Shown here: positions 1 to 64,000 of the stretch, piece by piece
How the letters are laid out: each line of letters starts with the position of its first letter
Numbering within the stretch: position 1 is the stretch's first letter
Made by a program: the position numbers and the translations under genes
NCBI GenBank assembly: GCA_965205975.1
Contig: OZ242195.1
Coordinates: 4,544,001 to 4,608,000, forward strand
Origin: Candidatus Latescibacterota bacterium
GTDB lineage: Bacteria > Latescibacterota > UBA2968
Direction of reading: 5' to 3'
DNA length: 64,000 nt
The notes under the pieces: model-generated
Database searches by the model: none
Seen by the model: only the letters and a program-made list of their open reading frames with translations
What the model was told of the DNA's origin: nothing

Positions 1-3
1 GCG

Positions 4-1911
4 TTGGGGCTTCTGATTTCTTGTCTGGCGAGTGCATGGGTGACGTATTCCCGCACGGCTGCAAATACTTCCGCAGTTAATATTACGCATCTTCCGGTTT
101 CCATTTTTGCGATTTTTTTGTGCGTTTTTATTGTCAATACACTTCTGAAGATTCGGTTCGACAGGCAGGGTCTGGCTTCTCGAGAATTAGCTGTTATTTT
201 CGCGATGGGGCTGATTGGTGCGATTATTCCCGCGCGTGGGTTGACCGGTGTCTGGCTGGGGCTGATGGCCGCGCCTTATTATCTGGCTACGCCGGAGAAT
301 GGGTGGATTGACAATGTTCAGCCCTTTCTTCCGCCTTATCTCTTTCCTTCCAATGATCACCAGCAGACGACGTTTTTGTACGAGGGGCTACCATCTGGGG
401 TGCCCATTCCGTGGGAGGTGTGGGTCGGGCCGATTTTCTGGTGGATTACGCTGATTTTGGCCGGGTTTGTGGTGTGTTTCTGCCTGGTGGTTATTCTTCG
501 CAAGCAATGGGTTGAGAGCGAGCGCCTGGATTATCCTTTGCTCGCGCCTATTCTCGAGATGGTTGCGGAGACGCGCGATTCTTTGGGACGAAGCGGCTGG
601 CCGGTCCTTTTTCGGGGGTATCTCTTCTGGATTGGTTTTGGGCTGGCGTTTGGGATTATCGGGTGGAATATTATTACTTATTTTTATACGACGGTGCCCC
701 GCATTAGCATGAGTCCTAATGGCGGGCTTTTTTATTTTGCACGCCTTTTTCCGCCGTTGCTGACTCATATTAATACTTATACGATTGGCTTTGGATATTT
801 TGTGAATCTGGAAATTCTTTTTTCGATCTGGTTTTTCCACTTTTTGTTGATGGGCGAGATTGCGCTTATCCGGAAGACGGGCTTTCAGTTTGGGCGCATG
901 CACCAGAAGGGCGGCGGATGGGGAGATCCCCTGGTGCAGTGGCAGTGTATGGGCGCGCTTTTTGTGTTTGTGGCATGGGGACTCTGGACTGCGCGGCGGC
1001 ACTTGAAGGCGGTTTTCAGGAAGGCGTGGCATAATGATCCCGATGTGGATGATGCGGATGAGCTTCTTTCTTACCGCACGGCTGTGAGTGGCTTGGTTGT
1101 CGGCGTTGCCTATATCATAGCCTATCTTTTGAAGGCGGGGGTCGCGCCGGGGCTTTTGATGATTACGATACCGGCGGCGATTGTTATTTATATTGCGCTT
1201 GCCCGTTTTGTGTGCGAGTCGGGTACGCTGTACCTGGGTATTCCCACGACGCCTCTGGATATGGGTTTTCAACTGATCGGTACGGTTACGATTGATCCGA
1301 GGACGATTGCCGTGGGTTCTACGGCTCACGCGTTGCGCTGGATGCTGTTTATGCCGGCGCTGTCGCAGAATGCCAAAGTTTTTGACCGCGTGCCGGGCAA
1401 TAAGCGCGCGCTTTTTTGGGTGTTGCTTTTGGGGTTGGGCGGTGCGCTGGTGGTCAATATTTCGATGGTGCTCTATCTGGGCTATACACACGGGGCGTAC
1501 AATTTTACGGAGTATCCGTTTACCCGGTACGCGCCCCGGCTGTACGACGCGATTGTCACGAAGATCAAATCGCCCGAGCCGGCTTCATGGGAGCGGATGG
1601 TGCTGTTCGGCTTTGGAGGCTTCATTTTTGCGATTCTCACGGCGCTTCGGTACCGCCTGCCCTGGTGGCCCATCCATCCCGTGGGTTTTATTATTACGAC
1701 GACGAGTATTCTCCACGAGATTACATCTCTTATTATTGTCTGGCTGTTCAAAGCTATCGTTATCCGGGTGGGCGGTGTGTCTCTTTATGAAAAATACCGC
1801 CCGCTCTTTTTCGGGATTATTGCGGGCAGGGCGACAGGGGTGCTGGTTTCGTTTGTCGTGGATTTGATCTGGTTCCCCGGGGGTGGGCACGGGGTACACG
1901 GTTGGGCGTGA
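4..1911 (+). CDS. Polytopic membrane protein, DUF6785/DUF6784-type (putative transporter); 5' end may lie outside the window
   Basis: 635-aa ORF with many TM helices. Motifs ILRKQWVESERLDYPL, WWPIHPVGF and GGVSLYEKYRPLFFG are typical of this family as I recall it. Confidence 0.7.
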   Translation: MGLLISCLASAWVTYSRTAANTSAVNITHLPVSIFAIFLCVFIVNTLLKIRFDRQGLASRELAVIFAMGLIGAIIPARGLTGVWLGLMAAPYYLATPENGWIDNVQPFLPPYLFPSNDHQQTTFLYEGLPSGVPIPWEVWVGPIFWWITLILAGFVVCFCLVVILRKQWVESERLDYPLLAPILEMVAETRDSLGRSGWPVLFRGYLFWIGFGLAFGIIGWNIITYFYTTVPRISMSPNGGLFYFARLFPPLLTHINTYTIGFGYFVNLEILFSIWFFHFLLMGEIALIRKTGFQFGRMHQKGGGWGDPLVQWQCMGALFVFVAWGLWTARRHLKAVFRKAWHNDPDVDDADELLSYRTAVSGLVVGVAYIIAYLLKAGVAPGLLMITIPAAIVIYIALARFVCESGTLYLGIPTTPLDMGFQLIGTVTIDPRTIAVGSTAHALRWMLFMPALSQNAKVFDRVPGNKRALFWVLLLGLGGALVVNISMVLYLGYTHGAYNFTEYPFTRYAPRLYDAIVTKIKSPEPASWERMVLFGFGGFIFAILTALRYRLPWWPIHPVGFIITTTSILHEITSLIIVWLFKAIVIRVGGVSLYEKYRPLFFGIIAGRATGVLVSFVVDLIWFPGGGHGVHGWA

Positions 1912-3321
1912 GGGGAAGTGTGAAGTGGGAGTATCCATCGCCATTCAGGTCCATATCCGCATTAAATCCATCATCACCTTCGGAGAGACCAAACACATCC
2001 ACAAAAAGTAAGAAATCTGCTACATTGACCACACCATCATCATTAAAGTCTGCGATCAGACGGACAGTCATAGAAAAACTGCCAGTTCCTGTCCTGCCGT
2101 GATCATCGGTCACAGTGACAGTAAGCGTGAAAGAGCCTCTCTGTGTGGGGGTGCCAGTGATTTGTCCACTGCTCGAATTGATAGACAGACCAGCACCCGT
2201 GGCAGGATTGCTGGACATGGAATAGGCATAAGGCGTTTGTCCGCCTGATGCTGAGACTTGAATAGGGGTAATGGGACTGTTGGTCTGCACAGCACTGATT
2301 TCGACGGATATATCGTCTATTGTCGAGACGCTCACACGCGGTCTGACGCGCATAGTGAAATAGCGACTTTCCTGTGTGGGGGGAGCACGACCAACGATAG
2401 CATTTCGCACTGCGACTGTGATCCTGAAGTCGCTACTCACTGTGGGTGTGCCAGTGATGCGGCCATTCGAATCAATAGAAAGACCAGAACCTATGGGTGG
2501 GTTGTGCGCTGGGAGAGGGGCATTCGCTGGGGGAGGGGTGCTCCCTATCCAATACGTATAGGATCCGCTACCCCCCGATGCTTTTACCTGTATGGTGTCA
2601 ATTGCCACATTCTGAGTGGCTATCACATCCGCTATTGCCGCGATCTCTATGGGCCGAGTAGCCGCAGAAACAGACAGATTAAACGTTGTCGATGCCTCAC
2701 CACCTACAGCATCCCGCACGGTCACTGTAATGTCAGAGTTACCAGCCGCTGTGGGTGTGCCTGTGATGAGAGCCGTGTTTTGATTTTGATTCAGGACGAT
2801 ACCCGAAGGCAAGTCAGATGTGGAATAGGTATAAGGTGTCCACCCTCCTGATGCCGTCACCGATATATCTGTAATTGCCCCATTTTGAGTGGCTGTCACA
2901 CCCGCTATTGATGCGATTGTAAGGGATGTGTTATAAGTATTGCTCAACAATGTCATATCCGTCAACATCTGCGTCCCTTGCAAATCCAGGCCAACCACTG
3001 CGTATTGAATTGTACAATGGCTCATGGTCAAATCGCCATAATTCCTGATGCCATACCAGTCTCCTGCCGCAGGCGTTGAACTGTCGGAACGAAATACAAC
3101 GGGCTGCGAGCTTGTTCCATTGGCGTTTATCTCTCCGTAGTTGATAATATCGATGTGATTTGCATCTTTCATGCCGTGAATATCTCGATTGGGAGCGGCT
3201 CTGATCACCGTGCCAGCGTCAATTGTCAAGGTCGCGCCAGGATAGACCACAATATCACCAATCAGATTTATTGTACCGCTCCAGCTAACGTCTTGCACAA
3301 TTGGGAATTGTTGGAACTCGG
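1817..3321 (-). pseudogene. 3' fragment of IS-split surface protein: beta-helix-like segment, 3 putative-Ig (He_PIG) repeats, truncated dockerin/EF-hand-like repeat
   Basis: Repeats SGGxxPYxY...ITGTPT and motif ADFNDDGVVNVADFLLFVDVFG. It joins in frame to the 4691-5250 fragment once IS 3327-4690 and one TATAA copy are removed. Confidence 0.85.
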
Positions 3322-3326
3322 TATAA

Positions 3327-4690
3327 CAATACTGTGAACAAAAAAAGATAGAAGTTTTGACAAAAAAGTGCCGTTCACGCAGATTTAAGGTGTCTTAAAC
3401 GCCCAAGTCAAAGATACCCCACATCTGGAGAGACGGCACAATGGAACTGGCAATAAAGATACTCAATCGCATAAAAATATCCAAACCGCAAAAGAAATTT
3501 CTGTTGACCCTTTTTACAACGATTCTCGTCACACGCGGGAAGATCAACTTTCGCAATATGAGTCGGTATAGTGATTTGTGTGAGCATACCTATTCTCGCA
3601 ACTTTGCTAAGCCATTTGACTTTATCCGATTTAATCGGCAGGTGATTGATGAAACCTTTGGAGAAGAAAGTGACCGCATCCTGGCCTTTGATCCCAGTTT
3701 CATCAAAAAAGCAGGTAAGCATACCTTCTCACGCGATGCGTTTTGGAACGGATGTGCTTCAAAGGCACAAAAAGGGTTAGAAATTTCAGCGTTAGCCGTC
3801 GTAGATATAAAAAAGCATACGGCACTGACCTTGTCTGTCGAACAGACCCTCTCGCAAGAAGAAGCCAAAAGAAAGGGTCAAGAGGCTCATGGTAAGGACA
3901 AAGATGTGCATACGACAAGAATGCAACAATATCTTGACCATATCGGCAAGGTGGCACCCCATTTGGCTGCGTGTGAACACTATATCGTCGTGGATGGCAG
4001 CTTTGCCAATGCCGATTTTATTGACGGCATCACCGCCTTGAACAAGGATATTGTAGGCAAACTGCGATGTGATGCCAACTGTCGCTATTTATACAAAGGA
4101 CCCAAAAGACCAGGCAGAGGACGACAGAAAACTTATGATGGCAAGGTCAATTGGCAAGACCTGTCCCGATTTGACTTTGTAGGCCAAGAGGATGACCTGA
4201 CCCTTTATAGCGGGCTGCTCAACCATATCTCATTTAACCGCAATCTCAAAGTCGTTGTCCTGCTCAAACAAGCAGAAGGCGAAACACCCTGCTATGTGAT
4301 TCTCTTTTCTACAGATGAGACACTCGATGCTTGGCAGGTCTATCGCTATTACAAAGCACGCTTCCAAATAGAGTTTCTCTTCCGCGATGCCAAACAGTTT
4401 ACAGGTCTGGCCGATTCTCAAGCACGGGATCAGGCACGCCTCGACTTTCATTTTAATGCGTCTTTGACCACCTTAAATTTGGCCAAATCTGAATGCCTCA
4501 ACGCGAAAAAGAAGGACGGCGTGCATCGCTTCTCTATGGGCAGTGTGAAAATCAGGGCATTCAATCAACATTATCTCAATCGAATTATTCGCATCTTCGG
4601 GTTGGAGCACACTTGCATCAAAAAACGACCTGAATATCAATCCCTTAAGGATTATGGCGCACGCGCCGCTTAAAACTGTTCACAGTATTG
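3327..4690 (+). mobile_element. Insertion sequence, probably IS701 family (ISAba11-like)
   Basis: Perfect 14-bp TIR CAATACTGTGAACA (3327-3340) / TGTTCACAGTATTG (4677-4690). 5-bp TSD TATAA at 3322-3326 and 4691-4695. Single DDE transposase. Confidence 0.92.
3441..4673 (+). CDS. DDE transposase (IS701/IS4-like)
   Basis: 410 aa with ILAFDPSFIKK, YIVVDGSF and a YREK-like motif YKARFQIEFLFRDAKQ. It lies inside the TIRs. Confidence 0.93.
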   Translation: MELAIKILNRIKISKPQKKFLLTLFTTILVTRGKINFRNMSRYSDLCEHTYSRNFAKPFDFIRFNRQVIDETFGEESDRILAFDPSFIKKAGKHTFSRDAFWNGCASKAQKGLEISALAVVDIKKHTALTLSVEQTLSQEEAKRKGQEAHGKDKDVHTTRMQQYLDHIGKVAPHLAACEHYIVVDGSFANADFIDGITALNKDIVGKLRCDANCRYLYKGPKRPGRGRQKTYDGKVNWQDLSRFDFVGQEDDLTLYSGLLNHISFNRNLKVVVLLKQAEGETPCYVILFSTDETLDAWQVYRYYKARFQIEFLFRDAKQFTGLADSQARDQARLDFHFNASLTTLNLAKSECLNAKKKDGVHRFSMGSVKIRAFNQHYLNRIIRIFGLEHTCIKKRPEYQSLKDYGARAA

Positions 4691-5250
4691 TATAAGGAAC
4701 ATTAACCTTATCATAACCACTCGCTCCCCAACTGCCCCAACCACTATGAAATGGTCCATCAGCAGCATAATTAATTCCAATGCTTGGGATGGTTACAGTT
4801 CCCCATACTGCTTCTGTACCTAACCAACTCATTTCTGGTGACAAACCCTTATTGGGTTGATCTGGATCTGGATTGGGTAAAAGTATTAAATCATAAGATT
4901 CTGCAACATCGGGTGTGTCCTCAACATTGGTGCTCAGGACAACGCCACTCTTTGTCAGGTCTTCATCAACACCGAATTTACCAGCACTGGTATAATTGCC
5001 TCCTGTGGGAAACGAGCCATGGGAACCTGCTCCTACATATACAACTGGATGCGTTTCGCCTTCAGCCGGTGCAAAATTTATTCGAGGATTGAAAATTCTT
5101 TCACCCTTGCTGGTATAATTCATACCTTTGCCATGAAATTTGTAGTCGATTCCAACGAGTTCTGCGTCATTTGGATCATAAGATGTTACGCGAACATTAA
5201 CGTGCGGCCAATCCCCTTCGTGGTCATTTTCCCAATCATTAAAGGGATAA
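4691..5250 (-). pseudogene. Middle fragment of IS-split surface protein (Vps62-related/NPP1-like domain)
   Basis: Reads YPFNDWENDHEGDWPHV...THPVVYVGAGSHGSFP, in frame with both flanking fragments after IS removal. Confidence 0.8.
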
Positions 5251-5258
5251 AAGTAATA

Positions 5259-6306
5259 ACGTGATGTGTGACTTTAAATAGACAAAAAGAGGTTCCTCGG
5301 CTATCTTGGATTGTCCATAAAACAAGAAGCCATACAACGAAAGGAACCTCCGATGTATAATTTAGCCCTTTTTGTCATTGCAATCTACTGTTTTATTGAA
5401 GACGACCTCTATCCAGCGTATTGTGAGGTGCATGGCAAGCCGCGTCGGGCAGGCTTTGACCCCGGTTTAAGTGATGTGGAATGCCTCACCATAGAAATTG
5501 TGGGTCACTTTTTGGGGTATTCAAGCCAGAAGAAACTTTATGAGCAGATGAAAGAACATTTTTCTTGCTGGTTTCCCACTTTGAAAGATCGTCCGGCCTT
5601 TGTGCGTCAATGTGCCAATTTGTGGGTTGTCAAGATGTGGATGCAACAGCGGATTGTGGCCTGCCTCGAAGGGCATCAGGCGTCCTGTCAGATCATAGAC
5701 ACCTTGCCCTTACCCATCTGTAAACTGGCAAGGCGACACACGCGCAAGATTTTTAAAACAGAGCCTGTCTTTGAGTTCCCTACCCCTTCAAAAGGCTTCT
5801 GTGCTGCTAAAAACGAAGCCTATTTTGGTTTTAAGGGCGGTCTGAGGATCACGGATTATGGCCTTATCCTCCACGCACCCATCCTGCAAGCCTATGGACA
5901 CGACAAGCAGTGCCGAGACGCACTCATAGAAGGCACAATGGGAGATACAACCGTCTTAGCCGATTCAGCATTTATGGATTTGGACTGGCAAAAAAGGTGC
6001 TTTGATACCTACCGCATACGCATAAAGACACCCTTAAAGTCCAATATGAAAGACAATCCACAACGCACCCCTTTCATTTTGCCCAAAGCCAAGAGAACCA
6101 CAAGGCGATTAGTCGAAACCGTTTACGCACAATTGACTGAACGTTTGCATATTGCGCGCATGAAAGTGCGAGATGCTTGGCATCTATTAAACTTGTGGCA
6201 TACCAAAATCTTAACCCATACCATGTGTGTCTTTCTAAATATCATCAATTACAGAGACCCGCTGGATTTTGACGGCCTCGTAACATTTTGAAGTCACACA
6301 TCGCGT
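5259..6306 (+). mobile_element. Insertion sequence, IS982 family
   Basis: TIRs ACGTGATGTGTGACTTTAAA (from 5259) and ACGCGATGTGTGACTTCAAA (reverse complement, ending 6306), 18/20 identical. 8-bp TSD AAGTAATA at 5251-5258 and 6307-6314. Confidence 0.93.
5353..6291 (+). CDS. IS982-family transposase
   Basis: Motifs LSDVECLTIE, IIDTLPLPIC, YFGFKG, VLADSAF, RRLVETVYAQL. ATG at 5353 follows AAGGA. Confidence 0.92.
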   Translation: MYNLALFVIAIYCFIEDDLYPAYCEVHGKPRRAGFDPGLSDVECLTIEIVGHFLGYSSQKKLYEQMKEHFSCWFPTLKDRPAFVRQCANLWVVKMWMQQRIVACLEGHQASCQIIDTLPLPICKLARRHTRKIFKTEPVFEFPTPSKGFCAAKNEAYFGFKGGLRITDYGLILHAPILQAYGHDKQCRDALIEGTMGDTTVLADSAFMDLDWQKRCFDTYRIRIKTPLKSNMKDNPQRTPFILPKAKRTTRRLVETVYAQLTERLHIARMKVRDAWHLLNLWHTKILTHTMCVFLNIINYRDPLDFDGLVTF

Positions 6307-7529
6307 AAGTAATAATACTGTATGACGACTTGACCGCCTTCTTCAAAAATATGCACGTATGCTGTATGGGGAAAATTTGGATGATCCCCACGCTTAGGAT
6401 GAGTAGTGCTATTATAGTAATCATACCAGCTATCTTTACCCTCACTCTCATCATCCCTGTCCCCGTTACCAGGATATTCAAAATGTGCCGACACAAGATA
6501 TGTTTCCAACACCGCCCCCTGTCCAGGATGGCGTCCCAAATACCATAAAGCTGCAGGTAAGGAAGCAAAGTTATTCTCAGAAAAATTAATATCAGGATGT
6601 TGAGTCTGGTAAAAACTAAGTAAATCAGGAATCCATCCTGACGCTGGATATTTAGAATCGATACCAATACCTTCTCCTGTATTATCCCCAAAATGGAACC
6701 AAAGATTAGAAACAGACTCTGCACCCATGATCTCTACAGGCTCAGGGAAGATCACTTTGCGGCCTGGTTGCGTTAGATTTTTTGTCAAAATCAAAATCGG
6801 AGAAAATAGTTTGGCAAGTTGTAGTGAATAAACGCTCATATTGAAACTGCGTTCCGCAGTATTGCCGTGGTCATCGGTCACGGTCACGGTAATTGTGGAA
6901 GTTCCACCCTGTGAGGGGCTGCCTGTGATGCGATTGTCACTTGATAGAGAAATACCTGAAGGTGCGCCGGATATGGAATACGTATAGGGATCCCAACCTC
7001 CGGTTGCTGATAGATGAATCGGGGTAATTGATTTGTCCTGTTCGACGGTTTTATACGCTATTGACAAGACATTCAGTGCTGGGCGTATTGTTATGTCCAG
7101 GTTGTGACTCGCACTCTGGCCTCCGTTATCCTGCACAACGACTCTTACTTCGAAAATCCCAGGCTCTGTGGGTGTACCTGTGAGGGTTCCCGATTGATTA
7201 ATCTCCAGACCATCAGGTGCGCCGTTTTCGTCTATGGTATATGTATAGGGTGATTGGCCCCCAGATACGCTTATTTGAGGGATCTGAAGGGGATCAGATG
7301 TTAATGAGGTCCAGATGGAACTGTCTTCTGTGCCCTGTATATCTTCAGGCCATGTTACTGTCATTGGCGATAATGATGGTGTGGTACTGGCCTCATTGGA
7401 TTCTGTGCTTTCGCCTTGTGCGTTTACCGCACGTACCTTGTAGGTGTAGGTAGTGCCGTTGGTCAGGTTGGTGATGGTATAGCTGTTGGCGTTGGTCTGA
7501 TCTTCGGCACTTATTTCTGTATGAGTCAT
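6307..7529 (-). pseudogene. 5' fragment of IS-split surface protein: partial FN3, 2 putative-Ig (He_PIG) repeats, start of Vps62/NPP1-like domain
   Basis: FN3-type ITNLTNGTTYTYKVRAVNAQGES and He_PIG-type SGGQSPYTY...LTGTPT. ATG at 7529 after GAAAGG. Interrupted at the IS982 TSD. Confidence 0.8.
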
Positions 7530-7912
7530 TTTTGCCTTTCCTTTCATGAAAGATTGAAGATGGAATTTGAGGTACGCCATGAGATAGACGAGGCCGTGAT
7601 CAATAGTTTCATGGCGCAAAAAGCGTGCCAAAAAACGTTCCAGCATAAAAAAAAGCACTTGAATGTAGTCAAGTGCTTGAAAAACAAAGGGATAAAATTT
7701 GAGAATTATTTGTGTTGCAAATGTGACAATCACTTATAAGTGTAAACAAAAGGATACATTTATAAGTGCTTATTTAAGGAAAATATAAATAACTGATTGA
7801 TTTATATAAATATATATGAAGTGTAACGCCGGGATACACCTGTTTTGCGTTTATTTTGTCTCTTTCGGTGGGGTGATGAGAAGATTGAAGTCATTGTTGC
7901 GTTTTTTCACAC

Positions 7913-7946
7913 AAAAGCCCCGTTTGACTTTTGTCAGACGGGGCTT
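7913..7946 (-). terminator. Intrinsic terminator of the H1-like gene
   Basis: Stem AAGCCCCGTTTGAC / GTCAGACGGGGCTT with a T-run on the minus strand, 20 bp past the stop at 7966. Confidence 0.7.
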
Positions 7947-7965
7947 CAAGATTGGCGGGTATATT

Positions 7966-9099
7966 TCATGCATTTTTCAAGGCATTTACCGCTTCTATCA
8001 ATCGCCGGTCGGCTTTATAGCGCAATTCTAAGATCGCGTCTATATCCGCCAGTGCGTTGGACTCGGCCTGTAGTCGGCACACGTCAATGCGGTCTGATAG
8101 GGCATTCATCACCACGTCGAGCAACATCAAATCTGTGACATCGTCGGCTACCATACACTCATCGGCCAGAACTTTGCGGATCATTTCTAGGGGCTTTTTG
8201 AGCCTCTCGGCGTCCGGGATGGATTCACTATTTCCATTGTTGACCAGTTCGGGCGATAAACTGCCGAGAAAGCCTTCGCTGATGAATTGCCGCGTTTTGT
8301 CTTCGGTCCAGGATTGCGCCAAAATTTGTGTCAATTTGTTCGATGGTTGATCGGGTTTCTGGCTGCGACTGCGATCGCTTGTGCGCTTTGAAGGCCGCTG
8401 TTTGTTCTGATTGCTCTGATTGCGTCCTTTAGGTGGGCGAGACACTTTGCGCGTGTCTTTTTGGCGAGGCTCATTGCGGGTATCTTCTTTTTTTGGTTCA
8501 TTCCGCTGGGCCTGAGCAGGTGTTTCGGTTCGTGTTTGCGGTGGTGCTTGAACGGTTTTTTCTTCTGTGTTCGCGTCTTGCTGTCGGGCGGGTTGAACAG
8601 GTGTGCTTACACCGGCGCGATCTTCCCAGCCAATTGGTGCAGACCGCCTTGTTCGACGTCCCCATTGCATTTCTTCAGTCTGTACATTCTCTGGGGTCTC
8701 TTGAGGTGTTTGCGCGGCTTCTACAGCTTTTTGATCTCGATCAACAGCGGTCTTTTCCTTTTCCCTGCGCCGTCTGGATGGCGGCGATGAGATCACCGTG
8801 CGCTCTTCCTGTGCGGCGGGCATTTCAGCCTTTTTCGCAGGTTTTTTGGCTTTCTGCGCAGGTTTTTTGGCTGATTGCTTTTTGGCTGTTTTTTTAGATG
8901 GCTGCTTTTTCGCAGGCTTTTTGGACGACCGCTTTTTTGATACACGCGGTGTAGAAGATCTGGTGCTCGTTTTCTTAGCTGGCTTTTTGGCTGTTTTTTT
9001 AGTTGCCTGCTTTTTGGACGGGCGTTTTGCTTTTTTTGCTGTGGATGTTGCGCCTTCAGTTTCCCGAGGTTCATCGGCCTGTGGTTTCGTTTTTGCCAT
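7966..9099 (-). CDS. Hypothetical protein: Lys/Ala-rich histone-H1-like disordered N-terminus plus helical C-terminal domain
   Basis: 377 aa with repeated KKPAKK/KKTAKK. RBS GAAAGGA upstream and terminator downstream. Confidence 0.75.
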   Translation of the reverse strand: MAKTKPQADEPRETEGATSTAKKAKRPSKKQATKKTAKKPAKKTSTRSSTPRVSKKRSSKKPAKKQPSKKTAKKQSAKKPAQKAKKPAKKAEMPAAQEERTVISSPPSRRRREKEKTAVDRDQKAVEAAQTPQETPENVQTEEMQWGRRTRRSAPIGWEDRAGVSTPVQPARQQDANTEEKTVQAPPQTRTETPAQAQRNEPKKEDTRNEPRQKDTRKVSRPPKGRNQSNQNKQRPSKRTSDRSRSQKPDQPSNKLTQILAQSWTEDKTRQFISEGFLGSLSPELVNNGNSESIPDAERLKKPLEMIRKVLADECMVADDVTDLMLLDVVMNALSDRIDVCRLQAESNALADIDAILELRYKADRRLIEAVNALKNA

Positions 9100-9173
9100 A
9101 ATATCCTTTCGTCAAATTTGGTTTAAGTCTTTGCATAATATAGATAAAATTGCCCACAAATTCAACCAAACAC

Positions 9174-9204
9174 AAAAAAAAGGCTGACCATTGGTCAGCC
9201 CTTT
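9174..9204 (-). terminator. Intrinsic terminator of groESL
   Basis: Inverted repeat GGCTGACCA-T-TGGTCAGCC (9182-9200) followed by a T8 run on the minus strand. Confidence 0.75.
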
Positions 9205-9235
9205 GTGGAGGTTGAGCATATTTTGACAATCCGAT

Positions 9236-10855
9236 TTAGTGCATGTGCCCGTGATCGTGGGCGGGCGCTGCACCTTCGTTTTCTTCTGGCAGATCTGTCA
9301 CCAGAGCTTCGGTTGTCAATAACAGTCCCGCGATGGACGCTGCATTTTCCATCGCAGTGCGCACCACTTTTGTGGGATCAATTACACCGGAATCTACGAG
9401 GTCTTCGTATTGCTCGGTGCGTGCATTAAACCCGTAAGCGCCTTCGCCTTCGTTCACTTTTTGCACGACGAGGCTGCCTTCTATGCCGGCATTATCGGCG
9501 ATTTGACGCAGGGGGGCTTGCAGTGCGCGACGCACGATATCTACGCCTGTGCTCTGGTCGCCATGTACATCCGTTTCGTCTAATGCGCCAAGGCTGCGCA
9601 GGAGGGCGACTCCGCCGCCGGGTACGATGCCTTCTTCAACGGCAGCGCGCACGGAATGGAGTGCGTCTTCGACGCGGGCTTTCTTTTCTTTCATTTCTGT
9701 TTCTGTTGCCGCTCCAACGTTGATGACGGCCACACCTCCGGCCAATTTTGCCAATCGCTCTTCGAGTTTTTCGCGGTCGTAGTCAGAGGTGGTGTCTTCA
9801 ATCTGCCGACGAATCTGACTCGTTCTGCCCTGGATATCGGCTATAGATCCCACGCCTTCTACGATTGTGGTGTTGTCTTTGTCGATCACTACGCGCTTGG
9901 TCTGCCCGAGGTCGCTAATCTCGACGTTTTCGAGCTTTATGCCGAGGTCTTCCGTTATCACGCGCCCACCTGTTAGTACGGCGATGTCACCCAACATTTC
10001 TTTGCGGCGGTCGCCATATCCCGGTGCTTTTACGGCACAGGCAGCGAGGGTGCCGCGCACTTTGTTGACGACAAAAGTGGCGAGAGCTTCACCTTCGACG
10101 TCTTCGGCGATGACCAGAAGCGGCTTGCCTGCACCGGCAACTTTTTCGAGCAGAGGCAATAAGTCGTTCATGTTTGACAACTTCGCCTCGTGAATGAGAA
10201 TCAGCGCGTCTTCCAGTATGGCTTCCATGTTTTCCTGATCGGTCACAAAATAGGGCGATAGATAACCGCGGTCAAACTGCATTCCTTCGACTACATCCAG
10301 TGTTGTCTCGATGCTTTTGGCTTCTTCGACTGTGATTGTGCCGTCTTTGCCAACTTTGTCCATTGCATCGGCTATAATCTCTCCGATGCTGCTGTCACTG
10401 TTGGCGGATATTGTCCCTACTTGTGCAATTGAGTTGCGGTCTTTTACCGGCTGGCTCTGGTCTTCCAATGCTTTGACCACGGATGCAACAGCCGCGTCGA
10501 TACCGCGTTTGAGGTCCATCGGGTTGGCTCCGGCGGTTACATTGCGCAAGCCTTCACGGAAGATCGCTTCGGCGAGTACTGTCGCTGTGGTTGTGCCGTC
10601 GCCTGCAATGTCAGAAGTCTTGGAAGCGACTTCTTTGACCATCTGCACTCCCATGTTTTCGTAAGCGTCTTCGAGTTCGATTTCTTTTGCAACGCTCACG
10701 CCGTCTTTTGTCACGGTGGGAGACCCCCAGGATTTTGCGACAACCACATTTCGTCCAGCAGGTCCCAACGTGGCTTTCACGGCTTTGCTCAGGAGCGTTA
10801 CACCATCGAGAATGCGCTCTCGAGCATCTATTCCATAGGCAATCTGTTTTGCCAT
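9236..10855 (-). CDS. groL: Chaperonin GroEL
   Basis: [49 protein letters not shown]. Confidence 0.99.
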
Positions 10856-10870
10856 AATATCAATCTCCTT

Positions 10871-11158
10871 CTACTGAATAATGCCCAATACGTCATCTTC
10901 GTTTACGATTACGTAATCATCGCCATCAACTTCAATTTCCGTGCCGGAGTATTTGCCAATTAAAATTTTTTCTCCAGATTTTACCGCTGGCGCGATCACG
11001 TCGCCATTCTTATTGCGTTTGCCCGGTCCAACGGCAACGACCTCAGCTTCCTGTGGTGTTTCCACAGCGGTATCGGGGATGATAATGCCCCCCTTCACTT
11101 GCTCATCAGCATCCACCCGTCGCACCAGGATGCGATCGGAAAGCGGACGGACATTCAT
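10871..11158 (-). CDS. groS: Co-chaperonin GroES
   Basis: MNVRPLSDRILV...GGIIIPDTA...VVAVGPG, directly upstream of groEL. Confidence 0.99.
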   Translation of the reverse strand: MNVRPLSDRILVRRVDADEQVKGGIIIPDTAVETPQEAEVVAVGPGKRNKNGDVIAPAVKSGEKILIGKYSGTEIEVDGDDYVIVNEDDVLGIIQ

Positions 11159-11213
11159 GAGAACCCTCCTTGAAAAACAGTTAAACGTAATAAATTTAAT
11201 TGTTTATATGTTG

Positions 11214-11240
11214 TTAGCACTCTGTTATTTTGAGTGCTAA
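11214..11240. promoter_or_regulatory. CIRCE element (HrcA operator)
   Basis: Perfect TTAGCACTC-N9-GAGTGCTAA upstream of groES. Confidence 0.97.
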
Positions 11241-11248
11241 GGCGGGAA

Positions 11249-11277
11249 AATATACAGAAGCACCAATATTTGCGCAA
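11249..11277 (-). promoter_or_regulatory. Sigma70-type promoter of groESL
   Basis: TTGCGC-17-TATATT on the minus strand, just upstream of CIRCE. Confidence 0.6.
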
Positions 11278-11342
11278 GTGTAAAAAGTGGAATCCGCAGA
11301 TGGACGCAGATGAAGAAGAAGGGCTGGGAAATGTGAACGACT

Positions 11343-11359
11343 GTAGGGGCGAGGCATGC
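11343..11359 (+). repeat. Half copy of GTAG-type REP-like repeat
   Basis: GTAGGGGCGAGGCATGC is identical to 63772-63788. Confidence 0.65.
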
Positions 11360-11366
11360 GTCATTG

Positions 11367-11837
11367 CTATATATCAGCCAGCTTTGTTTTTTTCTGAGCC
11401 AGTACTTTTTCCAGATGATCAATTTGCTCTTTGAGCAGTTCAGGGGTTTCTGGCGCGCCCATTTCTTCCGGTGGCGGTGGTATTTCAGCCGGCAAATGCG
11501 CATCTTCCCAATCCCCGTATCCGCCGTCCATCGAGATCACTTTTTCGTATCCCATGGTTTTCAGGGTTTCGCCAGCGAGGAGGGATCGCACGCCGCCTGC
11601 ACAAATCACAATCACTTCACGCGATTTATCGGGCATTGCCAATTCAGCTTTATATTCCAATTCGCCGCGCGGTATGTGTACTGATCCTTTTAAGTGCCCG
11701 CGCTCCCATTCATCCAGTCCTCGCACGTCGAGTAATACGGGATTATTACCCTCGTTCAAATACTCATTTACTTCCTGTACAGTCATTTCTGAAATATTTT
11801 GACGCGCATCATCCAGCAAATTTTCACGCGACTTCAT
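11367..11837 (-). CDS. Rhodanese-like domain protein
   Basis: LLDVRGLDEWERGHLKGSVHIP, active-site loop CAGGVRS, SMDGGYGDW. Confidence 0.92.
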   Translation of the reverse strand: MKSRENLLDDARQNISEMTVQEVNEYLNEGNNPVLLDVRGLDEWERGHLKGSVHIPRGELEYKAELAMPDKSREVIVICAGGVRSLLAGETLKTMGYEKVISMDGGYGDWEDAHLPAEIPPPPEEMGAPETPELLKEQIDHLEKVLAQKKTKLADI

Positions 11838-11858
11838 ACGTTTATCTCCTCATTGATT

Positions 11859-14800
11859 TTAAGCTCTTCCATGGCAATGCTTGTACTTCTTGCCACTGCC
11901 GCACGGACATGGCGCGTTTCGCCCCACCTTTTTTTCAACGCGTACCGGCTGTTTTTTTGGCGCATCGCCTTCTGTAGAATTGGCGGTCAATTCATCGGCG
12001 CCCGGTTCGGGCATGCCAGCAAAGCCCATTCCCGTGGCATCGCGGTGTTCCAATGACAGGCGTGCAGGCTGCTGGGTGCGCGGTTGTGCGGGTGTTTCTT
12101 CAATAGAGATGCGGAATAACAATCGCAATGTTTCTCGGTTGATGTCTTCGAGCAATGCTACAAACATCTCGTAACCTTCGCGCTTGTACTCGATCAATGG
12201 ATTTTTTTGTCCATAACCGCGAAGGCCAATGCCCTCTTTCAGATCGTCCATTTCGCGGAGGTGTTCTTTCCACTTTTCATCAAAGACGCTCAGGTAAATC
12301 ATGCGTTCTATCTGGCGCATACGGTCTTCCCCAATGACCCTTTCGCGGCGATCATAAGCCTCGCGAACCCCGCGCAATACACGATCTCGCAAACCCGCTT
12401 CGCGCAATTGGGGCAGATCTTCATCGGGTATGACAGGTGCTTGCAAAAACACATTGCGCAAATCGTTCATTAATCCATCGAAATTCCAGTCTTCGGGATG
12501 TGCGTCGGGCGGTATATGAATATCCAATAGCGCATCGATGGTTTCGTCGATCATTTCGCTGATCATCGCCGAGATATCTTCTTCTTCCAGCGCGTGTCTG
12601 CGTCTGTCGTAAATCACTTCGCGCTGTTGATTCATTACGTCGTCGTAATCCAGCACCTGTTTTCGAAATTCAAAATTGCGCGCTTCAACCCGTTTTTGCG
12701 CGGTTTCAATGGATTTTGTCACCCAGCTATGTTCGATTACTTCGCCTTCTTCAGCACCCAGACGGTCCATGACACGGGCAATGCGCTCGGATCCAAATAG
12801 ACGCATTAAATCGTCTTCCAGTGAGATGAAAAACCGCGAGCTTCCCGGGTCCCCTTGCCGCCCAGAGCGACCGCGCAATTGCCGGTCGATGCGACGGGAT
12901 TCGTGTCGTTCAGTGCCAATAATAGTCAATCCACACGGGACTTCATCTCGACACCCGTATTCGTCTATGTAAGGACACAGGGGCTGGGTGCTATCGGGAT
13001 TTGCAATCAATGCACACTGGTGCCCTTCGGGCGCTTTTACGATGCCGGGTCCCAGTTTGATATCTGTACCGCGCCCGGCCATATTGGTCGCTATTGTTAC
13101 GGCACCGGGTTGCCCGGCCTGCGCGATGATCTGCGCTTCTTGTACATTTTGTCGGGCATTGAGTACCTGGTGTTTGATTTTTTTGCGTGCGAGCATCCGC
13201 GAAATCAACTCGGAGGTTTCAACGGAAATTGTGCCGACCAGGACTGGCAATTTTTGTTCGTGCAAATGCACGATTTCATCGAGTAGAGCATTGTATTTTT
13301 CGCGTTTTGTGCGGTAGATCCAGTCGTTAGAATCGATGCGGCGCACTGGCTCATGCGTTGGAATCGATACCACATCGAGTTTGTAGATTTGATGAAATTC
13401 TTCGGCTTCTGTTTCGGCTGTGCCCGTCATTCCCGCCAGTCGGTCATAGAGTCTGAAATAATTTTGCAACGTAATGGTTGCCACTGTTTGCGTGTCGCGT
13501 TCGACTTTTACCTTTTCTTTTGCTTCCAATGCCTGGTGCAATCCATCGGCAAAACGGCGTCCGGGCTGTGGCCGTCCCGTAAATTCATCGACGATGACAA
13601 CCTTGCCGTCGTCGATCATGTATTGCACGTCTTTTTCATACAGAGAATAGGCTTGCAACAATTTTCGTACACTGTGGATGGATTCATTTTTTTCTGCGTA
13701 ATCCTGATAGGCAGCTTCTTTTGCCTGGTCTTCTTCTGCATCTGATAGCGATTTATTCTGTTCTATATCCCGAAGCACTTCATCGAGATCTGGCAATACG
13801 AAATCGTCTGGATTGCGGCTGATTTCGTCGCGTCCCTTTTCTGTCAGGTCGATGATGTGACTTTTTTCGTCGATGCTGAAATAGAGGTCTTCGTCCAGTT
13901 CCCCGGTGCGCTTGTCGCGGATATAATCGGATTCAACCCGCTGCACGAGGCGCTTGATGCCCTCTTCTTGGAGTCGCTTCATGAAGCGACTATTTTTGGG
14001 CATTCCGCGCTGGACCTGCAATAACAAGATGCCGGCCTCGTATTCATCGCCGGATTCGAGTTCTTCTTCTGCGTCTTTTAAAATATTGTTTACGACTCGG
14101 GTTTGCGCTCGCACCAATTTTTCGACCAGCGGACGCATTTCTTCATACCGATGAGATGTGGATTCTGCCACTGGTCCCGAAATGATCAACGGTGTGCGCG
14201 CCTCGTCGATCAGGATGCTATCTACCTCGTCAATAATTGCAAAATAGTGCTCGCGCTGTATCAGGTCTTCGGGGCGAATCGCCATGTTATCGTAGAGGTA
14301 ATCAAAACCAAACTGATCTTTTGTGCCGTACACGATATCCATAAGACAGGCGTCTTTGTGATCGCATGGGCGCATGCGATATCCGTCTTTCCCCTCTTCT
14401 TCCATAATAAAACCTTCCACGCCCAACGCTCGGTCCTGAATGACGCCTACGGTGAGGCCCAGGAACAGATACACGGGTCCCAGCCACATGGCGTCGCGCT
14501 TGGCGAGGTAGGAGTTTACGGTGACGAGATGCACGCCGCGCCCGAGCAAGCCATTCAGGTACAAAGCCAGACCCGCAGCCAGCGTTTTGCCTTCGCCTGT
14601 GGCCATTTCGGCGATTTTGCCCTGATGCAATACGGTGGCACCGATTAATTGCACGTCATAGGGTATTTCATGCCACACGATTTGATCGCCAGCGCGATCC
14701 CAGGACTTCTCCCGCTCTTTGAAGCGCCTACACGTTTCCTTAAAGACGGCAAATGCCTCTGGGTGAATTTCATCGAGCACATCGCGCTCAATATCCTTGA

Positions 14801-15077
14801 TTTCGGCCTCGATTTCTGCAATGGCTTCCAATTGTTCGGTGCGGTCTTCGTCTCGTTGCAACGCGGCCAATTCTTCCTTGAATTGAATGAGATGTTTTTG
14901 AGCATCATCAGTCGCTTCGGCAACGCGCGTGCGAAATTCTATTGTTTTGCCTTTTAATTCCTCGTCGGACAAAGAGGCATACTCTTCGTAGAGTTGATTA
15001 ATTTCATCCACAATCGGTTGCATTTTCTTTACATCCCGATCGTGTTTGCTGCCGAAAATTTTTGTCAGGAAATTCAT
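11859..15077 (-). CDS. secA: Protein translocase subunit SecA
   Basis: [53 protein letters not shown] and C-terminal SEC-C motif [17 protein letters not shown]. Start [10 protein letters not shown] at 15077. Confidence 0.99.
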
Positions 15078-15088
15078 TTTACCGCCTT

Positions 15089-15823
15089 TCACATCCCAAG
15101 TTCGATGCGTTCGGCCAAAAAAGGCGGAAGGCCCGCCGATAGAATTTTGGCCTGCGCTGTTGCCACATCGTAAGACACGCGGCGCAATTGGAGGTTCCCT
15201 TTTTCTCGATCCCACACGACAAAAGCCGCTCGCGCATCGCCGTCGCGAGGTTGTCCTACACTGCCGACATTTACGAGATATCGGTCATTGTCGGACAACT
15301 GCACTTCTCCTTCGCGTGTAAGTACCGTTTTTTCAGATGCCGAGCACACAAATGCGCGGTGAGAATGTCCGACAAAACACATCTCGAAATTGGTTTGAGC
15401 GAGTATTGACCAGCCATCTTCGGGGTCGAATAAATAGTGCCACAACTCGGGTTCAATTGGCGAAGCATGGGCATAACAATAAGCAGATTCGTTTTGAAAG
15501 GGTTGGTAAGATCGCAATAGCGAGGCGTTTTCATCACTCAGCATTTGAACAGTCCATTGTATTGCCGCCAGTGCCACGGGGTTAAAAAACCCCGGATCTT
15601 CCAGGCCCACTGCCGCCCAATCGTGATTGCCCGCCAGCACGAGGTCCGATACTTCGCGCACGCGTTCTATGCACATATTGGGGTCTGCGCCGTATCCAAC
15701 CATATCGCCCAAACAAATAATTCGATCTACCTGTGCTTCTGCAATTTTTTCCAGCACTGTTTGCAAGGCTTCGAGATTTCCGTGTACATCTGAGAAAATC
15801 GCGATGCGTCCAATATTATCCAT
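15089..15823 (-). CDS. Metallophosphoesterase (calcineurin-like, YfcE/MJ0912 type)
   Basis: [34 protein letters not shown]. Alternative start at 15838. Confidence 0.92.
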
Positions 15824-16238
15824 TGGGGTGTCCCGCATTCATCTTGGACAGGGTATCGAGAATACCGTTGATAAAGTTAGAAGCATTGGCTTCACTAAAT
15901 TGCTTGGCCAGTTCTATTGCTTCGTCAATAGAGACTTTGTAGGGAATATCTTCGAAATAGCGCATTTCGGCAAGTGCCATCCAGAGGACGATGCGATCTA
16001 TACGCGAAACCCGATCTAATGACCAATTTTCCAGTACGGGTTCAATAGATGCGTCCAGTTCTTCTCGGTGCTCCCAGGCTGTTTGGGCCAGAGTTATCGC
16101 AAAATCCGAGGTTGATGCCGAAAGGCGTGCACGGATGCACATGGTCTGCGCTGTCTGTTGTACTGGGTCGCCAACGCTCACGGTCCAATAAAGTGCTTGC
16201 AACGCAGCCTGACGCGCTTTACGTCTCGATTTTATCAT
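15816..16238 (-). CDS. nusB: Transcription antitermination factor NusB
   Basis: [32 protein letters not shown]. Follows ribH as usual. Confidence 0.97.
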
Positions 16239-16711
16239 TTTTTTGACTCCCAGTCAGCGATAACTCCAATCATTTCAATCGCGCCCAGTGCAGCTTCCCA
16301 ACCCTTATTGCCGGCTTTGGTCCCTGCCCTCTCAATCGCTTGTTCAATGGTATCGGTTGTCAAAATACCAAATATGGTGGGTACACCTGTTTCGCGACCA
16401 ATAGATGCCACGCCTTTTGCGGCTTCGTTGCATACGTAGTCAAAATGCGGTGTGCTGCCTCTGATTATTGCGCCCAGACAGATAAGCGCGTCATATCGAC
16501 CGCTTTGCGCCATTTTTTGTGCCATCGTGGGAATTTCAAAACTTCCCGGCACCCATACCACGTCTATGGCATCTGTATCGCCACCGTGCCGCGCAATACA
16601 ATCGAGCGCGCCACCGAGCAATTCTTTGCTGATAAACGCATTGAATCGCGCCACCACAATGCCAAACTGTTTGCCTTTTGCCAATAGCTGACCTTCATAA
16701 ACTTTGGGCAT
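16235..16711 (-). CDS. ribH: 6,7-dimethyl-8-ribityllumazine synthase
   Basis: [35 protein letters not shown]. Confidence 0.99.
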
Positions 16712-17951
16712 CGCGATCTCCTTCTTCGCCTAATTGCAATTCGTCCTCTTTAAATAAATGTCCCATCTTTTCTTGCTTAGTCCGCATATATGTCAAGTTC
16801 CATTTGTTGACCTGAATGGCGACCGGGACGCGGTCTATAATTTCTATTCCGTATGCTTCCAGGCCCACGCGCTTTGAGGGGTTATTGGTGATGAGTGCAA
16901 CTTTTCTGATTCCCAAATCCGACAAAATTTGTGCGCCAATGCCGTAATCTCGGTCGTCCATCTTAAATCCGAGTTTCAAGTTGGCTTCTACGGTATCATA
17001 TCCCTCTTCTTGCAGTTTGTACGCGTGCAATTTTGCCCGCAGGCCAATACCTCGCCCTTCCTGCCGCATATAAACCAGGGCTCCGCGTCCTTCTTTTTCA
17101 ATCATCTCGAGTGCAGAGTGCAAATTTTTCTCGCAGTCACAGCGCAATGAGCCGAGCGAGTCTCCTGTCAGACATTCGGAGTGCATCCGCACCATTACGG
17201 GTGTATCGCCGGAAAGGTCGCCTTTTACCAGTGCGACGTGTTCGCGTTCATCTACGTCGCTTTCATACAGGTGTAATTGAAATGTGCCAAATCGCGTGGG
17301 CATATCCACTTGCTCGACACAGCGCACCAGTTTTTCGGAACGGCGGCGATAGGCGATCAAATCGTGAATTGTCGTCACTTTCAAGCCAAATTGGTCGGCA
17401 ATTTCCAAAAGCTGTGGCAAACGTGCCATGGTGCCGTCTTCATTCAGTATTTCACACAGTACACCGGCGGGAGACAGGCCGGCCAAACGCGCCAGATCTA
17501 CGGCTGCTTCTGTGTGTCCCGCTCGTCTCAAAACCCCGCCGGGCATTGCGCGCAGTGGAAAAATGTGGCCTGGCCTACCAAAATTCTCAGACCGCGATTT
17601 GGGATCTACAAATTGTCGAATTGTTTCCGCTCGATCCTGTGCGGAAATACCGGTCGTTACACCATAGAGCGCGTCAATACTCACGGTGAAGGGCGTGCCG
17701 TGAAGCGCTGTGTTGGTATTGACCATCATGTCCAGGTCGAGTTCTTTGAGACGGTCGGGCGTTGCGGGCAAGCAGACCAGTCCGCGTCCATGGCGCGCCA
17801 TAAAATTAATGGCTTCAGATGTTACTTTTTCCGCGGCCATAATGAAGTCGCCTTCATTTTCCCGGTCTTCGTCATCAACGACAATGACGATTTTTCCCGC
17901 TCGAATATCTTCGAGGGCTTCTTCTATTGTTGCGATTTTGCCCATATACAC
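16695..17951 (-). CDS. ribBA: Bifunctional DHBP synthase / GTP cyclohydrolase II
   Basis: [47 protein letters not shown]. Confidence 0.98.
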
Positions 17952-17962
17952 CTTCCTGTAAA

Positions 17963-18607
17963 CTATTGGTCGCTCATCATCTCCCGGATGCGATCTTCTG
18001 TGAGCTTATTTTTACCATTTCCAAGTTGCACTAACCGCTCCAGATAACGCGCGATCATATCCACTTCGATATTTACCCGGTCACCCGGATATTTTTCCGA
18101 CAATGTCGTCACTTTTAATGTGTGAGGAATTGCCGTGATCGAAAAGGATCGATCGGTTACTGAAATCACTGTCAGGCTGATTCCGTTGACGGTGACAGAG
18201 CCTTTTTCGGCAATATAAGGAGCCAACTCAGACGGTACTTCAAACTCAAATACAATTTGATCGGGAGATTCCATGCGGTCTGTCACGCGCCCCACGCCAT
18301 CTACGTGTGCGGCAACGAGATGACCGTCGAGGCGGTCGCCGAGTTTTAATGACCGCTCCAGATTGACGCGGTTGCCCACGCGGCAATCACCCAATGTCGT
18401 TTTTTGCAGTGTTTCTGCCACGGACTCGATTACAAATGTGTCGGCATCAAAATATACGACGGTATGACACGCACCTTCGATAGCAATGCTGTCGCCTATT
18501 TTTACGCCGTTGAGCACCTGCTTCGCCGCTATGGTCGTGCGCTGATAACCCGCGCGCGATTCAATATGCCGAATCGTTCCCACTTCTTCTACAATGCCGG
18601 TAAACAT
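17963..18607 (-). CDS. ribE: Riboflavin synthase
   Basis: MFTGIVEE N-terminus, [18 protein letters not shown]. Confidence 0.98.
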
Positions 18608-19305
18608 GGTTGCTCAGATTTTTTTGGCGATTTTTTCACGCGAGCAGTGAACAAAAAATCATTGCCGATGGATTCGACTTTTACGTTTTCAAGTTCAATT
18701 GCATCGGTTATTGAAGTGATGTTTAAGGATCCGATTGCGGGTATTCCAGCTCCCAGTATTTTTGGAGCGACATATGCGGCTATCCGATCCACCAGGCTCA
18801 GGCGCAATGCCGATGCAGCCACGCGACTGCCGCCTTCGATCAGGATGTGTTGCAATCCCATTTGAGCGGCTTTTTGCAAGACTGCCTTCAAATCTATTTG
18901 ACCATTCATTACTGGCAACTGCCAAATTTGTGCGCCTTTTTTTTTTCGGTCTTTTATCCGTTTTTTGCACACCTCTTCAGCGGTTGCTATAATCAGAGGT
19001 GCCCCGCTAAAAATTTTGGCGTTTAATCCGATTTTTAGCTGAGAATCCAGAACGATTTTTGTCGGGCTGCATCCATCGACATACCGCACGGACAATTTTG
19101 GGTCATCAGTCATCACTGTGCCGCGTCCGACCAGAATCGCATCGGCCTCTGCGCGAAGTTGATGCCCGCGCACCCGCGATGTTTTTGATGTGATCCATTT
19201 CGAGTCGCCCGTGCAGGTGGCGATATTGCCGTCCAGTGTTTGCGCCAGCTTTAAGGTGACAAAAGGCAATCCGGTTGATCGATATTTGGTTTCGAATTCA
19301 TTCAT
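18589..19305 (-). CDS. ribD: RibD reductase domain only (5-amino-6-(5-phosphoribosylamino)uracil reductase)
   Basis: PFVTLKLAQTLDG, SKWITS, DAILVGRGTV..DDP.L, ILIEGG. 238 aa with no deaminase HAE/PC motif. Confidence 0.9.
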   Translation of the reverse strand: MNEFETKYRSTGLPFVTLKLAQTLDGNIATCTGDSKWITSKTSRVRGHQLRAEADAILVGRGTVMTDDPKLSVRYVDGCSPTKIVLDSQLKIGLNAKIFSGAPLIIATAEEVCKKRIKDRKKKGAQIWQLPVMNGQIDLKAVLQKAAQMGLQHILIEGGSRVAASALRLSLVDRIAAYVAPKILGAGIPAIGSLNITSITDAIELENVKVESIGNDFLFTARVKKSPKKSEQPCLPAL

Positions 19306-21326
19306 TATTTCACTTCAAAAACGGTTTTTCCAACCCCCACGTTGCCCAGTGCATCTTCCGCTTTCACTACGAGTGTATAAGAGCCAGTTTTCAGATTTTG
19401 AATGGAAAAATTCAGTGTCTCTGTCGGCGAATCAAATATCTGGTCAGTGGGGAAGACTACCTTCCAATCGTCGGAGTTGAGTGAGTACGCTGCCTTGTGA
19501 ATTGCAGTGGCAGCGTCCTGGATTGAACCGGTTACGCTTATGTTTTTGTCGATCTGCCTTATGTCGTGCAACTGCACAGTTGGTGCCGAATTATCAATGT
19601 CAAAGGGCGCACTGATCGCCTCGGCTGTTAATTCGACGGGATTGTCCAATCGGTCTGATGCTACGACCTTAACTTCGACTGTGCCATCGGGAACAGCTTG
19701 GGTGTGCCAAAAATAATGTGAGGCCTTCAAATCGTCTTTTAACAGCCGCCAGTGCGATTCGCCAATACTTCTAAAATACAGGGTATAAATCAAGGTATCG
19801 TCGTTGGCATCACCGGCAGTCCAATCAATTTTCCACACGCCTTTTTCCATAAATTCTGGATTTTCACCTTCGTTGCCAGACAGGTCGGTCTCGGCTTTAA
19901 CCCTTAATATTCTGGGATGAACATTTTCCTGCAAGCCCGCGAGTTTGATAAAACGCACCAGAGGTGTCGCATTTTCTGATTGTGTCTTCAAAACCAACCG
20001 ATATTGCAAAAAGCGCCCAGGGCGACTGGTAATGGGTTTTCCCGATGTGGTGATTGGCTCTGACCACGCACTCCACGTATCATCGGGTTCTTCGCTGTTG
20101 CCGGACCGCGTTTGAACAGCGACTGATGTTTTTGCTGGTGTTTCGCTTTGCCATGATACGCGCCCCCAATGCGATACCCGATCAAAGTCGTAGGGTTCAG
20201 AAGTGAGTTGCCCTTCTCTCGCAAATTCTTTTTCTATTCGATAAATTTCACCGGATCCACTGCATCCAATCCACAGTGCATTTTTGTGCGCGGCAGCCAT
20301 AACATAGGGATTTACATCTTTTAATACTGTGAGCAAAGTGGCGTTGCCATCGGGCCAAACGCGATGTATGCGGCCGTGTTTTCCCGTGACTACTGTTACT
20401 GTTCCATTGGCATTAATTACAGAATCTAACAACATCGGATCATTCGTATTCCACAGTCGCATTGCCAATCCCGAAGGTTGGATCGCATACAGTGTTGCGC
20501 CGGATTGATCTGATCCTTTTTGCTCTCTCCCATTTCCTTCCGTTCGACCGCTTTGCGCCATCGCTGTTGCGTAAATTGTGCCATTGGGCATTACACTCAG
20601 CGAGTGAATCTCTTTTTCACGGGCGTCGTAAAGCACATCTGCACCACCCTGATCGCGCACCTGATAAATCAGGCCGCTGTTGTCTGTGCCCGCATAAATT
20701 TCGCCCTGAGCACCCAACGCGAGCGATACTACATTGGGGTCCTTGCTCGCGTACAGCGCGACGATTTTGCCCTGTTTGTCAATTTTCAAAATGCGTCCGC
20801 GGTCACCACCTGTACCCGCATATAATCCACCGTCTGGATGTGCGACTATTGCAAATACATGGCGATCACCTGTCTGACAAAATTCCGTGGGTTCTCGTCC
20901 TGGTGCGATGCGATAAATCAGCCCGTCTGGCGATGTGCCCGCATAAAGCGCGCCATCTATACCAATGGCGAGGCTAAATATGTGAACTTCAGGGGAATCA
21001 AATAACAATTCTGCCCGATCGCTGTCGGGCTTGAGCATGTAGATTCGACCTTCTTTGCCGGTTCCGATGTACAGGGTTTTGTTTTTATCTACAAATAGTG
21101 CCCATACAAAGTCTTCACCTGTGTCTGCTACCCGTTTATAGGGTGGTGCCAATGTCACTGTGCCTTCCCGCGTGAGCGACACGCCATCGGGTTCTCCTTT
21201 TAGGAAAGCCGTCTGTGAATCTTCTCGCCAAATTTTGGGCGACACTGCGTTTGCGATTGTTCCAAGGAGGACAAAAAGCAGCACATGTGTCATCCCCGAT
21301 CTCAATATTCTATCTTTTTTCTTCAC
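19305..21326 (-). CDS. Secreted beta-propeller protein with C-terminal Ig/FN3-like domains
   Basis: Signal peptide, repeated LYAGT..G.IY blades, TRSGNSEEPDDTWSAWS. GTG start after AGGAG. Coupled to the S55 gene. Confidence 0.75.
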   Translation of the reverse strand: MKKKDRILRSGMTHVLLFVLLGTIANAVSPKIWREDSQTAFLKGEPDGVSLTREGTVTLAPPYKRVADTGEDFVWALFVDKNKTLYIGTGKEGRIYMLKPDSDRAELLFDSPEVHIFSLAIGIDGALYAGTSPDGLIYRIAPGREPTEFCQTGDRHVFAIVAHPDGGLYAGTGGDRGRILKIDKQGKIVALYASKDPNVVSLALGAQGEIYAGTDNSGLIYQVRDQGGADVLYDAREKEIHSLSVMPNGTIYATAMAQSGRTEGNGREQKGSDQSGATLYAIQPSGLAMRLWNTNDPMLLDSVINANGTVTVVTGKHGRIHRVWPDGNATLLTVLKDVNPYVMAAAHKNALWIGCSGSGEIYRIEKEFAREGQLTSEPYDFDRVSHWGRVSWQSETPAKTSVAVQTRSGNSEEPDDTWSAWSEPITTSGKPITSRPGRFLQYRLVLKTQSENATPLVRFIKLAGLQENVHPRILRVKAETDLSGNEGENPEFMEKGVWKIDWTAGDANDDTLIYTLYFRSIGESHWRLLKDDLKASHYFWHTQAVPDGTVEVKVVASDRLDNPVELTAEAISAPFDIDNSAPTVQLHDIRQIDKNISVTGSIQDAATAIHKAAYSLNSDDWKVVFPTDQIFDSPTETLNFSIQNLKTGSYTLVVKAEDALGNVGVGKTVFEVK

Positions 21327-23082
21327 CCGAACCTCTCCTGCCTGAAAAAGTTGCACTACCGTCTTTGCCCACGACCAGAAGCGCCGTTTGACTGCCGGTC
21401 AATACATAGTTAGTCCGTACGTGTTTTTGGCTATATACCGACTGCTGTGATTTTTGCACGACATCTGATCCACGCGCCAGCGATAGTGCTGACAGAACCG
21501 ACGTGGGCAATCCAGAAATTTCGCGTCCGCCCATTGTCACGCCGGGACGGGAAGCTACAAATCGCGCAACGAGTACATCATTGCGTCCCGATTTCTGGAT
21601 CAGACCAATCAGTTCTTCCAGTGTTTTGGGTTGATAAGCGGTGCGCTTTATATCTTGTAATCGCTGTTGTTGCTCATTCACAACCTGCAATATCAAACGC
21701 CCTGGTGTTATAAACTCGGGGATTGGCAGGGCGACATCTACGATTTCTCGCTTGCCCAGCAATGGAGATAGGGCAACAGAGACATGTACTGTATCGCCCG
21801 GTTCGTATTTCAAACGGTCCAATCGCAGCCCCTCAACACGGGCACTTTGGGTGCGTTCCTCAACGGATAATTGAAATACAGCCGAGTCGATATTGGCTTC
21901 GACAAAAGGATTCTGAATCACTTGTGCAAGGGGTTGTGTCAAGCCCAGCACCGCCAGTCCAAGCCCCTGAGCACCTGCGTATTTATTTTTTAGAATCACG
22001 GGTTCACGTTTGGGCATGTGCAATGTCAATTGCCCTGCGACAGTGGTTTCACCCGTCAATTTTTCAGCGGAGATAACGGAGGTTGCTACAGCCATCCGCA
22101 CCAGCAACGGGCCCAATTCTCTGTGGCGAAATACCTCCATATTAAACGAAGCGTCGTGATTGGGAGATACGACAGAGATACGTACAGGCATCATTTCTGC
22201 TTCAGATCCTATCAAGCCAGCAATACCCGGTGCGCGGTCTTGCAAGATCACACCGATATGTTGCGATGCAGTGCCCACCTTAAACGAAAGCATCTGGCTG
22301 GAGATTACTTCGTGAATAAATGCTGCGGTCATAGACATCGCCGTGCGACCACCAAATAACAGGGGATGACCAAACCCCACGACTTTATTACCCACGCGAT
22401 GTGTCAGCGTGCCAATACCCGTGACACTGAGATCGCCCCGAACCAATTGCACGCCCAGAGGTGCGCCCGGTTCAAATGGACCGATAGATAGAGATGGGTC
22501 TGTTCCGCCGCCGCCCTGCATGGGCAACAGGCCGTATTTTGACAGTTCTTCGCGAAATTCCGCGACTACTTGCGGGGCAAATCCCGAAAGCATCAAAGGT
22601 ACAGCCACGGGTTTTAGTACACCGCCGTGTACACCAGCTATTTGTCCATCCCAGGGCGCGGATCCAAATGTCGCGCTCGATGTGGTATCCCGCGATGCGC
22701 GTTGGAGTACCGTCATCATCTCGCCAATTGGCGTGATCCCCGCGATTGGCTCTTCTGCGAATGCACCAATACTATAGCCGACTGCGCCGACGAGTTTGCC
22801 TTCGATATATACCGGGCTGCCACTCATGCCGGCGATGACGCCGGTTTGCGCCATGGGACCGCCGGACAGACGAGCGAGAATCATATCGCTTTTTGGACCA
22901 AAAACATTGCGCAAGACACCTAATACTTCAACGCCAAATGTATCGATGCGGGTGCCTTGAAATACCGTGCGCCCCACGCCTTTCATGCCGCGCTGGATAT
23001 CATCTACAGGCATGTACAATTCAGCACTGGTCGATCCATATAGCATGCAGATCGTAAAAAATGTCAAAAATCGAGAAAGCAT
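21310..23082 (-). CDS. SpoIVB peptidase S55 domain protein
   Basis: Signal peptide, GMKGVGRTVFQG, GVIAGMSGSPVYIEGKLVGAV, GFGHPL. Confidence 0.9.
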   Translation of the reverse strand: MLSRFLTFFTICMLYGSTSAELYMPVDDIQRGMKGVGRTVFQGTRIDTFGVEVLGVLRNVFGPKSDMILARLSGGPMAQTGVIAGMSGSPVYIEGKLVGAVGYSIGAFAEEPIAGITPIGEMMTVLQRASRDTTSSATFGSAPWDGQIAGVHGGVLKPVAVPLMLSGFAPQVVAEFREELSKYGLLPMQGGGGTDPSLSIGPFEPGAPLGVQLVRGDLSVTGIGTLTHRVGNKVVGFGHPLLFGGRTAMSMTAAFIHEVISSQMLSFKVGTASQHIGVILQDRAPGIAGLIGSEAEMMPVRISVVSPNHDASFNMEVFRHRELGPLLVRMAVATSVISAEKLTGETTVAGQLTLHMPKREPVILKNKYAGAQGLGLAVLGLTQPLAQVIQNPFVEANIDSAVFQLSVEERTQSARVEGLRLDRLKYEPGDTVHVSVALSPLLGKREIVDVALPIPEFITPGRLILQVVNEQQQRLQDIKRTAYQPKTLEELIGLIQKSGRNDVLVARFVASRPGVTMGGREISGLPTSVLSALSLARGSDVVQKSQQSVYSQKHVRTNYVLTGSQTALLVVGKDGSATFSGRRGSGEEKR

Positions 23083-23202
23083 GTGTTCACTTCCGCGTAG
23101 AAGGGAGTGAGAGAAAATTTTTGCATTCTGATATTATACCGTTTTTTGGGGCAGTGAACAAGTTTCTTGTAAAACATATCTAATCTGTGTATAATGGCAA
23201 AT

Positions 23203-23673
23203 ATGCAGATCACTTTGCTCACTGTGGGTAAGTTCAAAGACGCCTGTTATCGAGACGCCGCACAAAATTATATCAAGCGGCTGCAACACTACGTCGCTTA
23301 TGATGAGATTGAAGTGCGCGAAGAGCGCGCGGGCAAAAATGTCCGTGTGTCTGATATTATTGAGAAAGAAGGCCATCGCCTTTTAAGTGCGCTGCATCCA
23401 GATGCCACTGTGGTTGCTCTTGGGCCTTCTGGCAAATTGTGTCGTTCTGAAGCCCTGGCCAAACGCTTGAACCTTATGCGTGTACAAAGAAAAAACCGCC
23501 TCGTTTTTCTCATTGGCGGCCCTTTTGGGCTTGCATCTCGGGTTTTGTCGCGTGCAGATTGGCATCTGTCACTTTCACCTATGACTTTCCCACACGAATT
23601 GGCGCGCGTGATTTTGCTGGAGCAACTCTATCGCGCTTTCACGATTATCAGAGGTGAAAATTACCACAAGTGA
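23203..23673 (+). CDS. rlmH: 23S rRNA (pseudouridine1915-N3)-methyltransferase
   Basis: TLLTVGK, FLIGGPFGL, LSLSPMTFPHELARVILLEQLYRA..I..GENYHK. Confidence 0.97.
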   Translation: MQITLLTVGKFKDACYRDAAQNYIKRLQHYVAYDEIEVREERAGKNVRVSDIIEKEGHRLLSALHPDATVVALGPSGKLCRSEALAKRLNLMRVQRKNRLVFLIGGPFGLASRVLSRADWHLSLSPMTFPHELARVILLEQLYRAFTIIRGENYHK

Positions 23674-23679
23674 AAAAGC

Positions 23680-23772
23680 GCGAATAGACGAATAGACGAA
23701 CCCCGCCCGACCTCCCAGAGTTATTACAAACTCCGTCGTTGATTCGTAGATTCGCTGATTCGTAGATTCGCT
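23680..23772. repeat. Two inverted arrays of 8-nt-period CGAAT repeats flanking a ~40-nt core
   Basis: GCGAATAG-ACGAATAG-ACGAA (23680-23700) and TGATTCGT-AGATTCGC-TGATTCGT-AGATTCGC (23740-23771). Confidence 0.7.
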
Positions 23773-24047
23773 AAACAGCCCGGGGGCAAACGACTCACAC
23801 AGCCTGGGAGAGATGATTCTGCGGGAATCCGGCTACGTTGAGTCAACTCGCCCCCGGGTTTTTTAACATGTCAAAACCAAACAAGAGATAAGTCAGTAAT
23901 GGCGAGTTCGCTAATTCAAATGTATAGTAGAGAGAATAGGAACGGGGGAGTTCGACAATTCAGCACTTAGATGACCGAGAAATCCGATGGGGAATCGGTG
24001 TCACCTCTTCGACTCGAGGGGGATTGACGAGTCTTTACCACAAGAAC
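23772..24047 (-). ncRNA. Candidate ~270-nt structured small RNA with UCCCC loops (unknown family)
   Basis: Lies downstream of a consensus-like promoter with no credible ORF. Three hairpins have C-rich loops, and a long 3' hairpin pairs better on the minus strand through G-U wobbles. Confidence 0.5.
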
Positions 24048-24053
24048 GCGCTT

Positions 24054-24082
24054 AAGATAAGCCATTGTTTTTATTAAGTCAA
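24054..24082 (-). promoter_or_regulatory. Sigma70-type promoter pointing into the non-coding region
   Basis: TTGACT-17-TATCTT with an upstream A8 tract (UP-element-like). Confidence 0.65.
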
Positions 24083-24132
24083 GATTACTTTTTTTTATGT
24101 TTGATATGCGCCAGATATTGTGTATCACATCA

Positions 24133-25434
24133 TTATTTACCACAGCCCAATGTGGTTCTATTTCGAAATAATCGCGTGTACGCGGTCGGTTCTTCAAAAA
24201 TCCCTCCGCTTTGATCGTAGTAGTTTTCCTCCAGTACAAATGCACCTCCTCGGGGTCGCAACCACGATGCATTGGGTATGGGATATTCTGAGAGCATGCG
24301 ATTCCAGGTTCCGTAATTTTCCGGACCATTGGATTCCATTAATCCCCCTTTTACTCCCGGAAATGCGGGCAATCGCGTAGCTACGTTTTTGTTCCATTCC
24401 ACCAACACGGGCACACACGCATTATCCGCTACAAAACACGGCACATTAGACAGTGTTGCCGCTTCGATCATGCGAAAAGCCAATGACAGGGTTTTACCCG
24501 CGGGTTTGATCGCCATAGCACCGTATCCCTGCTCCAATCGGGTGTGTACATCAGCAACGGTTTCGATGCTTTCATCCCCTGCAAAACGCGCAGGTAAGCC
24601 GTGTACATCGATATCTGCCGGATGCAAAAAAGGTTCTTCAATCAGGACAATGCGACCCAGAATACCTTCATTGTCCGCATGATCTAATAAGCGCGCCATG
24701 CTGTCTTTTCTGCCATACCGACCATTGGCATCGAGATAATAGAGCACATGGCCCGAATCGGTCATTTCCGTTTCGTATTGAGATGCCAGACTGTGGACCC
24801 GAGATAGGCAGGCCATGTCTTTTTTTACCATTTCAGTTTCATCTCCCGGATGCCCAATTTTGATTTTTAGTATGTACGCCCCGCTATCTAAAATTGCCCG
24901 CAATTCATCTATGGGCAGGGTATAACTCACTGCGGGGACAAGCGCGACATGCGATTGGCGATGAGATAAAAATGAGCGAAATTTTTCCGGAATTAAGGCG
25001 TCGAAGGTCGCCAATTCCTTCTGCTTTGCATACAAGGTCCAGGCGGCGTTGTCCAGTGCTACCAGTGCAATTAGCGCAAATGTTCGGCGCAAATCCCCAT
25101 GGTCTGTAATGGCTTTGGCATAAGAAAAGACATCGTTTTCAACGGTGTCAAATAATGCCATCGGGTCGGCAAATTCTTTTCCCTTGATCTGTTGTAGTGC
25201 AAATTCCAGAAGAGATGCCTGAAGCAAATTGCCGCCCATTTCTGTATGTGCAGCAAATACGGCAGCGTCTGACCACAGTACGGCCAAACCACCTATACCA
25301 AAAGCTTCATGTCCGTCGGCATCTTTTAAACGCACGATGAGATTCCACTTTTCGTGAAAAGCCGATCCCTTAAACGCAAATGGCCGCGCAAATGGTTCGC
25401 GCTGAATTTCTAAATCTGTCTCGACAATGTGCAT
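24133..25434 (-). CDS. Enolase-superfamily enzyme (L-Ala-D/L-Glu epimerase / mandelate racemase-like)
   Basis: ILKIKIG (KxK motif), YLDANG, IEEPF, AGDES, AIKP. Start MHIVETDL after AAAGGA. Confidence 0.8.
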   Translation of the reverse strand: MHIVETDLEIQREPFARPFAFKGSAFHEKWNLIVRLKDADGHEAFGIGGLAVLWSDAAVFAAHTEMGGNLLQASLLEFALQQIKGKEFADPMALFDTVENDVFSYAKAITDHGDLRRTFALIALVALDNAAWTLYAKQKELATFDALIPEKFRSFLSHRQSHVALVPAVSYTLPIDELRAILDSGAYILKIKIGHPGDETEMVKKDMACLSRVHSLASQYETEMTDSGHVLYYLDANGRYGRKDSMARLLDHADNEGILGRIVLIEEPFLHPADIDVHGLPARFAGDESIETVADVHTRLEQGYGAMAIKPAGKTLSLAFRMIEAATLSNVPCFVADNACVPVLVEWNKNVATRLPAFPGVKGGLMESNGPENYGTWNRMLSEYPIPNASWLRPRGGAFVLEENYYDQSGGIFEEPTAYTRLFRNRTTLGCGK

Positions 25435-25453
25435 TTGTTTGTATCCTTTGATA

Positions 25454-25481
25454 GGGGGACGGCATAGGGGCCGTCCCCTAC
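25454..25481 (-). repeat. GTAG-type REP-like palindrome
   Basis: Minus strand GTAGGGGACGGCCCCTATGCCGTCCCCC, between divergent genes. Confidence 0.65.
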
Positions 25482-25502
25482 ATGGCATTTTGGATAATAT
25501 AC

Positions 25503-26138
25503 ATGCCCAACGCGATTTGCAAGCCCTACATCGTTGGTGTTGCCGGGGGCACTGGTGCGGGTAAGACCACACTTGCCCACATACTTTTAGAGCACCTCGG
25601 TGAAGATCGTGCTATACAGATTTCCCTCGATGCGTATTATCGCGATTTTGCCCATGTCCCGGCGGACCAGCGCGCGCAAATTAATTTTGATCATCCCGAT
25701 GCACTCGAAACAGATTTGCTGGTGCAACATCTTCAGGTGCTATCCCGCGGAAGGACTGTATTGATACCAACTTATGATTTTACTACCCATTCCCGTTCTT
25801 ATAGAACTCTTGAGTTGTGCCCTCGCCCCATTATTATTGTGGAAGGTATTCTCGTATTGGTCGAACAAATACTGCGCGATGCTCTGAATTTGAAAATTTT
25901 TGTGGATACACCGCCAGATATTCGCTTGATTCGTCGCATCAACCGCGATGTTGAGGAACGCGGGCGCACTCCCGAATCCGTTACCCTTCAATATCTCGAA
26001 ACTGTGCGTCCCATGCACGATGCGTATGTCGAATCATCCCGAAAATACGCGGACCTCATTGTTTGTGGAGATCGCGATTTTACCATTGCCGCGGATTTGA
26101 TTTTGGGACATCTATATACCATTCTTGATAAAAAATAA
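25503..26138 (+). CDS. udk: Uridine kinase
   Basis: GVAGGTGAGKTT, DAYY, NFDHPDA, IIVEGIL, RRINRDVEERGR. Confidence 0.97.
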   Translation: MPNAICKPYIVGVAGGTGAGKTTLAHILLEHLGEDRAIQISLDAYYRDFAHVPADQRAQINFDHPDALETDLLVQHLQVLSRGRTVLIPTYDFTTHSRSYRTLELCPRPIIIVEGILVLVEQILRDALNLKIFVDTPPDIRLIRRINRDVEERGRTPESVTLQYLETVRPMHDAYVESSRKYADLIVCGDRDFTIAADLILGHLYTILDKK

Positions 26139-26163
26139 AGGGGAGATCTTTTGAGATCTCCCC
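26130..26163 (-). terminator. Intrinsic terminator of the porin gene (possibly bidirectional with udk)
   Basis: GGGGAGATCT-TTTG-AGATCTCCCC (26140-26163) followed by TTTATTTTTT on the minus strand. Confidence 0.75.
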
Positions 26164-26236
26164 CACCTCGCCTGGTCGCATCTGATTAACCACGCCACGA
26201 AGCAAACCAGAAATGCTGACCCGGATCGAGAATAAT

Positions 26237-26980
26237 TTACTGCCCAAAGCCGATGCTTACGCCTCCCCAAATAGTGCGGTTGTCGGGATTGATTTTTGTA
26301 TCGGCATAAGAAAATCCAAGGGTGGGCGCGATCGAAATTGCGCAAGCATTACAACTGAGAGAAGCTGTAACCGTGACATCGTTAAAACCCGTTTTATTCT
26401 CACCCGTTTCATCTGCGTAATTGCTCATGGCAACACTCGCGCCGATACTCAGTACTTGCCCCTCTTCTGAGCCGAGCGGAATGTCATAGCCACCCGACAA
26501 AGACACGTACCATGCCTCAACCAGACCAAAGTCGTAATAAAATGTCACTGCCGGTGATATGGCGTTATCCAGAGAAAGCCCAATATAAGCTTCTTGTGAG
26601 AGATTTGAGTCTTCATCTGCACTGGGAAATACATATTGAATATAACCGATGGAAATACCCAGGCCCATGTCTTCGCTCAAGGATCTCGAATAGTCGGCAT
26701 AAAAGTCAAGTTCATCGACATTTTGGGTTTGTGTATCGGGATTTCTGTCATCAATGCGGTCCTGCACAAACCACGATCCCCACGCGCCTATAGACAAACC
26801 CGTTTCACCGAATCCCACCTCAATACCCGGCTGGGCCACAATTTTGTCATCGGCTCCGAGCACATAACCACGCCAAATATATCCCGTATAACTATCCAGA
26901 GTAATACCGACCGACATCTGAGCGTTTGCGGGTGCGATTAGAAAAATTCCCACAAGTAAAATGCCACATAATTTTTTCAT
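26237..26980 (-). CDS. Outer-membrane beta-barrel, TorF/TIGR02001-like putative porin
   Basis: Signal peptide, YIWRG, LSIGAWGS, ELDFYADY and C-terminal GGVSIGF. Confidence 0.75.
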   Translation of the reverse strand: MKKLCGILLVGIFLIAPANAQMSVGITLDSYTGYIWRGYVLGADDKIVAQPGIEVGFGETGLSIGAWGSWFVQDRIDDRNPDTQTQNVDELDFYADYSRSLSEDMGLGISIGYIQYVFPSADEDSNLSQEAYIGLSLDNAISPAVTFYYDFGLVEAWYVSLSGGYDIPLGSEEGQVLSIGASVAMSNYADETGENKTGFNDVTVTASLSCNACAISIAPTLGFSYADTKINPDNRTIWGGVSIGFGQ

Positions 26981-27210
26981 AATTCCCTCCTGATGGGTTT
27001 ATACACAGTGATGCTATGACCTGTATGCAAAATTTTGTGGCGTACACACAGACCATATTTTGAATTTTGACACGTTTAGTTTTCCATTTTCTCCTTTCTA
27101 TAATATATGAGAGTGATGTTTCATTGGGATTTCTTAAACATAAAAAAAAATGAAATAAAAACCGAAAATACGTCCAATGTTTCAAATGTGTAAACGGCAC
27201 ACTTGTTTTG

Positions 27211-28896
27211 CTAAAAATAATAAATCAGATAAATTGCGAGAAAAATAATTGCGAGAAGCACATTGCTTTGCGATAACCACGATCGACCAAATAATCCCCT
27301 GTTATTGTGTTGCGTCCGAATACCGGCAATGAGTTTTCGAATCAACGCCTTTCCTCCATTGAAAAAGGCATCGACAAGTGGGCCGCCCATTCGGACAATG
27401 GCGCGAATACCTTTGGGTAAAGCACGTCGATAAATCCAATCGGCATCGAGGTTGACACTGGGCTGTTCGGACGGGTAATTGCCCGTTAGCATAAGGGCCG
27501 CAAATGCCAGCACGCCGAAGAATACCAGTTGCAGTTGGAGCACGACATGGGTTGTCGTGTAAGATATATAATCTACAGGATATGGCAACAGATTGTAAAG
27601 AAGTGGCGGATAGGATCCGATGGCGACACAGAGTATGGCTGAGATTGTCATGGCGATCCGCATATTGAGCGGTGCTTCGGGGCAGCGAATTTTTGAATCG
27701 TGCGCGAAAAATGTGAAAAATGGAATTTTGACACCTGCGTGGTGAAGCACGCCCGCCGATGCAGCTAACAGCACCAGCCAGATTCCCACAGCGCCCATGT
27801 TGGCGACGCCTTGCATAACCATGGGCTTGCTGATAAATGCATTGAATAGCGGAAGCGCGGAAATAGATGCGGCACCTATCAGACAGCACGCACAGGTCCA
27901 GGGCATGGATTTGTAAAGGCCGCCCAGATCTGTGGCATTCATTCGCCCGGTGCGATACAAGACAGCACCCATGGACATGAATAGCAGCCCTTTGAAGATC
28001 ACGTCATTGAAGGCATGCGATACTGCGCCGTTAATACCCAGGGCACCCCCCACACCAATGCCCACGACCATAAATCCGATCTGGTTGATCATGCTGTAGC
28101 TCAATACGCGGCGCAGATCATTTTCGATAACTGCAAAGAAAACCGGAAATATGGTCATGATTGCGCCGATGTAGATGAGTAGTTCTTCTCCAGCAAATCC
28201 GCGTGCGAGGGCATATACAGCGGTTTTGGTGGTAAATGCGCTCAGAAATACCGTGCCCACAGGTGTGGATTCTGGATAGGCGTCGATCAGCCAGTTGTGG
28301 AGCAGGGGAAAGGCGCATTTGATTCCAAAGGATAGGAATATCAAATAGTGATGTCCCTCATTTAGGCCGATGTGTTCGAATGCAAGGGATTTTGTGTTCA
28401 AAAAGTAGAATACCGCGCCCAGTAGCAGCAGCAAGCCCGACGAGATGTGCATGACCAGATAGCGCATGCCAGAGCGCAGTGCGCGCTCACCGCCGCGCGC
28501 CCATATCAGGAATACCGATGTGATCGCCAGCAATTCCCAGAAGATGAACAGGGTGATCAGATCGCCGGCAAATACTGCGCCAACCGCCGATCCCGCGTAG
28601 ATCAATCCCGTGCCGATTTGCAGTCGATCCTTGAGATGCAGGGCGTAGATTGCGCCGAGAAAAGCCGCGAGATGGAATAGATATCCAAATAGCATGCCAA
28701 ATCGGTCTGCGCGCAGTACGGTCAGTTCGTATCCGCCCCATGTGATGTGCCACAGGGTTCCATCGGCAATGGTCAGCAGGTTTAAAAATCCGAGCACGGG
28801 CAAGCACACCGACACAATGCGGCGCGGTGTGCTTGGCAGACAAAATAAAAATAGGCCGCCCGCCAGCAGGATCAATGCGGGATGAAGCTCACTCAT
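27211..28896 (-). CDS. mrpD: Mrp Na+/H+ antiporter subunit D-like (third copy)
   Basis: LFIFWELL, KCAFPLLHNWLIDAYP, DLRRVLSYSMINQIG (NuoL/M/N family). Confidence 0.85.
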   Translation of the reverse strand: MSELHPALILLAGGLFLFCLPSTPRRIVSVCLPVLGFLNLLTIADGTLWHITWGGYELTVLRADRFGMLFGYLFHLAAFLGAIYALHLKDRLQIGTGLIYAGSAVGAVFAGDLITLFIFWELLAITSVFLIWARGGERALRSGMRYLVMHISSGLLLLLGAVFYFLNTKSLAFEHIGLNEGHHYLIFLSFGIKCAFPLLHNWLIDAYPESTPVGTVFLSAFTTKTAVYALARGFAGEELLIYIGAIMTIFPVFFAVIENDLRRVLSYSMINQIGFMVVGIGVGGALGINGAVSHAFNDVIFKGLLFMSMGAVLYRTGRMNATDLGGLYKSMPWTCACCLIGAASISALPLFNAFISKPMVMQGVANMGAVGIWLVLLAASAGVLHHAGVKIPFFTFFAHDSKIRCPEAPLNMRIAMTISAILCVAIGSYPPLLYNLLPYPVDYISYTTTHVVLQLQLVFFGVLAFAALMLTGNYPSEQPSVNLDADWIYRRALPKGIRAIVRMGGPLVDAFFNGGKALIRKLIAGIRTQHNNRGLFGRSWLSQSNVLLAIIFLAIYLIYYF

Positions 28897-29173
28897 CGTA
28901 ATAGTCCTCTGATCGCATGATCATTTTTCGCAAGGGTATAGCCCCCAGAACGATCAATGTGCAAGCCACAAATCCATAAATGGCATAAAATCCAAACCAG
29001 CCTTCAACTGGCAACGCGCCTTCGGCAAACGTCAGGTGCCGATGTACGATCAGGTCGGTCAGGATCAACAACGCACAACAGACAAAAAAGCTCAGAATCA
29101 AGCGACGCACATTACCGGGATTGTCAAAAATATGTGGGCGTTTATTCTCTTCAGGAGATTCGGAATTGTTCAT
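28889..29173 (-). CDS. Small 2-TM protein in mrp operon
   Basis: 94 aa overlapping both neighbours. GFYAIYGFVAC...MRSEDYYD. Confidence 0.8.
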   Translation of the reverse strand: MNNSESPEENKRPHIFDNPGNVRRLILSFFVCCALLILTDLIVHRHLTFAEGALPVEGWFGFYAIYGFVACTLIVLGAIPLRKMIMRSEDYYDE

Positions 29174-30639
29174 GGTCTGGCCCCTCCGATCATAAGCAAC
29201 AGATTTAGAACAGGGTCGGGATAGATATAGAGCAGCAGGCAGCCCGTGGCCGTAAATAATAAGGGGAGCACACAGGCAAGCGGTGCTTCGTGCAGGCCGT
29301 CTGCGTGATGGTCATTTGTTGCGGGTGCAAAGAATGCATAAATGGGAATGGGCAATAAATAGAGTACATTGAGTAGCGAACTGATGAGCAATACGCCTGC
29401 AGCCACATATTGATGGGCTTCAATTGTAGCCATAATTAGATACCACTTGCTCCACGCGCCCGCAAAAGGCGGAATTCCGATAATGCTCAGAGAGCCGATC
29501 AAAAAGGCGAACATGGTAAATGGCATCTGCCGTCCAATGCCTTTCATGTCGCTGATTTCTGTTTTGTGCAGGGCCACCAGGATGGCTCCGGCACAGAAGA
29601 ACAGGGTGATCTTGCCAAAGGCATGGGTTGCGATGTGCATGCTACCGCCCAGCACACCCAAATCATTTGCAAGCGACGCCCCCAGTATGATATAGGATAA
29701 CTGGCTGATTGTGGAATACGCCAGTCGCGCTTTCAAATTGTCTTTTGTCATCGCTACCAACGATCCCACCAGAATGGTGAAGCCAGCGATGTAGGTCAGC
29801 CATTCGCTAAGACCCGCATCGGAAAGCAATTCTGTGCCAAAGAGGTAGATCACCACTTTCATGACGGTAAATACGCCGGCTTTTACCACGGCTACGGCAT
29901 GTAGCAATGCGCTGACGGGCGTGGGCGCGACCATAGCTGCGGGCAACCATCGGTGGAAGGGCATTAACGCGGCTTTCCCGGTTCCAAAAGCATAGAGACC
30001 CAGCAGGACGATTACAATTCCTTCGCTCGCTTTGCCGGTTAAAATACCGCCCGGCGCAAATTCCAGTGTGCCGGTCAATTGCCATGTCCACACCATGCCC
30101 AGCAATAGAAAACCCACCGATGTGCTCATCAAGATGCCCATGTAAATTCGCCCGGCGCGCATGGCTTCTTCGCTTCGGTGGTGCGTTACAAGCGGATAGG
30201 TCGATAGGGTCAATAGCTCGTAAAATATGAAGAGGGTGAACATGTTGCGGGCAAAAGCCACGCCCAGCGCAGCCGAGATGGCAAATGCGAAGAAGACAAA
30301 AAACCGCGTCTGATTTTCTTCGTGATGCCCGCGCATGTACCCGATGGCATAGACTGTGGTGACAATCCACAAGCCCGACGCGATCAGGGCAAATATCATG
30401 CCCAATGGCTCTACTTTAAATGCCAGTGATAGGCCCGGCATTACGTCTATGACATGCGCGGCGGGTTGTGCGCCATCCATTACCGATGGCAGGAGTGAAA
30501 TGACTGTGCCAAAGGTCAATACCGCCGCAATCAACGTGATTGTTTCACGCATATTGGGGCTGCGCGAGGTCAGTGCAATAAAGGGCATGCCCAGAAGCGG
30601 TAACGCGATGGATAGGAGTATGGCGGTTGATCCACTCAC
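29170..30639 (-). CDS. mrpD: Mrp antiporter subunit D-family (second copy)
   Basis: LFIFYELLT, KAALMPFHRWLPAAMVAPTPVSALLH, LKARLAYSTISQL. GTG start overlaps the upstream TGA. Confidence 0.88.
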   Translation of the reverse strand: MSGSTAILLSIALPLLGMPFIALTSRSPNMRETITLIAAVLTFGTVISLLPSVMDGAQPAAHVIDVMPGLSLAFKVEPLGMIFALIASGLWIVTTVYAIGYMRGHHEENQTRFFVFFAFAISAALGVAFARNMFTLFIFYELLTLSTYPLVTHHRSEEAMRAGRIYMGILMSTSVGFLLLGMVWTWQLTGTLEFAPGGILTGKASEGIVIVLLGLYAFGTGKAALMPFHRWLPAAMVAPTPVSALLHAVAVVKAGVFTVMKVVIYLFGTELLSDAGLSEWLTYIAGFTILVGSLVAMTKDNLKARLAYSTISQLSYIILGASLANDLGVLGGSMHIATHAFGKITLFFCAGAILVALHKTEISDMKGIGRQMPFTMFAFLIGSLSIIGIPPFAGAWSKWYLIMATIEAHQYVAAGVLLISSLLNVLYLLPIPIYAFFAPATNDHHADGLHEAPLACVLPLLFTATGCLLLYIYPDPVLNLLLMIGGARP

Positions 30640-32114
30640 GGCATTACCCTCAGCAATAATCCGGCGGCGCGTTGTGCTACGTTGACTGTCAAGTCCGTTT
30701 GAATACCAAAATACACTGTTGCTCCCGTCAAAACCCACATGGAGATCTGCATCATTAACGGCGCTTCCTTTACATTGGGACCGTCATCGGCTTTCTGAAA
30801 ATAGGCGACTTCAACGACGCGCCACATATAAACTACGGCGAGTAGAGAACTGAGCAAGGCGAGTAGTGCTATGGGCCACCACCCGGCTTCCAGCGCGGCC
30901 AAAATTAAATACCATTTGCTGATAAAGCCCACGGTTAATGGCACGCCGATTAAGCTCAAACCCGCCAGTACAAAAGCCGCCATTGTCACGGGCATACGTC
31001 GTCCAAGGCCCTTCCAGTCGGCAAGGTCAGATGATCCGAGGCGCAATACCACGCAGCCCACAGCCAAAAATAGTGCGGCTTTCATCAGGGCGTGATTAAA
31101 CAGGTGTACAATCCCGCCGGTCAATCCAGTGAGTGAAACAAAGCCGATGCCCAGCATCATGTATCCGATTTGCGCCACGCTCGAATAAGCCAATAATCGC
31201 TTTATATTGGTCTGGTAAATGGCGGATAGGGATGCCACGTAAATCCCGATGAGGGATAGGGGAATTAAAAAGACATCGAGGTTGAGTTTTTCAAATACAA
31301 ACTCGGCACCCCATACGGTAAATGTGAATCTCAAAAATACGTAGATGGATACTTTTGTCGCTGTTGCAGCTAAAAAAGCCGTGACCACAGAGGGGGCGTA
31401 ACAATAGGCATTGGGCAACCACATGTGCAGCGGGAACATTGCCAGTTTGATTAACATGCCCACGGTTAAGAAGGCGAATGCGACCGTTGCTGTGCGGGTT
31501 TCGAACATGGCGGGCAAGCGCTGGGATAGATCAAACATATTTAGCGTGCCAGTCATCATGTACATCAGTCCGATGCCGATGACAATAAATGTGGCTCCCA
31601 ATGTGCCCATGAGCAGATATTGATAAGATGCCGTCAATGCGCGCCGGTCGCGTCCCATCGCGATGAGGGTATAGGACGATAGCGATGATATTTCCAAAAA
31701 TACAAAAACATTAAACGCATCGCCTGTGATTGTAATGCCCATTAATCCGGTGAGGCAGAGCAAATAAGCTGTATAAAACAAATAATGCTGCTTACCGGAG
31801 ACTTCATCAGCCACGCTCGGCAGTGCAAAAAACGTCAGCACGGCGGCGATGATCGAAACCAGCAGCAGCACATAAGCATTGATCGTATCGACGCGGTATT
31901 CAATGCCCCAGGGCGCAATCCATCCGCCTATTGCATACGAGATCACGCCTTCTTCGAGCACGCGGATGAGCAGCATAGATGCTATGCCCAGACAGGCGAC
32001 ACACACGAGAGATGCAAAAGCCCACACCAGCGTTTTCTGCCGCAATAGCACACATAAGGGGGCCGATACAAGGGGGACAACGATCAACAATATGGGCAGA
32101 TGCATATCAATCAT
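30636..32114 (-). CDS. mrpD: Mrp antiporter subunit D
   Basis: DAFNVFVFLEI, KLAMFPLHMWLPNAY, IKRLLAYSSVAQIG. Confidence 0.92.
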   Translation of the reverse strand: MIDMHLPILLIVVPLVSAPLCVLLRQKTLVWAFASLVCVACLGIASMLLIRVLEEGVISYAIGGWIAPWGIEYRVDTINAYVLLLVSIIAAVLTFFALPSVADEVSGKQHYLFYTAYLLCLTGLMGITITGDAFNVFVFLEISSLSSYTLIAMGRDRRALTASYQYLLMGTLGATFIVIGIGLMYMMTGTLNMFDLSQRLPAMFETRTATVAFAFLTVGMLIKLAMFPLHMWLPNAYCYAPSVVTAFLAATATKVSIYVFLRFTFTVWGAEFVFEKLNLDVFLIPLSLIGIYVASLSAIYQTNIKRLLAYSSVAQIGYMMLGIGFVSLTGLTGGIVHLFNHALMKAALFLAVGCVVLRLGSSDLADWKGLGRRMPVTMAAFVLAGLSLIGVPLTVGFISKWYLILAALEAGWWPIALLALLSSLLAVVYMWRVVEVAYFQKADDGPNVKEAPLMMQISMWVLTGATVYFGIQTDLTVNVAQRAAGLLLRVMP

Positions 32115-32460
32115 TCACGCGGTCCCGTTCTATAATTTCGTCTTCCTCAATTGTATCATAAGCTTCTCCGATTCGCACGACGAGTGCCAACCCCAGGGAG
32201 AGGGTTGCAATGCCCACGACAATTGCCGTCAGGATGAGTACATGGGGCAATGGGTTGGAATACACTTCAATACCTTCGCTCAAAATTGGCGCAGTGCCGC
32301 CGCTTACTTTTCCCATGGTGATATAGAACAAGAAAACCGAGACCTGAAAGATACTCAGGCCAATCAATTTTTTGATGAGATTGGGACGCGCAATTGTGGT
32401 GTACAGTCCAATCATCATCAAGACCATGCACGCCCAATCGTTCAATAATCCTACAGTCAT
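32107..32460 (-). CDS. mrpC: Mrp antiporter subunit C
   Basis: NLIKKLIGL, NPLPHVLILTAIVVG. Confidence 0.93.
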   Translation of the reverse strand: MTVGLLNDWACMVLMMIGLYTTIARPNLIKKLIGLSIFQVSVFLFYITMGKVSGGTAPILSEGIEVYSNPLPHVLILTAIVVGIATLSLGLALVVRIGEAYDTIEEDEIIERDRVND

Positions 32461-32882
32461 CGCAATTGTCTCCGACCTGCAAAAGCAAAAAAGACCGCGA
32501 TCATTACCGCAGCTACGGTAATACCCACGCCGAGTTCGACCAGAAAGATGCCCAGATGTTGTCCGTGCGGTGCACTTTCTGGATCCAGAGCCGTATAATC
32601 CAGGAAATTATAGCCGAGAAATAGGGAGACCGCTCCCGTGCCCGCATAGAGCAAGACGCCGAGTGCGACGAGCGTTTCAATGATGCGGGGTTTTACAATT
32701 TGTTTTGCAGCTTGCAGGCCAAAAATTAGCGTGTAGAGCACCACTGCTGCTGCAAAAATCACACCGGCTTGAAACCCTCCTCCGGGTCCGAAGTCGCCGT
32801 GAAATTGCACGTAGAGCGCGAATAGCAGTATCGGCGGAATGAGTCCCTTGCCCACTACGCGGGGAATGCCCTGATGTTTCAT
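32457..32882 (-). CDS. mrpB: Mrp antiporter subunit B (MnhB domain)
   Basis: HGDFGPGGGFQAG, LVELGVGITV. ATGA overlap with the upstream gene. Confidence 0.9.
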   Translation of the reverse strand: MKHQGIPRVVGKGLIPPILLFALYVQFHGDFGPGGGFQAGVIFAAAVVLYTLIFGLQAAKQIVKPRIIETLVALGVLLYAGTGAVSLFLGYNFLDYTALDPESAPHGQHLGIFLVELGVGITVAAVMIAVFFAFAGRRQLR

Positions 32883-33418
32883 GATTTGTCCTCCTTGCGC
32901 CATATATGTCCCAGGAGCAATATTACGCCGATGCCAGCCGTAAAAATCACGGTTACTTCACCCAGTGTATCGTATCCCCGGTAGCTCGCCAATACCGATG
33001 TTACAATATTGGGGATTCCCATTTCTTCTCCCGATTTTTCAATATAGCGGTCGGCAACGTGTGTGTGAACGGGTGCATTGGGGTCGCCGAACATCGGCAT
33101 GTCCAGTGTGCCGTAAATAAGCGCGCTGCCTGTAATAAGTACGACGAGCAGTGCCAATGCGTTATTTTTTTTGGCAACTTTTTCTTCGCGCGTCGTCAAT
33201 GATAGTGTACCCAGAAGGAGTACGGTTGACACGCCAGCGCCAACAGCGGCTTCGGTAAATGCAACATCGACGGCGTCGAGCAATGTAAATATAATAGCTG
33301 ATAGGAAGCTGAATATGCCCATCATCATTGCAGCCATAAACAGATTTTGCATTCGGGAAATTGCGACCGCGAGTACGATCATCAAAATTAGCAGGACAAC
33401 ATCTGCAATTTCAGTCAT
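32879..33418 (-). CDS. Mrp antiporter DUF4040 subunit (MrpA C-terminal / MrpB N-terminal module)
   Basis: AVDVAFTEAAVGAG, NIVTSVLASYRGYDTLGE. ATG after GGAGG. Confidence 0.88.
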   Translation of the reverse strand: MTEIADVVLLILMIVLAVAISRMQNLFMAAMMMGIFSFLSAIIFTLLDAVDVAFTEAAVGAGVSTVLLLGTLSLTTREEKVAKKNNALALLVVLITGSALIYGTLDMPMFGDPNAPVHTHVADRYIEKSGEEMGIPNIVTSVLASYRGYDTLGEVTVIFTAGIGVILLLGHIWRKEDKS

Positions 33419-33473
33419 GATGCCTCCACTATGACATCGTGGGTTTTGTCGTATATGTGCATAGGGCAAGAGC

Positions 33474-34808
33474 CTATCGTCGAGATAAGCGCGTCGTAAA
33501 ATATAAAACTGTGCAGCCAATGAGTGCCGAGGTAAGCGATCCTATCAATACACCGGCTTTTGCCACTTCGGCCAGGGATTCGTCCGGAAAGGCCAGGGTG
33601 GATATAAACAGGGCCATGGTAAAGCCAATGCCTGATAGCATGCCCACCCCGACGACCTGCGAGAAGTTCAGGTCCTGGGGCAACTCGGCAACACCTACCT
33701 TTACCGCCAGATAGGAGAACAACCAGATACCGAGGGGTTTGCCTACGACAAGACCTAAAATAATGCCGCTGGTAATTGAATTTGCAATCAGTGCTGACAT
33801 ATTGCCCGCAAATACCACACCCGCGTTCGCCAGTGCAAAGAGCGGCAAGATCACAAAGGTTACGACAGGCATCAAGGCGTGTTCGAGTTCCTGCAATGGC
33901 GCGATAGCCTGTTCGCTCACCTGTTCCACAGAATGGACAATGGTGTGCTGTTCGCTGCTGAGCAGCAACCTGCCCTGGGGTAGTCCGGTTTTCCTGAGTC
34001 GGCTCAGCAGTTCTTCCGTCTGTTCGCAAAACTCCTGCCCGTCAATGCGGGTTCTGGAGGGAATGGTAAAGGCCATCAGCACAGCGGCGAGCGTCGCATG
34101 GACGCCGGATTTCAGGAAGGCAACCCAGACGATAAAGCCGATCAAAAAATAGACGACTGGATTGCGCACACCAGCGATATTCGAGCCAATAGAAAACAGC
34201 AGGAATAAACCGCCAATTACAAGGCTTTGCAGCGCGATGGCGTCCGTGTAGAAAATCGCTACGACTATAATGGCTCCAATATCATCTACAATGGCGAGCG
34301 CGGTGAGGAATACCTTTAGCGAAATAGAAACCGGGAATAGGGCCAGTACGCCAAGGGCAAATGCGATATCCGTTGCCATGGGTATGCCCCAACCGCGAAA
34401 GGCTTCTCCTGATGGATTGAGCAACAAGTAGATCAACGCAGGCATGACCATGCCCCCCAGGGCTGCAAAGATAGAGAATGCGGCCTGGCGGGGATTGGCG
34501 AGTTCGCCAGCGAGAAACTCCCGTTTGATTTCGAGACCAACGACAAAAAAGAAGATGCCCATGAGGCCATCGTTAATCCAGTGGCCGATGGATTTTGATA
34601 GGCCGTATTCACCCAGTGCCAGCGTTGCTTTGATGTGCAGCCAGTCGTAGTAGTAGGGATAGAAGGACGAATTTGCCCAGATCAAGGCGACAATTGCCAT
34701 GGCGAGTAGCAAGCAAGCCCCGGCCAATTTGTTCATGAGAAATGTCTTTAAGGGACGGAGGAGTCTATCAATTAGAGCCTGGTCAGCGGGCATAGGCAAT
34801 CCTATCAA
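33474..34808 (-). CDS. nhaA: Na+/H+ antiporter NhaA
   Basis: WINDGLM..FFFVVGLEIKRE, GWGIPMATDIAFALG, LAIVDDIGAI, GIGFTMALFI. Start is 34808 (TTG) or 34793 (ATG). Confidence 0.97.
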   Translation of the reverse strand: MIGLPMPADQALIDRLLRPLKTFLMNKLAGACLLLAMAIVALIWANSSFYPYYYDWLHIKATLALGEYGLSKSIGHWINDGLMGIFFFVVGLEIKREFLAGELANPRQAAFSIFAALGGMVMPALIYLLLNPSGEAFRGWGIPMATDIAFALGVLALFPVSISLKVFLTALAIVDDIGAIIVVAIFYTDAIALQSLVIGGLFLLFSIGSNIAGVRNPVVYFLIGFIVWVAFLKSGVHATLAAVLMAFTIPSRTRIDGQEFCEQTEELLSRLRKTGLPQGRLLLSSEQHTIVHSVEQVSEQAIAPLQELEHALMPVVTFVILPLFALANAGVVFAGNMSALIANSITSGIILGLVVGKPLGIWLFSYLAVKVGVAELPQDLNFSQVVGVGMLSGIGFTMALFISTLAFPDESLAEVAKAGVLIGSLTSALIGCTVLYFTTRLSRR

Positions 34809-35119
34809 TCTATATGTTCGTCTGTCACAACGGGCTTGAGACCCGAAATAAGTGCTGCTTTACCAACTGCGTGGGTCGATGTGGGGCTGGTGACGAGCAA
34901 TATCACCAGAATCATCACCAGTTTTACTGTGACCATTGTCAGGCCACCCTGAAACATCAGTCCTATGAGAATGAGGCCTGCCCCCAGTGTGTCGGTAATA
35001 CCACCGCCGTGCAGGCGGCTGTAAAAATCGGGCAAGCGCAACAGGCCCAGGCCACCTATCAAGCATAGAATACATCCCAGGATAAGGCAAATCCAGCTCA
35101 ATATATCGATCATGATCAT
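34805..35119 (-). CDS. mrpG: Mrp antiporter subunit G
   Basis: GLLRLPDFYSRLH...DTLG, TSPTSTHAV. Confidence 0.93.
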   Translation of the reverse strand: MIMIDILSWICLILGCILCLIGGLGLLRLPDFYSRLHGGGITDTLGAGLILIGLMFQGGLTMVTVKLVMILVILLVTSPTSTHAVGKAALISGLKPVVTDEHID

Positions 35120-35137
35120 GGTGTTTGGGTCCTTTTT

Positions 35138-35407
35138 TTACTCTTCTGGCTCCGCACCTAAGTCGCCATACCTCACAAATTTTAGAACGGCCAATGTACC
35201 GATAAAATTGATCAATACATAAATCAGGGCGAGATCCAAAAAATCCGGACGACCGGTTAAAAATCCGAGTACAGCAATAAATAATACGGTTTTGGTGCCA
35301 AACATATTTATCGATAAGATGCGATCGTACACAGTCGGCCCCAATAGGGCGCGGCAAAGTGCCAGTGCCATGGTGACCAATATGCCGATCATTGCCGCAA
35401 TAAACAT
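35138..35407 (-). CDS. mrpF: Mrp antiporter subunit F
   Basis: LGPTVYDRIL, LDLALIY.LINFIGT. Confidence 0.93.
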   Translation of the reverse strand: MFIAAMIGILVTMALALCRALLGPTVYDRILSINMFGTKTVLFIAVLGFLTGRPDFLDLALIYVLINFIGTLAVLKFVRYGDLGAEPEE

Positions 35408-35408
35408 C

Positions 35409-35885
35409 TCATCGCTCCTGTGCCGTTACGCGACGATCCATATCGCCGCTCTGTACATCATCAGCGGCTTCTTTTGTCAGGGCATGAACCACAATTTCTT
35501 CTCCGTCCAGGTCGAGTGATACGGTGCCGGGGGTCAGGGTTATTGAATTGGCAAAGATGACGCGACAGAGATCGGTTTTTTGCGTTCCCGTTACGCGCAC
35601 TATGCGCGGAGCGATGGGCAACCTCGGACTCAAGATGCGTTTTGCCACGTCGATATTCGCTTTGATAATTGCCCAGGCCAGCCACGGAATATACAAAACC
35701 ATGTGCCGAGCCAGATGAATCGGGACTCCTTCTTCATCTATAATATCCAGACGATCTGCCAGATAAACGACAAAAGCGCACGACAATATACCCATGGTCA
35801 GGACGAGCGTGTGTTCAAGCGTATAATGTCCAGACCAGAGTAGCCAGATGGCGAATGAAGAAACACAAAAAAAGATGTAACGCAT
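35409..35885 (-). CDS. mrpE: Mrp antiporter subunit E
   Basis: IKANIDVAKRIL, ANSITLTPGT, VVHAL. Confidence 0.93.
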   Translation of the reverse strand: MRYIFFCVSSFAIWLLWSGHYTLEHTLVLTMGILSCAFVVYLADRLDIIDEEGVPIHLARHMVLYIPWLAWAIIKANIDVAKRILSPRLPIAPRIVRVTGTQKTDLCRVIFANSITLTPGTVSLDLDGEEIVVHALTKEAADDVQSGDMDRRVTAQER

Positions 35886-35983
35886 ACAGACCTCGAGTAA
35901 AAGCGGTGAGATGTGGGACGCAAAAGGAGGGTACACCGCCCAACCGCCCAGCCCTATAGATGAAACGCAATCGGGAAAGGCAC

Positions 35984-36011
35984 AAAAAACCCATTCGTTC
36001 GCCCGAATGGG
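35984..36011 (-). terminator. Terminator-like hairpin ~100 nt upstream of mrpE
   Basis: Minus strand CCCATTCG-GGCGAA-CGAATGGG-TTTTTT. Confidence 0.6.
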
Positions 36012-36141
36012 GGGATGTGCGAACTATTCTATTTAATATTTTTCAACGCAAAAAATCAAGCGAAATATCTCATCGCGTCTTATCTTGTAGGCGGGTTATT
36101 TATTATTGAGCAACTGCCTAATTAATAGAAAGGTACAGTCG

Positions 36142-36441
36142 GTGTCAACTATTCTGATCGCATATCTGTTTACAGCGCTCGTTTTTGGATTTTTTCTCTA
36201 TTATTTTGTTTGGCGAAATCGCTATGTGACGCAGATTCGCCTATCTGTTTACAAAGTTGAAGGGCGGGTTGTGAGTATTGAGCGCGTGGTGAGGGAGATT
36301 CAGGTGAATGAGCATCGGGATCTGCTGGCATTAAAACGCATTGAGTGGAAGGTTATTTACAAAGACCGGGATGACAATCTCTGCGAGACCCGTTGCCGCG
36401 TTCAAGGCGGGCAACTCGACTGGCATCCTCCGCTGTCATGA
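36142..36441 (+). CDS. Hypothetical small membrane-anchored protein
   Basis: GTG after AGAAAGG. N-terminal TM helix then a short beta-rich soluble part. Confidence 0.6.
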   Translation: MSTILIAYLFTALVFGFFLYYFVWRNRYVTQIRLSVYKVEGRVVSIERVVREIQVNEHRDLLALKRIEWKVIYKDRDDNLCETRCRVQGGQLDWHPPLS

Positions 36442-36444
36442 TTT

Positions 36445-38019
36445 TTACATACCCCAGATATCGATATCGACCCCACTGCTCAATGTGCGGCGATCATGGA
36501 ATATTTTGTCTGCCCAACGCCTGCCTTCACGACGGTCAAAGATTATCAGATGCCCCGCCTCTGCATCACATCGATCCATGTACTCCGCGGTCTGATCAAG
36601 ACCATCGGTGATGGTTTGCTCCAGGCTTTTGTGGAGGATTTTGCATTCGATCACGATTTTGCGCATCTGATCGCCCTGTGGCCAGACGATTAGCAAATCC
36701 GTGTGCATTCGACCAAGGCCATACTCCCGCTCAATGCGTCCACCGCTGTTGACAATCCGCTGGAGAAAGGCTTGTAACAATAACTGTGGACCGGCTTCCT
36801 GGTATTGGAACCGCTTCACCCAATGTTCTGAGTGTTCGCGGAAGAAGGTTTGAAATGCAGTCATCAGTTTGACGACGTTCAGGCTACCATCGGCATTGAC
36901 ATACCAGGCTGTTTCCTGTTCGAATTCCTCTTGAACGACCCACGTCAACTCGCGGGGGACGACCTCGGCGTAGATGGGATTGGCGATACGCAACGGACGC
37001 TTTTGAGCCATGAGGCCGAGATCTCGCACATACTCCAGGTCTCGGTCGATGAAGTGGCGTACCTCGGCTCCGCTCAAAAGTGGTTCGATAACGCGCCGCA
37101 CGCGGTCTTCCTTGAGCTTGTCGGCCAATTGGTCAAGGTGCGTCTCTCGGCGCTGGATGAGTTGCTCTTGTGCGTTGCGGATGGCGTCGGCAGTGATTGG
37201 GATGTCGCGGTTTTGTGCGCCTTCGCCATAGAAACAGGTTTCGTCAGATAGGGCATTGACCAGCCAGGGCTGTCCCTGGGTCTGTCTCCAGATGAGTTCC
37301 AGCGCGTTGGGGGTGAATTGCTGTCCGGTTTCTTCGGTGTGCTGGTCGAGCAATGCGATCACTTCATCTTGTGAGAAGTCGCCCAGTCGCAGGGATCGCG
37401 CTTTAATGTTGAAGGCACTGCCACCAGCGATGATGGCGTTGGCTGAACTGGAATGAATGCGGTAATCGCGCACATCGCGCACCCCACACAATATCACGCT
37501 TTGCGGAAAACTGTCCGGACGACGGTCGTAGCCTGCTCGCAACTGCCGTAGCACGGATAGCAGAGAATCCCCGATCAAGGCATCGATCTCGTCAATGAGC
37601 AACACCAGAGGCTTCGGGGTAGCCTCGGCCCAGCGCGTCAATGCTTCGCGCAGGGCACCGTGAGGGCCAGACCTCGCCAGGATACCGGGCCAGACCTCGT
37701 CCAGAAATTCGTCGCCAGTCGAACGCGCCCGGGACGCCAGTTCGTCCAGAATGGTGCGCATCACCTGTTCCACATCTTCGCGCGCTGTCTGCCCGCCTTC
37801 AACGTTGACATACACGCAGTGATAGTCGTCTTCGGCGTTGAGCAAGTCGCGCAGGGCCAGCAGGGCAGAGGTCTTGCCCGTTTGTCGGGGCGCGTGCAGG
37901 ACGAAATAGCGTTTGTCGCGGATAAGTCGGCGGACTTCGGTAAGGTTGAGCCGCTCCAGAGGCGGGATGCAATAATGATCCGCAGCCACTACGGGTCCAC
38001 TCGTATTGAAGAAGCGCAT
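36445..38019 (-). CDS. AAA-like ATPase with C-terminal PD-(D/E)XK-like nuclease domain
   Basis: MRFFNTSGP start after AAGGAG. Walker A APRQTGKT, Walker B LLIDEID. C-terminal EREYGLG..TDLLI..VIECK. Confidence 0.85.
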   Translation of the reverse strand: MRFFNTSGPVVAADHYCIPPLERLNLTEVRRLIRDKRYFVLHAPRQTGKTSALLALRDLLNAEDDYHCVYVNVEGGQTAREDVEQVMRTILDELASRARSTGDEFLDEVWPGILARSGPHGALREALTRWAEATPKPLVLLIDEIDALIGDSLLSVLRQLRAGYDRRPDSFPQSVILCGVRDVRDYRIHSSSANAIIAGGSAFNIKARSLRLGDFSQDEVIALLDQHTEETGQQFTPNALELIWRQTQGQPWLVNALSDETCFYGEGAQNRDIPITADAIRNAQEQLIQRRETHLDQLADKLKEDRVRRVIEPLLSGAEVRHFIDRDLEYVRDLGLMAQKRPLRIANPIYAEVVPRELTWVVQEEFEQETAWYVNADGSLNVVKLMTAFQTFFREHSEHWVKRFQYQEAGPQLLLQAFLQRIVNSGGRIEREYGLGRMHTDLLIVWPQGDQMRKIVIECKILHKSLEQTITDGLDQTAEYMDRCDAEAGHLIIFDRREGRRWADKIFHDRRTLSSGVDIDIWGM

Positions 38020-38084
38020 CCCTATGTCTCCTTTTGTAATGAATATCTCCGCGAGATCCATTGCCGTGCGGGAGGTGGTTGACG

Positions 38085-38315
38085 CTACGATCCCACTTTT
38101 TCTGTGATGGAGACGGTGGTCTGGTCTTGTTGCGCTTTTTTGCGACGTGGACATGTAAAGCAGGCCGAGTCTTCGTCGAGGCTCTGTTCATGGGTTTCTA
38201 AGACGTCGCCACAACAACTTTGCTGCTTTTTTTTATATTGAGCAAATGTCAACGCACCTGCCATAAACGCAAATGCTATGATGAGAAAGATCGTCGCTGT
38301 TAATATGGTTTCCAT
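38085..38315 (-). CDS. nqrM: NqrM-like Na+-NQR maturation protein
   Basis: Single TM helix followed by SCCG...CFTC. Directly downstream of apbE and near nqrA-F. Confidence 0.65.
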   Translation of the reverse strand: METILTATIFLIIAFAFMAGALTFAQYKKKQQSCCGDVLETHEQSLDEDSACFTCPRRKKAQQDQTTVSITEKVGS

Positions 38316-38325
38316 GTTAGAGTCC

Positions 38326-39327
38326 TTATTTGAGCAATGTCTCAAAATTAGACGTCATTTTTTCCACGAACCCATCTCCCTGTCGTACAATCATAAATAC
38401 GGCAAAATTGTGTTTTTCTGCAAATGCAAATCCCGTTTCCGGTCCCATTACATTGATCGCCGTGGCCAGTCCATCGGCGTAGGCGCAGCTTTTGTGTAGT
38501 ACTGTTACGGAGGCCAGGGCGTGTGTTATCGGTCGTCCGGTGCGCGGGTCGATGGTGTGGGAATACCGCACGCCGTCGCGTTCAAAATAGTTGTGGTAAT
38601 CGCCCGATGTTGCCAGGGACATGTTGTCTATGGCGAGTGCTTTTTGTAGTTCGCCCTGTCCCGCGGGGCTGGCAATGCCAATTCGCCAGAGTTGTCCGAG
38701 GTGATTGTGTCCCTTTGTCCGCAGTTCGCCACCGATTTCGATAAAATAGCGATTGATGCCCAAACTGTCCAGATAACTCGCTATGCGATCTACGCCAAAT
38801 CCCTTGGCGATTGCGGATAGGTCGCAATAGATTTCGGGTCGTTCTTTTTTTATTGCGGAAGCAGATAGGTCAATGTGAATTTTTTCATAGCCGACCAGTG
38901 TTTTAGCAGCTTGTATTGAGTCGGGCGATGGCACGCGCTCGGGGATGGCGTTGGGTCCAAAACCCCAAAGGTTGACCAGCGGCCCGATGGTGACGTCAAA
39001 CGCGCCATCAGACCAGGTGCTGATTTCACGCGCGATGTGTAAAACATAAGCAAAGTCCGATGAGACTGCAAACCAGTCTGTTGAAGGCGAGCGGTTGAAT
39101 TGGGTGATTTCGGAGTTGTCCTGATAAGTGGACATCTGGCGATTGACTTCTTTTAGGCGGGCATTGATTTCTCGGTCCAATACATCCGCGTCAAGAGTTT
39201 GGTCTTTTTGGACGATTTTGACCTGAAACGTCGTTCCCATCGTAGGACCTGAAATCGTCACCATCTGATCCCGATCCTGACATCCGATCAACAGGATTGG
39301 AAATACCCATCGCCAAATTCTGTCCAT
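38326..39327 (-). CDS. apbE: FAD:protein FMN transferase ApbE (lipoprotein)
   Basis: Lipobox LLIGC, GPTMGT, DLSAIAKGFGVD, EIGGE, ATSGDY, YSHTIDPRTG, ADGLATA. Confidence 0.96.
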   Translation of the reverse strand: MDRIWRWVFPILLIGCQDRDQMVTISGPTMGTTFQVKIVQKDQTLDADVLDREINARLKEVNRQMSTYQDNSEITQFNRSPSTDWFAVSSDFAYVLHIAREISTWSDGAFDVTIGPLVNLWGFGPNAIPERVPSPDSIQAAKTLVGYEKIHIDLSASAIKKERPEIYCDLSAIAKGFGVDRIASYLDSLGINRYFIEIGGELRTKGHNHLGQLWRIGIASPAGQGELQKALAIDNMSLATSGDYHNYFERDGVRYSHTIDPRTGRPITHALASVTVLHKSCAYADGLATAINVMGPETGFAFAEKHNFAVFMIVRQGDGFVEKMTSNFETLLK

Positions 39328-39540
39328 TACCCCAAATGTCGTGTTGAAAAAACGCATCGCTGTGTCTCTTGTCTCATGCATTAGCGGTTCTGAATGGAAA
39401 TTGGGAATCATATAGCGATACTTATATCCTCGCTATATATATCCTATATCTATCGCTTTACTCCAAAATACAATTTAAAATCCAATCACACTGTAAATAT
39501 AAATAATTTCAATAGTTTATACAAGTATTATTAAACTCAT

Positions 39541-39569
39541 TTGACACGGCGTTTTAATCTCTTTATATT
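39541..39569 (+). promoter_or_regulatory. Sigma70-type promoter ~280 nt upstream of the CBS gene
   Basis: TTGACA-17-TATATT. Confidence 0.65.
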
Positions 39570-39754
39570 CTCCAAAATAGCGAATAATCCAACAATTCAA
39601 TAAGGAGGTTGACTGTGTTGCCCAAACCCGATTCGTAGCTGGGGTGCAATAAAGTATTTGGTGGAGATTTTTCGGCATACAGCCTGTGCTTTTAGGCGGG
39701 TTTTGACAACTAACGCGCACACGAGGAGGAGGGCCATGCCACCAACAAATTTAT

Positions 39755-39811
39755 GCGGCTCCGATGAGAAGTCATACTGTGAATCACTTTTGATCGGAGC
39801 CGCTTTTTTTT
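39755..39811 (+). terminator. Intrinsic terminator/attenuator in CBS gene leader
   Basis: Perfect 11-bp stem GCGGCTCCGAT / ATCGGAGCCGC followed by T8, 40 nt before the ATG. Confidence 0.7.
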
Positions 39812-39850
39812 CCCCAAACCCGTGGAATTTTTCCCCCAACTCATGGAGGT

Positions 39851-40300
39851 ATGATCATGACCATTCGAGATATTCTCGACCAAAAAGGTCGCCGCGTGAT
39901 TGCGATTGCCCCTGATCACACATTGGATGTGGTACTGGCTACGCTGATTCAAAATAGCGTGGGTGCGCTTGTCGTGCAGAATCGAGCAGGAGATTTGCTC
40001 GGTATTATCACTGAGCGCGATTTGATGCGCGTGGTGTATAATGGCGCAAATTTGCAGGCTGTGCGCGTTGAAGATGTGATGACGCGCGATCTCGTTACAA
40101 GCAATCCGGATTGCGATATTGAATATGTGATGGCAGAGATGACCGAGGGGCGATTCCGCCACATGCCGATTGTTGATGAGGTGGGTCGTCTCGCTGGCAT
40201 TGTGTCGATTGGCGATATTGTTAAAGCCAAGTTAGAATCTGCTGAGGAAGAAGTGATGATATACAAGGATTTTGTCACGCTGGATTGGCGGGCATCGTAA
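39851..40300 (+). CDS. CBS-domain pair protein
   Basis: VGALVV, LLGIITERD, VEDVMT, RFRHMPIV, GIVSIGDIVK. Confidence 0.95.
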   Translation: MIMTIRDILDQKGRRVIAIAPDHTLDVVLATLIQNSVGALVVQNRAGDLLGIITERDLMRVVYNGANLQAVRVEDVMTRDLVTSNPDCDIEYVMAEMTEGRFRHMPIVDEVGRLAGIVSIGDIVKAKLESAEEEVMIYKDFVTLDWRAS

Positions 40301-40335
40301 CACAGGAGGTTCATGTGTCTGAAGAACTACCCGAC

Positions 40336-40375
40336 AAAAAAGTCTTCGGTTCACCAGCAACCGAAGACTTTTTTT
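40336..40375. terminator. Bidirectional terminator between CBS gene and nqrF
   Basis: AAAAAAGTCTTCGGTT-7nt-AACCGAAGACTTTTTT. Confidence 0.85.
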
Positions 40376-40394
40376 ATGTACTTTTTGAACTGGA

Positions 40395-41645
40395 TTACCC
40401 GCCAAAGTCGTCGAATAAGATATTCTCGGGTTCCACACCCATATCGTCCAGCATATCCATGCATGCCACTAACATCAGTGGGGGACCGCAGATATAATAT
40501 TCACAATCTTCGGGTGCCGGGTGATCTTTTAGGTACTCATCGTAGAGTACCTGGTGAATAAATCCGGTCAGGCCCGTCCAGTTGTCTTCTGGCATGGGGT
40601 CGGATAGTGCCACATGCCATGTAAAGTTGTCGTGTTCGCGCTGCAATCCGTCGAAGTCATCGACATAGAACATTTCATTCAGGCTGCGCGCGCCATACCA
40701 GAAGGTTACTTTGCGGTCTGTGCCAATGCGTTTGAATTGATCGAAGATGTGCGACCGCATCGGCGCCATGCCCGCGCCGCCACCGATGAAGATCATTTCG
40801 GCATCGGTTTCTTTGGCGAAGAACTCGCCGTAGGGTCCCGAGATGGTCACGTCATCGCCGGGTTTTAGATCAAAAGTCCACGACGACATTTTGCCCGGGG
40901 GAATACCCGTTGTGCCCGGCGGGGGGGACGCCACGCGGATGTTGAGCATGATGATCCCTTTTTCTTCGGGATAATTCGCCATTGAGTACGCGCGGAAGAC
41001 GGGTTCATCTACTACCGAGACATTGTCCCATACATTGAAGTGATCCCAGGTGCCTCTAAAGCGATCTTCCCCATCTGCGGCTGTGATATCGAAGTCGCGG
41101 TAGTCAACGGTGTGGGGCGGGCATTCGATTTGAATAAATCCACCGGCTCGAAATCCGACGTCTTCCCCTGGCGGCAGTTCGAGGATGAGTTCTTTGATGA
41201 ATGTGGCGACATTGTAATTCGAGATTACTTTGCAGTTCCACTTTTTGATGCTAAATACTTCGGCGGGCACTTCGATATCCATATCGCCTTTTACTGTGAC
41301 CTGACACGAAAGCCGACACCCTTCACGCGCTTCTTTGCGGTTGATGTGCGACCGCTCGGTGGATAAGATATCGCCTCCCCCGTCATTGATCGTGACTTTG
41401 CACTGTCCACAGGTGCCGCCTCCGCCACATGCGGAGGATACAAAAATTCTATTGTCGGCCAATGTGTTGAGCAATTTGCCGCCTATGGGAACAGCAATGC
41501 TGTGGTCGGGATCGTCGTTGATGGTGATGTGCGCCTGTCCCGAGGCAACCAATCGCGATCTGGCAATGAGTATGACCGCTACCAGCATCAGCACCATGGT
41601 GGTAAACATCCCTACACCGAGTAAAATTAGCCTTACGTCTTCCAT
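40395..41645 (-). CDS. nqrF: Na+-NQR subunit F
   Basis: [12 protein letters not shown] (2Fe-2S), [34 protein letters not shown]. Confidence 0.98.
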
Positions 41646-41668
41646 ATTATCTCCACGCTTGCCTGGAT

Positions 41669-42280
41669 CTAAAGTTGAATCCCCGAAAAGAGCATAAATG
41701 CCATTGCCATCAAGCCCACGGTCATAAACGTGATGCCCAGCCCGCGCAATGCCGGTGGCACGTTGCTGTATTTCATTTTTTCGCGTATGCCCGCCAGTCC
41801 GACAATGGCGAGTGCCCAACCCGTGCCGCTGCCGAGTCCAAAGACGACACTTTCTGAAAAATTAAAGTCGCGTTCGACCATGAGCAGGGAGCCGCCCAGG
41901 ATGGCGCAGTTCACTGTGATCAGGGGCAAGAATATGCCCAGGGCGTTGTACAGAGTGGGCACGTATTTGTCCAGTACCATTTCCAGAATTTGAATCATCG
42001 CGGCGATGACGCCGATATATGTGACCAGGCCCAAAAATGTGAGATCTACATCTGGTAAACCCGCCCAGGCGAGCGCGCCTTCGGTCAGGACATGGGTAAA
42101 AATGAGATTGTTGATCGGCACTGTAATCGTCTGTACCACAATCACCGCAATGCCCAGGCCCACAGCGGTTGTCACCTGTTTGGAGACGGCGAGGTATGTA
42201 CACATGCCCAAAAAGAAAGCGAGGGCCATATTTTCGACAAAAACGGCTTTGACAAATAAGCTGATATAGTGTTCGGCCAT
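41669..42280 (-). CDS. nqrE: Na+-NQR subunit E
   Basis: [28 protein letters not shown]. Confidence 0.97.
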
Positions 42281-42281
42281 T

Positions 42282-42971
42282 TTAATCCTCTTCCACTTGT
42301 TCGGGTTTCCAGGCCCGCACGACCCAGATGAAGAACCCGATTAAGAAAAACGCACTCGGCGATAATAACATCAAGCCGTTGGGCATGTACCAGCCGCCTT
42401 CGGTAATGAGTGGCAAAATGTCAACGCCCATAAGTTTACCCGATCCCAGAAGTTCGCGGAAAAATCCCACCACAATTAAGATGGTGCTGTAACCCAATCC
42501 ATTTCCCAGGCCGTCTAATAAGCTGTGCGTGGGAGGATTTTTCATTGCAAATCCTTCGGCGCGTCCCATGATGATGCAGTTGGTAATGATCAGTCCGACA
42601 AAGATCGACAATTGCTTGGATATGTTGTAAGCAAATGCCTGAATAGCCTGGTCGGCGATAATCACAAGCGAGGCAATAATGGTCATTTGAACGATGATGC
42701 GGACGCTGGACGGAATGTGATTTCTGATCAGGCTTACCGATATATTGGAAAGCGTTATAACAAAGATGACCGCCAAAGACATGACGATTGAGGTCTCCAG
42801 CTTTGTGGTCACCGCGAGTGCCGAACAAACGCCCAATACCTGACGCCCGATTGGGTTGTCATCAAAGATGGGCGTCCATATCAGGCTTTTGGCTTCTTTC
42901 GCCGTCAATGACGGAGATGGTGGCACTTCTGGCGCTTGTTCTTCCCTTTCGATTACTTCAGCCACGAACAC
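42282..42971 (-). CDS. nqrD: Na+-NQR subunit D
   Basis: [33 protein letters not shown]. Exact start uncertain. Confidence 0.97.
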
Positions 42972-43755
42972 CTCCTTGTTTGAGGGTGTCTAAAAATCGA
43001 CCGTATCCTTCGTTGCCCAACCAGTATTTGAGCATGCTGTCTAATCCCCGCGTGGTGATGGTCGCTCCCGAGAGGCCATCGACCTGGTATTTTGCTTTTT
43101 CACTTTTGGGATTTACCTGGCCTTTGATCACAGAGATCGCGACATTGCCGGCATCGTCATAAGCCTGTTTACCCGGCCATAATCCCTTCCATCTGGCGTT
43201 ATCGACCTCGCCACCCAGTCCCGGGGTTTCGCCGTGTTCGTAAAATGTGATGCCCTGAATGCTTTGCAGGTCATTGCCCAGAGATACAAAGCCGTAGAGC
43301 GTGGACCAGAGGCCATAGCCGTAGATGGGTAAGATAATGCGCTGCAATTTGTCGTTTTCCATCACTTTATAAACGAAGATGTAATTCGGGCGGTTGCGAA
43401 TATTGGCTATGTCTTTCGCAGAGTCAACAGAACGCCCAAAAGTGGGGTCGGCAGCCATTTTCTTTAAGTCATAGGTATCTACGTCGATGCCATCGGGGTA
43501 TTCTTCGCGGTTCAAGATCTGCCCGGTGTCCAGTTTAATAAGCAGCGGTACGACCTTTTTTTCGTAAACGGACTGGACATCGACCGAGGGATCGTATAGC
43601 CCACCCGCAATCAGGATATTTTTTACTTTGTCGAGGCGTTTGTTTTCTTTTTTGATATCGTGTAAGGATACAGCAAATAGTGAGACAAAAAGAGAACAGA
43701 CCAGACAAAGGGCCACCGCAACAAAGATCGTTTTTTGGATGCTGTCATTCTGCAC
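42958..43755 (-). CDS. nqrC: Na+-NQR subunit C
   Basis: [21 protein letters not shown]-attachment motif [13 protein letters not shown] start after AAAGGAG. Confidence 0.96.
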
Positions 43756-44944
43756 GGGCCAGTCTCCTTTGGATATTGCGGTTGATAAAGACGCGGTCGA
43801 TGATGGGCGCGAATACATTGGCGAACAATATGGCCAGCATGATGCCTTCGGGATAGGCCGGGTTGGTCACGCGGATCAATACTGTCATGACGCCTATTAA
43901 AATGCCATAGACCCATTTGCCCTGGCGCGTCATGGCTGCGCTGACCGGATCGGTTGCCATGAATACCGTGCCAAATGCAAAGCCGCCGATGACGAGATGC
44001 CAGGCCGGAGATACGTTGAGCAGCGGGTTGGTGGTGCTGCCGATCCAGTTGAAGAATAGCGCAGATACGATCATGCCGATGGTGACGCCGGCCATGATTT
44101 GCCACGAGCCAACGCGGGTTAATATTAAGACGCCTGCGCCCAATAAACAGCAAAGGGTTGAGGTTTCTCCCATGGAGCCCGGGATCAAACCGATAAATGA
44201 TTCCCACCAGGTGTAGTCCATCTGGATATGAGTATCGGCATAGGCCGCTAATGGCGTTGCCTGACTATATCCATCAACGGCGATCCAGACTGCATCGCCT
44301 GAGATTTGCGCGGGATAGGCAAAATAGAGAAATGCGCGGCCCGTGAGCGCGGGGTTTAAGAAGTTCATTCCCACGCCACCGAATATTTCTTTGCCTATTA
44401 CTACGCCAAAGATGATGCCTATGCCTACCTGCCACAGGGGTATAAGGGGCGGCATTGTGAGGGGGAATAGCGTGCTGGTGACGAGAAATCCCTCGTTGAT
44501 TTCGTGTTTGCGAATGACTGCAAATATGGCTTCGCATAAGCCGCCCGCGGCTATGGTTACGAGTTGTACGGGTACAAAATAAATAGCGCCAATCGCAAGA
44601 CAACTGAGTACGTCGGAGGGCAGGAAGGACAAGCCCAGTACCTGGGCGAGCCAGACGTGCCAATCGCCAGTGCCGATTGCGCCGATATTTTGATAGGCCA
44701 GGCTCGCTTGCAAGCCCGTGTTGTACAGGGCAAATAAAATACAGGGTTGTAGCGAGAGTACGACTGTGATCATCATCCGCTTCAAATCCATGCCGTCGCG
44801 CACGTGAGCATCTGCCTGGGTAACCTCGCCGGGAGTGTAGAGGAATGTGTCCCCGGCTTCGTAAAACGGATACAGTTTTTCGAGTTTGCCGCCTTCTTCG
44901 AAGTGTTCGGCCTGTTTGTCCAATAAATCGCGTAGGGGCTTCAC
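43745..44944 (-). CDS. nqrB: Na+-NQR subunit B
   Basis: [44 protein letters not shown]. Confidence 0.98.
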
Positions 44945-46296
44945 TATCCTTCCTTTTCAATTTCGGTGAGGTTTTCGCGCAGAATGGGTCCAAAATCCAT
45001 TTTTGACGAACACGAAAATGTGCATAGTGATAGGTCTTCCTCATCCAATTCCAGAATACCGAGTTTTTCAGCGTCGTCGAGGTCTCGGGTGACGAGTGCC
45101 CGAATCAAAAAGTTGGGCAATATGTCCAGCGGCATGACGTCGTCGTAATTGCCATGCGGCACGAGTGCGCGATGGCTGCCATTGGTGGAGGTGTTCAATT
45201 TGAGGCGTTGGCCGAAGAACATTTTGGACAGTGCCAGATTTTTGATGGTGAAAAATTCGAATCCCGGCGTGATCCAGCCCAAAAAGGCGCGTTTGTTACC
45301 TTCTTCGAGTGCGGTGATCTGCTGGTGATACCGTCCCAGGAAGGCGCGTGTTTCGTCTGCTTTGCGCCCGGAGAGGACAGAGCCGCTGATGACGCGGTTT
45401 TCGACGTCTTCGAGTTCTCCTTCTACCAGGTCCATTATTGAAGCTCCCAGACGGGTGCGGATCAATTTGGGGTGTTTTACGGTGGGACCGCTCAGAGCGA
45501 CTACGCGCTCGGTCATAATCCGCCCGGTTGTGAACAGATGTCCCCATGCTATGACATCCTGAAGCCCGATGTGCCAGACTGTTTTATTGCGGTGTACGGG
45601 GTCTAAGAAGTGGATGTGCGTGCCGACTAATCCGGCGGGGTGGGGACCGGAAAATTCTTCGACCTGTACGCGGTCATCGTCGATTTCTGGCAGGTCTAAG
45701 TCGGGGTCTCTACAGAGAAAAATTGTTCCATCTACGAGTTTTGAGACGATTTTGAGGCCCAGTGTGAAATTGTTTTCCTGTCCGGCCAATACACGCGCCA
45801 TGTCCGGGGATAGCGGGTTGGTGTCCATGGCGTTGACAAAGATGGAATTCGCCTCGGTCGCGGGGTCGGCTACTTTGCCAAATGGCCGCGCTCTCAGGGC
45901 GGTCCACTGTCCGGATGAGATGAGTTGTTCTTTGACTGTTTCCCGGTCGAGATTGTCAATTTCGTCTTCTCGATGGGATTCAAAGGTGATTTCATCGTTG
46001 CCTTCCAGGCGGATGACCATTGATAAGAAGGCGCGTTTTATTCCCCGGTTTATGGCGATTACCTCGCCTGCGCCGGGTGAGGTGTAAAGAACACCTTCCA
46101 TTTTTTTGTCGGTGAATAATACATCGCCGAGTTTGACGCGGTCTCCCACTTGAGCCACGATTGTGGGACGCATGCCCACATAATCTTCACCTGAGAGTGC
46201 CACAGTTTGGACTGGTTTGCCATTTTGTACTGTGGATTGATCGGGGACGCCGCTAATGGGAAGGTCGAGTCCTTGTTTAATTTTTGTCAATGCCAT
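44944..46296 (-). CDS. nqrA: Na+-NQR subunit A
   Basis: [44 protein letters not shown]. Confidence 0.98.
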
Positions 46297-46487
46297 TATG
46301 GTCCTCAATTTTTTCCAATAAAAAAAGCAACCACAATTGTCAAATGGCCTTAATAAACAAGGGGGAGACAGACAGTGCAGTTGCTGTTTTGCAGGTGCTA
46401 TGAACACCTACAGGCATTGGAAACAAATCCATCGTAATCCAGATAAAGAACAGATGTGTTGTTCAAATGTTTTCTCGTTTGCGAATA

Positions 46488-46516
46488 AATTTATTATAAG
46501 CGTTTTTAATTGTCAA
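46488..46516 (-). promoter_or_regulatory. Sigma70-type promoter of nqr operon
   Basis: TTGACA-17-TAAATT, implying a ~185-nt 5' leader. Confidence 0.6.
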
Positions 46517-46554
46517 GCAAAAGGCGTTGTATCAGGAGAAATAAATTTTTATCC

Positions 46555-46587
46555 GTCATCGCGGCATGCTTAAAGCCGCGATCCAGG
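46555..46587. repeat. 33-bp palindromic dispersed repeat, copy 1
   Basis: GTCATCGCGGCATGCTTAAAGCCGCGATCCAGG, identical to 55964-55996. Confidence 0.85.
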
Positions 46588-47227
46588 CTCTATCTCCTCA
46601 ATCCCGGGCTTGGACGCACCAAAGCGCACATCAACCCCTCTGCCTTGAAGGACTGGAATGTGCGTGTTGAGTGATGTGGCACTCAAAGGGTTGTTTTTCA
46701 CATCAATCTCATCACCACTGCCCAATCCTGTATTTGCGACCAAAGGCGAAAGGTCTGAGACGTTGTTTCTGGAAAGATACAGATTTGTCAGATTGGTTAA
46801 GTTCGATAGTGGCGATATGTCCGATATGAGGTTGGCACTGAGGTTCAGATGCTCCAGGCTATTCAAGTCAGATAGCGCAGACACATCCGAGATCACGTTG
46901 TCGGAAAACCACACCCATTTTAAATTGGTCAAGCTCGATAGTGGCGATATGTTCGATATGAGGTTGACGCTCAGTGTCAAAGCCCTCATACACAGCCTGA
47001 CTCGCGTCGTATTCAAAGCGCACGGCAAGGCCGTTCGCGTTTTGTATATCTTTGCCGAAGATCTGAATGGCGATTACCTGATCAGTGGATACATTGAGAG
47101 ATGTGACAGCTTGATCGCCCACCGCACTATCCACATCCAGCGATAGGGAAAAGTTGTTCTGCGCCGAAAGAGATAGCGGGTATATCAGAAGGGCGAGTGT
47201 TAACACTTGCAGAATCAGGTTGCGCAT
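46570..47227 (-). pseudogene. Internally deleted / frameshifted secreted LRR (internalin-like) protein
   Basis: Signal peptide and N-terminal domain (from 47227, ...YEGFD) are joined out of frame near 46975 to 22-aa LRRs (LSVNLISNISPLSSLTNL...) ending at 46570. Confidence 0.8.
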
Positions 47228-47405
47228 CGGGTTTTCCTTGCATTAGTGGCTACCCCAATGTGTAGCATTTACCCTTATGATGTCAACTCCATAAATTTGT
47301 CCTGAAGTTCAAAATTTGTCCCGGTTTCCGCTTTTTAGCGATATGTGGTTGGATTATCTCCATGCTTCGTGTCGAAACCCGGTGTGCATTCAAAAAACTC
47401 ATTCC

Positions 47406-47462
47406 TTGACAACAAAATAATTTTTTGATAAAATTTGAATATAGTCATAAATATGGTCATAA
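47406..47462 (+). promoter_or_regulatory. TA promoter with putative operator repeats
   Basis: TTGACA-17-TAAAAT with TGn extension, followed by direct repeats ATAGTCATAA / ATGGTCATAA. Confidence 0.65.
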
Positions 47463-47481
47463 TTTTTAAAAAGGAGTAAAG

Positions 47482-47715
47482 ATGCCTTCAATTTCTAAAA
47501 GTAAATTGAAAGCCAATATGCTTCGTATATTTCGCGATATTGAAAATACCGGCGAAGAAATGATTGTCACAGATCACAATCGTCCTGTTTTACGCATTCA
47601 GCCTATTGGGCAAAAAAGGACAGTGGAAGAGGTGTTCGGTACCATTCAGGGCAAGGTCATCTACCGCGAAGATATCAATACACCGACCACCGACGAATGG
47701 AAAGATCTGTCATGA
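47482..47715 (+). CDS. Phd/YefM-family antitoxin
   Basis: ISKSKLKAN...IENTGEEMIVTDHNRPV. ATGA overlap with the PIN gene. Confidence 0.88.
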   Translation: MPSISKSKLKANMLRIFRDIENTGEEMIVTDHNRPVLRIQPIGQKRTVEEVFGTIQGKVIYREDINTPTTDEWKDLS

Positions 47716-48092
47716 TTGTTCTGGATACTTCAGCGCTCATATTCTGGACTCTGGATCGAGAGCGATTATCTCAAATCGCAGCACAAGCGATCTCAGACGC
47801 CGACCATATTGCCATCAGTTCTATCTCTATTTGGGAGATCGGCATAAAAGTTAAAAAGCAAAAACTCGCTATACCACTTTCTATCCAGGAATTTACGGAT
47901 AAACTGAAAGCAATAGACCGCTTCGATATTCTGCCTGTAGATGCCCAGACTTGGATCAAGAACCTCGAACTCAATTGGGATCATGGCGATCCTGCTGATC
48001 GCACAATTGTTGCGACTGCCAGTTTGCACGCTTGCCCACTCGTCACCTCAGATTCTGCTATCCGCGCATTTTATTCACAGACTATCTGGTGA
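47712..48092 (+). CDS. vapC: VapC PIN-domain toxin
   Basis: MIVLDTSALIFW, SSISIWEI, HGDPADRTIVATA, LVTSD. Confidence 0.93.
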   Translation: MIVLDTSALIFWTLDRERLSQIAAQAISDADHIAISSISIWEIGIKVKKQKLAIPLSIQEFTDKLKAIDRFDILPVDAQTWIKNLELNWDHGDPADRTIVATASLHACPLVTSDSAIRAFYSQTIW

Positions 48093-48128
48093 GGACGATT
48101 TCAAAACTTTTACTGAAATGGAGTTGAC

Positions 48129-50480
48129 GTGAAATATTTGATACTCAATTTGTGGATTATTTTGCTTCTGATATTGCCCGGGCAGGCAACATCAGAAGTG
48201 GCGGATTCGCTGTCTGTTCTGGAGGAAGCCGTGAAGGTTGCGCCAAAAGATGGCGATGCCTGGGTCAGGTTGGGCAATGTGTATCTGAATGCGGGGGAGA
48301 TCGAGAAGGCCGATGGTGCGTTTCGCAAGGGAATTCGGTATGCCGGGTCTGCAGAGGCTTATGTGGGGTTGGGGCGGGTGTTTATGGCGAGGGGACCAAC
48401 GCGGGCGCGACAGGGGTTGCCGTATTTTCGGATGGCGCGGGCAAAGGATCCGAAGTTGATAGATGCCGAGTTGTATCTGGCGCGGGCAAAGGTGATGTTG
48501 CGCGATCTGGATGCTGAGGATGCGTTTCGCCGGGTGATTGCAATGGCGCCGGATTACGCGCCGGTGTATTTGGAATTGGCGGATTGGTATGTCAATAACA
48601 ATTTTGAAATGTATTACGGCGAGATTCGCCTGCTGTACGAAAAGTATCTGAGGCTGAGGCCGGGTGATGTCGATGCGCTTTACGGATTGGCAGTGTCATA
48701 TACGGAGGAGCAGAATTACCGGTCTGTCGTTGGGATTGGTGAGATGGCGTTGGCTAAAAATCCGGGCGAAGCGCGACTGTTGGCATTGCTTGCACAAGCG
48801 TATGCGGGTATGGGCGATCCGGATCGGGCATTGGCGTTGTTCGCGCAGTATTTCGATGCGATTCCAGCAGAAGAACGGGCGCTTTACAAAAATTTGCAAT
48901 TGGTGGCAAGGCCGGAGGAGTTGAAGGTGTATGAGTCGCTGCCCGAAGATGAACGCGCAACGTTTTTGACGACGTTTTGGCGCAAGCGCGATTTGACGTT
49001 GATATCGGGTGGTCTTGCGCGCGAGGCAGAACACTATCGCCGGGTGTGGTTCGCGCGGACGCATTTTGCGAAAGGTGTGCAGCCGTGGGACAGGCGCGGC
49101 GAGGTGTATATTCGGTATGGGGAGCCGGATTATCGGTCGCGGTCACACGCGCCCAATGCAGTGCCGAGTGCCGAGGCCGAGGCGGTGAAGGAGAGGCTGG
49201 CTCTGGATATTGAGGGTGGTTTTGTGGCGTCGGGAGAAATGACTGCGGAATCGTTTTTTGGCGGTGTGGATGATGATGAACAGGCGGTGGAGGATTACGA
49301 GGGTGTCAATCTCATTGAACCGGCTTATCCCGTGTCGTTTAACGAGCGGTCGATGCCGTGGGAGTCGTGGATTTACACGCAGGTTGGCGGCGGTGTGGAG
49401 TTTGTTTTTGTGGATGAGTTGCTCAATGGCAAGTGGCAGTTTCCCCCGCTGCCAGATGGCACGCGCATGTCGGGCGAGCGGTTGTCCGCGCTTTTGCGAT
49501 CCCATCCGGGCGTTGTGTTGAACGATGTGGTGGCTTCAACACCGGAGTATTTTGATTTGCCACCGGGGATTGAACCGCTGGCGTTTTATTACGATGTGGC
49601 GCGTTTTAGAGCAGAAGAGGGCAAGACCGGGGTTGAGGTGTATTACGGGGTGCCGACGCTGGAGGTGGATATTGAAAATGAGAATGGGCATGTGCGCCGT
49701 TCGGTGGTGATTTCAGACGATGAGGGCGAGGAGGTGTTTCGGACTCGGGATGATTTGTATTTTGGAGGTATTGATTCCAGGCAGTTGAAGAAGGGGACAT
49801 TTGTGCCCGATGTGGCTTATCTGGAAGTGCCTCCTGGCACCTATCGCATGGCGGTGCATTTGGCCGATGTAAATTCGGGGAAGTGGGGGGTTTATGTGCA
49901 GGATTTGGTGGCTCCGACATTTTCCGATTCACTGGCGATGAGTGATCTGGAATTGGCGTGGTCCATTAGTGAGGAAGGGGGGTTTCACGACAAATATCGC
50001 AAGGCCGATGTGTGGGTGATGCCGATGCCGTCGCGCAGTTTTGTGAATGATCGCAGTGTATTCGTTTATTATGAGGTCTATAATTTAAAACGCGATGAAT
50101 TTGGGCAGACGCGATATAAGGTGTCCTATACGATTCAGCAGGATGTGCGGTCGGGTTCTTCGATTTTTGGACTGTTGAGCGGGGGATTCAAAAGATTGAT
50201 GGCGAGGGGTAAAAAACCACAGGTGGCGGTGAGTTATGAGCATGTGGGGCGAGATGTTTGGGAGCCAATTCATCTGGAGCTGGATTCAGAAAAGATGATC
50301 CTGGGCCTCAATCAGGTTGAGGTTGAGGTGACGGATTTGTCGAGTGGTCAATCCGTGAAGCGCGAAGCTATTTTCAGGTTGGAACCAGCACCGCAGATAG
50401 CCGAGAGACAACGGGGAATTCAGGGTGATGATGTGCCACAAGGTAGGCGCGGGAGGCGGGGCGGTGAACGACGGCGTTGA
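48129..50480 (+). CDS. Secreted TPR + GWxTD domain protein
   Basis: Signal peptide, TPR helices, FWRKRD...EHYRRV..A...PWDRRGEVYIRYGEPD, C-terminal Ig-like part. Confidence 0.85.
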   Translation: MKYLILNLWIILLLILPGQATSEVADSLSVLEEAVKVAPKDGDAWVRLGNVYLNAGEIEKADGAFRKGIRYAGSAEAYVGLGRVFMARGPTRARQGLPYFRMARAKDPKLIDAELYLARAKVMLRDLDAEDAFRRVIAMAPDYAPVYLELADWYVNNNFEMYYGEIRLLYEKYLRLRPGDVDALYGLAVSYTEEQNYRSVVGIGEMALAKNPGEARLLALLAQAYAGMGDPDRALALFAQYFDAIPAEERALYKNLQLVARPEELKVYESLPEDERATFLTTFWRKRDLTLISGGLAREAEHYRRVWFARTHFAKGVQPWDRRGEVYIRYGEPDYRSRSHAPNAVPSAEAEAVKERLALDIEGGFVASGEMTAESFFGGVDDDEQAVEDYEGVNLIEPAYPVSFNERSMPWESWIYTQVGGGVEFVFVDELLNGKWQFPPLPDGTRMSGERLSALLRSHPGVVLNDVVASTPEYFDLPPGIEPLAFYYDVARFRAEEGKTGVEVYYGVPTLEVDIENENGHVRRSVVISDDEGEEVFRTRDDLYFGGIDSRQLKKGTFVPDVAYLEVPPGTYRMAVHLADVNSGKWGVYVQDLVAPTFSDSLAMSDLELAWSISEEGGFHDKYRKADVWVMPMPSRSFVNDRSVFVYYEVYNLKRDEFGQTRYKVSYTIQQDVRSGSSIFGLLSGGFKRLMARGKKPQVAVSYEHVGRDVWEPIHLELDSEKMILGLNQVEVEVTDLSSGQSVKREAIFRLEPAPQIAERQRGIQGDDVPQGRRGRRGGERRR

Positions 50481-50504
50481 GTGGTGAGTTTTAAGAGAAA
50501 ACAG

Positions 50505-50543
50505 AAGAGGCGATCACACAACTGTGATCGCCTCTTGTTTTTT
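50505..50543. terminator. Terminator between convergent genes
   Basis: Perfect 14-bp stem AAGAGGCGATCACA / TGTGATCGCCTCTT followed by GTTTTTT. Confidence 0.85.
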
Positions 50544-52215
50544 ACTCTGGTGCCCAAGCACGAGGTGCTATGCCTTCAATGTGTGTTTTGACATCGATGA
50601 TGGCGGGTTTGTTAGAGGCAAGTGCCTGATCTAAGGCTCCTGATAGCTCGTTGGGATGATTTACCGTGATGCCAAAGCAGTCCATGGATTGGGCGATTTT
50701 TGCAAAGTCGGCGTCGGTGAGTATCCAGAGTTCGTCGGATCCAGGGGTCTGTCCGCCGTATGTTCGCTCGTTGACGGATTTTTCCTGGTTTAGCGAGCGG
50801 TTGTTGTTTACGATGGTGACAGTGGGGATGTCGTATCGCAATGCGGTGTCGAGCTCGGTCATGTGATACCATATCCCGCCGTCGCCGGTGAAGCATATAA
50901 CGGGACGGTCGGGTTTGGCGCATTTGGCTCCAATGGCTGCGGGAAGACCCCAGCCGAGGGATCCGGCGCAGCGGATGAATAATTGATCGGGGTGTTTGAG
51001 GTCCATCATGGTGCCGGTCCATATCCCGGAATGACCTGTGTCAGAGACGAGGATGGCGTCCGAGGGGAGGAAGTCGGTGAGTTCTTTGCACAGGCGTTCG
51101 GGACGTATGGGGTTGTCGTCTGAGTTGACGAGTGGGGCGACTTCGTCGCGCCATTCGCGAACGAGGTCTTGGACGCGGGTGATCCATTCGGTGCGTTTTG
51201 CCATGGGGTCGGCATTGTCGATCATTTTGCGCAGTGATGCCCGAACATCGCCTTGCAGGCCGAGCGTGAGGGGGAAAGAACGCCCGAGTTCAGAGGGGTT
51301 GATGTCGAGCTGGATGACGGGCGTGCCTTTGGGCGGAATTTTCCATTCGTTGGTAACTTGCCCACCCGCGTGGCTGCCGATAAAGAAGACGAGGTCGGCT
51401 TCGCAGACGGTTTTGTTGGCGCAGGCGCGAGAGTATTGGCCGCATACGCCAATGGCGAGCGGATGGTCGTAGGGGAAGGTTTCTTTGGCGTTGAGGGAGG
51501 TGGCGACTGGAATGGATAATTTTTCGGCGAGTTCGACGAGTTCGGCACCTGCTTCGGAATAGGTGACGCCTCCGCCGGCGATGATGACGGGGCGTTTTGC
51601 CTGGGTGAGCAATTTGATGGCTTTCTGCACACTTGATTGTTCTGGCTCTGGACGGAATGGGGGCATGCGTGTGAATTGTTCTTCGATGATGACGTTCAGG
51701 TCCGCTTCGGCTTCTGCGATGTTTTGTCCGACAAAGCCCTCAAAGTCCAGGTGTACAGGACCAGGTGTGCCGGAGACGGATTCTCGAAATGCCTGACGCA
51801 TGAAGTAGGGCAGTTGATCGAGTTCGCCGACGTTAATACTGTATTTGGTGACTGCGCTAAAGGGGGCTGTGTGATCGACTTCTTGATAGGCGTGACGCTG
51901 CTGGTTGATCTGAGTTTGGCGTCCGGTGATGGCGATGACCGGGGCGCAGGCGAGATAGGCGTCTTGCAGGCCAGCGGCGAGGTTGACCGCGCCGACAGAT
52001 TGGGCCATGCAGATGCCGGGACCCCGGTTGACGCGGGCGTACGCATCGGCCATGTAGGCAGCGGCTTTTTCGCCGTGTGTCATGATGCGTTTGATGCCTA
52101 ATTTTTCCATTTCATACAGTGCTCTGGGTGCGATTACGGGCATGAAGAAGACATGGGTAATGCCATATCCTTTGAAGGTTTCAGCGATGAATCGCCCGCC
52201 GGTCATTTGGGGCAT
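50542..52215 (-). CDS. Thiamine-diphosphate-dependent enzyme (acetolactate synthase large-subunit-like)
   Basis: HGEKAAAYMADAYAR, PGPVHLD, GSLGWGLPAAIGAK, TPP motif TGDGG...NN. Confidence 0.9.
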   Translation of the reverse strand: MPQMTGGRFIAETFKGYGITHVFFMPVIAPRALYEMEKLGIKRIMTHGEKAAAYMADAYARVNRGPGICMAQSVGAVNLAAGLQDAYLACAPVIAITGRQTQINQQRHAYQEVDHTAPFSAVTKYSINVGELDQLPYFMRQAFRESVSGTPGPVHLDFEGFVGQNIAEAEADLNVIIEEQFTRMPPFRPEPEQSSVQKAIKLLTQAKRPVIIAGGGVTYSEAGAELVELAEKLSIPVATSLNAKETFPYDHPLAIGVCGQYSRACANKTVCEADLVFFIGSHAGGQVTNEWKIPPKGTPVIQLDINPSELGRSFPLTLGLQGDVRASLRKMIDNADPMAKRTEWITRVQDLVREWRDEVAPLVNSDDNPIRPERLCKELTDFLPSDAILVSDTGHSGIWTGTMMDLKHPDQLFIRCAGSLGWGLPAAIGAKCAKPDRPVICFTGDGGIWYHMTELDTALRYDIPTVTIVNNNRSLNQEKSVNERTYGGQTPGSDELWILTDADFAKIAQSMDCFGITVNHPNELSGALDQALASNKPAIIDVKTHIEGIAPRAWAPE

Positions 52216-52366
52216 GGTGTTCTCCTTTGGGTGTGGTGCATAACTGGGGTAGCAGGTTATCGTCCGTAATGAACTTCAAAAATATCAGAATTTCAAGTTA
52301 AAAAAACGGTTAGGGGCGGTGCCCCCGTATAAAAGCATTACGAGGCAGGCTCTGTGCCCGCCCGTG

Positions 52367-53302
52367 CTAAAGTTGTTTTGTAAGCGCGACTGCGCCGAGA
52401 AGTACGGAGTGGTTTTTGAGTTTGGCAGGGGTGATTTTGAGGTGTGGACGGTGAACCGACATGAGGAATCGACGGGTTTTTCTGCGTAGCGGTTCAAAAA
52501 GAACGCGCCCTGCGTTTGAGACGCCGCCTCCGATGACGATGACATCGGGGGCGAATGCATTTACAGCCATTGCCAGACCCTGTCCGAGGTCGGTGCAGAT
52601 TTCATCGACGAGCGCTCTGGCATAAGGGTCTCCAGAACGCGCGGTGTCAAATAGGGTTTTGGCTGTGATGGGGTTGTTGTTTGCAGTTCGCGCGATTGCG
52701 ATACTTTTGCGCGGGTGTTTTTGCACTGCTACTTTTGCGCGTCTGGCAATGGCAGTGCCCGAGCAGAGGGCTTCGAGACAGCCTCGGTTGCCGCAGTCGC
52801 ATTGGGGGCCGTCGCGCAAGATGGACACATGTCCGAGTTCGCCGGCATATCCGTTGCCACCGCGGTAGATTTCGCCGTTGATGATGATGCCCCCACCAAT
52901 GCCGGTGCTGATCGTGTAGTAGATGATGTGGCGACTGTTTTTACCCGCGCCAAAAGTAAATTCTCCCAGTGCGCCCACGTTGGCATCGTTGTCGATTATT
53001 GCGGGTAAGCCGAGGTGTTGTTCTACAATTTCCGGCAGTGGGCAATCGTCCCATCCGGCGACGTGGGTGGAGTTGACGATGCGCTGTGTGTCGAAGCTGA
53101 CGGGACCACCAAATCCAATACCACAGGCCGATACGGATGATTGTGAGATCAGTGTTTTGCTTGCGGCGAGTATGCGGTCAATTCTTTTATCGGCGTGGTC
53201 TGCGCGATCTGTTTGGTGCTGGATGTGTTTGATGACGCGGCCATCGGGCGTGGCAAGGGCCAGGCCAAATTGGGAACCGCCGATGTCAATGGCGAGGATC
53301 AT
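52367..53302 (-). CDS. ROK-family sugar kinase (glucokinase-like)
   Basis: LAIDIGGS, DNDANVGALGE, STGIGGG, AGELGH, CDCGNRGCLE. ATGA overlap with the MFS gene. Confidence 0.93.
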   Translation of the reverse strand: MILAIDIGGSQFGLALATPDGRVIKHIQHQTDRADHADKRIDRILAASKTLISQSSVSACGIGFGGPVSFDTQRIVNSTHVAGWDDCPLPEIVEQHLGLPAIIDNDANVGALGEFTFGAGKNSRHIIYYTISTGIGGGIIINGEIYRGGNGYAGELGHVSILRDGPQCDCGNRGCLEALCSGTAIARRAKVAVQKHPRKSIAIARTANNNPITAKTLFDTARSGDPYARALVDEICTDLGQGLAMAVNAFAPDVIVIGGGVSNAGRVLFEPLRRKTRRFLMSVHRPHLKITPAKLKNHSVLLGAVALTKQL

Positions 53303-54504
53303 GGTGTGGCTCCAGATGGCAATAGCGTGCGGCGCACGAGCAGGGCAATGACGCCTGAGATGGCAATGGCTGTGACCATGGAGATGGATGAGGCGCTGTA
53401 GAACTGGCTGAAGAGGGTGACAAATAATCCCGCCGTGCTCATTTGTATAAATCCCATGAGGGCGGAGGCAAGTCCGGCTTTTTCCGGATAGGGCACGATT
53501 GCGCCGGCCATTGCCTGGGGGCGCACCATACCGCCGCCTATTGTGAATAAACACATTGGGGCAATGATGGTGATGACCGAAAATACGCCCGCGAGTTTGA
53601 GTCCCAGCAGGAGCAGGCCCGCGCCCGCTGCGATCAGGCTACCGATTTGAATGATGCGTGCGCTGCCGAGGCGATTGTTGAGACGGCCAGATAAAAATGC
53701 GCCGATCATGAGTCCCACGGCGACCGATCCAAAACAGAGGCCGTAGAGTTGGGGAGAGACACCCAACTCGGTGATGAGTACAAAAGATGAGTTTGTGATA
53801 AAGGCAAACATGCCCCAGAATAAGATGGCGACCATAAAGGTATATCCGAGGTACCGGCGGCTGGACAAGAGGTCGCGGTAATTGGCTATCATGCGCGCTG
53901 GATTCATGGCTGTGGGGTCGATCATGTTATTGGTTTCAGGCACTGCCCAGAGGTAGCCGAAGAAGAACAGGGTGCCCAGCGCGCTGAGTACGACAAAGAC
54001 GGAATGCCATCCAAAATGGGCTTGCAAAAATCCGCCTATCACGGGTGCGAGTATGGGGGCGAGGGCAATGGCTGTGGCCATGTAGGACATTATTCTGGCG
54101 GCGTGGATTTCGCCGTATATGTCGCGTACTACAGCGCGGCTTACAGAAGGGCCACTACCTCCGGCAAATCCCTGCAATACGCGAGCTAAAATGAGTGCGC
54201 CCACTGTGGGTGCAAATAGGCAGCCCAGGCCCGCGAGCGCGTAACAGGCAAGGCCGATGAGCAAAATCGGACGTCGGCCAAATCGATCAGAGAGGGGACC
54301 AAAGACGAGTTGTGCTGCGCCCAGTGACATCAGGAATAGGGTGACGGCGGGCTGGATGTGGGTGGGATGGGTTTGGAACTCCTCAACCATTGCGGGCATT
54401 GAGGGCAAAAACATGTCAATGGATAGAGGGGGCAGGCCAGACAGGCCAGTTAGCAAGATGGGGATGAGGATGCGAGAGGTGGGTGGATGTGGTTCTGCGC
54501 TCAA
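53299..54504 (-). CDS. Bcr/CflA-family multidrug efflux MFS transporter
   Basis: SIDMFLPSMP, GPLSDRFGRRP, RAVVRDIY, APVIGG. TTG start after AAAGGA. Confidence 0.92.
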   Translation of the reverse strand: MSAEPHPPTSRILIPILLTGLSGLPPLSIDMFLPSMPAMVEEFQTHPTHIQPAVTLFLMSLGAAQLVFGPLSDRFGRRPILLIGLACYALAGLGCLFAPTVGALILARVLQGFAGGSGPSVSRAVVRDIYGEIHAARIMSYMATAIALAPILAPVIGGFLQAHFGWHSVFVVLSALGTLFFFGYLWAVPETNNMIDPTAMNPARMIANYRDLLSSRRYLGYTFMVAILFWGMFAFITNSSFVLITELGVSPQLYGLCFGSVAVGLMIGAFLSGRLNNRLGSARIIQIGSLIAAGAGLLLLGLKLAGVFSVITIIAPMCLFTIGGGMVRPQAMAGAIVPYPEKAGLASALMGFIQMSTAGLFVTLFSQFYSASSISMVTAIAISGVIALLVRRTLLPSGATP

Positions 54505-54564
54505 ATTATGTCCTTTTACGGGTCGGAGAGGCATCCCTGCCTCGATTTTCTGTGAGAGAGGGGA

Positions 54565-54792
54565 CTAAATCAGGGATATGATAAACCAGATAATGACGAG
54601 GGCAACAAAGGGCGAGATGTCCAGCCCACCCAGGTCGGGTAACAGACGGCGAAGGGGTACGAGAACCGGATCTGTGATGGCGCATATTATTCTGATGAGT
54701 GGATTGTATGGGTTGGGATTCATCCATGAGATGACTGCTCGCGCAATGATGATGTAGCCGTAAATTGTGAGGAGATTTGCCAGGAAGAACAT
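54565..54792 (-). CDS. yggT: YggT-family membrane protein
   Basis: RAVISW..PNPYNP...ITDPVL.PLRRLLP..GGLDISP. Confidence 0.93.
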   Translation of the reverse strand: MFFLANLLTIYGYIIIARAVISWMNPNPYNPLIRIICAITDPVLVPLRRLLPDLGGLDISPFVALVIIWFIISLI

Positions 54793-54903
54793 AAGAGGAC
54801 CTTTCGCAATGGGTTTCAGAGGCGATGTGATAAATTATTCGTTTACGCGAGAAAAGCAACGGAAAAGACGGGGCTGATCAACCCGCCTCGAGTACGAGCA
54901 AAT

Positions 54904-54938
54904 GGCCTTGAGTATTTGATCACTCAAGGCCGTTTTTT
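54904..54938. terminator. Terminator-like hairpin
   Basis: GGCCTTGAGT-8nt-ACTCAAGGCC followed by GTTTTTT on the plus strand. Confidence 0.6.
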
Positions 54939-54971
54939 GTCAAAAATTAACACACCGTATTTAAAAGAAAC

Positions 54972-55202
54972 TTAAGAAGACTTCTCTGACGAAGATTTCT
55001 CTGGCCGACTTGGCGACAAGTCTGCTCCATCATCTTTTTTGGGAGGCTTAGCTCCTTGGGGCATGGGGAGACCTACGTCGAAAGTAGGTATATTCCTATC
55101 TTCTTGGAACACTTGACGGGTATCTCGCCTGGCGGGCGTAGCTGGGGACCGTCTATTCCTTGATGGTACTTCTTTTTTTATGGAATTCTTTTTTTTAGCC
55201 AT
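54972..55202 (-). CDS. Hypothetical 76-aa basic, disordered protein
   Basis: ATG after AGGAGAG, 1 nt after the reconstructed stop of the upstream SLATT-like gene. Confidence 0.45.
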   Translation of the reverse strand: MAKKKNSIKKEVPSRNRRSPATPARRDTRQVFQEDRNIPTFDVGLPMPQGAKPPKKDDGADLSPSRPEKSSSEKSS

Positions 55203-55203
55203 T

Positions 55204-55718
55204 TTAACTCTCTCCTGTTGTAGAAGCTCTAATATAGGTCCCAAAATAGGCCCTTGTTCGTTCCGTGGCTTCGGGTTCGTACTTTGATTTTATCGGTAGA
55301 GCTTGATCTTTGAAGTGTTTGTGGGATGCCTCCAGTTTTTGCTGCTTTAGTTTGGTGACGAGGTTGAAAATATCCTCGTTGGTAAGTTTGCCTTCAAATA
55401 CTGAAAACCACTGACTTTCTGCATCCAGGGCAGCTTTTCCACTTCTGTATTAAGGCTTCCGATCTGCTTAGCACGTTTCTGAAATGGCAAAAATCTCTTG
55501 ATGGCATTGATCACTTGTGAGACGGCAATTAGGGCTCCCCAAATTATGCCATATTCATTCCAAATAACCCATCCGCCAATGCTCGAACTGGAGGTGATAG
55601 CCAAAAATATCTGTATCCGGTTATCCCATTTTTCTAAGTGTATCTGATAGGCTTGTAAATAATAAACACTGGCCCTAAGTTGTACTAAGGTATCCCAGTA
55701 TAGGCTTTGATAGTTCAA
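55204..55718 (-). pseudogene. Frameshifted 2-TM SLATT-like protein
   Basis: Two hydrophobic segments (IFLAITSSSSIGGW..IIWGALIAVSQVI). After EKL (~55432) a shifted frame continues LDAESQWFSVFEGKLTNEDI...TGES to a stop at 55204. Confidence 0.6.
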
Positions 55719-55963
55719 GTTAAATTTTCCCGTCCCGTCCCCGCTATTCGTCGGTTCGCAACACGCGCAGAAAGTATGACGTGTGTGAAATTCTTTTCAA
55801 AAAATATAGAACTATTTCACTCTCTGTCAAGCGGTAGTATTGAAAGCAATGACGTGCAGAAAGCAAAAAGCCGCAATCCCCGTGATGCGCGTGTCTTTTT
55901 TTACGAGCCAGAGGTCTTTTGGACGTTGCACACGTTGGAAAAATTTGGTATTAATAAGCGATT

Positions 55964-55996
55964 GTCATCGCGGCATGCTTAAAGCCGCGATCCAGG
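55964..55996. repeat. 33-bp palindromic dispersed repeat, copy 2
   Basis: Identical to 46555-46587. Confidence 0.85.
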
Positions 55997-56027
55997 AGGT
56001 TTTTAGCTGACTATTGAGGACTTTGTA

Positions 56028-58748
56028 ATGCGTTTCGGATATTTCTTTCTTCTGCTCTGTCTTCTGCCAATGCACGCGCTGGCAAGTTCGTCGCCCTACC
56101 AAAAGGTCGCCGATGTTTCGCTTGCAGGGTCGCTTTCTCTCCAGCACTATCGCCTCTCCAATGGTCTTCAGGTTGCGATTGTAGAAGACGATACCCGACC
56201 CGTTGTGACGTGCCAAATCGCCTATCGCGTGGGGTCTTCTCACGAAGCACCTGGTCGGCAGGGCATGGCGCATCTGGTTGAGCACCTCGTGGTGGTTCGC
56301 TCATTTCCAGAGTCGTTCTACCTTTTGGACGCGCCACATAGCAATGCTGGTACGTCGAAAGATGGTACGAGATACTACGCCACGGTTCCCAAAGCACAGC
56401 TGGATGCGCTGATCGCCAGTTTTGCTTGGGGTATGACACAGTTTGATGTTTCTCAGAAAGAATTCGATCTCGAAAAAGAGGTCGTTCTGGGTGAATGGGC
56501 GCGCAGTGCCAACAGTGCGCGTCGGCTTTTGTATAAAAAGTTATATGCCCGCATGTTTGCAGGACATCCCTATCGGTACGATATTTTGGGCCATCGTGAT
56601 ACGATTAAAACTTTTACTCTGGATCAAGCGACCGCATTTCACAAGCGTCATTACGTGCCAAACAATGCCTGTCTTGTAATTGTCGGCGATGTGAAAGAGG
56701 ATGATATTTTGCCCGTTGTGATTCAACATTTTGGAAGGATTCCGAAGGACGAGGGGTTTATTCCAGACGATGTTGATACGCTGGATGTCGCATCTGTACC
56801 CCAGGATTCCCTGCAATCTACAACTGATCTGCATTCTTCTGTTTGGGGTGTCTGGCATGTTCCAACGGATACACATCCAGACTCCTATCCTTTGTATTTG
56901 TTTGATAAAGCTCTTTTTGATGGTGAATATTCTCTTGCACGCCAAAGGCTAATTGGCCCGGGAAAGGTTCTCGGGGTGAATTCCTATTTTCTCAATATGC
57001 GCGATAAAGATCTGTTTTATTATATAGCTGACTTACCTTCGGGTACGCGTTATGAACCTGTGGTTTCGGCCATGCGACAAATTATTCAAGTAGCTATTGA
57101 TTTTTTTTCTGAAGAACGTCTTTTAGTGGCGAAAAACGAAGCGCGTAAGAGTTTATATCGCATGATAACCAGTCAGTTCCGTCTGGCAAATGTGATCTCT
57201 TTTGGATTCATTCGCACCAACGACCCTGCTTTTGATCTCAAGTGGATGCAGAATCTCGATGGCGTTACGGTGACCGATGTCAAGCGGGTGGCGAAGCAAT
57301 ATCTTTTAGATCAGCCGCCCCACACCTTTGTCCTGTACACGTCTCCAAAGCGAGCACCATCGCGGCGCGTATGGCTTTATGTGGGTGTTGTGTGGATTCT
57401 CGTGGGACTGGGAGGATACTGGTACTGGCGACGGCGAGCACTTGCGGTTGGATTATTTGCAGTCCTTTGCAATATTTCGGCGGCAGAGGCAGAAATCCCC
57501 AATCACAAGATATATTACGTGCAGGATACGCGCGTGCCGCAAACACGGCTTTCAATGAGGTATTATACAGGAGGAGATCTGCAGGAGACAATGGATACGC
57601 GCGGTTTGTCCTTTGCGTTTTTTCGCCTGAATGATCTGGCATTACACGGGGAAGATAAAAAGGAGATGGATCGGCTTGGCGCAGAGTTCTGGTTCAATAT
57701 TTCTGATCGATACGTCACCGTTAATCTGACTGTGTTTAGTGAAAATTTGGATGCAGCCTTAAAACGCCTGAAAGCGATGATGGAAGATCTCAGATTCTCT
57801 GAAGAATTGCTGGACAGAGAACGGGCGCGGATTATAGACGATTTTGAGGATTATGTTGATGATCATGAGGTGGCAGGAATTTTTTGTTATCATTTATACC
57901 AGGGCGAGTACCGGCGAGAGGGCTCGCGCACAGCACTTGAAAATTTGACAGCGCAAGACTTGCAACAATTTTGGGATCAGACCCTGCGCGCAAAAGTTCT
58001 CTTTTTTAGAGTGACTTCCGATCTGAGTAAATCGGAAATTGAACGCAGTTTGCACGTGATGACGGATGACCGACCTCGGGATGGTTTTTCGCCACTTCCT
58101 CGGCCAAAACGCAAAGAGATCAGGGGTTTGCACGCTTTAATTTCCCCAAGTACCCATCTGGCTAATTTTTCTTATTGGATAACCAATGGCTTGCCCCGCA
58201 CAAATGAGGATTGGTTTGCACAAGCGGTTTTGGTCAATGCGCTAAATCGCCTGTTGTTCGTTCGGCTTCGCGACCAGAAGGGCTGGTGTTATTCGGTTGG
58301 TGCGAGTATTCAGGAATGGACATCGCCACCAGTGCTGTATTTTTGGGCTGATCCTCGAGATGTTAATACTTCTAAGCTGATTCCCGAGATGTTTCGGTTG
58401 ATTTACCATTGTTTATCCGAGCCAGAGTTTTGGACAGAAGTGAAGAAAGGTCGCGAACGGCTCAAACGGGCGTATCATTTGCAACTCGGTCCGCAGACCA
58501 GGCTCAATCAGCAGGTGCGCTATGACCGCGATGGGGTGCCCGCTCTTTCTCTGGAGGAATACGAATCAGCTATAGATCGGGTGACGGAAGAAGATATTCG
58601 CCGCGTTTTCAGGCGACTGTTGAACTATCAGGTCAAAAATTTTTTGATGCTTATTTACGGGGATGCCGATCACGTTAAAGACGCATTGAGACGGGGGGAT
58701 ATCATGGGCAGAACAACGGTTTTTAATATTCAAACGCTGATTGAGTAA
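56028..58748 (+). CDS. M16 (pitrilysin/insulinase) zinc peptidase, two halves joined by a membrane segment
   Basis: Signal peptide, LSNGLQV, VGSSHE, HxxEH motif (HLVEH), NAGTSKDGT, YVPNNA. The second half has no HxxEH. Confidence 0.88.
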   Translation: MRFGYFFLLLCLLPMHALASSSPYQKVADVSLAGSLSLQHYRLSNGLQVAIVEDDTRPVVTCQIAYRVGSSHEAPGRQGMAHLVEHLVVVRSFPESFYLLDAPHSNAGTSKDGTRYYATVPKAQLDALIASFAWGMTQFDVSQKEFDLEKEVVLGEWARSANSARRLLYKKLYARMFAGHPYRYDILGHRDTIKTFTLDQATAFHKRHYVPNNACLVIVGDVKEDDILPVVIQHFGRIPKDEGFIPDDVDTLDVASVPQDSLQSTTDLHSSVWGVWHVPTDTHPDSYPLYLFDKALFDGEYSLARQRLIGPGKVLGVNSYFLNMRDKDLFYYIADLPSGTRYEPVVSAMRQIIQVAIDFFSEERLLVAKNEARKSLYRMITSQFRLANVISFGFIRTNDPAFDLKWMQNLDGVTVTDVKRVAKQYLLDQPPHTFVLYTSPKRAPSRRVWLYVGVVWILVGLGGYWYWRRRALAVGLFAVLCNISAAEAEIPNHKIYYVQDTRVPQTRLSMRYYTGGDLQETMDTRGLSFAFFRLNDLALHGEDKKEMDRLGAEFWFNISDRYVTVNLTVFSENLDAALKRLKAMMEDLRFSEELLDRERARIIDDFEDYVDDHEVAGIFCYHLYQGEYRREGSRTALENLTAQDLQQFWDQTLRAKVLFFRVTSDLSKSEIERSLHVMTDDRPRDGFSPLPRPKRKEIRGLHALISPSTHLANFSYWITNGLPRTNEDWFAQAVLVNALNRLLFVRLRDQKGWCYSVGASIQEWTSPPVLYFWADPRDVNTSKLIPEMFRLIYHCLSEPEFWTEVKKGRERLKRAYHLQLGPQTRLNQQVRYDRDGVPALSLEEYESAIDRVTEEDIRRVFRRLLNYQVKNFLMLIYGDADHVKDALRRGDIMGRTTVFNIQTLIE

Positions 58749-58766
58749 TAATTTTCGTTTATACTC

Positions 58767-58795
58767 TTGACGTTATTTTTGAAGTTGGGTATGTT
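58767..58795 (+). promoter_or_regulatory. Sigma70-type promoter of candidate sRNA-1
   Basis: TTGACG-17-TATGTT. Confidence 0.6.
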
Positions 58796-58801
58796 TTATG
58801 C

Positions 58802-58877
58802 ACTGCGGGTTGCTGCGGTATTTCTGTTTATTTCCTCCCTCCCGATAAATAGAGTGCTGTTGGCAGCCCGCTTTTTT
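58802..58877 (+). ncRNA. Candidate sRNA-1: single long hairpin with anti-SD-like loop UUCCUCCCUCCCG
   Basis: Three stacked helices rich in G-U pairs, which fixes the plus strand. 13-nt loop at 58832-58844, U6 tail and its own promoter. Confidence 0.55.
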
Positions 58878-58878
58878 A

Positions 58879-58907
58879 TTGACAGGGTTATTTTTGGAAT
58901 TTATTTT
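58879..58907 (+). promoter_or_regulatory. Sigma70-type promoter of candidate sRNA-2
   Basis: TTGACA-17-TATTTT starting 1 nt after the sRNA-1 T-tract. Confidence 0.6.
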
Positions 58908-58913
58908 GCTTTT

Positions 58914-58970
58914 GTAGCAGAAGTGCAAAGCTTTTGAGGGTGTCGGGAGGGAGCCCTCAAAGGCTTTTTT
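58914..58970 (+). ncRNA. Candidate sRNA-2: hairpin with loop UGUCGGGAGGGAG
   Basis: 14-bp stem (58927-58940 / 58954-58967), U-tail and its own promoter. The loop is complementary to the sRNA-1 loop. Confidence 0.5.
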
Positions 58971-58980
58971 ATTTTATAAA

Positions 58981-59180
58981 TAAAAAAGAGGCGCTGGTTG
59001 GGAGGGTATAACCAACGCCTCAAGGGATGTTGCATGGTACCGGATTAGACGCATTTGTACAGAAAAGAGTTCCAAGAAAGAGTAACGGCGTTGACTCAGC
59101 CGGGGTATAGGAGTCAACGCCGATATTTTTGCGACACGCTTTGTCGCATATTCTTTTACTTTTAAGGGCTGGAAAGGTTC
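58981..59180 (-). ncRNA. Candidate minus-strand RNA-3 with three hairpins (two displaying UAUACCC); 5' end uncertain
   Basis: Stems at 59130-59148, 59086-59122 (perfect 12 bp) and 58988-59021 (G-U on minus strand, followed by U6). Confidence 0.4.
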
Positions 59181-59299
59181 CCGAATGGTGTGATTTTTTG
59201 TGCGTTCAAGCAAATGACTGTGTACTTTTATCTTCTGGTATTCCGGTATATATTGTTGTGTTCTTAAAAAGATGTGATCACTGTGGGTATGGAGAATAC

Positions 59300-60808
59300 A
59301 TGCTGAACAAAAAAATAGAACGCTGGGGGCTGTGGCTCGGTCCGGTGATTGGGGTGGGGATCACAGTTTTTGGAGATCTCAAGCCGGGGCATCCCGAGGT
59401 GACACATACGGCAGGTGTGGCCTGCTGGATGGCGGTTTGGTGGATGACAGAGGCCGTGCCTTTGGCTGCGACGGCACTGTTGCCCGTGGTGCTGTTTCCC
59501 CTGCTGGGTATTATGAGCGGGCAAGAGGTTGCGCCACTTTATTTGAATCACATTATTTTTTTATTTGTGGGTGGTTTTATGGTGGCACTGTCCATGCAGC
59601 GCTGGAATTTACACAGGCGAATTGCCCTTCGCTTGCTGCTTCTTTTTGGGGGGTGTCCGCGATGTATTCTGACGGGATTTATGCTGGTAACGGCGTTTTT
59701 GTCCATGTGGATTTCCAATACGGCGACAACGATGATGATGGTGCCAATTGCGCTTGCAATTGTGGTTAGAATGGAAGAGCAGGGTGTGGCAAATCGTTCT
59801 TTTGGCACGGCGGTGTTTCTGGGGGTGGCTTATGCGGCTTCAATTGGCGGAAGTGCAACGCTTGTGGGTACGCCGACCAATTTGTCTTTTGTGAGGATTT
59901 TATCCATTCATTTTTCAGAGGTTCCCGAGATTTCGTTTGCGACATGGTTTGCGTTTGCTCTGCCTCTGGCATGTGTGATGCTCGTTTGTGCGTGGGGTGC
60001 GCTTTGTCTCGTTTTTGGCATTCGCGGTCGCGGCGATGATATTGATATGAGTGTGGTGCGAACGCAATATGCCGAGTTGGGACCGATGTCGTTTGCCGAG
60101 AAGATCGTACTGACCGATTTTGTATTGTTGGCGCTGTTGTGGTTGTCGAGACGTCCCATTCAAATTGGAGATTGGACGTTGCCGGGCTGGTCTCAGTTTT
60201 TCGAGTCTGGCGGATTGATAACCGATGGGTCGGTTGCTATGGCAATGGCTCTGATTTTGTTTGTCGTGCCCGCGCGAGATGGCGCGAGATCCAGGGTGAT
60301 GGATTGGCAAACGGCGGGCAACGTGCCCTGGCATATTGTGTTGTTGATTGGCGGTGGATTTGCTCTGGCAAGTGGGTTTAAGGAGTCGGGGTTGTCGCTC
60401 TGGTGCGCGCAGCAGTTGGAGGGTATGGGGCGCTTGCATCCTCTATTTTTGGTCGGTGGTTTGTGTGTGATGATGACTTTTTTGACTGAGTTGACTTCCA
60501 ATACGGCGACGGCTGAGATGTTTCTTCCGGTTTTGGCGGCGTTGTCTGTAGCTGTGGGTCTCAATCCATTGCTGCTGATGATTCCAGCCACGTTGTCGTG
60601 TTCTTGTGCGTTTATGTTGCCAGTAGCTACGCCACCCAATGCGATTGTGTTTGGCACGGATAGAATTTCCATGCGCGATATGGCGCGTGTGGGTGTGTGG
60701 TTGAATTTGGTTGGGGCAGTGATGATTACTGCTGCGATTGCTGTTGTTGGTCGCGTTGTGCTGGGTATTGAACTTGGGGTAATGCCCGATTGGGCGAGGA
60801 TAGAGTAG
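59300..60808 (+). CDS. SLC13/DASS-family Na+-dependent dicarboxylate/sulfate transporter
   Basis: WWMTEAVPL, LSMWISNTAT, GGSATLVGTPTN, LTELTSNTAT, AFMLPVATPPNAIVFG. Confidence 0.95.
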   Translation: MLNKKIERWGLWLGPVIGVGITVFGDLKPGHPEVTHTAGVACWMAVWWMTEAVPLAATALLPVVLFPLLGIMSGQEVAPLYLNHIIFLFVGGFMVALSMQRWNLHRRIALRLLLLFGGCPRCILTGFMLVTAFLSMWISNTATTMMMVPIALAIVVRMEEQGVANRSFGTAVFLGVAYAASIGGSATLVGTPTNLSFVRILSIHFSEVPEISFATWFAFALPLACVMLVCAWGALCLVFGIRGRGDDIDMSVVRTQYAELGPMSFAEKIVLTDFVLLALLWLSRRPIQIGDWTLPGWSQFFESGGLITDGSVAMAMALILFVVPARDGARSRVMDWQTAGNVPWHIVLLIGGGFALASGFKESGLSLWCAQQLEGMGRLHPLFLVGGLCVMMTFLTELTSNTATAEMFLPVLAALSVAVGLNPLLLMIPATLSCSCAFMLPVATPPNAIVFGTDRISMRDMARVGVWLNLVGAVMITAAIAVVGRVVLGIELGVMPDWARIE

Positions 60809-60821
60809 GCGGAAGGTAGCG

Positions 60822-62597
60822 TCAATCCGCGACCTGTGACTCGCGGGTTGCAATGCGCGATAGTATTTCTCCATTGCGCGTGAGGTCTTGCGCCCGAACC
60901 AGGCGTGCATAGAGTCCATCGCGGTCGATGAGGGAACGGTGATTGCCCGTTTCGACCACGCGACCTTTGTCGAGTACAGCAATGGCAGGCGACCGGCGCA
61001 CGGCGGAGAGGCGGTGGGCAATGACGAGGGTGGTGCGGTTTTGCGTGAGGCGATAAAGGGCTTCTTGAATAAGTGCTTCGGTTTCAACGTCAACAGAGGA
61101 TGTGGCTTCGTCAAGGATGAGGATGGGGGCGTTTTTAAGCAGTGCTCGGGCTATGGAGAGGCGTTGTTTTTCACCGCCGGATAAGCGCACGCCGCGTTCT
61201 CCAATGATGGTGTCATATCCTTTGGGCAGGTCTCGGATAAAGGCATGGGCATTGGCTGCTTGTGCGGCTTTTCGCACCGTGCGTTCGGTCGCATCTGGAT
61301 GACCGAAGATCAGGTTTTCATATACTGTGCCGTGAAATAAAAAGACGTCTTGAAGGACTGAGGCGATGTTTTGGCGCACAAAAGAGAGGGGTAGGTCGCG
61401 CAGGTCATATCCGCCAATGCGAATCGTGCCCTGTTGAGGGTCATAAAATCGGGGCAAGAGGTTGGCAAGGGTTGATTTACCTGCGCCCGTAGGGCCGACG
61501 AGTGCAAGAATATCTCCTTCGTCAATGTACAGGTTGATGTCGTGCAAGATGGGTGTGTTGGGATCATATCCGAAGGTGAGTGCGTCGATGTCAATATCAT
61601 AGGTGATGGTTTTGGGCACGGTGACACCGGGCGCGTCGGTAATTTCTGGACGGATGGCGAGGAGTTGAAAAACGCGGTCTGTGCTGGCGGCGGCTTTTTG
61701 CAATACATCGTTAAAAGACGCCAGTTGCAAAAAAGGCTGGTAGATGTGGCCCATATAGACGATGAAGACAAATAGATCAGCTACCGAGATGCTGTCGCTG
61801 AGGGCCATGTTGCCACCGCTCCAGATGACGAGCACAATGCCCAAGCCTCCTGTGGCTTCGATGATGCCGGCGGGCAGGAGCGAGACTGTGTTGGCTTTGA
61901 TCAAGCGGTCGTGAAAGGTGGCACTGCGGTGGGTTACCTGGCGGGCGCATTCCCGTTCGCGAGCAAATGATTTGATGACGGCAATGCCCGACATGTTATC
62001 CTGTATGAGGGCGGCGAGTTCAGAGAGGCGCTCGCGCACCGCATGCCACATGGCGCGCACTTTGGATACATAGCGATAGACGAGAAATGCCGTGAGCGGG
62101 ATGGGCAATATGGCGATGATGGCGAGTTCTGGGTTGAGGTAAAAGAGCACGGCAACCATGGATATGGGGATAACCGTGGCGAGCGCGGTTTCGGGTATGC
62201 CGTGTGCAATAAAGTCTTCGATGGCTTCGATGTCGTTGATGGAGCGGGCCATGAGATTGCCGGTGCGCTGGCGATTGAAAAAGCTGTGGGATAGGTTTTG
62301 CAGGTGCTTGTACACGCGCGTCATAAGTGCGTGCATCACGCGATAGGCAGTGACGTGGGAAAAAAAGCCATAACCATAACGGGAGACACCGCGAAGCAGA
62401 TAAATCCCGAGGAGTAAGAGGCTGACTTCTATGAGGTCCCCTGCGGGTTTTGCTTCGGTGAGCCACTGGATGAGTTTGCGGATGAGCAATGGTGGGATGA
62501 GATTGGCCGCTGCAAAGATAAGCCCACAGGCGATGCAGCATGCCATAAAGAGACGGCGCCCTTCGAGCAGGTCGTAGATTTGTTTGATAAAGGCCAT
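60822..62597 (-). CDS. ABC exporter, fused permease/ATPase (MsbA-like)
   Basis: TM domain, GPTGAGKST, LSGGEKQR, ILDEATSSVD, IAHRLS. Confidence 0.95.
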   Translation of the reverse strand: MAFIKQIYDLLEGRRLFMACCIACGLIFAAANLIPPLLIRKLIQWLTEAKPAGDLIEVSLLLLGIYLLRGVSRYGYGFFSHVTAYRVMHALMTRVYKHLQNLSHSFFNRQRTGNLMARSINDIEAIEDFIAHGIPETALATVIPISMVAVLFYLNPELAIIAILPIPLTAFLVYRYVSKVRAMWHAVRERLSELAALIQDNMSGIAVIKSFARERECARQVTHRSATFHDRLIKANTVSLLPAGIIEATGGLGIVLVIWSGGNMALSDSISVADLFVFIVYMGHIYQPFLQLASFNDVLQKAAASTDRVFQLLAIRPEITDAPGVTVPKTITYDIDIDALTFGYDPNTPILHDINLYIDEGDILALVGPTGAGKSTLANLLPRFYDPQQGTIRIGGYDLRDLPLSFVRQNIASVLQDVFLFHGTVYENLIFGHPDATERTVRKAAQAANAHAFIRDLPKGYDTIIGERGVRLSGGEKQRLSIARALLKNAPILILDEATSSVDVETEALIQEALYRLTQNRTTLVIAHRLSAVRRSPAIAVLDKGRVVETGNHRSLIDRDGLYARLVRAQDLTRNGEILSRIATRESQVAD

Positions 62598-62675
62598 AAG
62601 TTTATTGTGATTTGAGGTTCGTTATGGTTGTGACCCAAACCTATTATTTGATGGGATAGAAGTCAAGAAAATAGA

Positions 62676-63698
62676 ATGGAGAAAACGACTATGGTGATTA
62701 AAACAGAGGAAGAATTGATCGATCAGATGACGACCCCGTCGCCCGAAGTGGTCGAGGCTATGTCAAAGTTAGATGGTCCCGTGATGATTTTGGGTATCGC
62801 GGGAAAGATGGGACCGACTTTGGCAGAGTTGCTACTGCGCGCTGGCGCAGATGAGGTGATTGGCGTGTCGCGGTTTTCCAATCCGCTGGATCGCGATGAT
62901 CTGGAGTCGCGGGGTATTGCGACGATCAAGTGCGATTTGCTGGACGATGAAGGGCTGGCGCGGTTGCCTCGCGTGCCGTATCTCTATTTGATGGCCGGGC
63001 ATAAGTTTGGAGCAACGGGCAATGAGCCGTTGACCTGGGCGATGAATGCGGTATTGCCCGCAAAAATTATGCAACAGTTTCCAGAGTCGCGCGTTGTTTA
63101 TGTGTCTTCTGGCAATGTTTACGAATTTGCTTCGGTGACGGGGTCGGGTGCTCGGGAGGATGCTGGTGTCAATCCGATTGGCGAATACGCCATGTCCCGG
63201 CTGGGCGGTGAACGGCTTGCCGAGTTTTATTGCAAAGAGAATCGAACGCCTCTGGCAATTGTGCGTTTGTTTTACGCGACTGAGTTGCGCTATGGCATCA
63301 TTTTGGATATTGCCGAAAAGATTAAATCCGAGACGCCTATTGATCTGTCTATGGGCCATGTCAACCAAATTTGGCAGGGCGATGCCAATGCGTATTTGGC
63401 GCGGATGTTTCCGCTTTGTGCATGTCCCGCACGGGTGGTGAATATGACGGGTAAGGATGTGTTGTCGGTGCGCGATTTGGCTTTGCAATTGGGTGAGTAT
63501 ATCGGTATTGATCCGGTGTTTGATGGCGAAGAGCGCGAGACGGCATTGTTGGGCGATGCAGGGGTGCTGTTTGAGGAGATGGGGGTGCCGCAGGTTTCTG
63601 TTGAAGAAATTGTCTCGTGGGTTGCACACTGGGTTATGAGCGATGGTCGTACGTTGGGCAAACCGACAAAATACGAGTCGAGGACAGGGGCGTTTTGA
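62676..63698 (+). CDS. NAD-dependent epimerase/dehydratase
   Basis: ILGIAGKMG, SSGNVY, EYAMSRLGGE, RLFYA. Alternative start at 62691. Confidence 0.88.
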   Translation: MEKTTMVIKTEEELIDQMTTPSPEVVEAMSKLDGPVMILGIAGKMGPTLAELLLRAGADEVIGVSRFSNPLDRDDLESRGIATIKCDLLDDEGLARLPRVPYLYLMAGHKFGATGNEPLTWAMNAVLPAKIMQQFPESRVVYVSSGNVYEFASVTGSGAREDAGVNPIGEYAMSRLGGERLAEFYCKENRTPLAIVRLFYATELRYGIILDIAEKIKSETPIDLSMGHVNQIWQGDANAYLARMFPLCACPARVVNMTGKDVLSVRDLALQLGEYIGIDPVFDGEERETALLGDAGVLFEEMGVPQVSVEEIVSWVAHWVMSDGRTLGKPTKYESRTGAF

Positions 63699-63700
63699 AG

Positions 63701-63795
63701 GGGCGAAAAATTTTTCGCCCGTACCCGTTATTGTACCACCGTAGGGGCAACCCTCGTGGTTGCCCGTTGTCGTAGGGGCGAGGCATGCCTCGCCC
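63701..63795. repeat. Cluster of three GTAG-type REP-like palindromes
   Basis: GGGCGAAAAATTTTTCGCCC-GTAC (63701-63724), GTAGGGGCAACCCTCGTGGTTGCCC (63741-63765), GTAGGGGCGAGGCATGCCTCGCCC (63772-63795). Confidence 0.75.
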
Positions 63796-63813
63796 TTCAT
63801 TAAGGAGTATGAC

Positions 63814-64000
63814 ATGATAAAAGCAGGGATTTCAGAGGTGAATATCACGCCGCCAGTAGGGATTTCAATGTGCGGATTTGCAGCGCGCGGAGGACCATCT
63901 GAGGCGATACACGACGAGTTGTACGCCAGGGTACTGGTGCTGGATGACGGCAAGACGCAGGTCGCAATTGTGGGGGCTGATGTGATTAGTTTTGCGCCGG
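63814..64000 (+). CDS. Neutral/alkaline ceramidase N-terminal-domain-like protein (partial, runs off window)
   Basis: Not in the ORF track. TAAGGAG then ATG, reading MIKAGISEVNITPPVGISMCGFAAR...IHDELYARVLVLDDG. Confidence 0.75.
   Translation, partial: MIKAGISEVNITPPVGISMCGFAARGGPSEAIHDELYARVLVLDDGKTQVAIVGADVISFAP

Follow-up and report, generated by a model that had tools for sequence, protein, structure and literature searches.

Comparison with related genomes indicates that the locus downstream of rlmH harbors a real, single-copy, minus-strand RNA gene common to one order of uncultured Latescibacterota. By sequence, the element is a new RNA family outside every Rfam family, although its functional kind, the small RNA (sRNA) with C-rich loops, is already known. 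Comparison with a second locus shows in addition that the 5' module of the RNA gene has a paralog in the leader of an operon encoding giant secreted proteins. A sequence-only reading had proposed an undescribed minus-strand sRNA with C-rich loops that binds either G-rich RBSs or a C-patch-binding protein. Comparison supports this in part, namely the undescribed RNA as a standalone minus-strand gene whose C-rich loops are conserved. Unless a genome contig is named, coordinates refer to the window, i.e., the whole stretch of 64,000 nucleotides that was analyzed (Table 1).

Table 1. Features of the RNA gene and its surroundings, in window coordinates
Feature	Position	Strand	Basis or remark
rlmH (SPOUT methyltransferase; PF02590), convergent neighbor	23194..23673	+	Domain match
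Dispersed intergenic repeat, outside the RNA family	23680..23772	none	Multicopy here and in related genomes
Predicted RNA gene, about 270 nt	23775..24047	-	Both ends predicted
Hairpin B, variable tip	23779..23858	-	Covarying terminator-type basal stem
T6 after hairpin B, plus strand	23859..23864	+	Sequence; likely terminator use for rlmH
Third C-patch near +100, pyrimidine-rich stretch	23940..23953	-	Mostly single-stranded in relatives
Hairpin A, extended helix around the core 23998-23984, with an NCCCC loop near +55	23969..24007	-	Most constant C-loop
Hairpin H1, C-run near +25	24011..24033	-	Stems turn over between genera; lineages without it exist
Sigma70-type promoter TTGACT-17-TATCTT; spacer AAAAAC-NN-TGGC as candidate operator	24054..24082	-	Comparison
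Proximal NrdR-box-like site	24109..24122	-	40 bp upstream of the -35 start
Minus-strand ORF upstream of the RNA	stop at 24133	-	Sequence
Distal NrdR-box-like palindrome CAC-N8-GTG	24141..24154	-	32 bp from the proximal box

The promoter (TTGACT at 24082-24077, a 17-nt spacer, and TATCTT at 24059-24054), the small hairpins (24033-24011; 23998-23984 within the 24007-23969 helix; 23953-23940), and the long hairpin (23858-23779, with a AUCUCUCCC bulge at 23814-23806) all lie on the minus strand where the sequence-only reading had placed them. Within this single genome, the signal for an RNA element is weak: promoter-like sites numbered 4 against 3.3 in shuffled sequences, the folding z score was -2.0 for the minus and -1.9 for the plus strand, and the predicted pairing probabilities of the three small stems were 0.69, 0.39, and 0.38. 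It is the comparison with relatives that makes the element solid.

A BLAST search of 61 genomes found the region 24140-23773 once in 19 of the 20 relatives from the genus and marked 23680-23772 as a separate dispersed repeat, which sits between rlmH and the RNA gene and is missing at several orthologous loci. The same promoter and 3' hairpin were recovered in 17 loci downstream of rlmH among 30 further genomes, 21 of which had an rlmH match. Using a covariance model, we detected the 3' hairpin (hairpin B) in 46 of 48 order relatives (27/29 and 19/19 in the two families of the order) and in none of 102 other Latescibacterota genomes. When 40 genomes were searched less strictly, two more genomes of the order were recovered, and outside it plain terminators only; the 55-nt matches found there were for this reason rejected as homologs. 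In GTDB, scanning for the exact pattern returned 43 records, labeled Latescibacterota, Gemmatimonadota/Gemmatimonadetes, or unclassified. Metagenomes contributed 16 records, of which 14 include the promoter and the other 2 are truncated, and the viral contigs searched contained no copy. Removing duplicates from the 110 loci examined left 48 distinct hairpin-B loci, and because kin among them are not independent, counts based on this set overstate significance.

In relatives, the RNA measures about 223 to 340 nt. The convergent rlmH gene is present at 45/48 loci and a SpoIVB-like gene lies beyond it, on the same strand as the RNA, at 47/48. Since the RNA gene persists without rlmH in 3/48 loci (and in L132) and without the SpoIVB-like gene in 1/48, neither neighbor is required. 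In the window, positions 9239-23082 of the minus strand are occupied by a long co-oriented gene cluster, which from its sequence we take to comprise genes for a SpoIVB-like peptidase, a beta-propeller protein, a phosphoesterase, and a rhodanese, together with rib genes, nusB, secA, and groEL.

When the spacer was required within 3 mismatches, the promoter was found at all 48 loci, 182 to 312 nt upstream of the hairpin B core. The spacer motif is near-invariant across loci and unfavored among 255 other promoter-like sites. Of 52 order relatives, 51 carried the promoter pattern (one solely at the second locus), as against 0 of 115 genomes outside the order, and the reversed control gave 0 matches. 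The promoter matches a pattern of this lineage found before tRNA, tmRNA, and rRNA genes, and at 46/48 loci a purine stands at the predicted +1, position 24047 (G in 44, A in 2).

Further upstream, we noticed sites resembling the NrdR-box consensus in a form loosened after the loci had been inspected. A CAC-N8-GTG palindrome occurs about 31, 41, or 51 bp before the -35 element in 38/48 loci, compared to 15/277 other intergenic promoter-like sites of this genome, and such boxes are found in 8 of 11 genera by our own grouping, often with a weaker partner 31 to 32 bp further upstream. The genome studied here has an nrdR gene, and its paired boxes are likewise 31 to 32 bp apart, the second one being weak; the distal box extends into the final codons of the ORF that lies upstream. 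Similar boxes are present in the promoters of the ribonucleotide reductase (RNR) gene and nrdR of this genome. On its contig C1, box-like sites were seen at 4180046/4180075, 105875/105918, 1844262, and 4245729, before dnaA, smc, nrdR, and the RNR gene, respectively, dnaA and smc being presumed from sequence. The spacing agrees with that of tandem NrdR boxes (PMC2892513). Position and target are unlike those of the NrdR regulon: the boxes end 17 to 38 bp upstream of the -35 element, with no overlap with core promoter elements, and lie before a gene other than RNR, whereas according to bioRxiv 2025.03.28.645925 an overlap with the core promoter is the normal arrangement of NrdR boxes, and RNR operons were the only ones found to be both box-paired and NrdR-responsive in E. 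coli and P. aeruginosa. We regard a possible NrdR control of the RNA gene as a lead, not a result.

Hairpin B showed pairing in 95.7% of cells and compensatory changes in 8 of 21 pairs, compared to at most 57% pairing in slid controls, the structure having been derived from the same sequences. Because G-U outnumber A-C cells by 67:0 among 384 core cells, the minus strand is fixed. A plus-strand sponge with GGA loops (CsrB/Rsm) was rejected in view of this bias and of the lack of a CsrA match. The upper helices of hairpin B (AGCC/GGCU and GAUUC/GAAUC) are invariant and are accompanied by a 9-nt RWCUCUCCM bulge (23814-23806). Since these parts barely vary, they provide no covariation proof; their near-invariance, including that of the RWCUCUCC bulge, points to sequence-specific recognition. 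By itself, the basal stem is much like the plain terminators found in the phylum and, judged by its sequence, looks like a bidirectional terminator; an A-tract precedes the stem in 25/48 loci and a U-tract follows it in 37/48, the latter being weak in this genome. At 23833-23800 (minus strand), the invariant helix repeats 5 to 6 bp of the 3'-terminal helix of this genome's 16S rRNA and adjoins an anti-SD-like bulge, but in a different order, and the likeness is probably due to chance.

The three C-loops of the sequence-only reading stood in part. C-runs near +25, +55, and +100 are kept (156 against 83 expected in the 48 loci), as are C4-loop hairpins (66 against 12.8 expected, in 44/48 loci), whereas the proposed GAAC/GUUC stem is present in 6 of 20 genus loci and the first hairpin is absent from some lineages. 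The stem of hairpin A also turns over between genera, and the most invariant part of the RNA is the upper 3' hairpin, not the three C-loops. A small ORF within the element was considered and rejected, as the frames differ, 5/48 loci have unrelated SD-led ORFs, and none is conserved. At the sequence level, the element thus has its own promoter, a 3' terminator, no conserved ORF, and conserved unpaired C-rich loops on covarying stems, as do members of the C-rich-loop sRNA class.

Scanning window positions 22500-25500 and 19 loci with the Rfam 15 covariance models (6C, cuckoo, RsaE, sX13, and riboswitches included) gave no match on the element, in keeping with its having been called undescribed, and tRNA models gave none at the locus. 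There is likewise no SRP, RNase P, or tmRNA here, as had been noted, and genuine genes for these RNAs were found elsewhere in the genome. An origin of replication was also rejected, the skew minimum and a DnaA-box cluster lying near 4.1 to 4.18 Mb and not at 4.57 Mb. We found no published description of such an RNA from Latescibacterota in a literature search that covered article texts, mostly from non-subscription sources.

Known RNAs offer several parallels. RoxS/RsaE, LhrC, and cuckoo/CcsR carry C- or CU-rich anti-RBS motifs in several copies; the element had no covariance-model match to them at E values up to 10, and they come from other phyla and have another architecture. 6C and B11 of Actinobacteria (PMC6486639; bioRxiv 2022.10.27.514065) share with our RNA lineage-wide occurrence, C-rich-loop stem-loops, and the absence of Hfq. 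Unlike them, the Latescibacterota RNA is longer and has loops with 4 to 5 C residues, an additional long 3' hairpin with an invariant bulge, and a paralogous mRNA leader, and the replication gene concerned is dnaB there, whereas here dnaN is a candidate only. The Xanthomonas sRNA sX13 (PMC3771888), also Hfq-independent, has the same 4C/5C apical loops, including UCCCC, yet it is a 115-nt RNA of three stable stem-loops, while ours is longer, has a mostly unpaired third patch, and shows no sequence match to it. Finally, EutX/Rli55 (PMC5821096) is a standalone RNA that carries the dual-hairpin signal of an operon leader; our case is unlike it in the absence of a riboswitch match, in its C-rich loops, and in that the second locus is missing from this genome, so that the same hairpin motif occurs in an mRNA leader in relatives but not here.

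This second locus was recognized by an exact-type promoter in 7 genomes, to which a looser search added 3, giving 10 relatives (L155, L157, L158, and L178 to L184); nine other loose matches that were fetched led nowhere. Each of the 10 loci has a divergent promoter pair, with the promoter in question facing away from a TLC-family transporter gene and toward a leader of roughly 150 to 270 nt. Wherever enough DNA could be read, this leader is followed by an operon of at least 10 kb for secreted CARDB- and NHL-repeat proteins. The leaders contain 10 C4-loop hairpins, near +28 and +58, against 1.7 expected; these occur in 8/10 loci, and some are near-identical to those of the free RNA. The promoter spacer is kept even where the -35 element has decayed. 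In L179, the loop at +65 reads AACUCUCC, a variant of the hairpin B bulge, while the hairpin B motif itself was not found at the second locus and Rfam returned nothing relevant for the 10 regions. Several of these leaders can be folded into an outer stem with two C-loop arms followed by a pyrimidine tract. At L194:5115-6188, a transposase-like ORF interrupts the NHL-repeat gene of the second locus of genome G052.

We tentatively favor, at something short of even confidence, an Hfq-free, chromosomal, trans-acting anti-RBS sRNA of the 6C/sX13 kind. The sigma70-type promoter would drive an RNA of about 270 nt that ends at hairpin B, with probable tuning by a spacer-binding factor and the NrdR-like boxes. 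Covarying stems, as the comparison shows, display unpaired CCCC loops and the CUCUCC bulge. By analogy with 6C/B11 and sX13, these would most likely repress translation through Hfq-independent pairing with G-rich RBSs (GGGAG, GGGG, GGAGAG), and the second-locus leader may release a sibling RNA. RBS pairing is favored because the characterized C-rich-loop RNAs act in this way without Hfq: 6C represses dnaB via its C-loops (PMC6486639), and sX13 (PMC3771888) and B11 (bioRxiv 2022.10.27.514065) are further precedents.

Neither Hfq nor CsrA had a match in this 98% complete genome, in which SD use is strong and GGGG and GGAGAG peak at -15 to -6. In an RBS duplex scan of four seeds against 4558 start regions, no seed beat its six shuffles. 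Two duplex matches, dnaN and purM, were pursued for their nucleotide link. Of 19 order genomes, 18 have GGG in the dnaN RBS, compared to none of 8 genomes outside the order, although dnaN was chosen post hoc from 32 listed matches and ranks first among 8 genes only. For comparison, GGG occurs in seven control genes at 3/21 to 13/21, and the background of this genome is 453/2742 (16.5%). Three of the 11 rows of the RBS table were dropped for wrong reference starts, presumably internal rpsC-like and rplX-like starts and an upstream rpsH-like one. The details of the pairing between dnaN and the hairpin B bulge vary (-5.5 to -19.2 kcal/mol), and we consider dnaN a weak candidate target; purM, with GGG in 6/19, was rejected. 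A search for a G-rich partner RNA gave 6 matches, mostly tRNA or tmRNA genes, none of them convincing. At the minus-strand gene start at 1933405 of contig C1, a GGGGA-loop hairpin directly precedes the start codon; it is the best duplex partner of hairpin A, at -23.8 kcal/mol, a value not above shuffles. As for transcript data, 18 RNA runs contain a fraction of 0.09 to 0.23 of the words searched for, and in 4 of these runs, all consisting of contigs, the best contig spans both flanks at equal depth, with no pile-up of ends, which speaks neither for nor against a transcript.

The leader paralogy keeps two other explanations alive: for loops that recur in an mRNA leader, spaced from the start site much as in the free RNA, a signal acting in cis or read by a protein is an equally good account or a better one. 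According to the first, which we judge rather unlikely, the RNA is a leader-derived decoy following EutX/Rli55 or CsrB logic and titrates a putative protein that reads the NCCCC loops of the CARDB/NHL leader. The shared spacer and C-loop hairpins in 10 genomes, the survival of the spacer beside decayed -35 elements, the bulge variant in L179, and the EutX/Rli55 precedent (PMC5821096) speak for it. Against it, this genome retains the RNA although neither the CARDB gene nor the divergent transporter has a match in it, C4-loop hairpins in its 5' UTRs are not biased toward one strand (16 versus 15), a C4-loop regulon is not seen (21 versus 25), and no candidate reader protein was found.

Still less probable is a cis-acting leader or attenuator, in which the promoter-proximal hairpins and the C-rich tract would serve as loading sites for Rho or for an antitermination activity, with hairpin B controlling read-through. 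Loop positions fixed relative to the start site, a C-rich and G-poor tract, a second copy leading an operon of at least 10 kb, and the downstream SpoIVB-like gene on the same strand at 47/48 loci would all suit such a device. The read-through, doubtful to the same degree, would run antisense to rlmH into the SpoIVB-like, rib, nusB, and secA cluster; however, by eye the SpoIVB-like gene has a promoter-like site of its own, antisense rlmH lies in between at most loci, there is a single NusG match only, and a terminator needs no invariant upper helix of the kind seen in hairpin B.

An RNA that binds RNA polymerase in place of 6S, as Ms1 does, is very improbable. The RNA gene is universal and single copy, the zapA-rny gap is too short for 6S, and 6S (RF00013) had no match in this genome or in any of the 48 order relatives, no 6S was seen at either zapA, and a two-sequence HMM found nothing. 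However, the absence is uninformative, since the Rfam 6S model is insensitive here, matching 2 of 151 genomes of the phylum, both under the cut-off; furthermore, the hairpin B bulge is one-sided, unlike the two-sided central bubble of the 6S rod of about 180 nt, and the element does not resemble the two 6S-like RNAs seen in the phylum. These two (L128:1501-1680 and L129:1501-1676) look clear and come from other families, and none was detected in the 149 other genomes. That the locus is a promoter plus a bidirectional terminator with no functional RNA, as the terminator-like basal stem and the weak single-genome folding signal might suggest, is scarcely credible given the invariant upper hairpin, the one-sided G-U bias, the covarying C-loop stems, and the persistence of the element without rlmH.

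These data add to the Latescibacterota an order-defining, precisely bounded family of non-coding RNA, together with a model of its structure. Because promoter and leader are shared, one can see directly how a single module can give rise to both an sRNA and an mRNA leader. The two loci also make it readily testable, in a lineage with no detectable Hfq or CsrA, whether mRNAs or a protein read C-rich loops. It is conceivable, if unlikely, that a duplicated promoter-leader became a free RNA linking nucleotide status, via the NrdR-like boxes, to a factor that reads the C-loops; if true, operons for giant surface proteins would be under a novel kind of RNA-protein control, and the separate invariant 3' domain of the RNA may also dampen dnaN translation. 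More speculatively, an NrdR-controlled RNA acting on dnaN would represent a new link between dNTP supply and replication.

What the first reader, a model, noticed from the sequence alone, without database searches (positions are those of the whole stretch)
58767..58975. Tandem pair of promoter-bearing hairpin RNAs with perfectly complementary loops (candidate sRNA and dedicated sponge)
Seen: two back-to-back units, each with -35/17/-10, hairpin and U-tract, and no ORF. Unit 1 (TTGACG/TATGTT) folds into a ~26-bp G-U-rich hairpin with loop UUCCUCCCUCCCG. Unit 2 (TTGACA/TATTTT) starts 1 nt after unit 1 ends and has loop UGUCGGGAGGGAG. CTCCCTCCCGA (58835-58845) is the exact reverse complement of TCGGGAGGGAG (58943-58953), 11 bp, while the stems are unrelated, so this is not a simple inverted duplication. 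Known: anti-SD C-rich loops are used by alphaproteobacterial cuckoo RNAs and S. aureus RNAIII/RsaE, and sRNA sponges exist. Inference: an anti-SD regulator with an adjacent SD-mimic decoy interacting by kissing loops, an all-RNA switch or RNA-RNA toxin-antitoxin-like module that I cannot assign to any family I know.
Basis: partly seen in the sequence, partly recalled or inferred. Interest (0 to 1): 0.88.

Follow-up and report, generated by a model that had tools for sequence, protein, structure and literature searches.

The report
Paired small RNAs with complementary loops
Two tiny non-coding RNA genes sit back to back in an uncultured Latescibacterota bacterium, one exposing a C-rich loop and the other its exact G-rich complement, and their conservation suggests a regulator RNA and its built-in RNA antagonist in a phylum where no regulatory RNAs are known.

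Summary
Each unit has a sigma-70-type promoter, a hairpin and a U-tract, and the loops are 11-nt reverse complements.

Both units are conserved, single-copy RNA genes. They occur in 21 of 21 genomes of the genus, in 4 genomes of three other genera, and on one metagenome contig.
- Promoter geometry: P1 in 26 of 26, P2 in 25 of 26.
- Stems covary: 15 of 24 and 5 of 12 pairs show compensatory changes.
- G·U-versus-C·A counts place both on the + strand.
- Loop cores UCCCUCCC and GGGAGGGA are almost invariant.

Rfam has no family for them, they are not repeats, and the genome has no Hfq or CsrA.

New here: a convergent minus-strand RNA (about 59150 to 58982) and a distant paralogue of unit 1 also expose CCCUCCC in terminator loops. 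Unit 2 is the only clean G-rich-loop hairpin in the genome.

Best reading: C-rich-loop, anti-SD-type regulators with a dedicated G-rich antagonist, working like RoxS/RsaE with RosA/RsaI but unrelated and far more compact. Pairing and transcription remain inferred. Both loops are invariant, so no compensatory test was possible, and RNA-library contigs cannot show transcript ends.

The scan has noted C-rich-loop sRNA candidates in other genomes, but not this RNA.

The parts
58767..58795 (+). Promoter P1 of unit 1: TTGACG, 17 nt, TATGTT
   Evidence: Found by the promoter scan. TTGACN-17-TAnnnT sits upstream of the hairpin in 26 of 26 homologues, while the spacer sequence diverges outside the genus.
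58802..58878 (+). Unit 1 RNA, predicted about 75 nt. Hairpin 58805-58871 (27 pairs, 8 G·U), apical loop 58833-58843 UCCUCCCUCCC, U-tract 58872-58877. The start is inferred from the -10 position.
   Evidence: Fold z -5.9 on +, about 0 on -. In 26 sequences, 97.7% of cells pair, 15 of 24 pairs have compensatory changes, and 0 of 500 shuffles reach this. Non-Watson-Crick cells: 18 G·U on + against 0 on -.
58879..58907 (+). Promoter P2 of unit 2: TTGACA, 17 nt, TATTTT. It abuts the U-tract of unit 1.
   Evidence: Found by the promoter scan. Present in 25 of 26 unit-1 loci; absent only in G134, which lacks unit 2.
58914..58972 (+). Unit 2 RNA, predicted about 57 nt. Conserved stem 58930-58941 with 58953-58964, loop 58942-58952 GUCGGGAGGGA, U-tract 58965-58970.
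   Evidence: Fold z -3.8. In 26 sequences, 97.1% of cells pair and 5 of 12 pairs have compensatory changes. G·U cells: 15 on + against 2 on -. The T-run is on the + strand only.
58835..58845 (+). CUCCCUCCCGA, the C-rich pairing face of unit 1
   Evidence: Exact reverse complement of 58943-58953. The UCCCUCCC core is found in 27 of 27 unit-1 copies.
58943..58953 (+). UCGGGAGGGAG, the G-rich pairing face of unit 2
   Evidence: The CGGGAGGGA core is found in 25 of 26 copies; G024 has GGGAGAGA. The isolated loop-loop duplex is -26.3 kcal/mol.
58982..59152 (-). Convergent minus-strand RNA candidate ('sRNA-3'). Terminator hairpin 59021..58988 with loop AUACCCUCCC, U-tract from 58987..58982, second hairpin 59121..59087 with loop CUAUACCCCGGCU, third hairpin 59147..59131. 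The 5' end is inferred.
   Evidence: 59085-59150 is invariant in 16 genomes. All 14 non-Watson-Crick cells of hairpin 3 and both of hairpin 4 are G·U on the minus strand and mismatches on +. Fold z -6.2 on minus. CCCUCCC is kept in 19 of 19 copies seen.
59154..59181 (-). Possible ECF-type promoter of sRNA-3: GGAAC (59181..59177), 17 nt, GTAAAA (59159..59154)
   Evidence: Both motifs lie in invariant columns of A4. Assigning them to a sigma type is my inference and is untested.

Best explanation
Units 1 and 2 are two separate small-RNA genes. Each is transcribed from its own sigma-70-type promoter and ends at its own intrinsic terminator.

Unit 1 is little more than a long G·U-rich hairpin. It presents UCCCUCCCG in an 11-nt apical loop above a weak A-U upper stem. 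It most likely acts in trans, without Hfq, by pairing this anti-Shine-Dalgarno-like loop with G-rich ribosome-binding sites to block translation. This is how the C-rich RNAs of Firmicutes and the alphaproteobacterial cuckoo RNAs work.

Unit 2 presents the exact complement (CGGGAGGGA) in its loop. It most likely acts as the antagonist: it captures unit 1 by loop-loop kissing that can spread into the A-U upper stem, neutralising it and perhaps exposing it to nucleases. The same G-rich loop also matches the CCCUCCC terminator loops of the convergent minus-strand RNA next door and of the unit-1 paralogue. Unit 2 may therefore buffer a small family of C-rich RNAs.

Shown:
- Gene-like anatomy, strand, structure and conservation.
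- Uniqueness in the genome.
- Complementarity.

Inferred:
- Transcription and transcript ends.
- Pairing between the two RNAs.
- Which RNA is the regulator and which the sponge.
- The mRNA targets.
For: Conservation
- The locus is found in 20 of 20 other genomes of the genus.
- Covariance models find unit 1 in three further genera with unit 2 beside it (G024; G122 and G119; G036) and in a fourth genus without it (G134). Both units also lie on one metagenome contig, L113.

Promoters
- P1 is present in 26 of 26 loci and P2 in 25 of 26, with a 17-nt spacing throughout, bar one P2 read at 18 nt by the pattern used.

Structure
- Unit 1: 97.7% of cells paired, 15 of 24 pairs with compensatory changes, 0 of 500 shuffles as high.
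- Unit 2: 97.1% of cells paired, 5 of 12 pairs with compensatory changes.

Strand
- G·U cells: 18 against 0 for unit 1, 15 against 2 for unit 2.

Loops
- UCCCUCCC is kept in 27 of 27 unit-1 copies and CGGGAGGGA in 25 of 26 unit-2 copies.
- At least 10 contiguous Watson-Crick pairs are possible in 24 of 26 pairs. This is my reading.
- The conserved match includes the CCCG/CGGG end, which is not part of the 16S tail CACCUCCUUU.

Linkage
- Every unit-2 match that stands up (23 genomes, plus G004, G036 and L113) lies directly downstream of unit 1.
- Unit 1 exists without unit 2, in G134 and as the paralogue.

Uniqueness
- None of the hairpins is repeated in the genome.
- Only 4 of 399 CCCTCCC sites sit in a strong hairpin loop followed by a T-run. 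Three of these are unit 1, its paralogue and hairpin 3. Unit 2 is the only clean G-rich counterpart.

Energetics
- The isolated loop duplex is -26.3 kcal/mol, against -9.5 for a consensus SD.
- It is at least as good as the best of 10,691 candidate start-codon windows, -26.1.

Host context
- Shine-Dalgarno sequences are used in this genome.
- No Hfq or CsrA gene is found in the 98%-complete genome.
Against: - Both loop cores are invariant, so there is no compensatory change between loops.
- The two informative changes are uncompensated. G024 unit 2 reads GGGAGAGA while its unit 1 keeps CCUCCCUCCCG. G001 unit 1 reads CCCA against CGGG.
- The flanking position that pairs in most species (C-G) changes to C in four species, because it covaries within unit 2's own stem. 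Intramolecular constraints therefore dominate there.
- Complementarity could be a by-product of one loop mimicking the anti-SD and the other the SD.
- No clear enrichment of perfect target sites at ribosome-binding sites was seen. There were 12 other 11-mer sites genome-wide, about the chance number, and few lie at starts.
- Transcription is not shown. The RNA-library evidence consists of contigs from relatives. Contigs cannot give starts, ends or strand, may include DNA, and were chosen because they hold this stretch.
- Full 11-bp pairing between two 11-nt loops is sterically limited. The isolated-duplex energy overstates what a kissing complex can form.
Confidence: 0.5

Rival explanations
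1. Both are real small RNAs with separate jobs. Unit 1 mimics the 16S anti-SD and binds mRNA ribosome-binding sites. Unit 2 mimics an SD and binds something else, such as the 16S 3' tail or C-rich sites in mRNAs. Their mutual complementarity is only a by-product of SD/anti-SD mimicry.
For: - CCUCC and GGAGG lie inside the two loops, the 16S tail is canonical, and SDs are used.
- The invariance of each loop is explained without any mutual pairing.
- The loop changes in G024 and G001 are uncompensated.
Against: - The conserved match is longer than an SD/anti-SD core and includes CCCG/CGGG plus, in most species, the flanking A-U.
- Unit 2 with the 16S tail gives only -14.0 kcal/mol, against -26.3 with unit 1.
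- Unit 2 is never found apart from unit 1.
Confidence: 0.22
2. The hairpins are protein-binding decoys: a G-rich GGA loop for a CsrA-like protein, and a C-rich loop for a poly(C)-binding protein. On this view they are not base-pairing RNAs.
For: - GGA motifs in a hairpin loop resemble CsrA sites (recalled knowledge).
- The invariant loop sequence, and the invariant upper stem of unit 1, suggest sequence-specific recognition.
Against: - There is no CsrA (PF02599) match in the 98%-complete genome, while the control genomes ring.
- Each RNA has a single hairpin, whereas known protein sponges carry many sites.
- The exact complementarity of neighbouring loops is left unexplained.
Confidence: 0.1
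3. Nothing more than gene punctuation. Hairpin 1 is the M16 terminator, hairpin 2 is one half of a convergent terminator pair, and the promoter-like hexamers are chance or serve neighbouring genes.
For: - Hairpin 1 is the first terminator after the M16 stop codon at 58748, so it may also end that mRNA.
- M16 lies upstream again in G119.
- The promoter scan finds 4 sites against 2.5 expected in the region.
Against: - Terminator loops are not normally conserved. Here the loops are the most conserved part across three families of genomes while the stems drift.
- Both promoters keep their hexamers and 17-nt spacing in 26 of 26 and 25 of 26 loci.
- The module occurs without M16 in G036, G134 and G122.
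- What follows unit 2 varies: sRNA-3, a sigma-factor gene or a membrane-protein gene.
Confidence: 0.04
4. The unit 2 hairpin is really read on the minus strand. There it shows CUCCCUCCCGA and would be a third C-rich loop of the minus-strand RNA, giving an RsaE-like multi-loop RNA. In that case no G-rich RNA exists.
For: - The minus-strand fold of 58915-59035 is stable, z -7.2.
- The only Rfam near-hit is RsaE on the minus strand at 58927-59023: 19.4 bits, E 1.3, gathering score 79.
Against: - G·U cells favour + by 15 to 2.
- The U-tract follows the hairpin only on +.
- Hairpin 3 has its own U-tract upstream of it on the minus strand.
- P2 is conserved on +.
- In 5 genomes a sigma-factor gene separates the two hairpins, and in the other genera unit 2 occurs without sRNA-3.
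Confidence: 0.04
5. An RNA-RNA or type I toxin-antitoxin-like module.
For: Convergent or adjacent small RNAs with complementary loops recall the par/Fst layout (recalled knowledge).
Against: - No conserved small ORF. The mechanical ORFs lose their frame among relatives.
- The 79-aa minus-strand ORF has no Pfam match.
- A 26-codon ORF in sRNA-3 lacks an SD, and its start is missing in G017.
Confidence: 0.02

Closest known systems
RoxS/RsaE and FsrA (C-rich sRNAs of Bacillales) with their G-rich sponge RNAs RosA (B. subtilis) and RsaI (S. aureus)
   Same: - C-rich unpaired regions on the regulator pair with ribosome-binding sites.
- A stand-alone sRNA with G-rich single-stranded regions binds those C-rich regions and neutralises the regulator.
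- G-C pairs are critical for the interaction.
- One sponge serves several C-rich sRNAs.
- The system works without Hfq.

Source: PMC8216469, passages read.
   Different: - No homology: Rfam RsaE scores 19.4 bits against a gathering score of 79, and on the wrong strand.
- The phylum is different.
- Each RNA here is a single hairpin of about 57-75 nt, against 115-229 nt multi-domain RNAs.
- The complementary faces are both apical loops, giving kissing geometry.
- The two genes are adjacent, with the terminator of one abutting the -35 box of the other. RosA and RoxS are unlinked genes.
Cuckoo RNA family (CcsR/RSs0680, SmelC397 and others) of Alphaproteobacteria
   Same: - Hairpins have highly variable, covarying stems and one conserved anti-SD-like loop motif.
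- Members occur in small clusters.

Source: PMC4615179, passages read.
   Different: - Cuckoo RNAs have 2-4 adjacent hairpins per transcript, each with CCUCCUCCC. Here there is one hairpin per transcript with CCUCCCUCCC.
- No G-rich partner RNA is described for cuckoo RNAs in the passages I read.
- No Rfam model matched.
Kissing-loop antisense pairs of plasmids (CopA/CopT, ColE1 RNA I/RNA II). Recalled, not checked in a call.
   Same: Recognition starts between complementary hairpin loops and can spread into the stems.
   Different: Those pairs are cis-encoded on opposite strands of the same DNA and are complementary throughout. Here the genes are side by side on the same strand and only the loops match.

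Membership tests
RsaE/RoxS (Rfam RF01820) | Match to the family covariance model at or above the gathering score of 79 bits | tested here: not met
   No hit at gathering threshold in the whole window. In E-value mode the best hit is 19.4 bits, E 1.3, on the minus strand at 58927-59023.
RsaE/RoxS (Rfam RF01820) | Several C-rich (CCCC) unpaired regions in one RNA of about 100-115 nt | tested here: not met
   Unit 1 has a single hairpin with one C-rich loop. The minus-strand sRNA-3 has two C-rich loops but no model match.
Cuckoo RNA family | 2 to 4 adjacent hairpins in one RNA, each loop carrying CCUCCUCCC (PMC4615179) | tested here: not met
   There is one hairpin per promoter-terminator unit. 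The loop motif is CCUCCCUCCC. No Rfam family reached threshold.
G-rich sponge sRNAs (RosA, RsaI/RsaOG) | Single-stranded G-rich regions complementary to the C-rich regions of partner sRNAs | tested here: met
   The GUCGGGAGGGA loop is complementary to unit 1 (11 nt), to hairpin 3 of sRNA-3 (7-11 nt depending on species) and to the paralogue loop (7 nt). This shows a functional resemblance only.
G-rich sponge sRNAs (RosA, RsaI/RsaOG) | Sequence or structure homology to the described RNAs | tested here: not met
   No Rfam match to any family up to E 10 on the + strand over unit 2, apart from noise: Teg23 20 bits of 166, mir-651, wcaG. I did not check whether RosA itself is in Rfam.
G-rich sponge sRNAs (RosA, RsaI/RsaOG) | Demonstrated binding to, and destabilisation of, the partner sRNA | not testable with these tools
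   This needs EMSA or in vivo half-life measurements.
Intrinsic (Rho-independent) terminator | GC-rich hairpin directly followed by a U-tract on the transcribed strand | tested here: met
   Both units and hairpin 3 (minus strand) meet this. The simple terminator scan lists only sub-hairpins, because the loops exceed its 8-nt limit.
REP / palindromic intergenic repeats (reported elsewhere in this genome, earlier finding e1-1114884) | Many near-identical copies across the genome | tested here: not met
   blastn-short of each hairpin against the whole genome finds only the locus itself plus 13-16-nt chance words. The covariance models find one paralogue for unit 1 and none for unit 2.
CsrB/RsmZ-type protein sponge | A cognate CsrA/RsmA protein encoded in the genome, and many GGA hairpins per RNA | tested here: not met
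   PF02599 has no match in the own genome (98.3% complete) while the controls ring. There is one hairpin only.
Type I toxin-antitoxin | A conserved small toxin ORF on one of the RNAs | tested here: not met
   No frame is conserved across the alignments. There is no Pfam match for the 79-aa ORF.

The most novel reading that the evidence does not exclude
A self-contained all-RNA control node. One minimal G-rich 'anti-sRNA' (unit 2) titrates three C-rich-loop regulators: unit 1, the convergent sRNA-3 and the unit-1 paralogue. These regulators are driven by different promoter types, sigma-70-like for unit 1 and possibly ECF-like for the other two. Several stress inputs would thus be integrated on one pool of G-rich ribosome-binding sites. 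This would be the first riboregulatory network in Latescibacterota, working without Hfq or CsrA. The terminator-abuts-promoter tandem arrangement would couple the synthesis of regulator and antagonist.
Probability: 0.3. Interest if true: 0.75.

Novelty: new variant of a known kind. Interest (0 to 1): 0.6.

Why it matters
- **First candidates in the phylum.** A full-text search for 'Latescibacter' with 'small RNA' found 2 papers, neither about bacterial sRNAs as far as their titles and abstract starts show (listing only). These would be the first well-supported candidates there.
- **Independent origin of a known logic.** The C-rich regulator plus G-rich sponge logic is known from Firmicutes. 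If this reading is right, it arose independently in the FCB group, in a stripped-down form of two single hairpins with fully complementary loops.
- **Testable without culturing.** The RNAs are small enough for direct structural and kinetic study of sRNA-sponge recognition. The pairing can be tested in vitro even though the organism is uncultured.

Tried and rejected
- **Rfam.** No family reached threshold in the whole window. In E-value mode there was only noise.
- **Metagenome scan for the loop pattern.** 17 loci were returned and 16 were chance pattern matches. Only L113 is a true homologue.
- **Phylum-wide tally for unit 1.** The tally of 46 of 151 genomes is inflated. The short 40-60-nt hits are generic GCGGGC...GCCCGC-U terminators, as seen in 5 of 5 examined. 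I count as true homologues only the full-length hits that carry the loop motif.
- **RNA libraries.**
  - 11 RNA-library runs hold part of the stretch.
  - Contigs of 4 runs from 4 studies were laid. They are mostly 90-95% alike, a few near-identical, so mainly relatives.
  - They cover units 1 and 2 and the right half. In run X3 only 58746-58957 and 59032-59201 are covered.
  - The runs were chosen for holding this stretch. Contigs show no starts, ends or strand, and DNA may be present. I therefore draw no conclusion on expression or on uncovered parts.
- **Whole-molecule duplexfold and cofold of the two RNAs.** Uninformative, because these methods cannot represent loop-loop kissing. Cofold returned the two monomer folds (-60.2 against -60.2).
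- **Perfect-complement target search and duplex scan of 10,691 candidate start windows.** No convincing regulon emerged. The starts were crude, taken from ORFs without a gene finder.
- **CsrA and Hfq.** No match for either in this genome.
- **Sigma-factor gene as a conserved partner.** It lies next to unit 2 in only 5 of 21 genomes of the genus and is absent near the distant homologues.
Full report
**Observation**

- Unit 1: TTGACG at 58767, a 17-nt spacer, TATGTT ending at 58795, a hairpin at 58805-58871 and six T at 58872-58877.
- Unit 2: TTGACA begins at 58879, a 17-nt spacer, TATTTT ending at 58907, a stem at 58930-58941 with 58953-58964, and six T at 58965-58970.
- CTCCCTCCCGA (58835-58845) and TCGGGAGGGAG (58943-58953) are exact reverse complements. 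Each lies in the apical loop of its hairpin.

The promoter scan lists both promoters. Unit 1 folds at -33.8 kcal/mol with z -5.9 on the + strand and z about 0 on the minus strand. Unit 2 folds with z -3.8. Mechanical ORFs of 56 and 51 aa overlap the region, but indels among relatives break their frames.

**Organism and setting**

- The window is part of a single-contig, 5.56-Mb genome with 50.8% G+C.
- Its near relatives are records titled Candidatus Latescibacterota MAGs.
- Upstream lies a 906-aa M16 peptidase gene ending at 58748. Downstream, from 59300, lies a sodium:sulfate/DASS-type symporter gene.
- The genome uses Shine-Dalgarno sequences. GGAG-type words peak at -12 to -9 before crude long-ORF starts, in 1772 of 4064.
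- The 16S 3' end is the canonical GGAUCACCUCCUUUCU.
- No Hfq or CsrA match was found, while control genomes did match.

**Conservation and structure**

- The region is found in 20 of 20 other genomes of the genus.
- In the 21-genome alignment both -35 and -10 hexamers and both loops are invariant or nearly so, while the stems vary.
- RNAalifold recovers both hairpins, with 7 pairs showing compensatory change.
- Covariance models built from the two units find unit 1 outside the genus in G024, G122, G119, G036 and G134 (E 4e-13 to 6e-8).
- Unit 2 sits directly downstream in G024, G122 and G119 (about 42-43 bits) and more weakly in G036 (23.6 bits with filters off). G134 has unit 1 but no unit 2.
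- A metagenome scan added one further true pair, L113.
- Unit 1, on 26 sequences: 97.7% of cells pair, 15 of 24 pairs have compensatory changes, and none of 500 column shuffles reaches this. Slid controls give 40-56% paired.
- Unit 2, on 26 sequences: 97.1% of cells pair and 5 of 12 pairs have compensatory changes.
- P1 (TTGACN-17-TAnnnT) is present in 26 of 26 loci. P2 is present in 25 of 26, missing only where unit 2 is missing.
- Outside the genus the spacers differ while the hexamers and spacing persist. This is what real promoters look like.

**Strand**

Cells that are not Watson-Crick are G·U on one strand and C·A on the other, so they indicate the strand that is read.
- Unit 1: 18 G·U on + and 0 on the minus strand.
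- Unit 2: 15 on + and 2 on the minus strand.
- The U-tracts follow the hairpins only on +.

The rival that hairpin 2 is read on the minus strand is therefore unlikely. Its only support is a sub-threshold RsaE hit.

**Not a terminator only, not a repeat, not a known family**

- M16 lies upstream again in G119, but not in the loci of G036, G134 or G122. The module therefore moves independently of that gene, although hairpin 1 may also end the M16 mRNA here.
I tested that lead. Each hairpin of this locus is unique in the genome.
- Rfam has no match at gathering threshold in the whole window and only noise in E-value mode.

**More C-rich loops**

The unit 1 model finds one paralogue in the own genome.
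- It lies at G000:C1:1350920-1351005, outside the window, and scores 35 bits.
- It is a similar long G·U-rich hairpin with loop CCCCUCCC. Its U-tract is again directly followed by TTGACA.
- It is found at full length in 19 of the 20 genus genomes (own included) in the phylum scan.
- In the 13 genomes aligned its loop core is invariant.
- It has no G-rich partner.

Within the window, the 300 nt beyond unit 2 are even more conserved than the units. Positions 59085-59150 are invariant in 16 genomes.
- Hairpin 3 (58988-59021) and hairpin 4 (59087-59121) are read on the minus strand. 14 of 14 and 2 of 2 non-Watson-Crick cells are G·U there.
- Hairpin 3 is followed on the minus strand by a U-tract, with fold z -6.2.
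- This defines a convergent RNA candidate of about 170 nt with two C-rich loops, CUAUACCCCGGCU and AUACCCUCCC.
- The hairpin 3 loop keeps CCCUCCC in 19 of 19 copies seen. In 7 of them it reads UCCCUCCCGA, the same word as in unit 1.
- It was not found in the G018 loci. G002 was not examined.

A genome-wide scan for these motifs in the apical loop of a strong hairpin followed by a T-run gave 4 of 399 CCCTCCC sites. These are unit 1, its paralogue, hairpin 3 and one marginal case. Unit 2 is the only clean G-rich counterpart. Two of the three C-rich loops and the single G-rich loop thus lie within 200 nt of each other.

**Complementarity across species**

This is my reading of the alignments.
- UCCCUCCC is present in 27 of 27 unit-1 copies.
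- CGGGAGGGA is present in 25 of 26 unit-2 copies.
- At least 10 contiguous Watson-Crick pairs are possible in 24 of 26 pairs, and 11 in 18 of them.
- Three divergent species of the genus (G017, G011, G018) lose the C-G pair at one end, because that G covaries inside unit 2's own stem. They gain a U-A pair at the other end and so keep 11 pairs. A fourth (G001) has the same unit 2 but is one of the two exceptions below.
- Exceptions: G001 has unit 1 CCCA, leaving an 8-nt core. G024 has unit 2 GGGAGAGA, giving 6+3 pairs around an A·C mismatch. Neither change is compensated.
- The conserved match does extend beyond an SD/anti-SD core, into CCCG/CGGG and usually the flanking A-U.
- The isolated loop duplex is -26.3 kcal/mol. 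This compares with -14.0 for unit 2 with the 16S tail and -9.5 for unit 1 with a consensus SD. It is at least as good as the best of 10,691 crude start-codon windows, -26.1.
- These energies ignore the steric limits of loop-loop pairing.

**Expression**

- Eleven RNA-library runs hold part of the stretch.
- Contigs of four runs from four studies, mostly from relatives 90-95% alike, cover units 1 and 2 and the right half.
- The runs were selected for holding this stretch. Contigs give no ends or strand, and DNA may be present.
- I record only that related sequence is present in RNA libraries. Transcription is not shown.

**Comparison with what is known**

The closest working analogues are the C-rich sRNAs RoxS/RsaE and FsrA with their G-rich sponge RNAs RosA and RsaI.
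- There, G-rich single-stranded regions bind the C-rich regions, G-C pairs are essential, and one sponge serves several regulators (PMC8216469, passages).
- The cuckoo RNAs share the pattern of variable stems with a fixed anti-SD-like loop. However, they have 2-4 hairpins per RNA and the motif CCUCCUCCC (PMC4615179, passages).
- Membership in either family fails on the model score and on architecture.

What is new here:
- The phylum.
- The reduction of each RNA to one hairpin.
- The loop-to-loop geometry.
- The tandem gene arrangement, in which the U-tract of unit 1 abuts the -35 box of unit 2.
- The cluster of two C-rich RNAs around the single G-rich one.

A full-text search for 'Latescibacter' with 'small RNA' gave 2 papers. 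Judged from the listing alone, neither is on bacterial sRNAs.

**Verdict**

- That these are two real, independently promoted, structured small-RNA genes I hold at about 0.9.
- That their loops pair functionally, as regulator and antagonist, I hold at about 0.5.
- The main rival is that the complementarity is a by-product of SD and anti-SD mimicry.
- The toxin-antitoxin idea has no support.

Noticed in passing
window 58982-59181, minus strand: A convergent small-RNA candidate of about 170 nt. It has three hairpins, and two of them have C-rich loops (CUAUACCCCGGCU and AUACCCUCCC). Positions 59085-59150 are invariant in 16 genomes. Upstream on the minus strand, invariant GGAAC and GTAAAA motifs lie 17 nt apart and could be an ECF-type promoter. 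No Rfam match.
   Followed up: partly
G000:C1:1350920-1351005 (outside the window; locus L050 1501-1586): A paralogue of unit 1.
- It is a long G·U-rich hairpin with loop CCCCUCCC and a U-tract.
- It is preceded by an invariant GGGAAC-N16-CGTTTAT, which is ECF-like (my inference).
- It is followed by two invariant TTGACA-17 promoters and a gene starting MNAFDYESPQ.
- It is aligned and well conserved in 13 genomes of the genus, and found at full length in 19 of the 20 scanned.
   Followed up: partly
L013 1791-2965 (G014); also G002, G013, G020, G005: In 5 of 21 genomes of the genus, a sigma-70-family gene (regions 1.2, 2 and 4) and a 58-codon ORF sit between unit 2 and hairpin 3. In G014 alone the conserved WWIRQS codon TCG reads TAG, splitting the gene. 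The window's genome has only 45-51% identical paralogues elsewhere. RNA-library contigs of runs X2 and X4 carry this insertion junction.
   Followed up: partly
window 58872-58884, and the same place in all homologues: The terminator U-tract of unit 1 is followed within 1-3 nt by the -35 box TTGACA of the next promoter. This holds in 25 of 26 loci and also at the paralogue. The T-tract may act as an UP-like element, or the layout may couple termination and initiation.
   Followed up: no
window 58781-58795: The spacer of P1 keeps AGTTGGG directly before the -10 box, both in the genus and in G134 and G122 (GTTGGGTA). The rest of the spacer diverges. This may be a regulator site or an extended -10 element.
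   Followed up: no
L080 (G134) 1501-1589, minus strand: In this genus unit 1 is present without unit 2. Its U-tract is followed at once by GAAGGAGGTG, an SD-like sequence that is itself complementary to the loop.
   Followed up: no

Follow-up and report, generated by a model that had tools for sequence, protein, structure and literature searches.

The minus strand of the gap between an M16 peptidase gene and an SLC13 symporter gene in a Candidatus Latescibacterota genome carries a real pair of small RNAs (sRNAs), RNA4 and RNA3, which represent new sRNA families and probably act as the repressive arm of an envelope-stress response of the σE type. This reading is built on the structure, strand and promoter conservation of the hairpins, on the sharing of the promoter motif with envelope genes and on the enrichment of a seed complement, from which expression, the σ factor, direct pairing, repression and all targets are deduced. 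The analysed window comprises 64,000 nt of contig OZ242195.1 (genome G000), and the gap (58749-59299) lies between two genes on the plus strand. It also contains two predicted plus-strand RNAs, RNA1 and RNA2 (Table 1). Elsewhere in the window, a 123-aa ORF (55347-55718, minus strand) without a Pfam match has two hydrophobic stretches and adjoins the yggT gene.

Table 1. Features of the RNA cluster and its flanking genes (positions in the window).
Feature	Position	Strand	Remarks
M16 peptidase gene	56028..58748	+	Pfam; flank
RNA1	58802..58877	+	σ70-type promoter 58767-58795; long hairpin, loop CCUCCCUCCCGA
RNA2	58914..58970	+	σ70-type promoter 58879-58907; loop motif CGGGAGGGA, U-tail; candidate sponge
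RNA3, ~60-nt sRNA	58981..59040	-	model R3; predicted start
RNA3 terminator hairpin and U6 tail	58982..59021	-	loop CCCUCCC at 59006-59000
RNA3 single-stranded 5' tail, predicted seed	59024..59039	-	16 invariant columns in alignment A3
RNA3 promoter, -10 box CGTCTAA	59045..59051	-	17-nt spacer; invariant in A3
RNA3 promoter, -35 box GGAAC	59069..59073	-	invariant in A3, spacer diverges
RNA4, ~70-nt sRNA	59080..59150	-	start and end predicted from promoter and terminator
RNA4 terminator hairpin, 12 bp	59086..59122	-	weak tail in this genome
RNA4 loop seed CCCCGGC	59099..59105	-	invariant in 11/11 rows of alignment A4
RNA4 5' hairpin, 7 bp	59130..59148	-	folding
RNA4 promoter, -10 box, AGTAAAA here	59154..59160	-	16-nt spacer; CGTA/CGTT in diverged relatives
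RNA4 promoter, -35 box GGAAC (σE/ECF type)	59177..59181	-	invariant in alignments A1 and A4
SLC13/sodium:sulfate symporter gene	59300..60808	+	Pfam; flank

In the first-pass annotation, the stretch had been described as the third member of an sRNA cluster, transcribed divergently from the SLC13 gene. The hairpins named there were found again: the 12-bp terminator hairpin at 59021-58988, in which an A/C mismatch on the plus strand becomes a G-U pair on the minus strand and which has a U6 tail and the loop AUACCCUCCC, the perfect 12-bp stem at 59122-59086 with the loop CUAUACCCCGGCU, and the 7-bp hairpin at 59148-59130. The complementarity of the loop CCCUCCC to the loop of RNA2 (called sRNA-2 there) was likewise found, over 7 nt, and among the 40 relatives searched the stretch is conserved in 20/20 genomes of the same genus. 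The assignment to a minus-strand non-coding RNA of the cluster holds, whereas the single third member turned out to be two transcription units. Two further elements were not retained. Both boxes of the suggested promoter TTGCTT/CACCAT are kept in only 2/21 genomes of the genus, and UAUACCC, taken for a shared motif, occurs in the RNA3 loop of only 11/21. A genome-wide search for a family of such loop hairpins yielded none among the 861 hairpins of the genome, and a dispersed repeat or REP-like element was ruled out, as the stretch is single-copy and no such loop family exists among these hairpins. When the GTDB collection was searched with a pattern for the middle hairpin, all 19 matches carried the title Latescibacterota or Latescibacteria.

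Folding of both strands, as proposed in the first pass, resulted in minus-strand z-scores of -7.8 for the stem at 58988-59021, -4.9 for 59086-59122 and -2.9 for 59130-59148. The whole 236 nt reached -3.95 on the minus strand, with 0/200 shuffles as good. Since the plus strand is likewise well folded (-3.04), folding energy alone does not assign the strand. It is assigned by the substitution pattern: 7/7 distinct non-Watson-Crick pair types are G-U when read on the minus strand and none is A-C, counted over the two 12-bp stems in 21 genus genomes, plus G023 for RNA4, excluding the RNA3 of G018, which is degenerate, and a single position beyond the stem. When more distant genera are included, 132/132 cells of the RNA4 terminator stem and 156/156 cells of the RNA3 terminator stem are paired, each with three pairs changed on both sides. 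Although the relatives are not independent, this is the pattern of RNA stems read on the minus strand. These are real hairpins, subject to selection at the RNA level on this strand. The earlier statement that no minus-strand protein gene ends here is right in so far as both neighbours are encoded on the plus strand, but a 79-codon frame with a TTG start spans 59213-58974 on the minus strand. A small protein gene was rejected, since this frame is broken in 9/23 genomes (including G001, G048 and G049).

RNA4 has its own ECF-type promoter in 21/21 genus genomes and RNA3 in 18/21, and in the alignments of both promoters the boxes are fixed while the spacers drift. The RNA4 promoter occurs with a spacer of 16 nt in 15/21 genomes and of 17 nt in 6/21, and its -10 box in this genome departs from the consensus. 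Besides the promoter boxes, the conserved elements are CCCCGGCU in the RNA4 loop, the RNA3 5' tail and CCCUCCC in RNA3. At the position of the RNA4 5' hairpin, G023, G048 and G049 have a GCG-opened hairpin of different sequence. Inserts of ~150-200 nt separate the RNA4 terminator from the RNA3 promoter in G012 and G001; these inserts (L026, L034) have short words in common and are possibly miniature mobile repeats. The genus g9 (G048, G049) retains the full series of promoter, RNA4, U-run, promoter and RNA3, flanked by different neighbours. The second family keeps the RNA3 -10 box, with TGAAAC or GGAAAC as -35 box, and RNA3 promoter and tail are lost in 3/21 genus genomes (G017, G011, G018). 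As read from the genomes, the locus is best described as two predicted genes, RNA4 (~59150->59080) and RNA3 (~59040->58981), rather than one.

Because the RNA4 tail is weak in 16/21 genus genomes, a read-through RNA of ~170 nt containing both RNA4 and RNA3 is possible in this genome; a U-run is present in G001, G011, G012, G017, G018, G048 and G049. That such a read-through RNA, made from the same promoters, is the main product here is rather unlikely. It would fit the weak tail and the retention of the RNA3 hairpin without an RNA3 promoter in G017 and G011, but it is opposed by the conservation of the RNA3 promoter, by the inserts that part the two units, by the U-tails of both RNAs in G048 and G049, and by the occurrence of RNA3 in the second family without a detected RNA4.

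The distribution of the two RNAs differs. The RNA4 model R2 matches 24/53 genomes of the order, belonging to the genera g1, g4 and g9, and 0/22 genomes of the second family; a promoter-plus-seed pattern for distant RNA4 resulted in approximately chance-level matches outside G023, G048 and G049. The RNA3 model R3 matches 21/27 chosen genomes at E<=0.5. Among 24 further R3 matches that were inspected, promoter, tail and terminator were found in G024, g6 and g11; the remainder are mostly terminators without relation to RNA3. Across the phylum, R3 matched 38 of 150 genomes, three of them outside the order, of which G119, on inspection, has the promoter and an RNA3-like stem. Judged by these models, RNA3 spans the order and RNA4 is limited to three genera. 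In G024 (L210, upstream of 1501), the slot of RNA4 directly before RNA3 is occupied by a gene with a σE-type promoter, a U-tailed terminator and another loop, possibly a seed swap. Other hairpin RNAs with CUCCCUCCC loops are preceded by σE-type promoters in L224 (G029) and L366 (G119); the hairpin RNA in G029 closely follows a σ70-type RNA that contains a G-rich stretch.

To assign the promoters, the motif GGAAC-N-[CA]GT was searched in intergenic regions before the genes of G000, where it was found 18 times at spacer 16 and 14 times at spacer 17, compared to 2-6 matches at 12 other spacers, but 13 each at spacers 14 and 25. The GGAAC-N14 and GGAAC-N25 sites perhaps reflect a repeat or another σ. 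Of the 32 genes listed behind the motif with spacers 16 and 17, 20 were picked by eye and compared to Pfam. Among these are genes for Omp85 with POTRA domains (BamA), YfiO (BamD), trypsin with PDZ (DegP) and a rotamase, furthermore a BamB-like propeller, TPR proteins, a redoxin and an RND pump, as well as two kinases, a σ54 activator, CorC, a hydrolase and two genes without a Pfam match. The RNA3 and RNA4 promoters match those of the bam/degP genes of this genome. Upstream of bamD, the motif is present in 14/27 genomes from both families (29 matches, of which 2 at contig edges were left out), versus 0/81 coding control windows. For E. coli σE, GGAACTT is described as -35 element and YaeT, YfiO and DegP as members of the core regulon (PMC1312014).

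G000 has 21 σ70-family matches. Two operons, ECF σ/anti-σ/DegS-like and ECF σ/anti-σ/Spy-like, have motif-like sites upstream; neither of the two ECF σ factors reaches the RpoE cut-off. The leaders of the σ-factor genes G000:4380492 and G000:4689080 contain GGGAGGG runs that match the loops of RNA1 and RNA3, and a feedback on σ translation is possible. GGGAGGG is also found at -37 of skp/ompH (G000:2304305-2304853, plus strand), located behind bamA. In the second family, bamD has RNA2 or RNA1 at a distance of 3-4 kb (L355 and L363 in G033 and G036; G046 contig C265).

The predicted targets of RNA4 were derived from its loop CCCCGGCU, the complement of which, GCCGGGG, occurs within -60 to +5 of 21/4,723 called genes. 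Ten of these 21 leaders belong to signal-peptide genes, compared to 541/4,723 overall (p 4e-5; 15 motifs were tried, and signal peptides and start codons were called by the author's own heuristics). GCCGGGG ranks second among 13,166 7-mers for signal-peptide leaders, behind a start-codon word, and is the sole enriched one of 21 permutations. The enrichment persists without a paralogous leader (9/20) and among genes with free leaders (8/13), while GGGAGGG, the complement of the RNA3 and RNA1 loops, is not enriched in signal-peptide leaders. Among the genes with GCCGGGG are those of two TonB-dependent receptors, of three short proteins whose ends look barrel-like, of an FGE-domain protein and of a serpin lipoprotein. 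One of the short proteins, with 212 aa, was scored as OMP β-barrel by ESM Atlas features, and its sequence pattern agrees; its single-sequence fold has a pLDDT of 31, and the label refers to features and sequence pattern. The predicted RNA4 duplexes comprise 7-10 contiguous bp at -20 to -59 from the start codon. In the leader of the 212-aa barrel gene, the GCCGGG core or a G-U variant is kept in 12/12 genomes of g1 and g9, and the core is also present in 4/10 genomes of other genera in which no RNA4 was detected. The site in the leader of the GWxTD gene is kept in 6/9 genomes of g1 and in 0/3 of g9. The site of the TonB receptor is missing in the closest orthologues and occurs at shifted places in four others. 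The enrichment is strong in one genome, with individual sites that turn over.

For the RNA3 tail, the best predicted partner, ranking first of 4,723 leaders, is the region from the SD to codon 2 of a MotA/TolQ/ExbB gene. This gene heads a series of exbB-exbD-exbD-tonB-like genes (the exbD and tonB labels come from sequence reading), which follows a TPR gene that has a site of the σE type. The duplex of the tail with the exbB leader reaches -21.5 to -26.4 kcal/mol in 13/15 genomes having both parts, from both families. The exceptions are G024 and G042, in which both seed and leader have changed and the compensatory GTG start predicted for these ACG-seed genomes is absent. Where an RNA3 tail was not detected (G017, G018, G021, G052), the exbB leader shows the same conservation, and cognate seed-leader pairs score no better than crossed pairs; for these reasons, co-evolution of RNA3 and exbB is not demonstrated.

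Regarding the RNA machinery, the 98%-complete single-contig genome has no PF17209 match for Hfq, and neither ProQ nor Jag was found in it. RNase III and RNase E/G are present, and no RNase J was found over the family cut-off. Public transcriptome data were also inspected: 18 RNA runs contain 0.05-0.20 of the words, and in low-depth contigs of relatives from 4/18 of these runs, genes and intergenic DNA are covered alike, with no information on strand or level.

Taken together, released ECF σ would transcribe bamA, bamD, degP and chaperone genes together with RNA4 and RNA3. RNA4 would expose CCCCGGCU in its terminator loop and pair over 7-10 bp with GCCGGGG in OMP and lipoprotein leaders, 20-59 nt upstream of the start codon, and the free 5' tail of RNA3 would cover the SD and AUG of the exbB/tolQ-type gene. 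The likely outcome would be less new envelope protein, by blocked initiation and by RNase III or RNase E/G cleavage, without Hfq. It is quite improbable that the mRNAs are instead stabilised or activated by σE-type sRNAs pairing at these sites, comparable to RoxS-yflS or to FoxJ at G-rich terminators. The RNA4 sites do lie upstream of the SD, some just behind a plausible -10 box and thus at the mRNA 5' end, and FoxJ is reported to activate some targets (PMC11005410). However, RNase J is missing over the cut-off, the RNA3 duplex covers SD and AUG, and known σE sRNAs are described mainly as repressors of OMPs.

The putative σE-type pair is accompanied by RNA1 and RNA2 on the opposite strand. RNA1 has a folding z-score of -5.4 on the plus strand and -0.25 on the minus strand, and its pattern is found in 24/53 genomes of the order and also in G048 and G049. 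The RNA2 promoter overlaps the terminator tail of RNA1. The RNA2 loop pattern occurs in 40/53 genomes of the order, frequently in the absence of RNA1 and with a few chance coding matches among them, and of nine further places with the pattern that were inspected, seven are RNA2 genes and two are chance matches. The loops of RNA1 and RNA2 are complementary over 11 nt. Between RNA2 and RNA3, complementarity is at least 7 nt in 25/27 genomes and at least 9 nt in 12; in this genome it is just 7 nt, which is no better than in shuffles (p~0.08), and the co-folding model used leaves out loop-loop pairing. In g6, RNA2 occurs without an upstream RNA1, the UCCCUCCCG of RNA3 is located in the tail rather than in the loop, and the RNA2 complementarity overlaps the end of the RNA3 seed in 2/3 genomes. 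In G046, RNA1 has no RNA2 behind it. A role of RNA2 as a sponge of RNA3 and RNA1, like that of RosA for RoxS, is plausible from these complementarities. RosA is a G-rich RNA.

The complementarities could also mean that the C-rich loops serve mainly for RNA-RNA titration, or for an RNA-only toxin-antitoxin system with RNA2, and that the mRNA matches are secondary. The 11-nt RNA1-RNA2 match would fit this, as would the RNA2-RNA3 match, which persists even when the motif shifts from the loop to the 5' tail, but the reading is very unlikely: the RNA4 loop matches RNA2 poorly and envelope leaders strongly, RNA1 before RNA2 in g6 and RNA2 in G046 are missing, unlike in an obligate pair, and the RNA3-RNA2 match in this genome is weak.

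The region between RNA2 and RNA3 varies in the relatives. A conserved 58-aa ORF (ending in ...PLGWQSNK) is located there in L040:1278-1454 (plus strand), L033 and L127; it has no NCBIfam match and is absent from G000. In G013, G014 and G020, a σ70-family gene followed by the ORF lies between RNA2 and RNA3, with an in-frame stop in G014, while G011, G017 and G018 have the ORF alone. This cassette has its own promoter and terminator and is lost in G000, which is why the terminators of RNA2 and RNA3 face each other here. Because of the inserts in relatives, a tmRNA/6S/SRP-like housekeeping RNA with an integration site was considered and rejected, as the inserts consist of the σ70-family gene and the 58-aa ORF. 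It is highly improbable that the hairpins are merely terminators or insulators for convergent transcription, an SLC13 leader or part of a small-protein gene: the plus-strand cassette ends just before RNA3 in many relatives, the plus strand folds well and the 79-codon frame spans the stretch, but the cassette has its own terminator, the minus strand is the one favoured by the substitutions, a terminator would have no need of invariant loops, tail and promoter boxes, SLC13 is not the neighbour outside the genus, and the frame is often broken.

A wider arrangement around the σE-type pair can be proposed tentatively and is less likely true than not. Here, the four RNAs would form a hub without Hfq or ProQ, in which the seeds of the σE-driven RNA4 and RNA3 would be an independently evolved non-coding arm of the envelope-stress response and the σ70-driven RNA2 an inbuilt decoy by which the threshold for RNA3 and RNA1 is set. 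RNA4 would serve OMPs and lipoproteins and RNA3 the ExbB/TolQ-type energiser, the invariant RNA2 loop would mimic an SD region, and CCCUCCCG would be a 'handle' that has been kept although its place, either the 5' tail or the terminator loop, differs from family to family. If this is true, the relocation of CCCUCCCG would document, in evolutionary terms, that a σE sRNA is under sponge control, and an energiser gene as target together with an adjacent decoy RNA would extend the known scheme. In the literature found, the sRNA arm of the σE response has so far been described from Proteobacteria and Fusobacterium; the Latescibacterota RNAs would be a further independent case of a σE RNA repressor and would lend weight to the idea that σE requires an RNA repressor in every bacterium with an outer membrane, with or without Hfq. 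As promoter, seed and targets were read from genomes alone, testable functions can be assigned to the regulatory RNAs of uncultured phyla, and each prediction (σ, promoter, sRNA, leader and candidate sponge) is amenable to reporter tests.

In the window, Rfam gave 0 matches at the gathering cut-off (best E=1), and a literature search, with subscription papers and supplements outside its scope, found no account of such RNAs in this phylum. The cuckoo/CcsR RNAs (PMC4615179) share with the cluster the arrangement of short hairpin RNAs with anti-SD-like C-rich loops and a small ORF, here in the cluster of relatives. They have two to four adjacent hairpins with CCUCCUCCC loops, whereas here each RNA has one C-rich loop; membership was rejected, as the loops AUACCCUCCC and CUAUACCCCGGCU are located in separate units, differ from CCUCCUCCC and lack an Rfam match. 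With RoxS/RsaE and its sponge RosA (PMC8216469), the cluster shares a C-rich sRNA, a separate titrating RNA, predicted in this case, and a host without a known hub protein. The RoxS/RsaE regulon is described as metabolic, while the candidate sponge here is only predicted and clustered with its partners; the RsaE Rfam model reached 19.4 bits versus a cut-off of 79 (E=1).

RybB, MicA, MicL, MicV and VrrA of the Gammaproteobacteria are likewise preceded by a σE promoter with a GGAAC -35 box and use short seeds against OMP and lipoprotein mRNAs, and a σE regulon with YaeT/BamA, YfiO/BamD and DegP is common to the gammaproteobacterial system (PMC1312014) and this genome. This group is mostly Hfq-associated, and membership of the Hfq-dependent proteobacterial σE sRNAs was rejected, as the RNA3/RNA4 genome has no Hfq match. 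Further differences are the missing Rfam match, the terminator loop as RNA4 seed and the -10 element CGT(C/A/T) versus TCAAA.

The closest parallel in mode of action is provided by FoxI/FoxJ of Fusobacterium nucleatum, two C-rich sRNAs that depend on σE and, without Hfq, repress membrane proteins (PMC9546586, PMC11005410). Common to both are the sRNA pair, the host without Hfq or ProQ, C-rich seeds and membrane-protein targets, predicted in this case; the FoxJ seed also sits in a hairpin loop, and the FoxI/FoxJ regulon also includes bamA. RNA3 and RNA4 differ from FoxI/FoxJ in the phylum, the tandem genes, the predicted targets and the adjoining G-rich partner RNA, and the σ dependence, shown in the sources for FoxI/FoxJ, is deduced here from the promoters. 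In the Rfam comparison, no match ties RNA3/RNA4 to FoxI/FoxJ. Belonging to no described family by these comparisons, RNA3 and RNA4 are predicted to work like FoxI/FoxJ or RybB/MicA.
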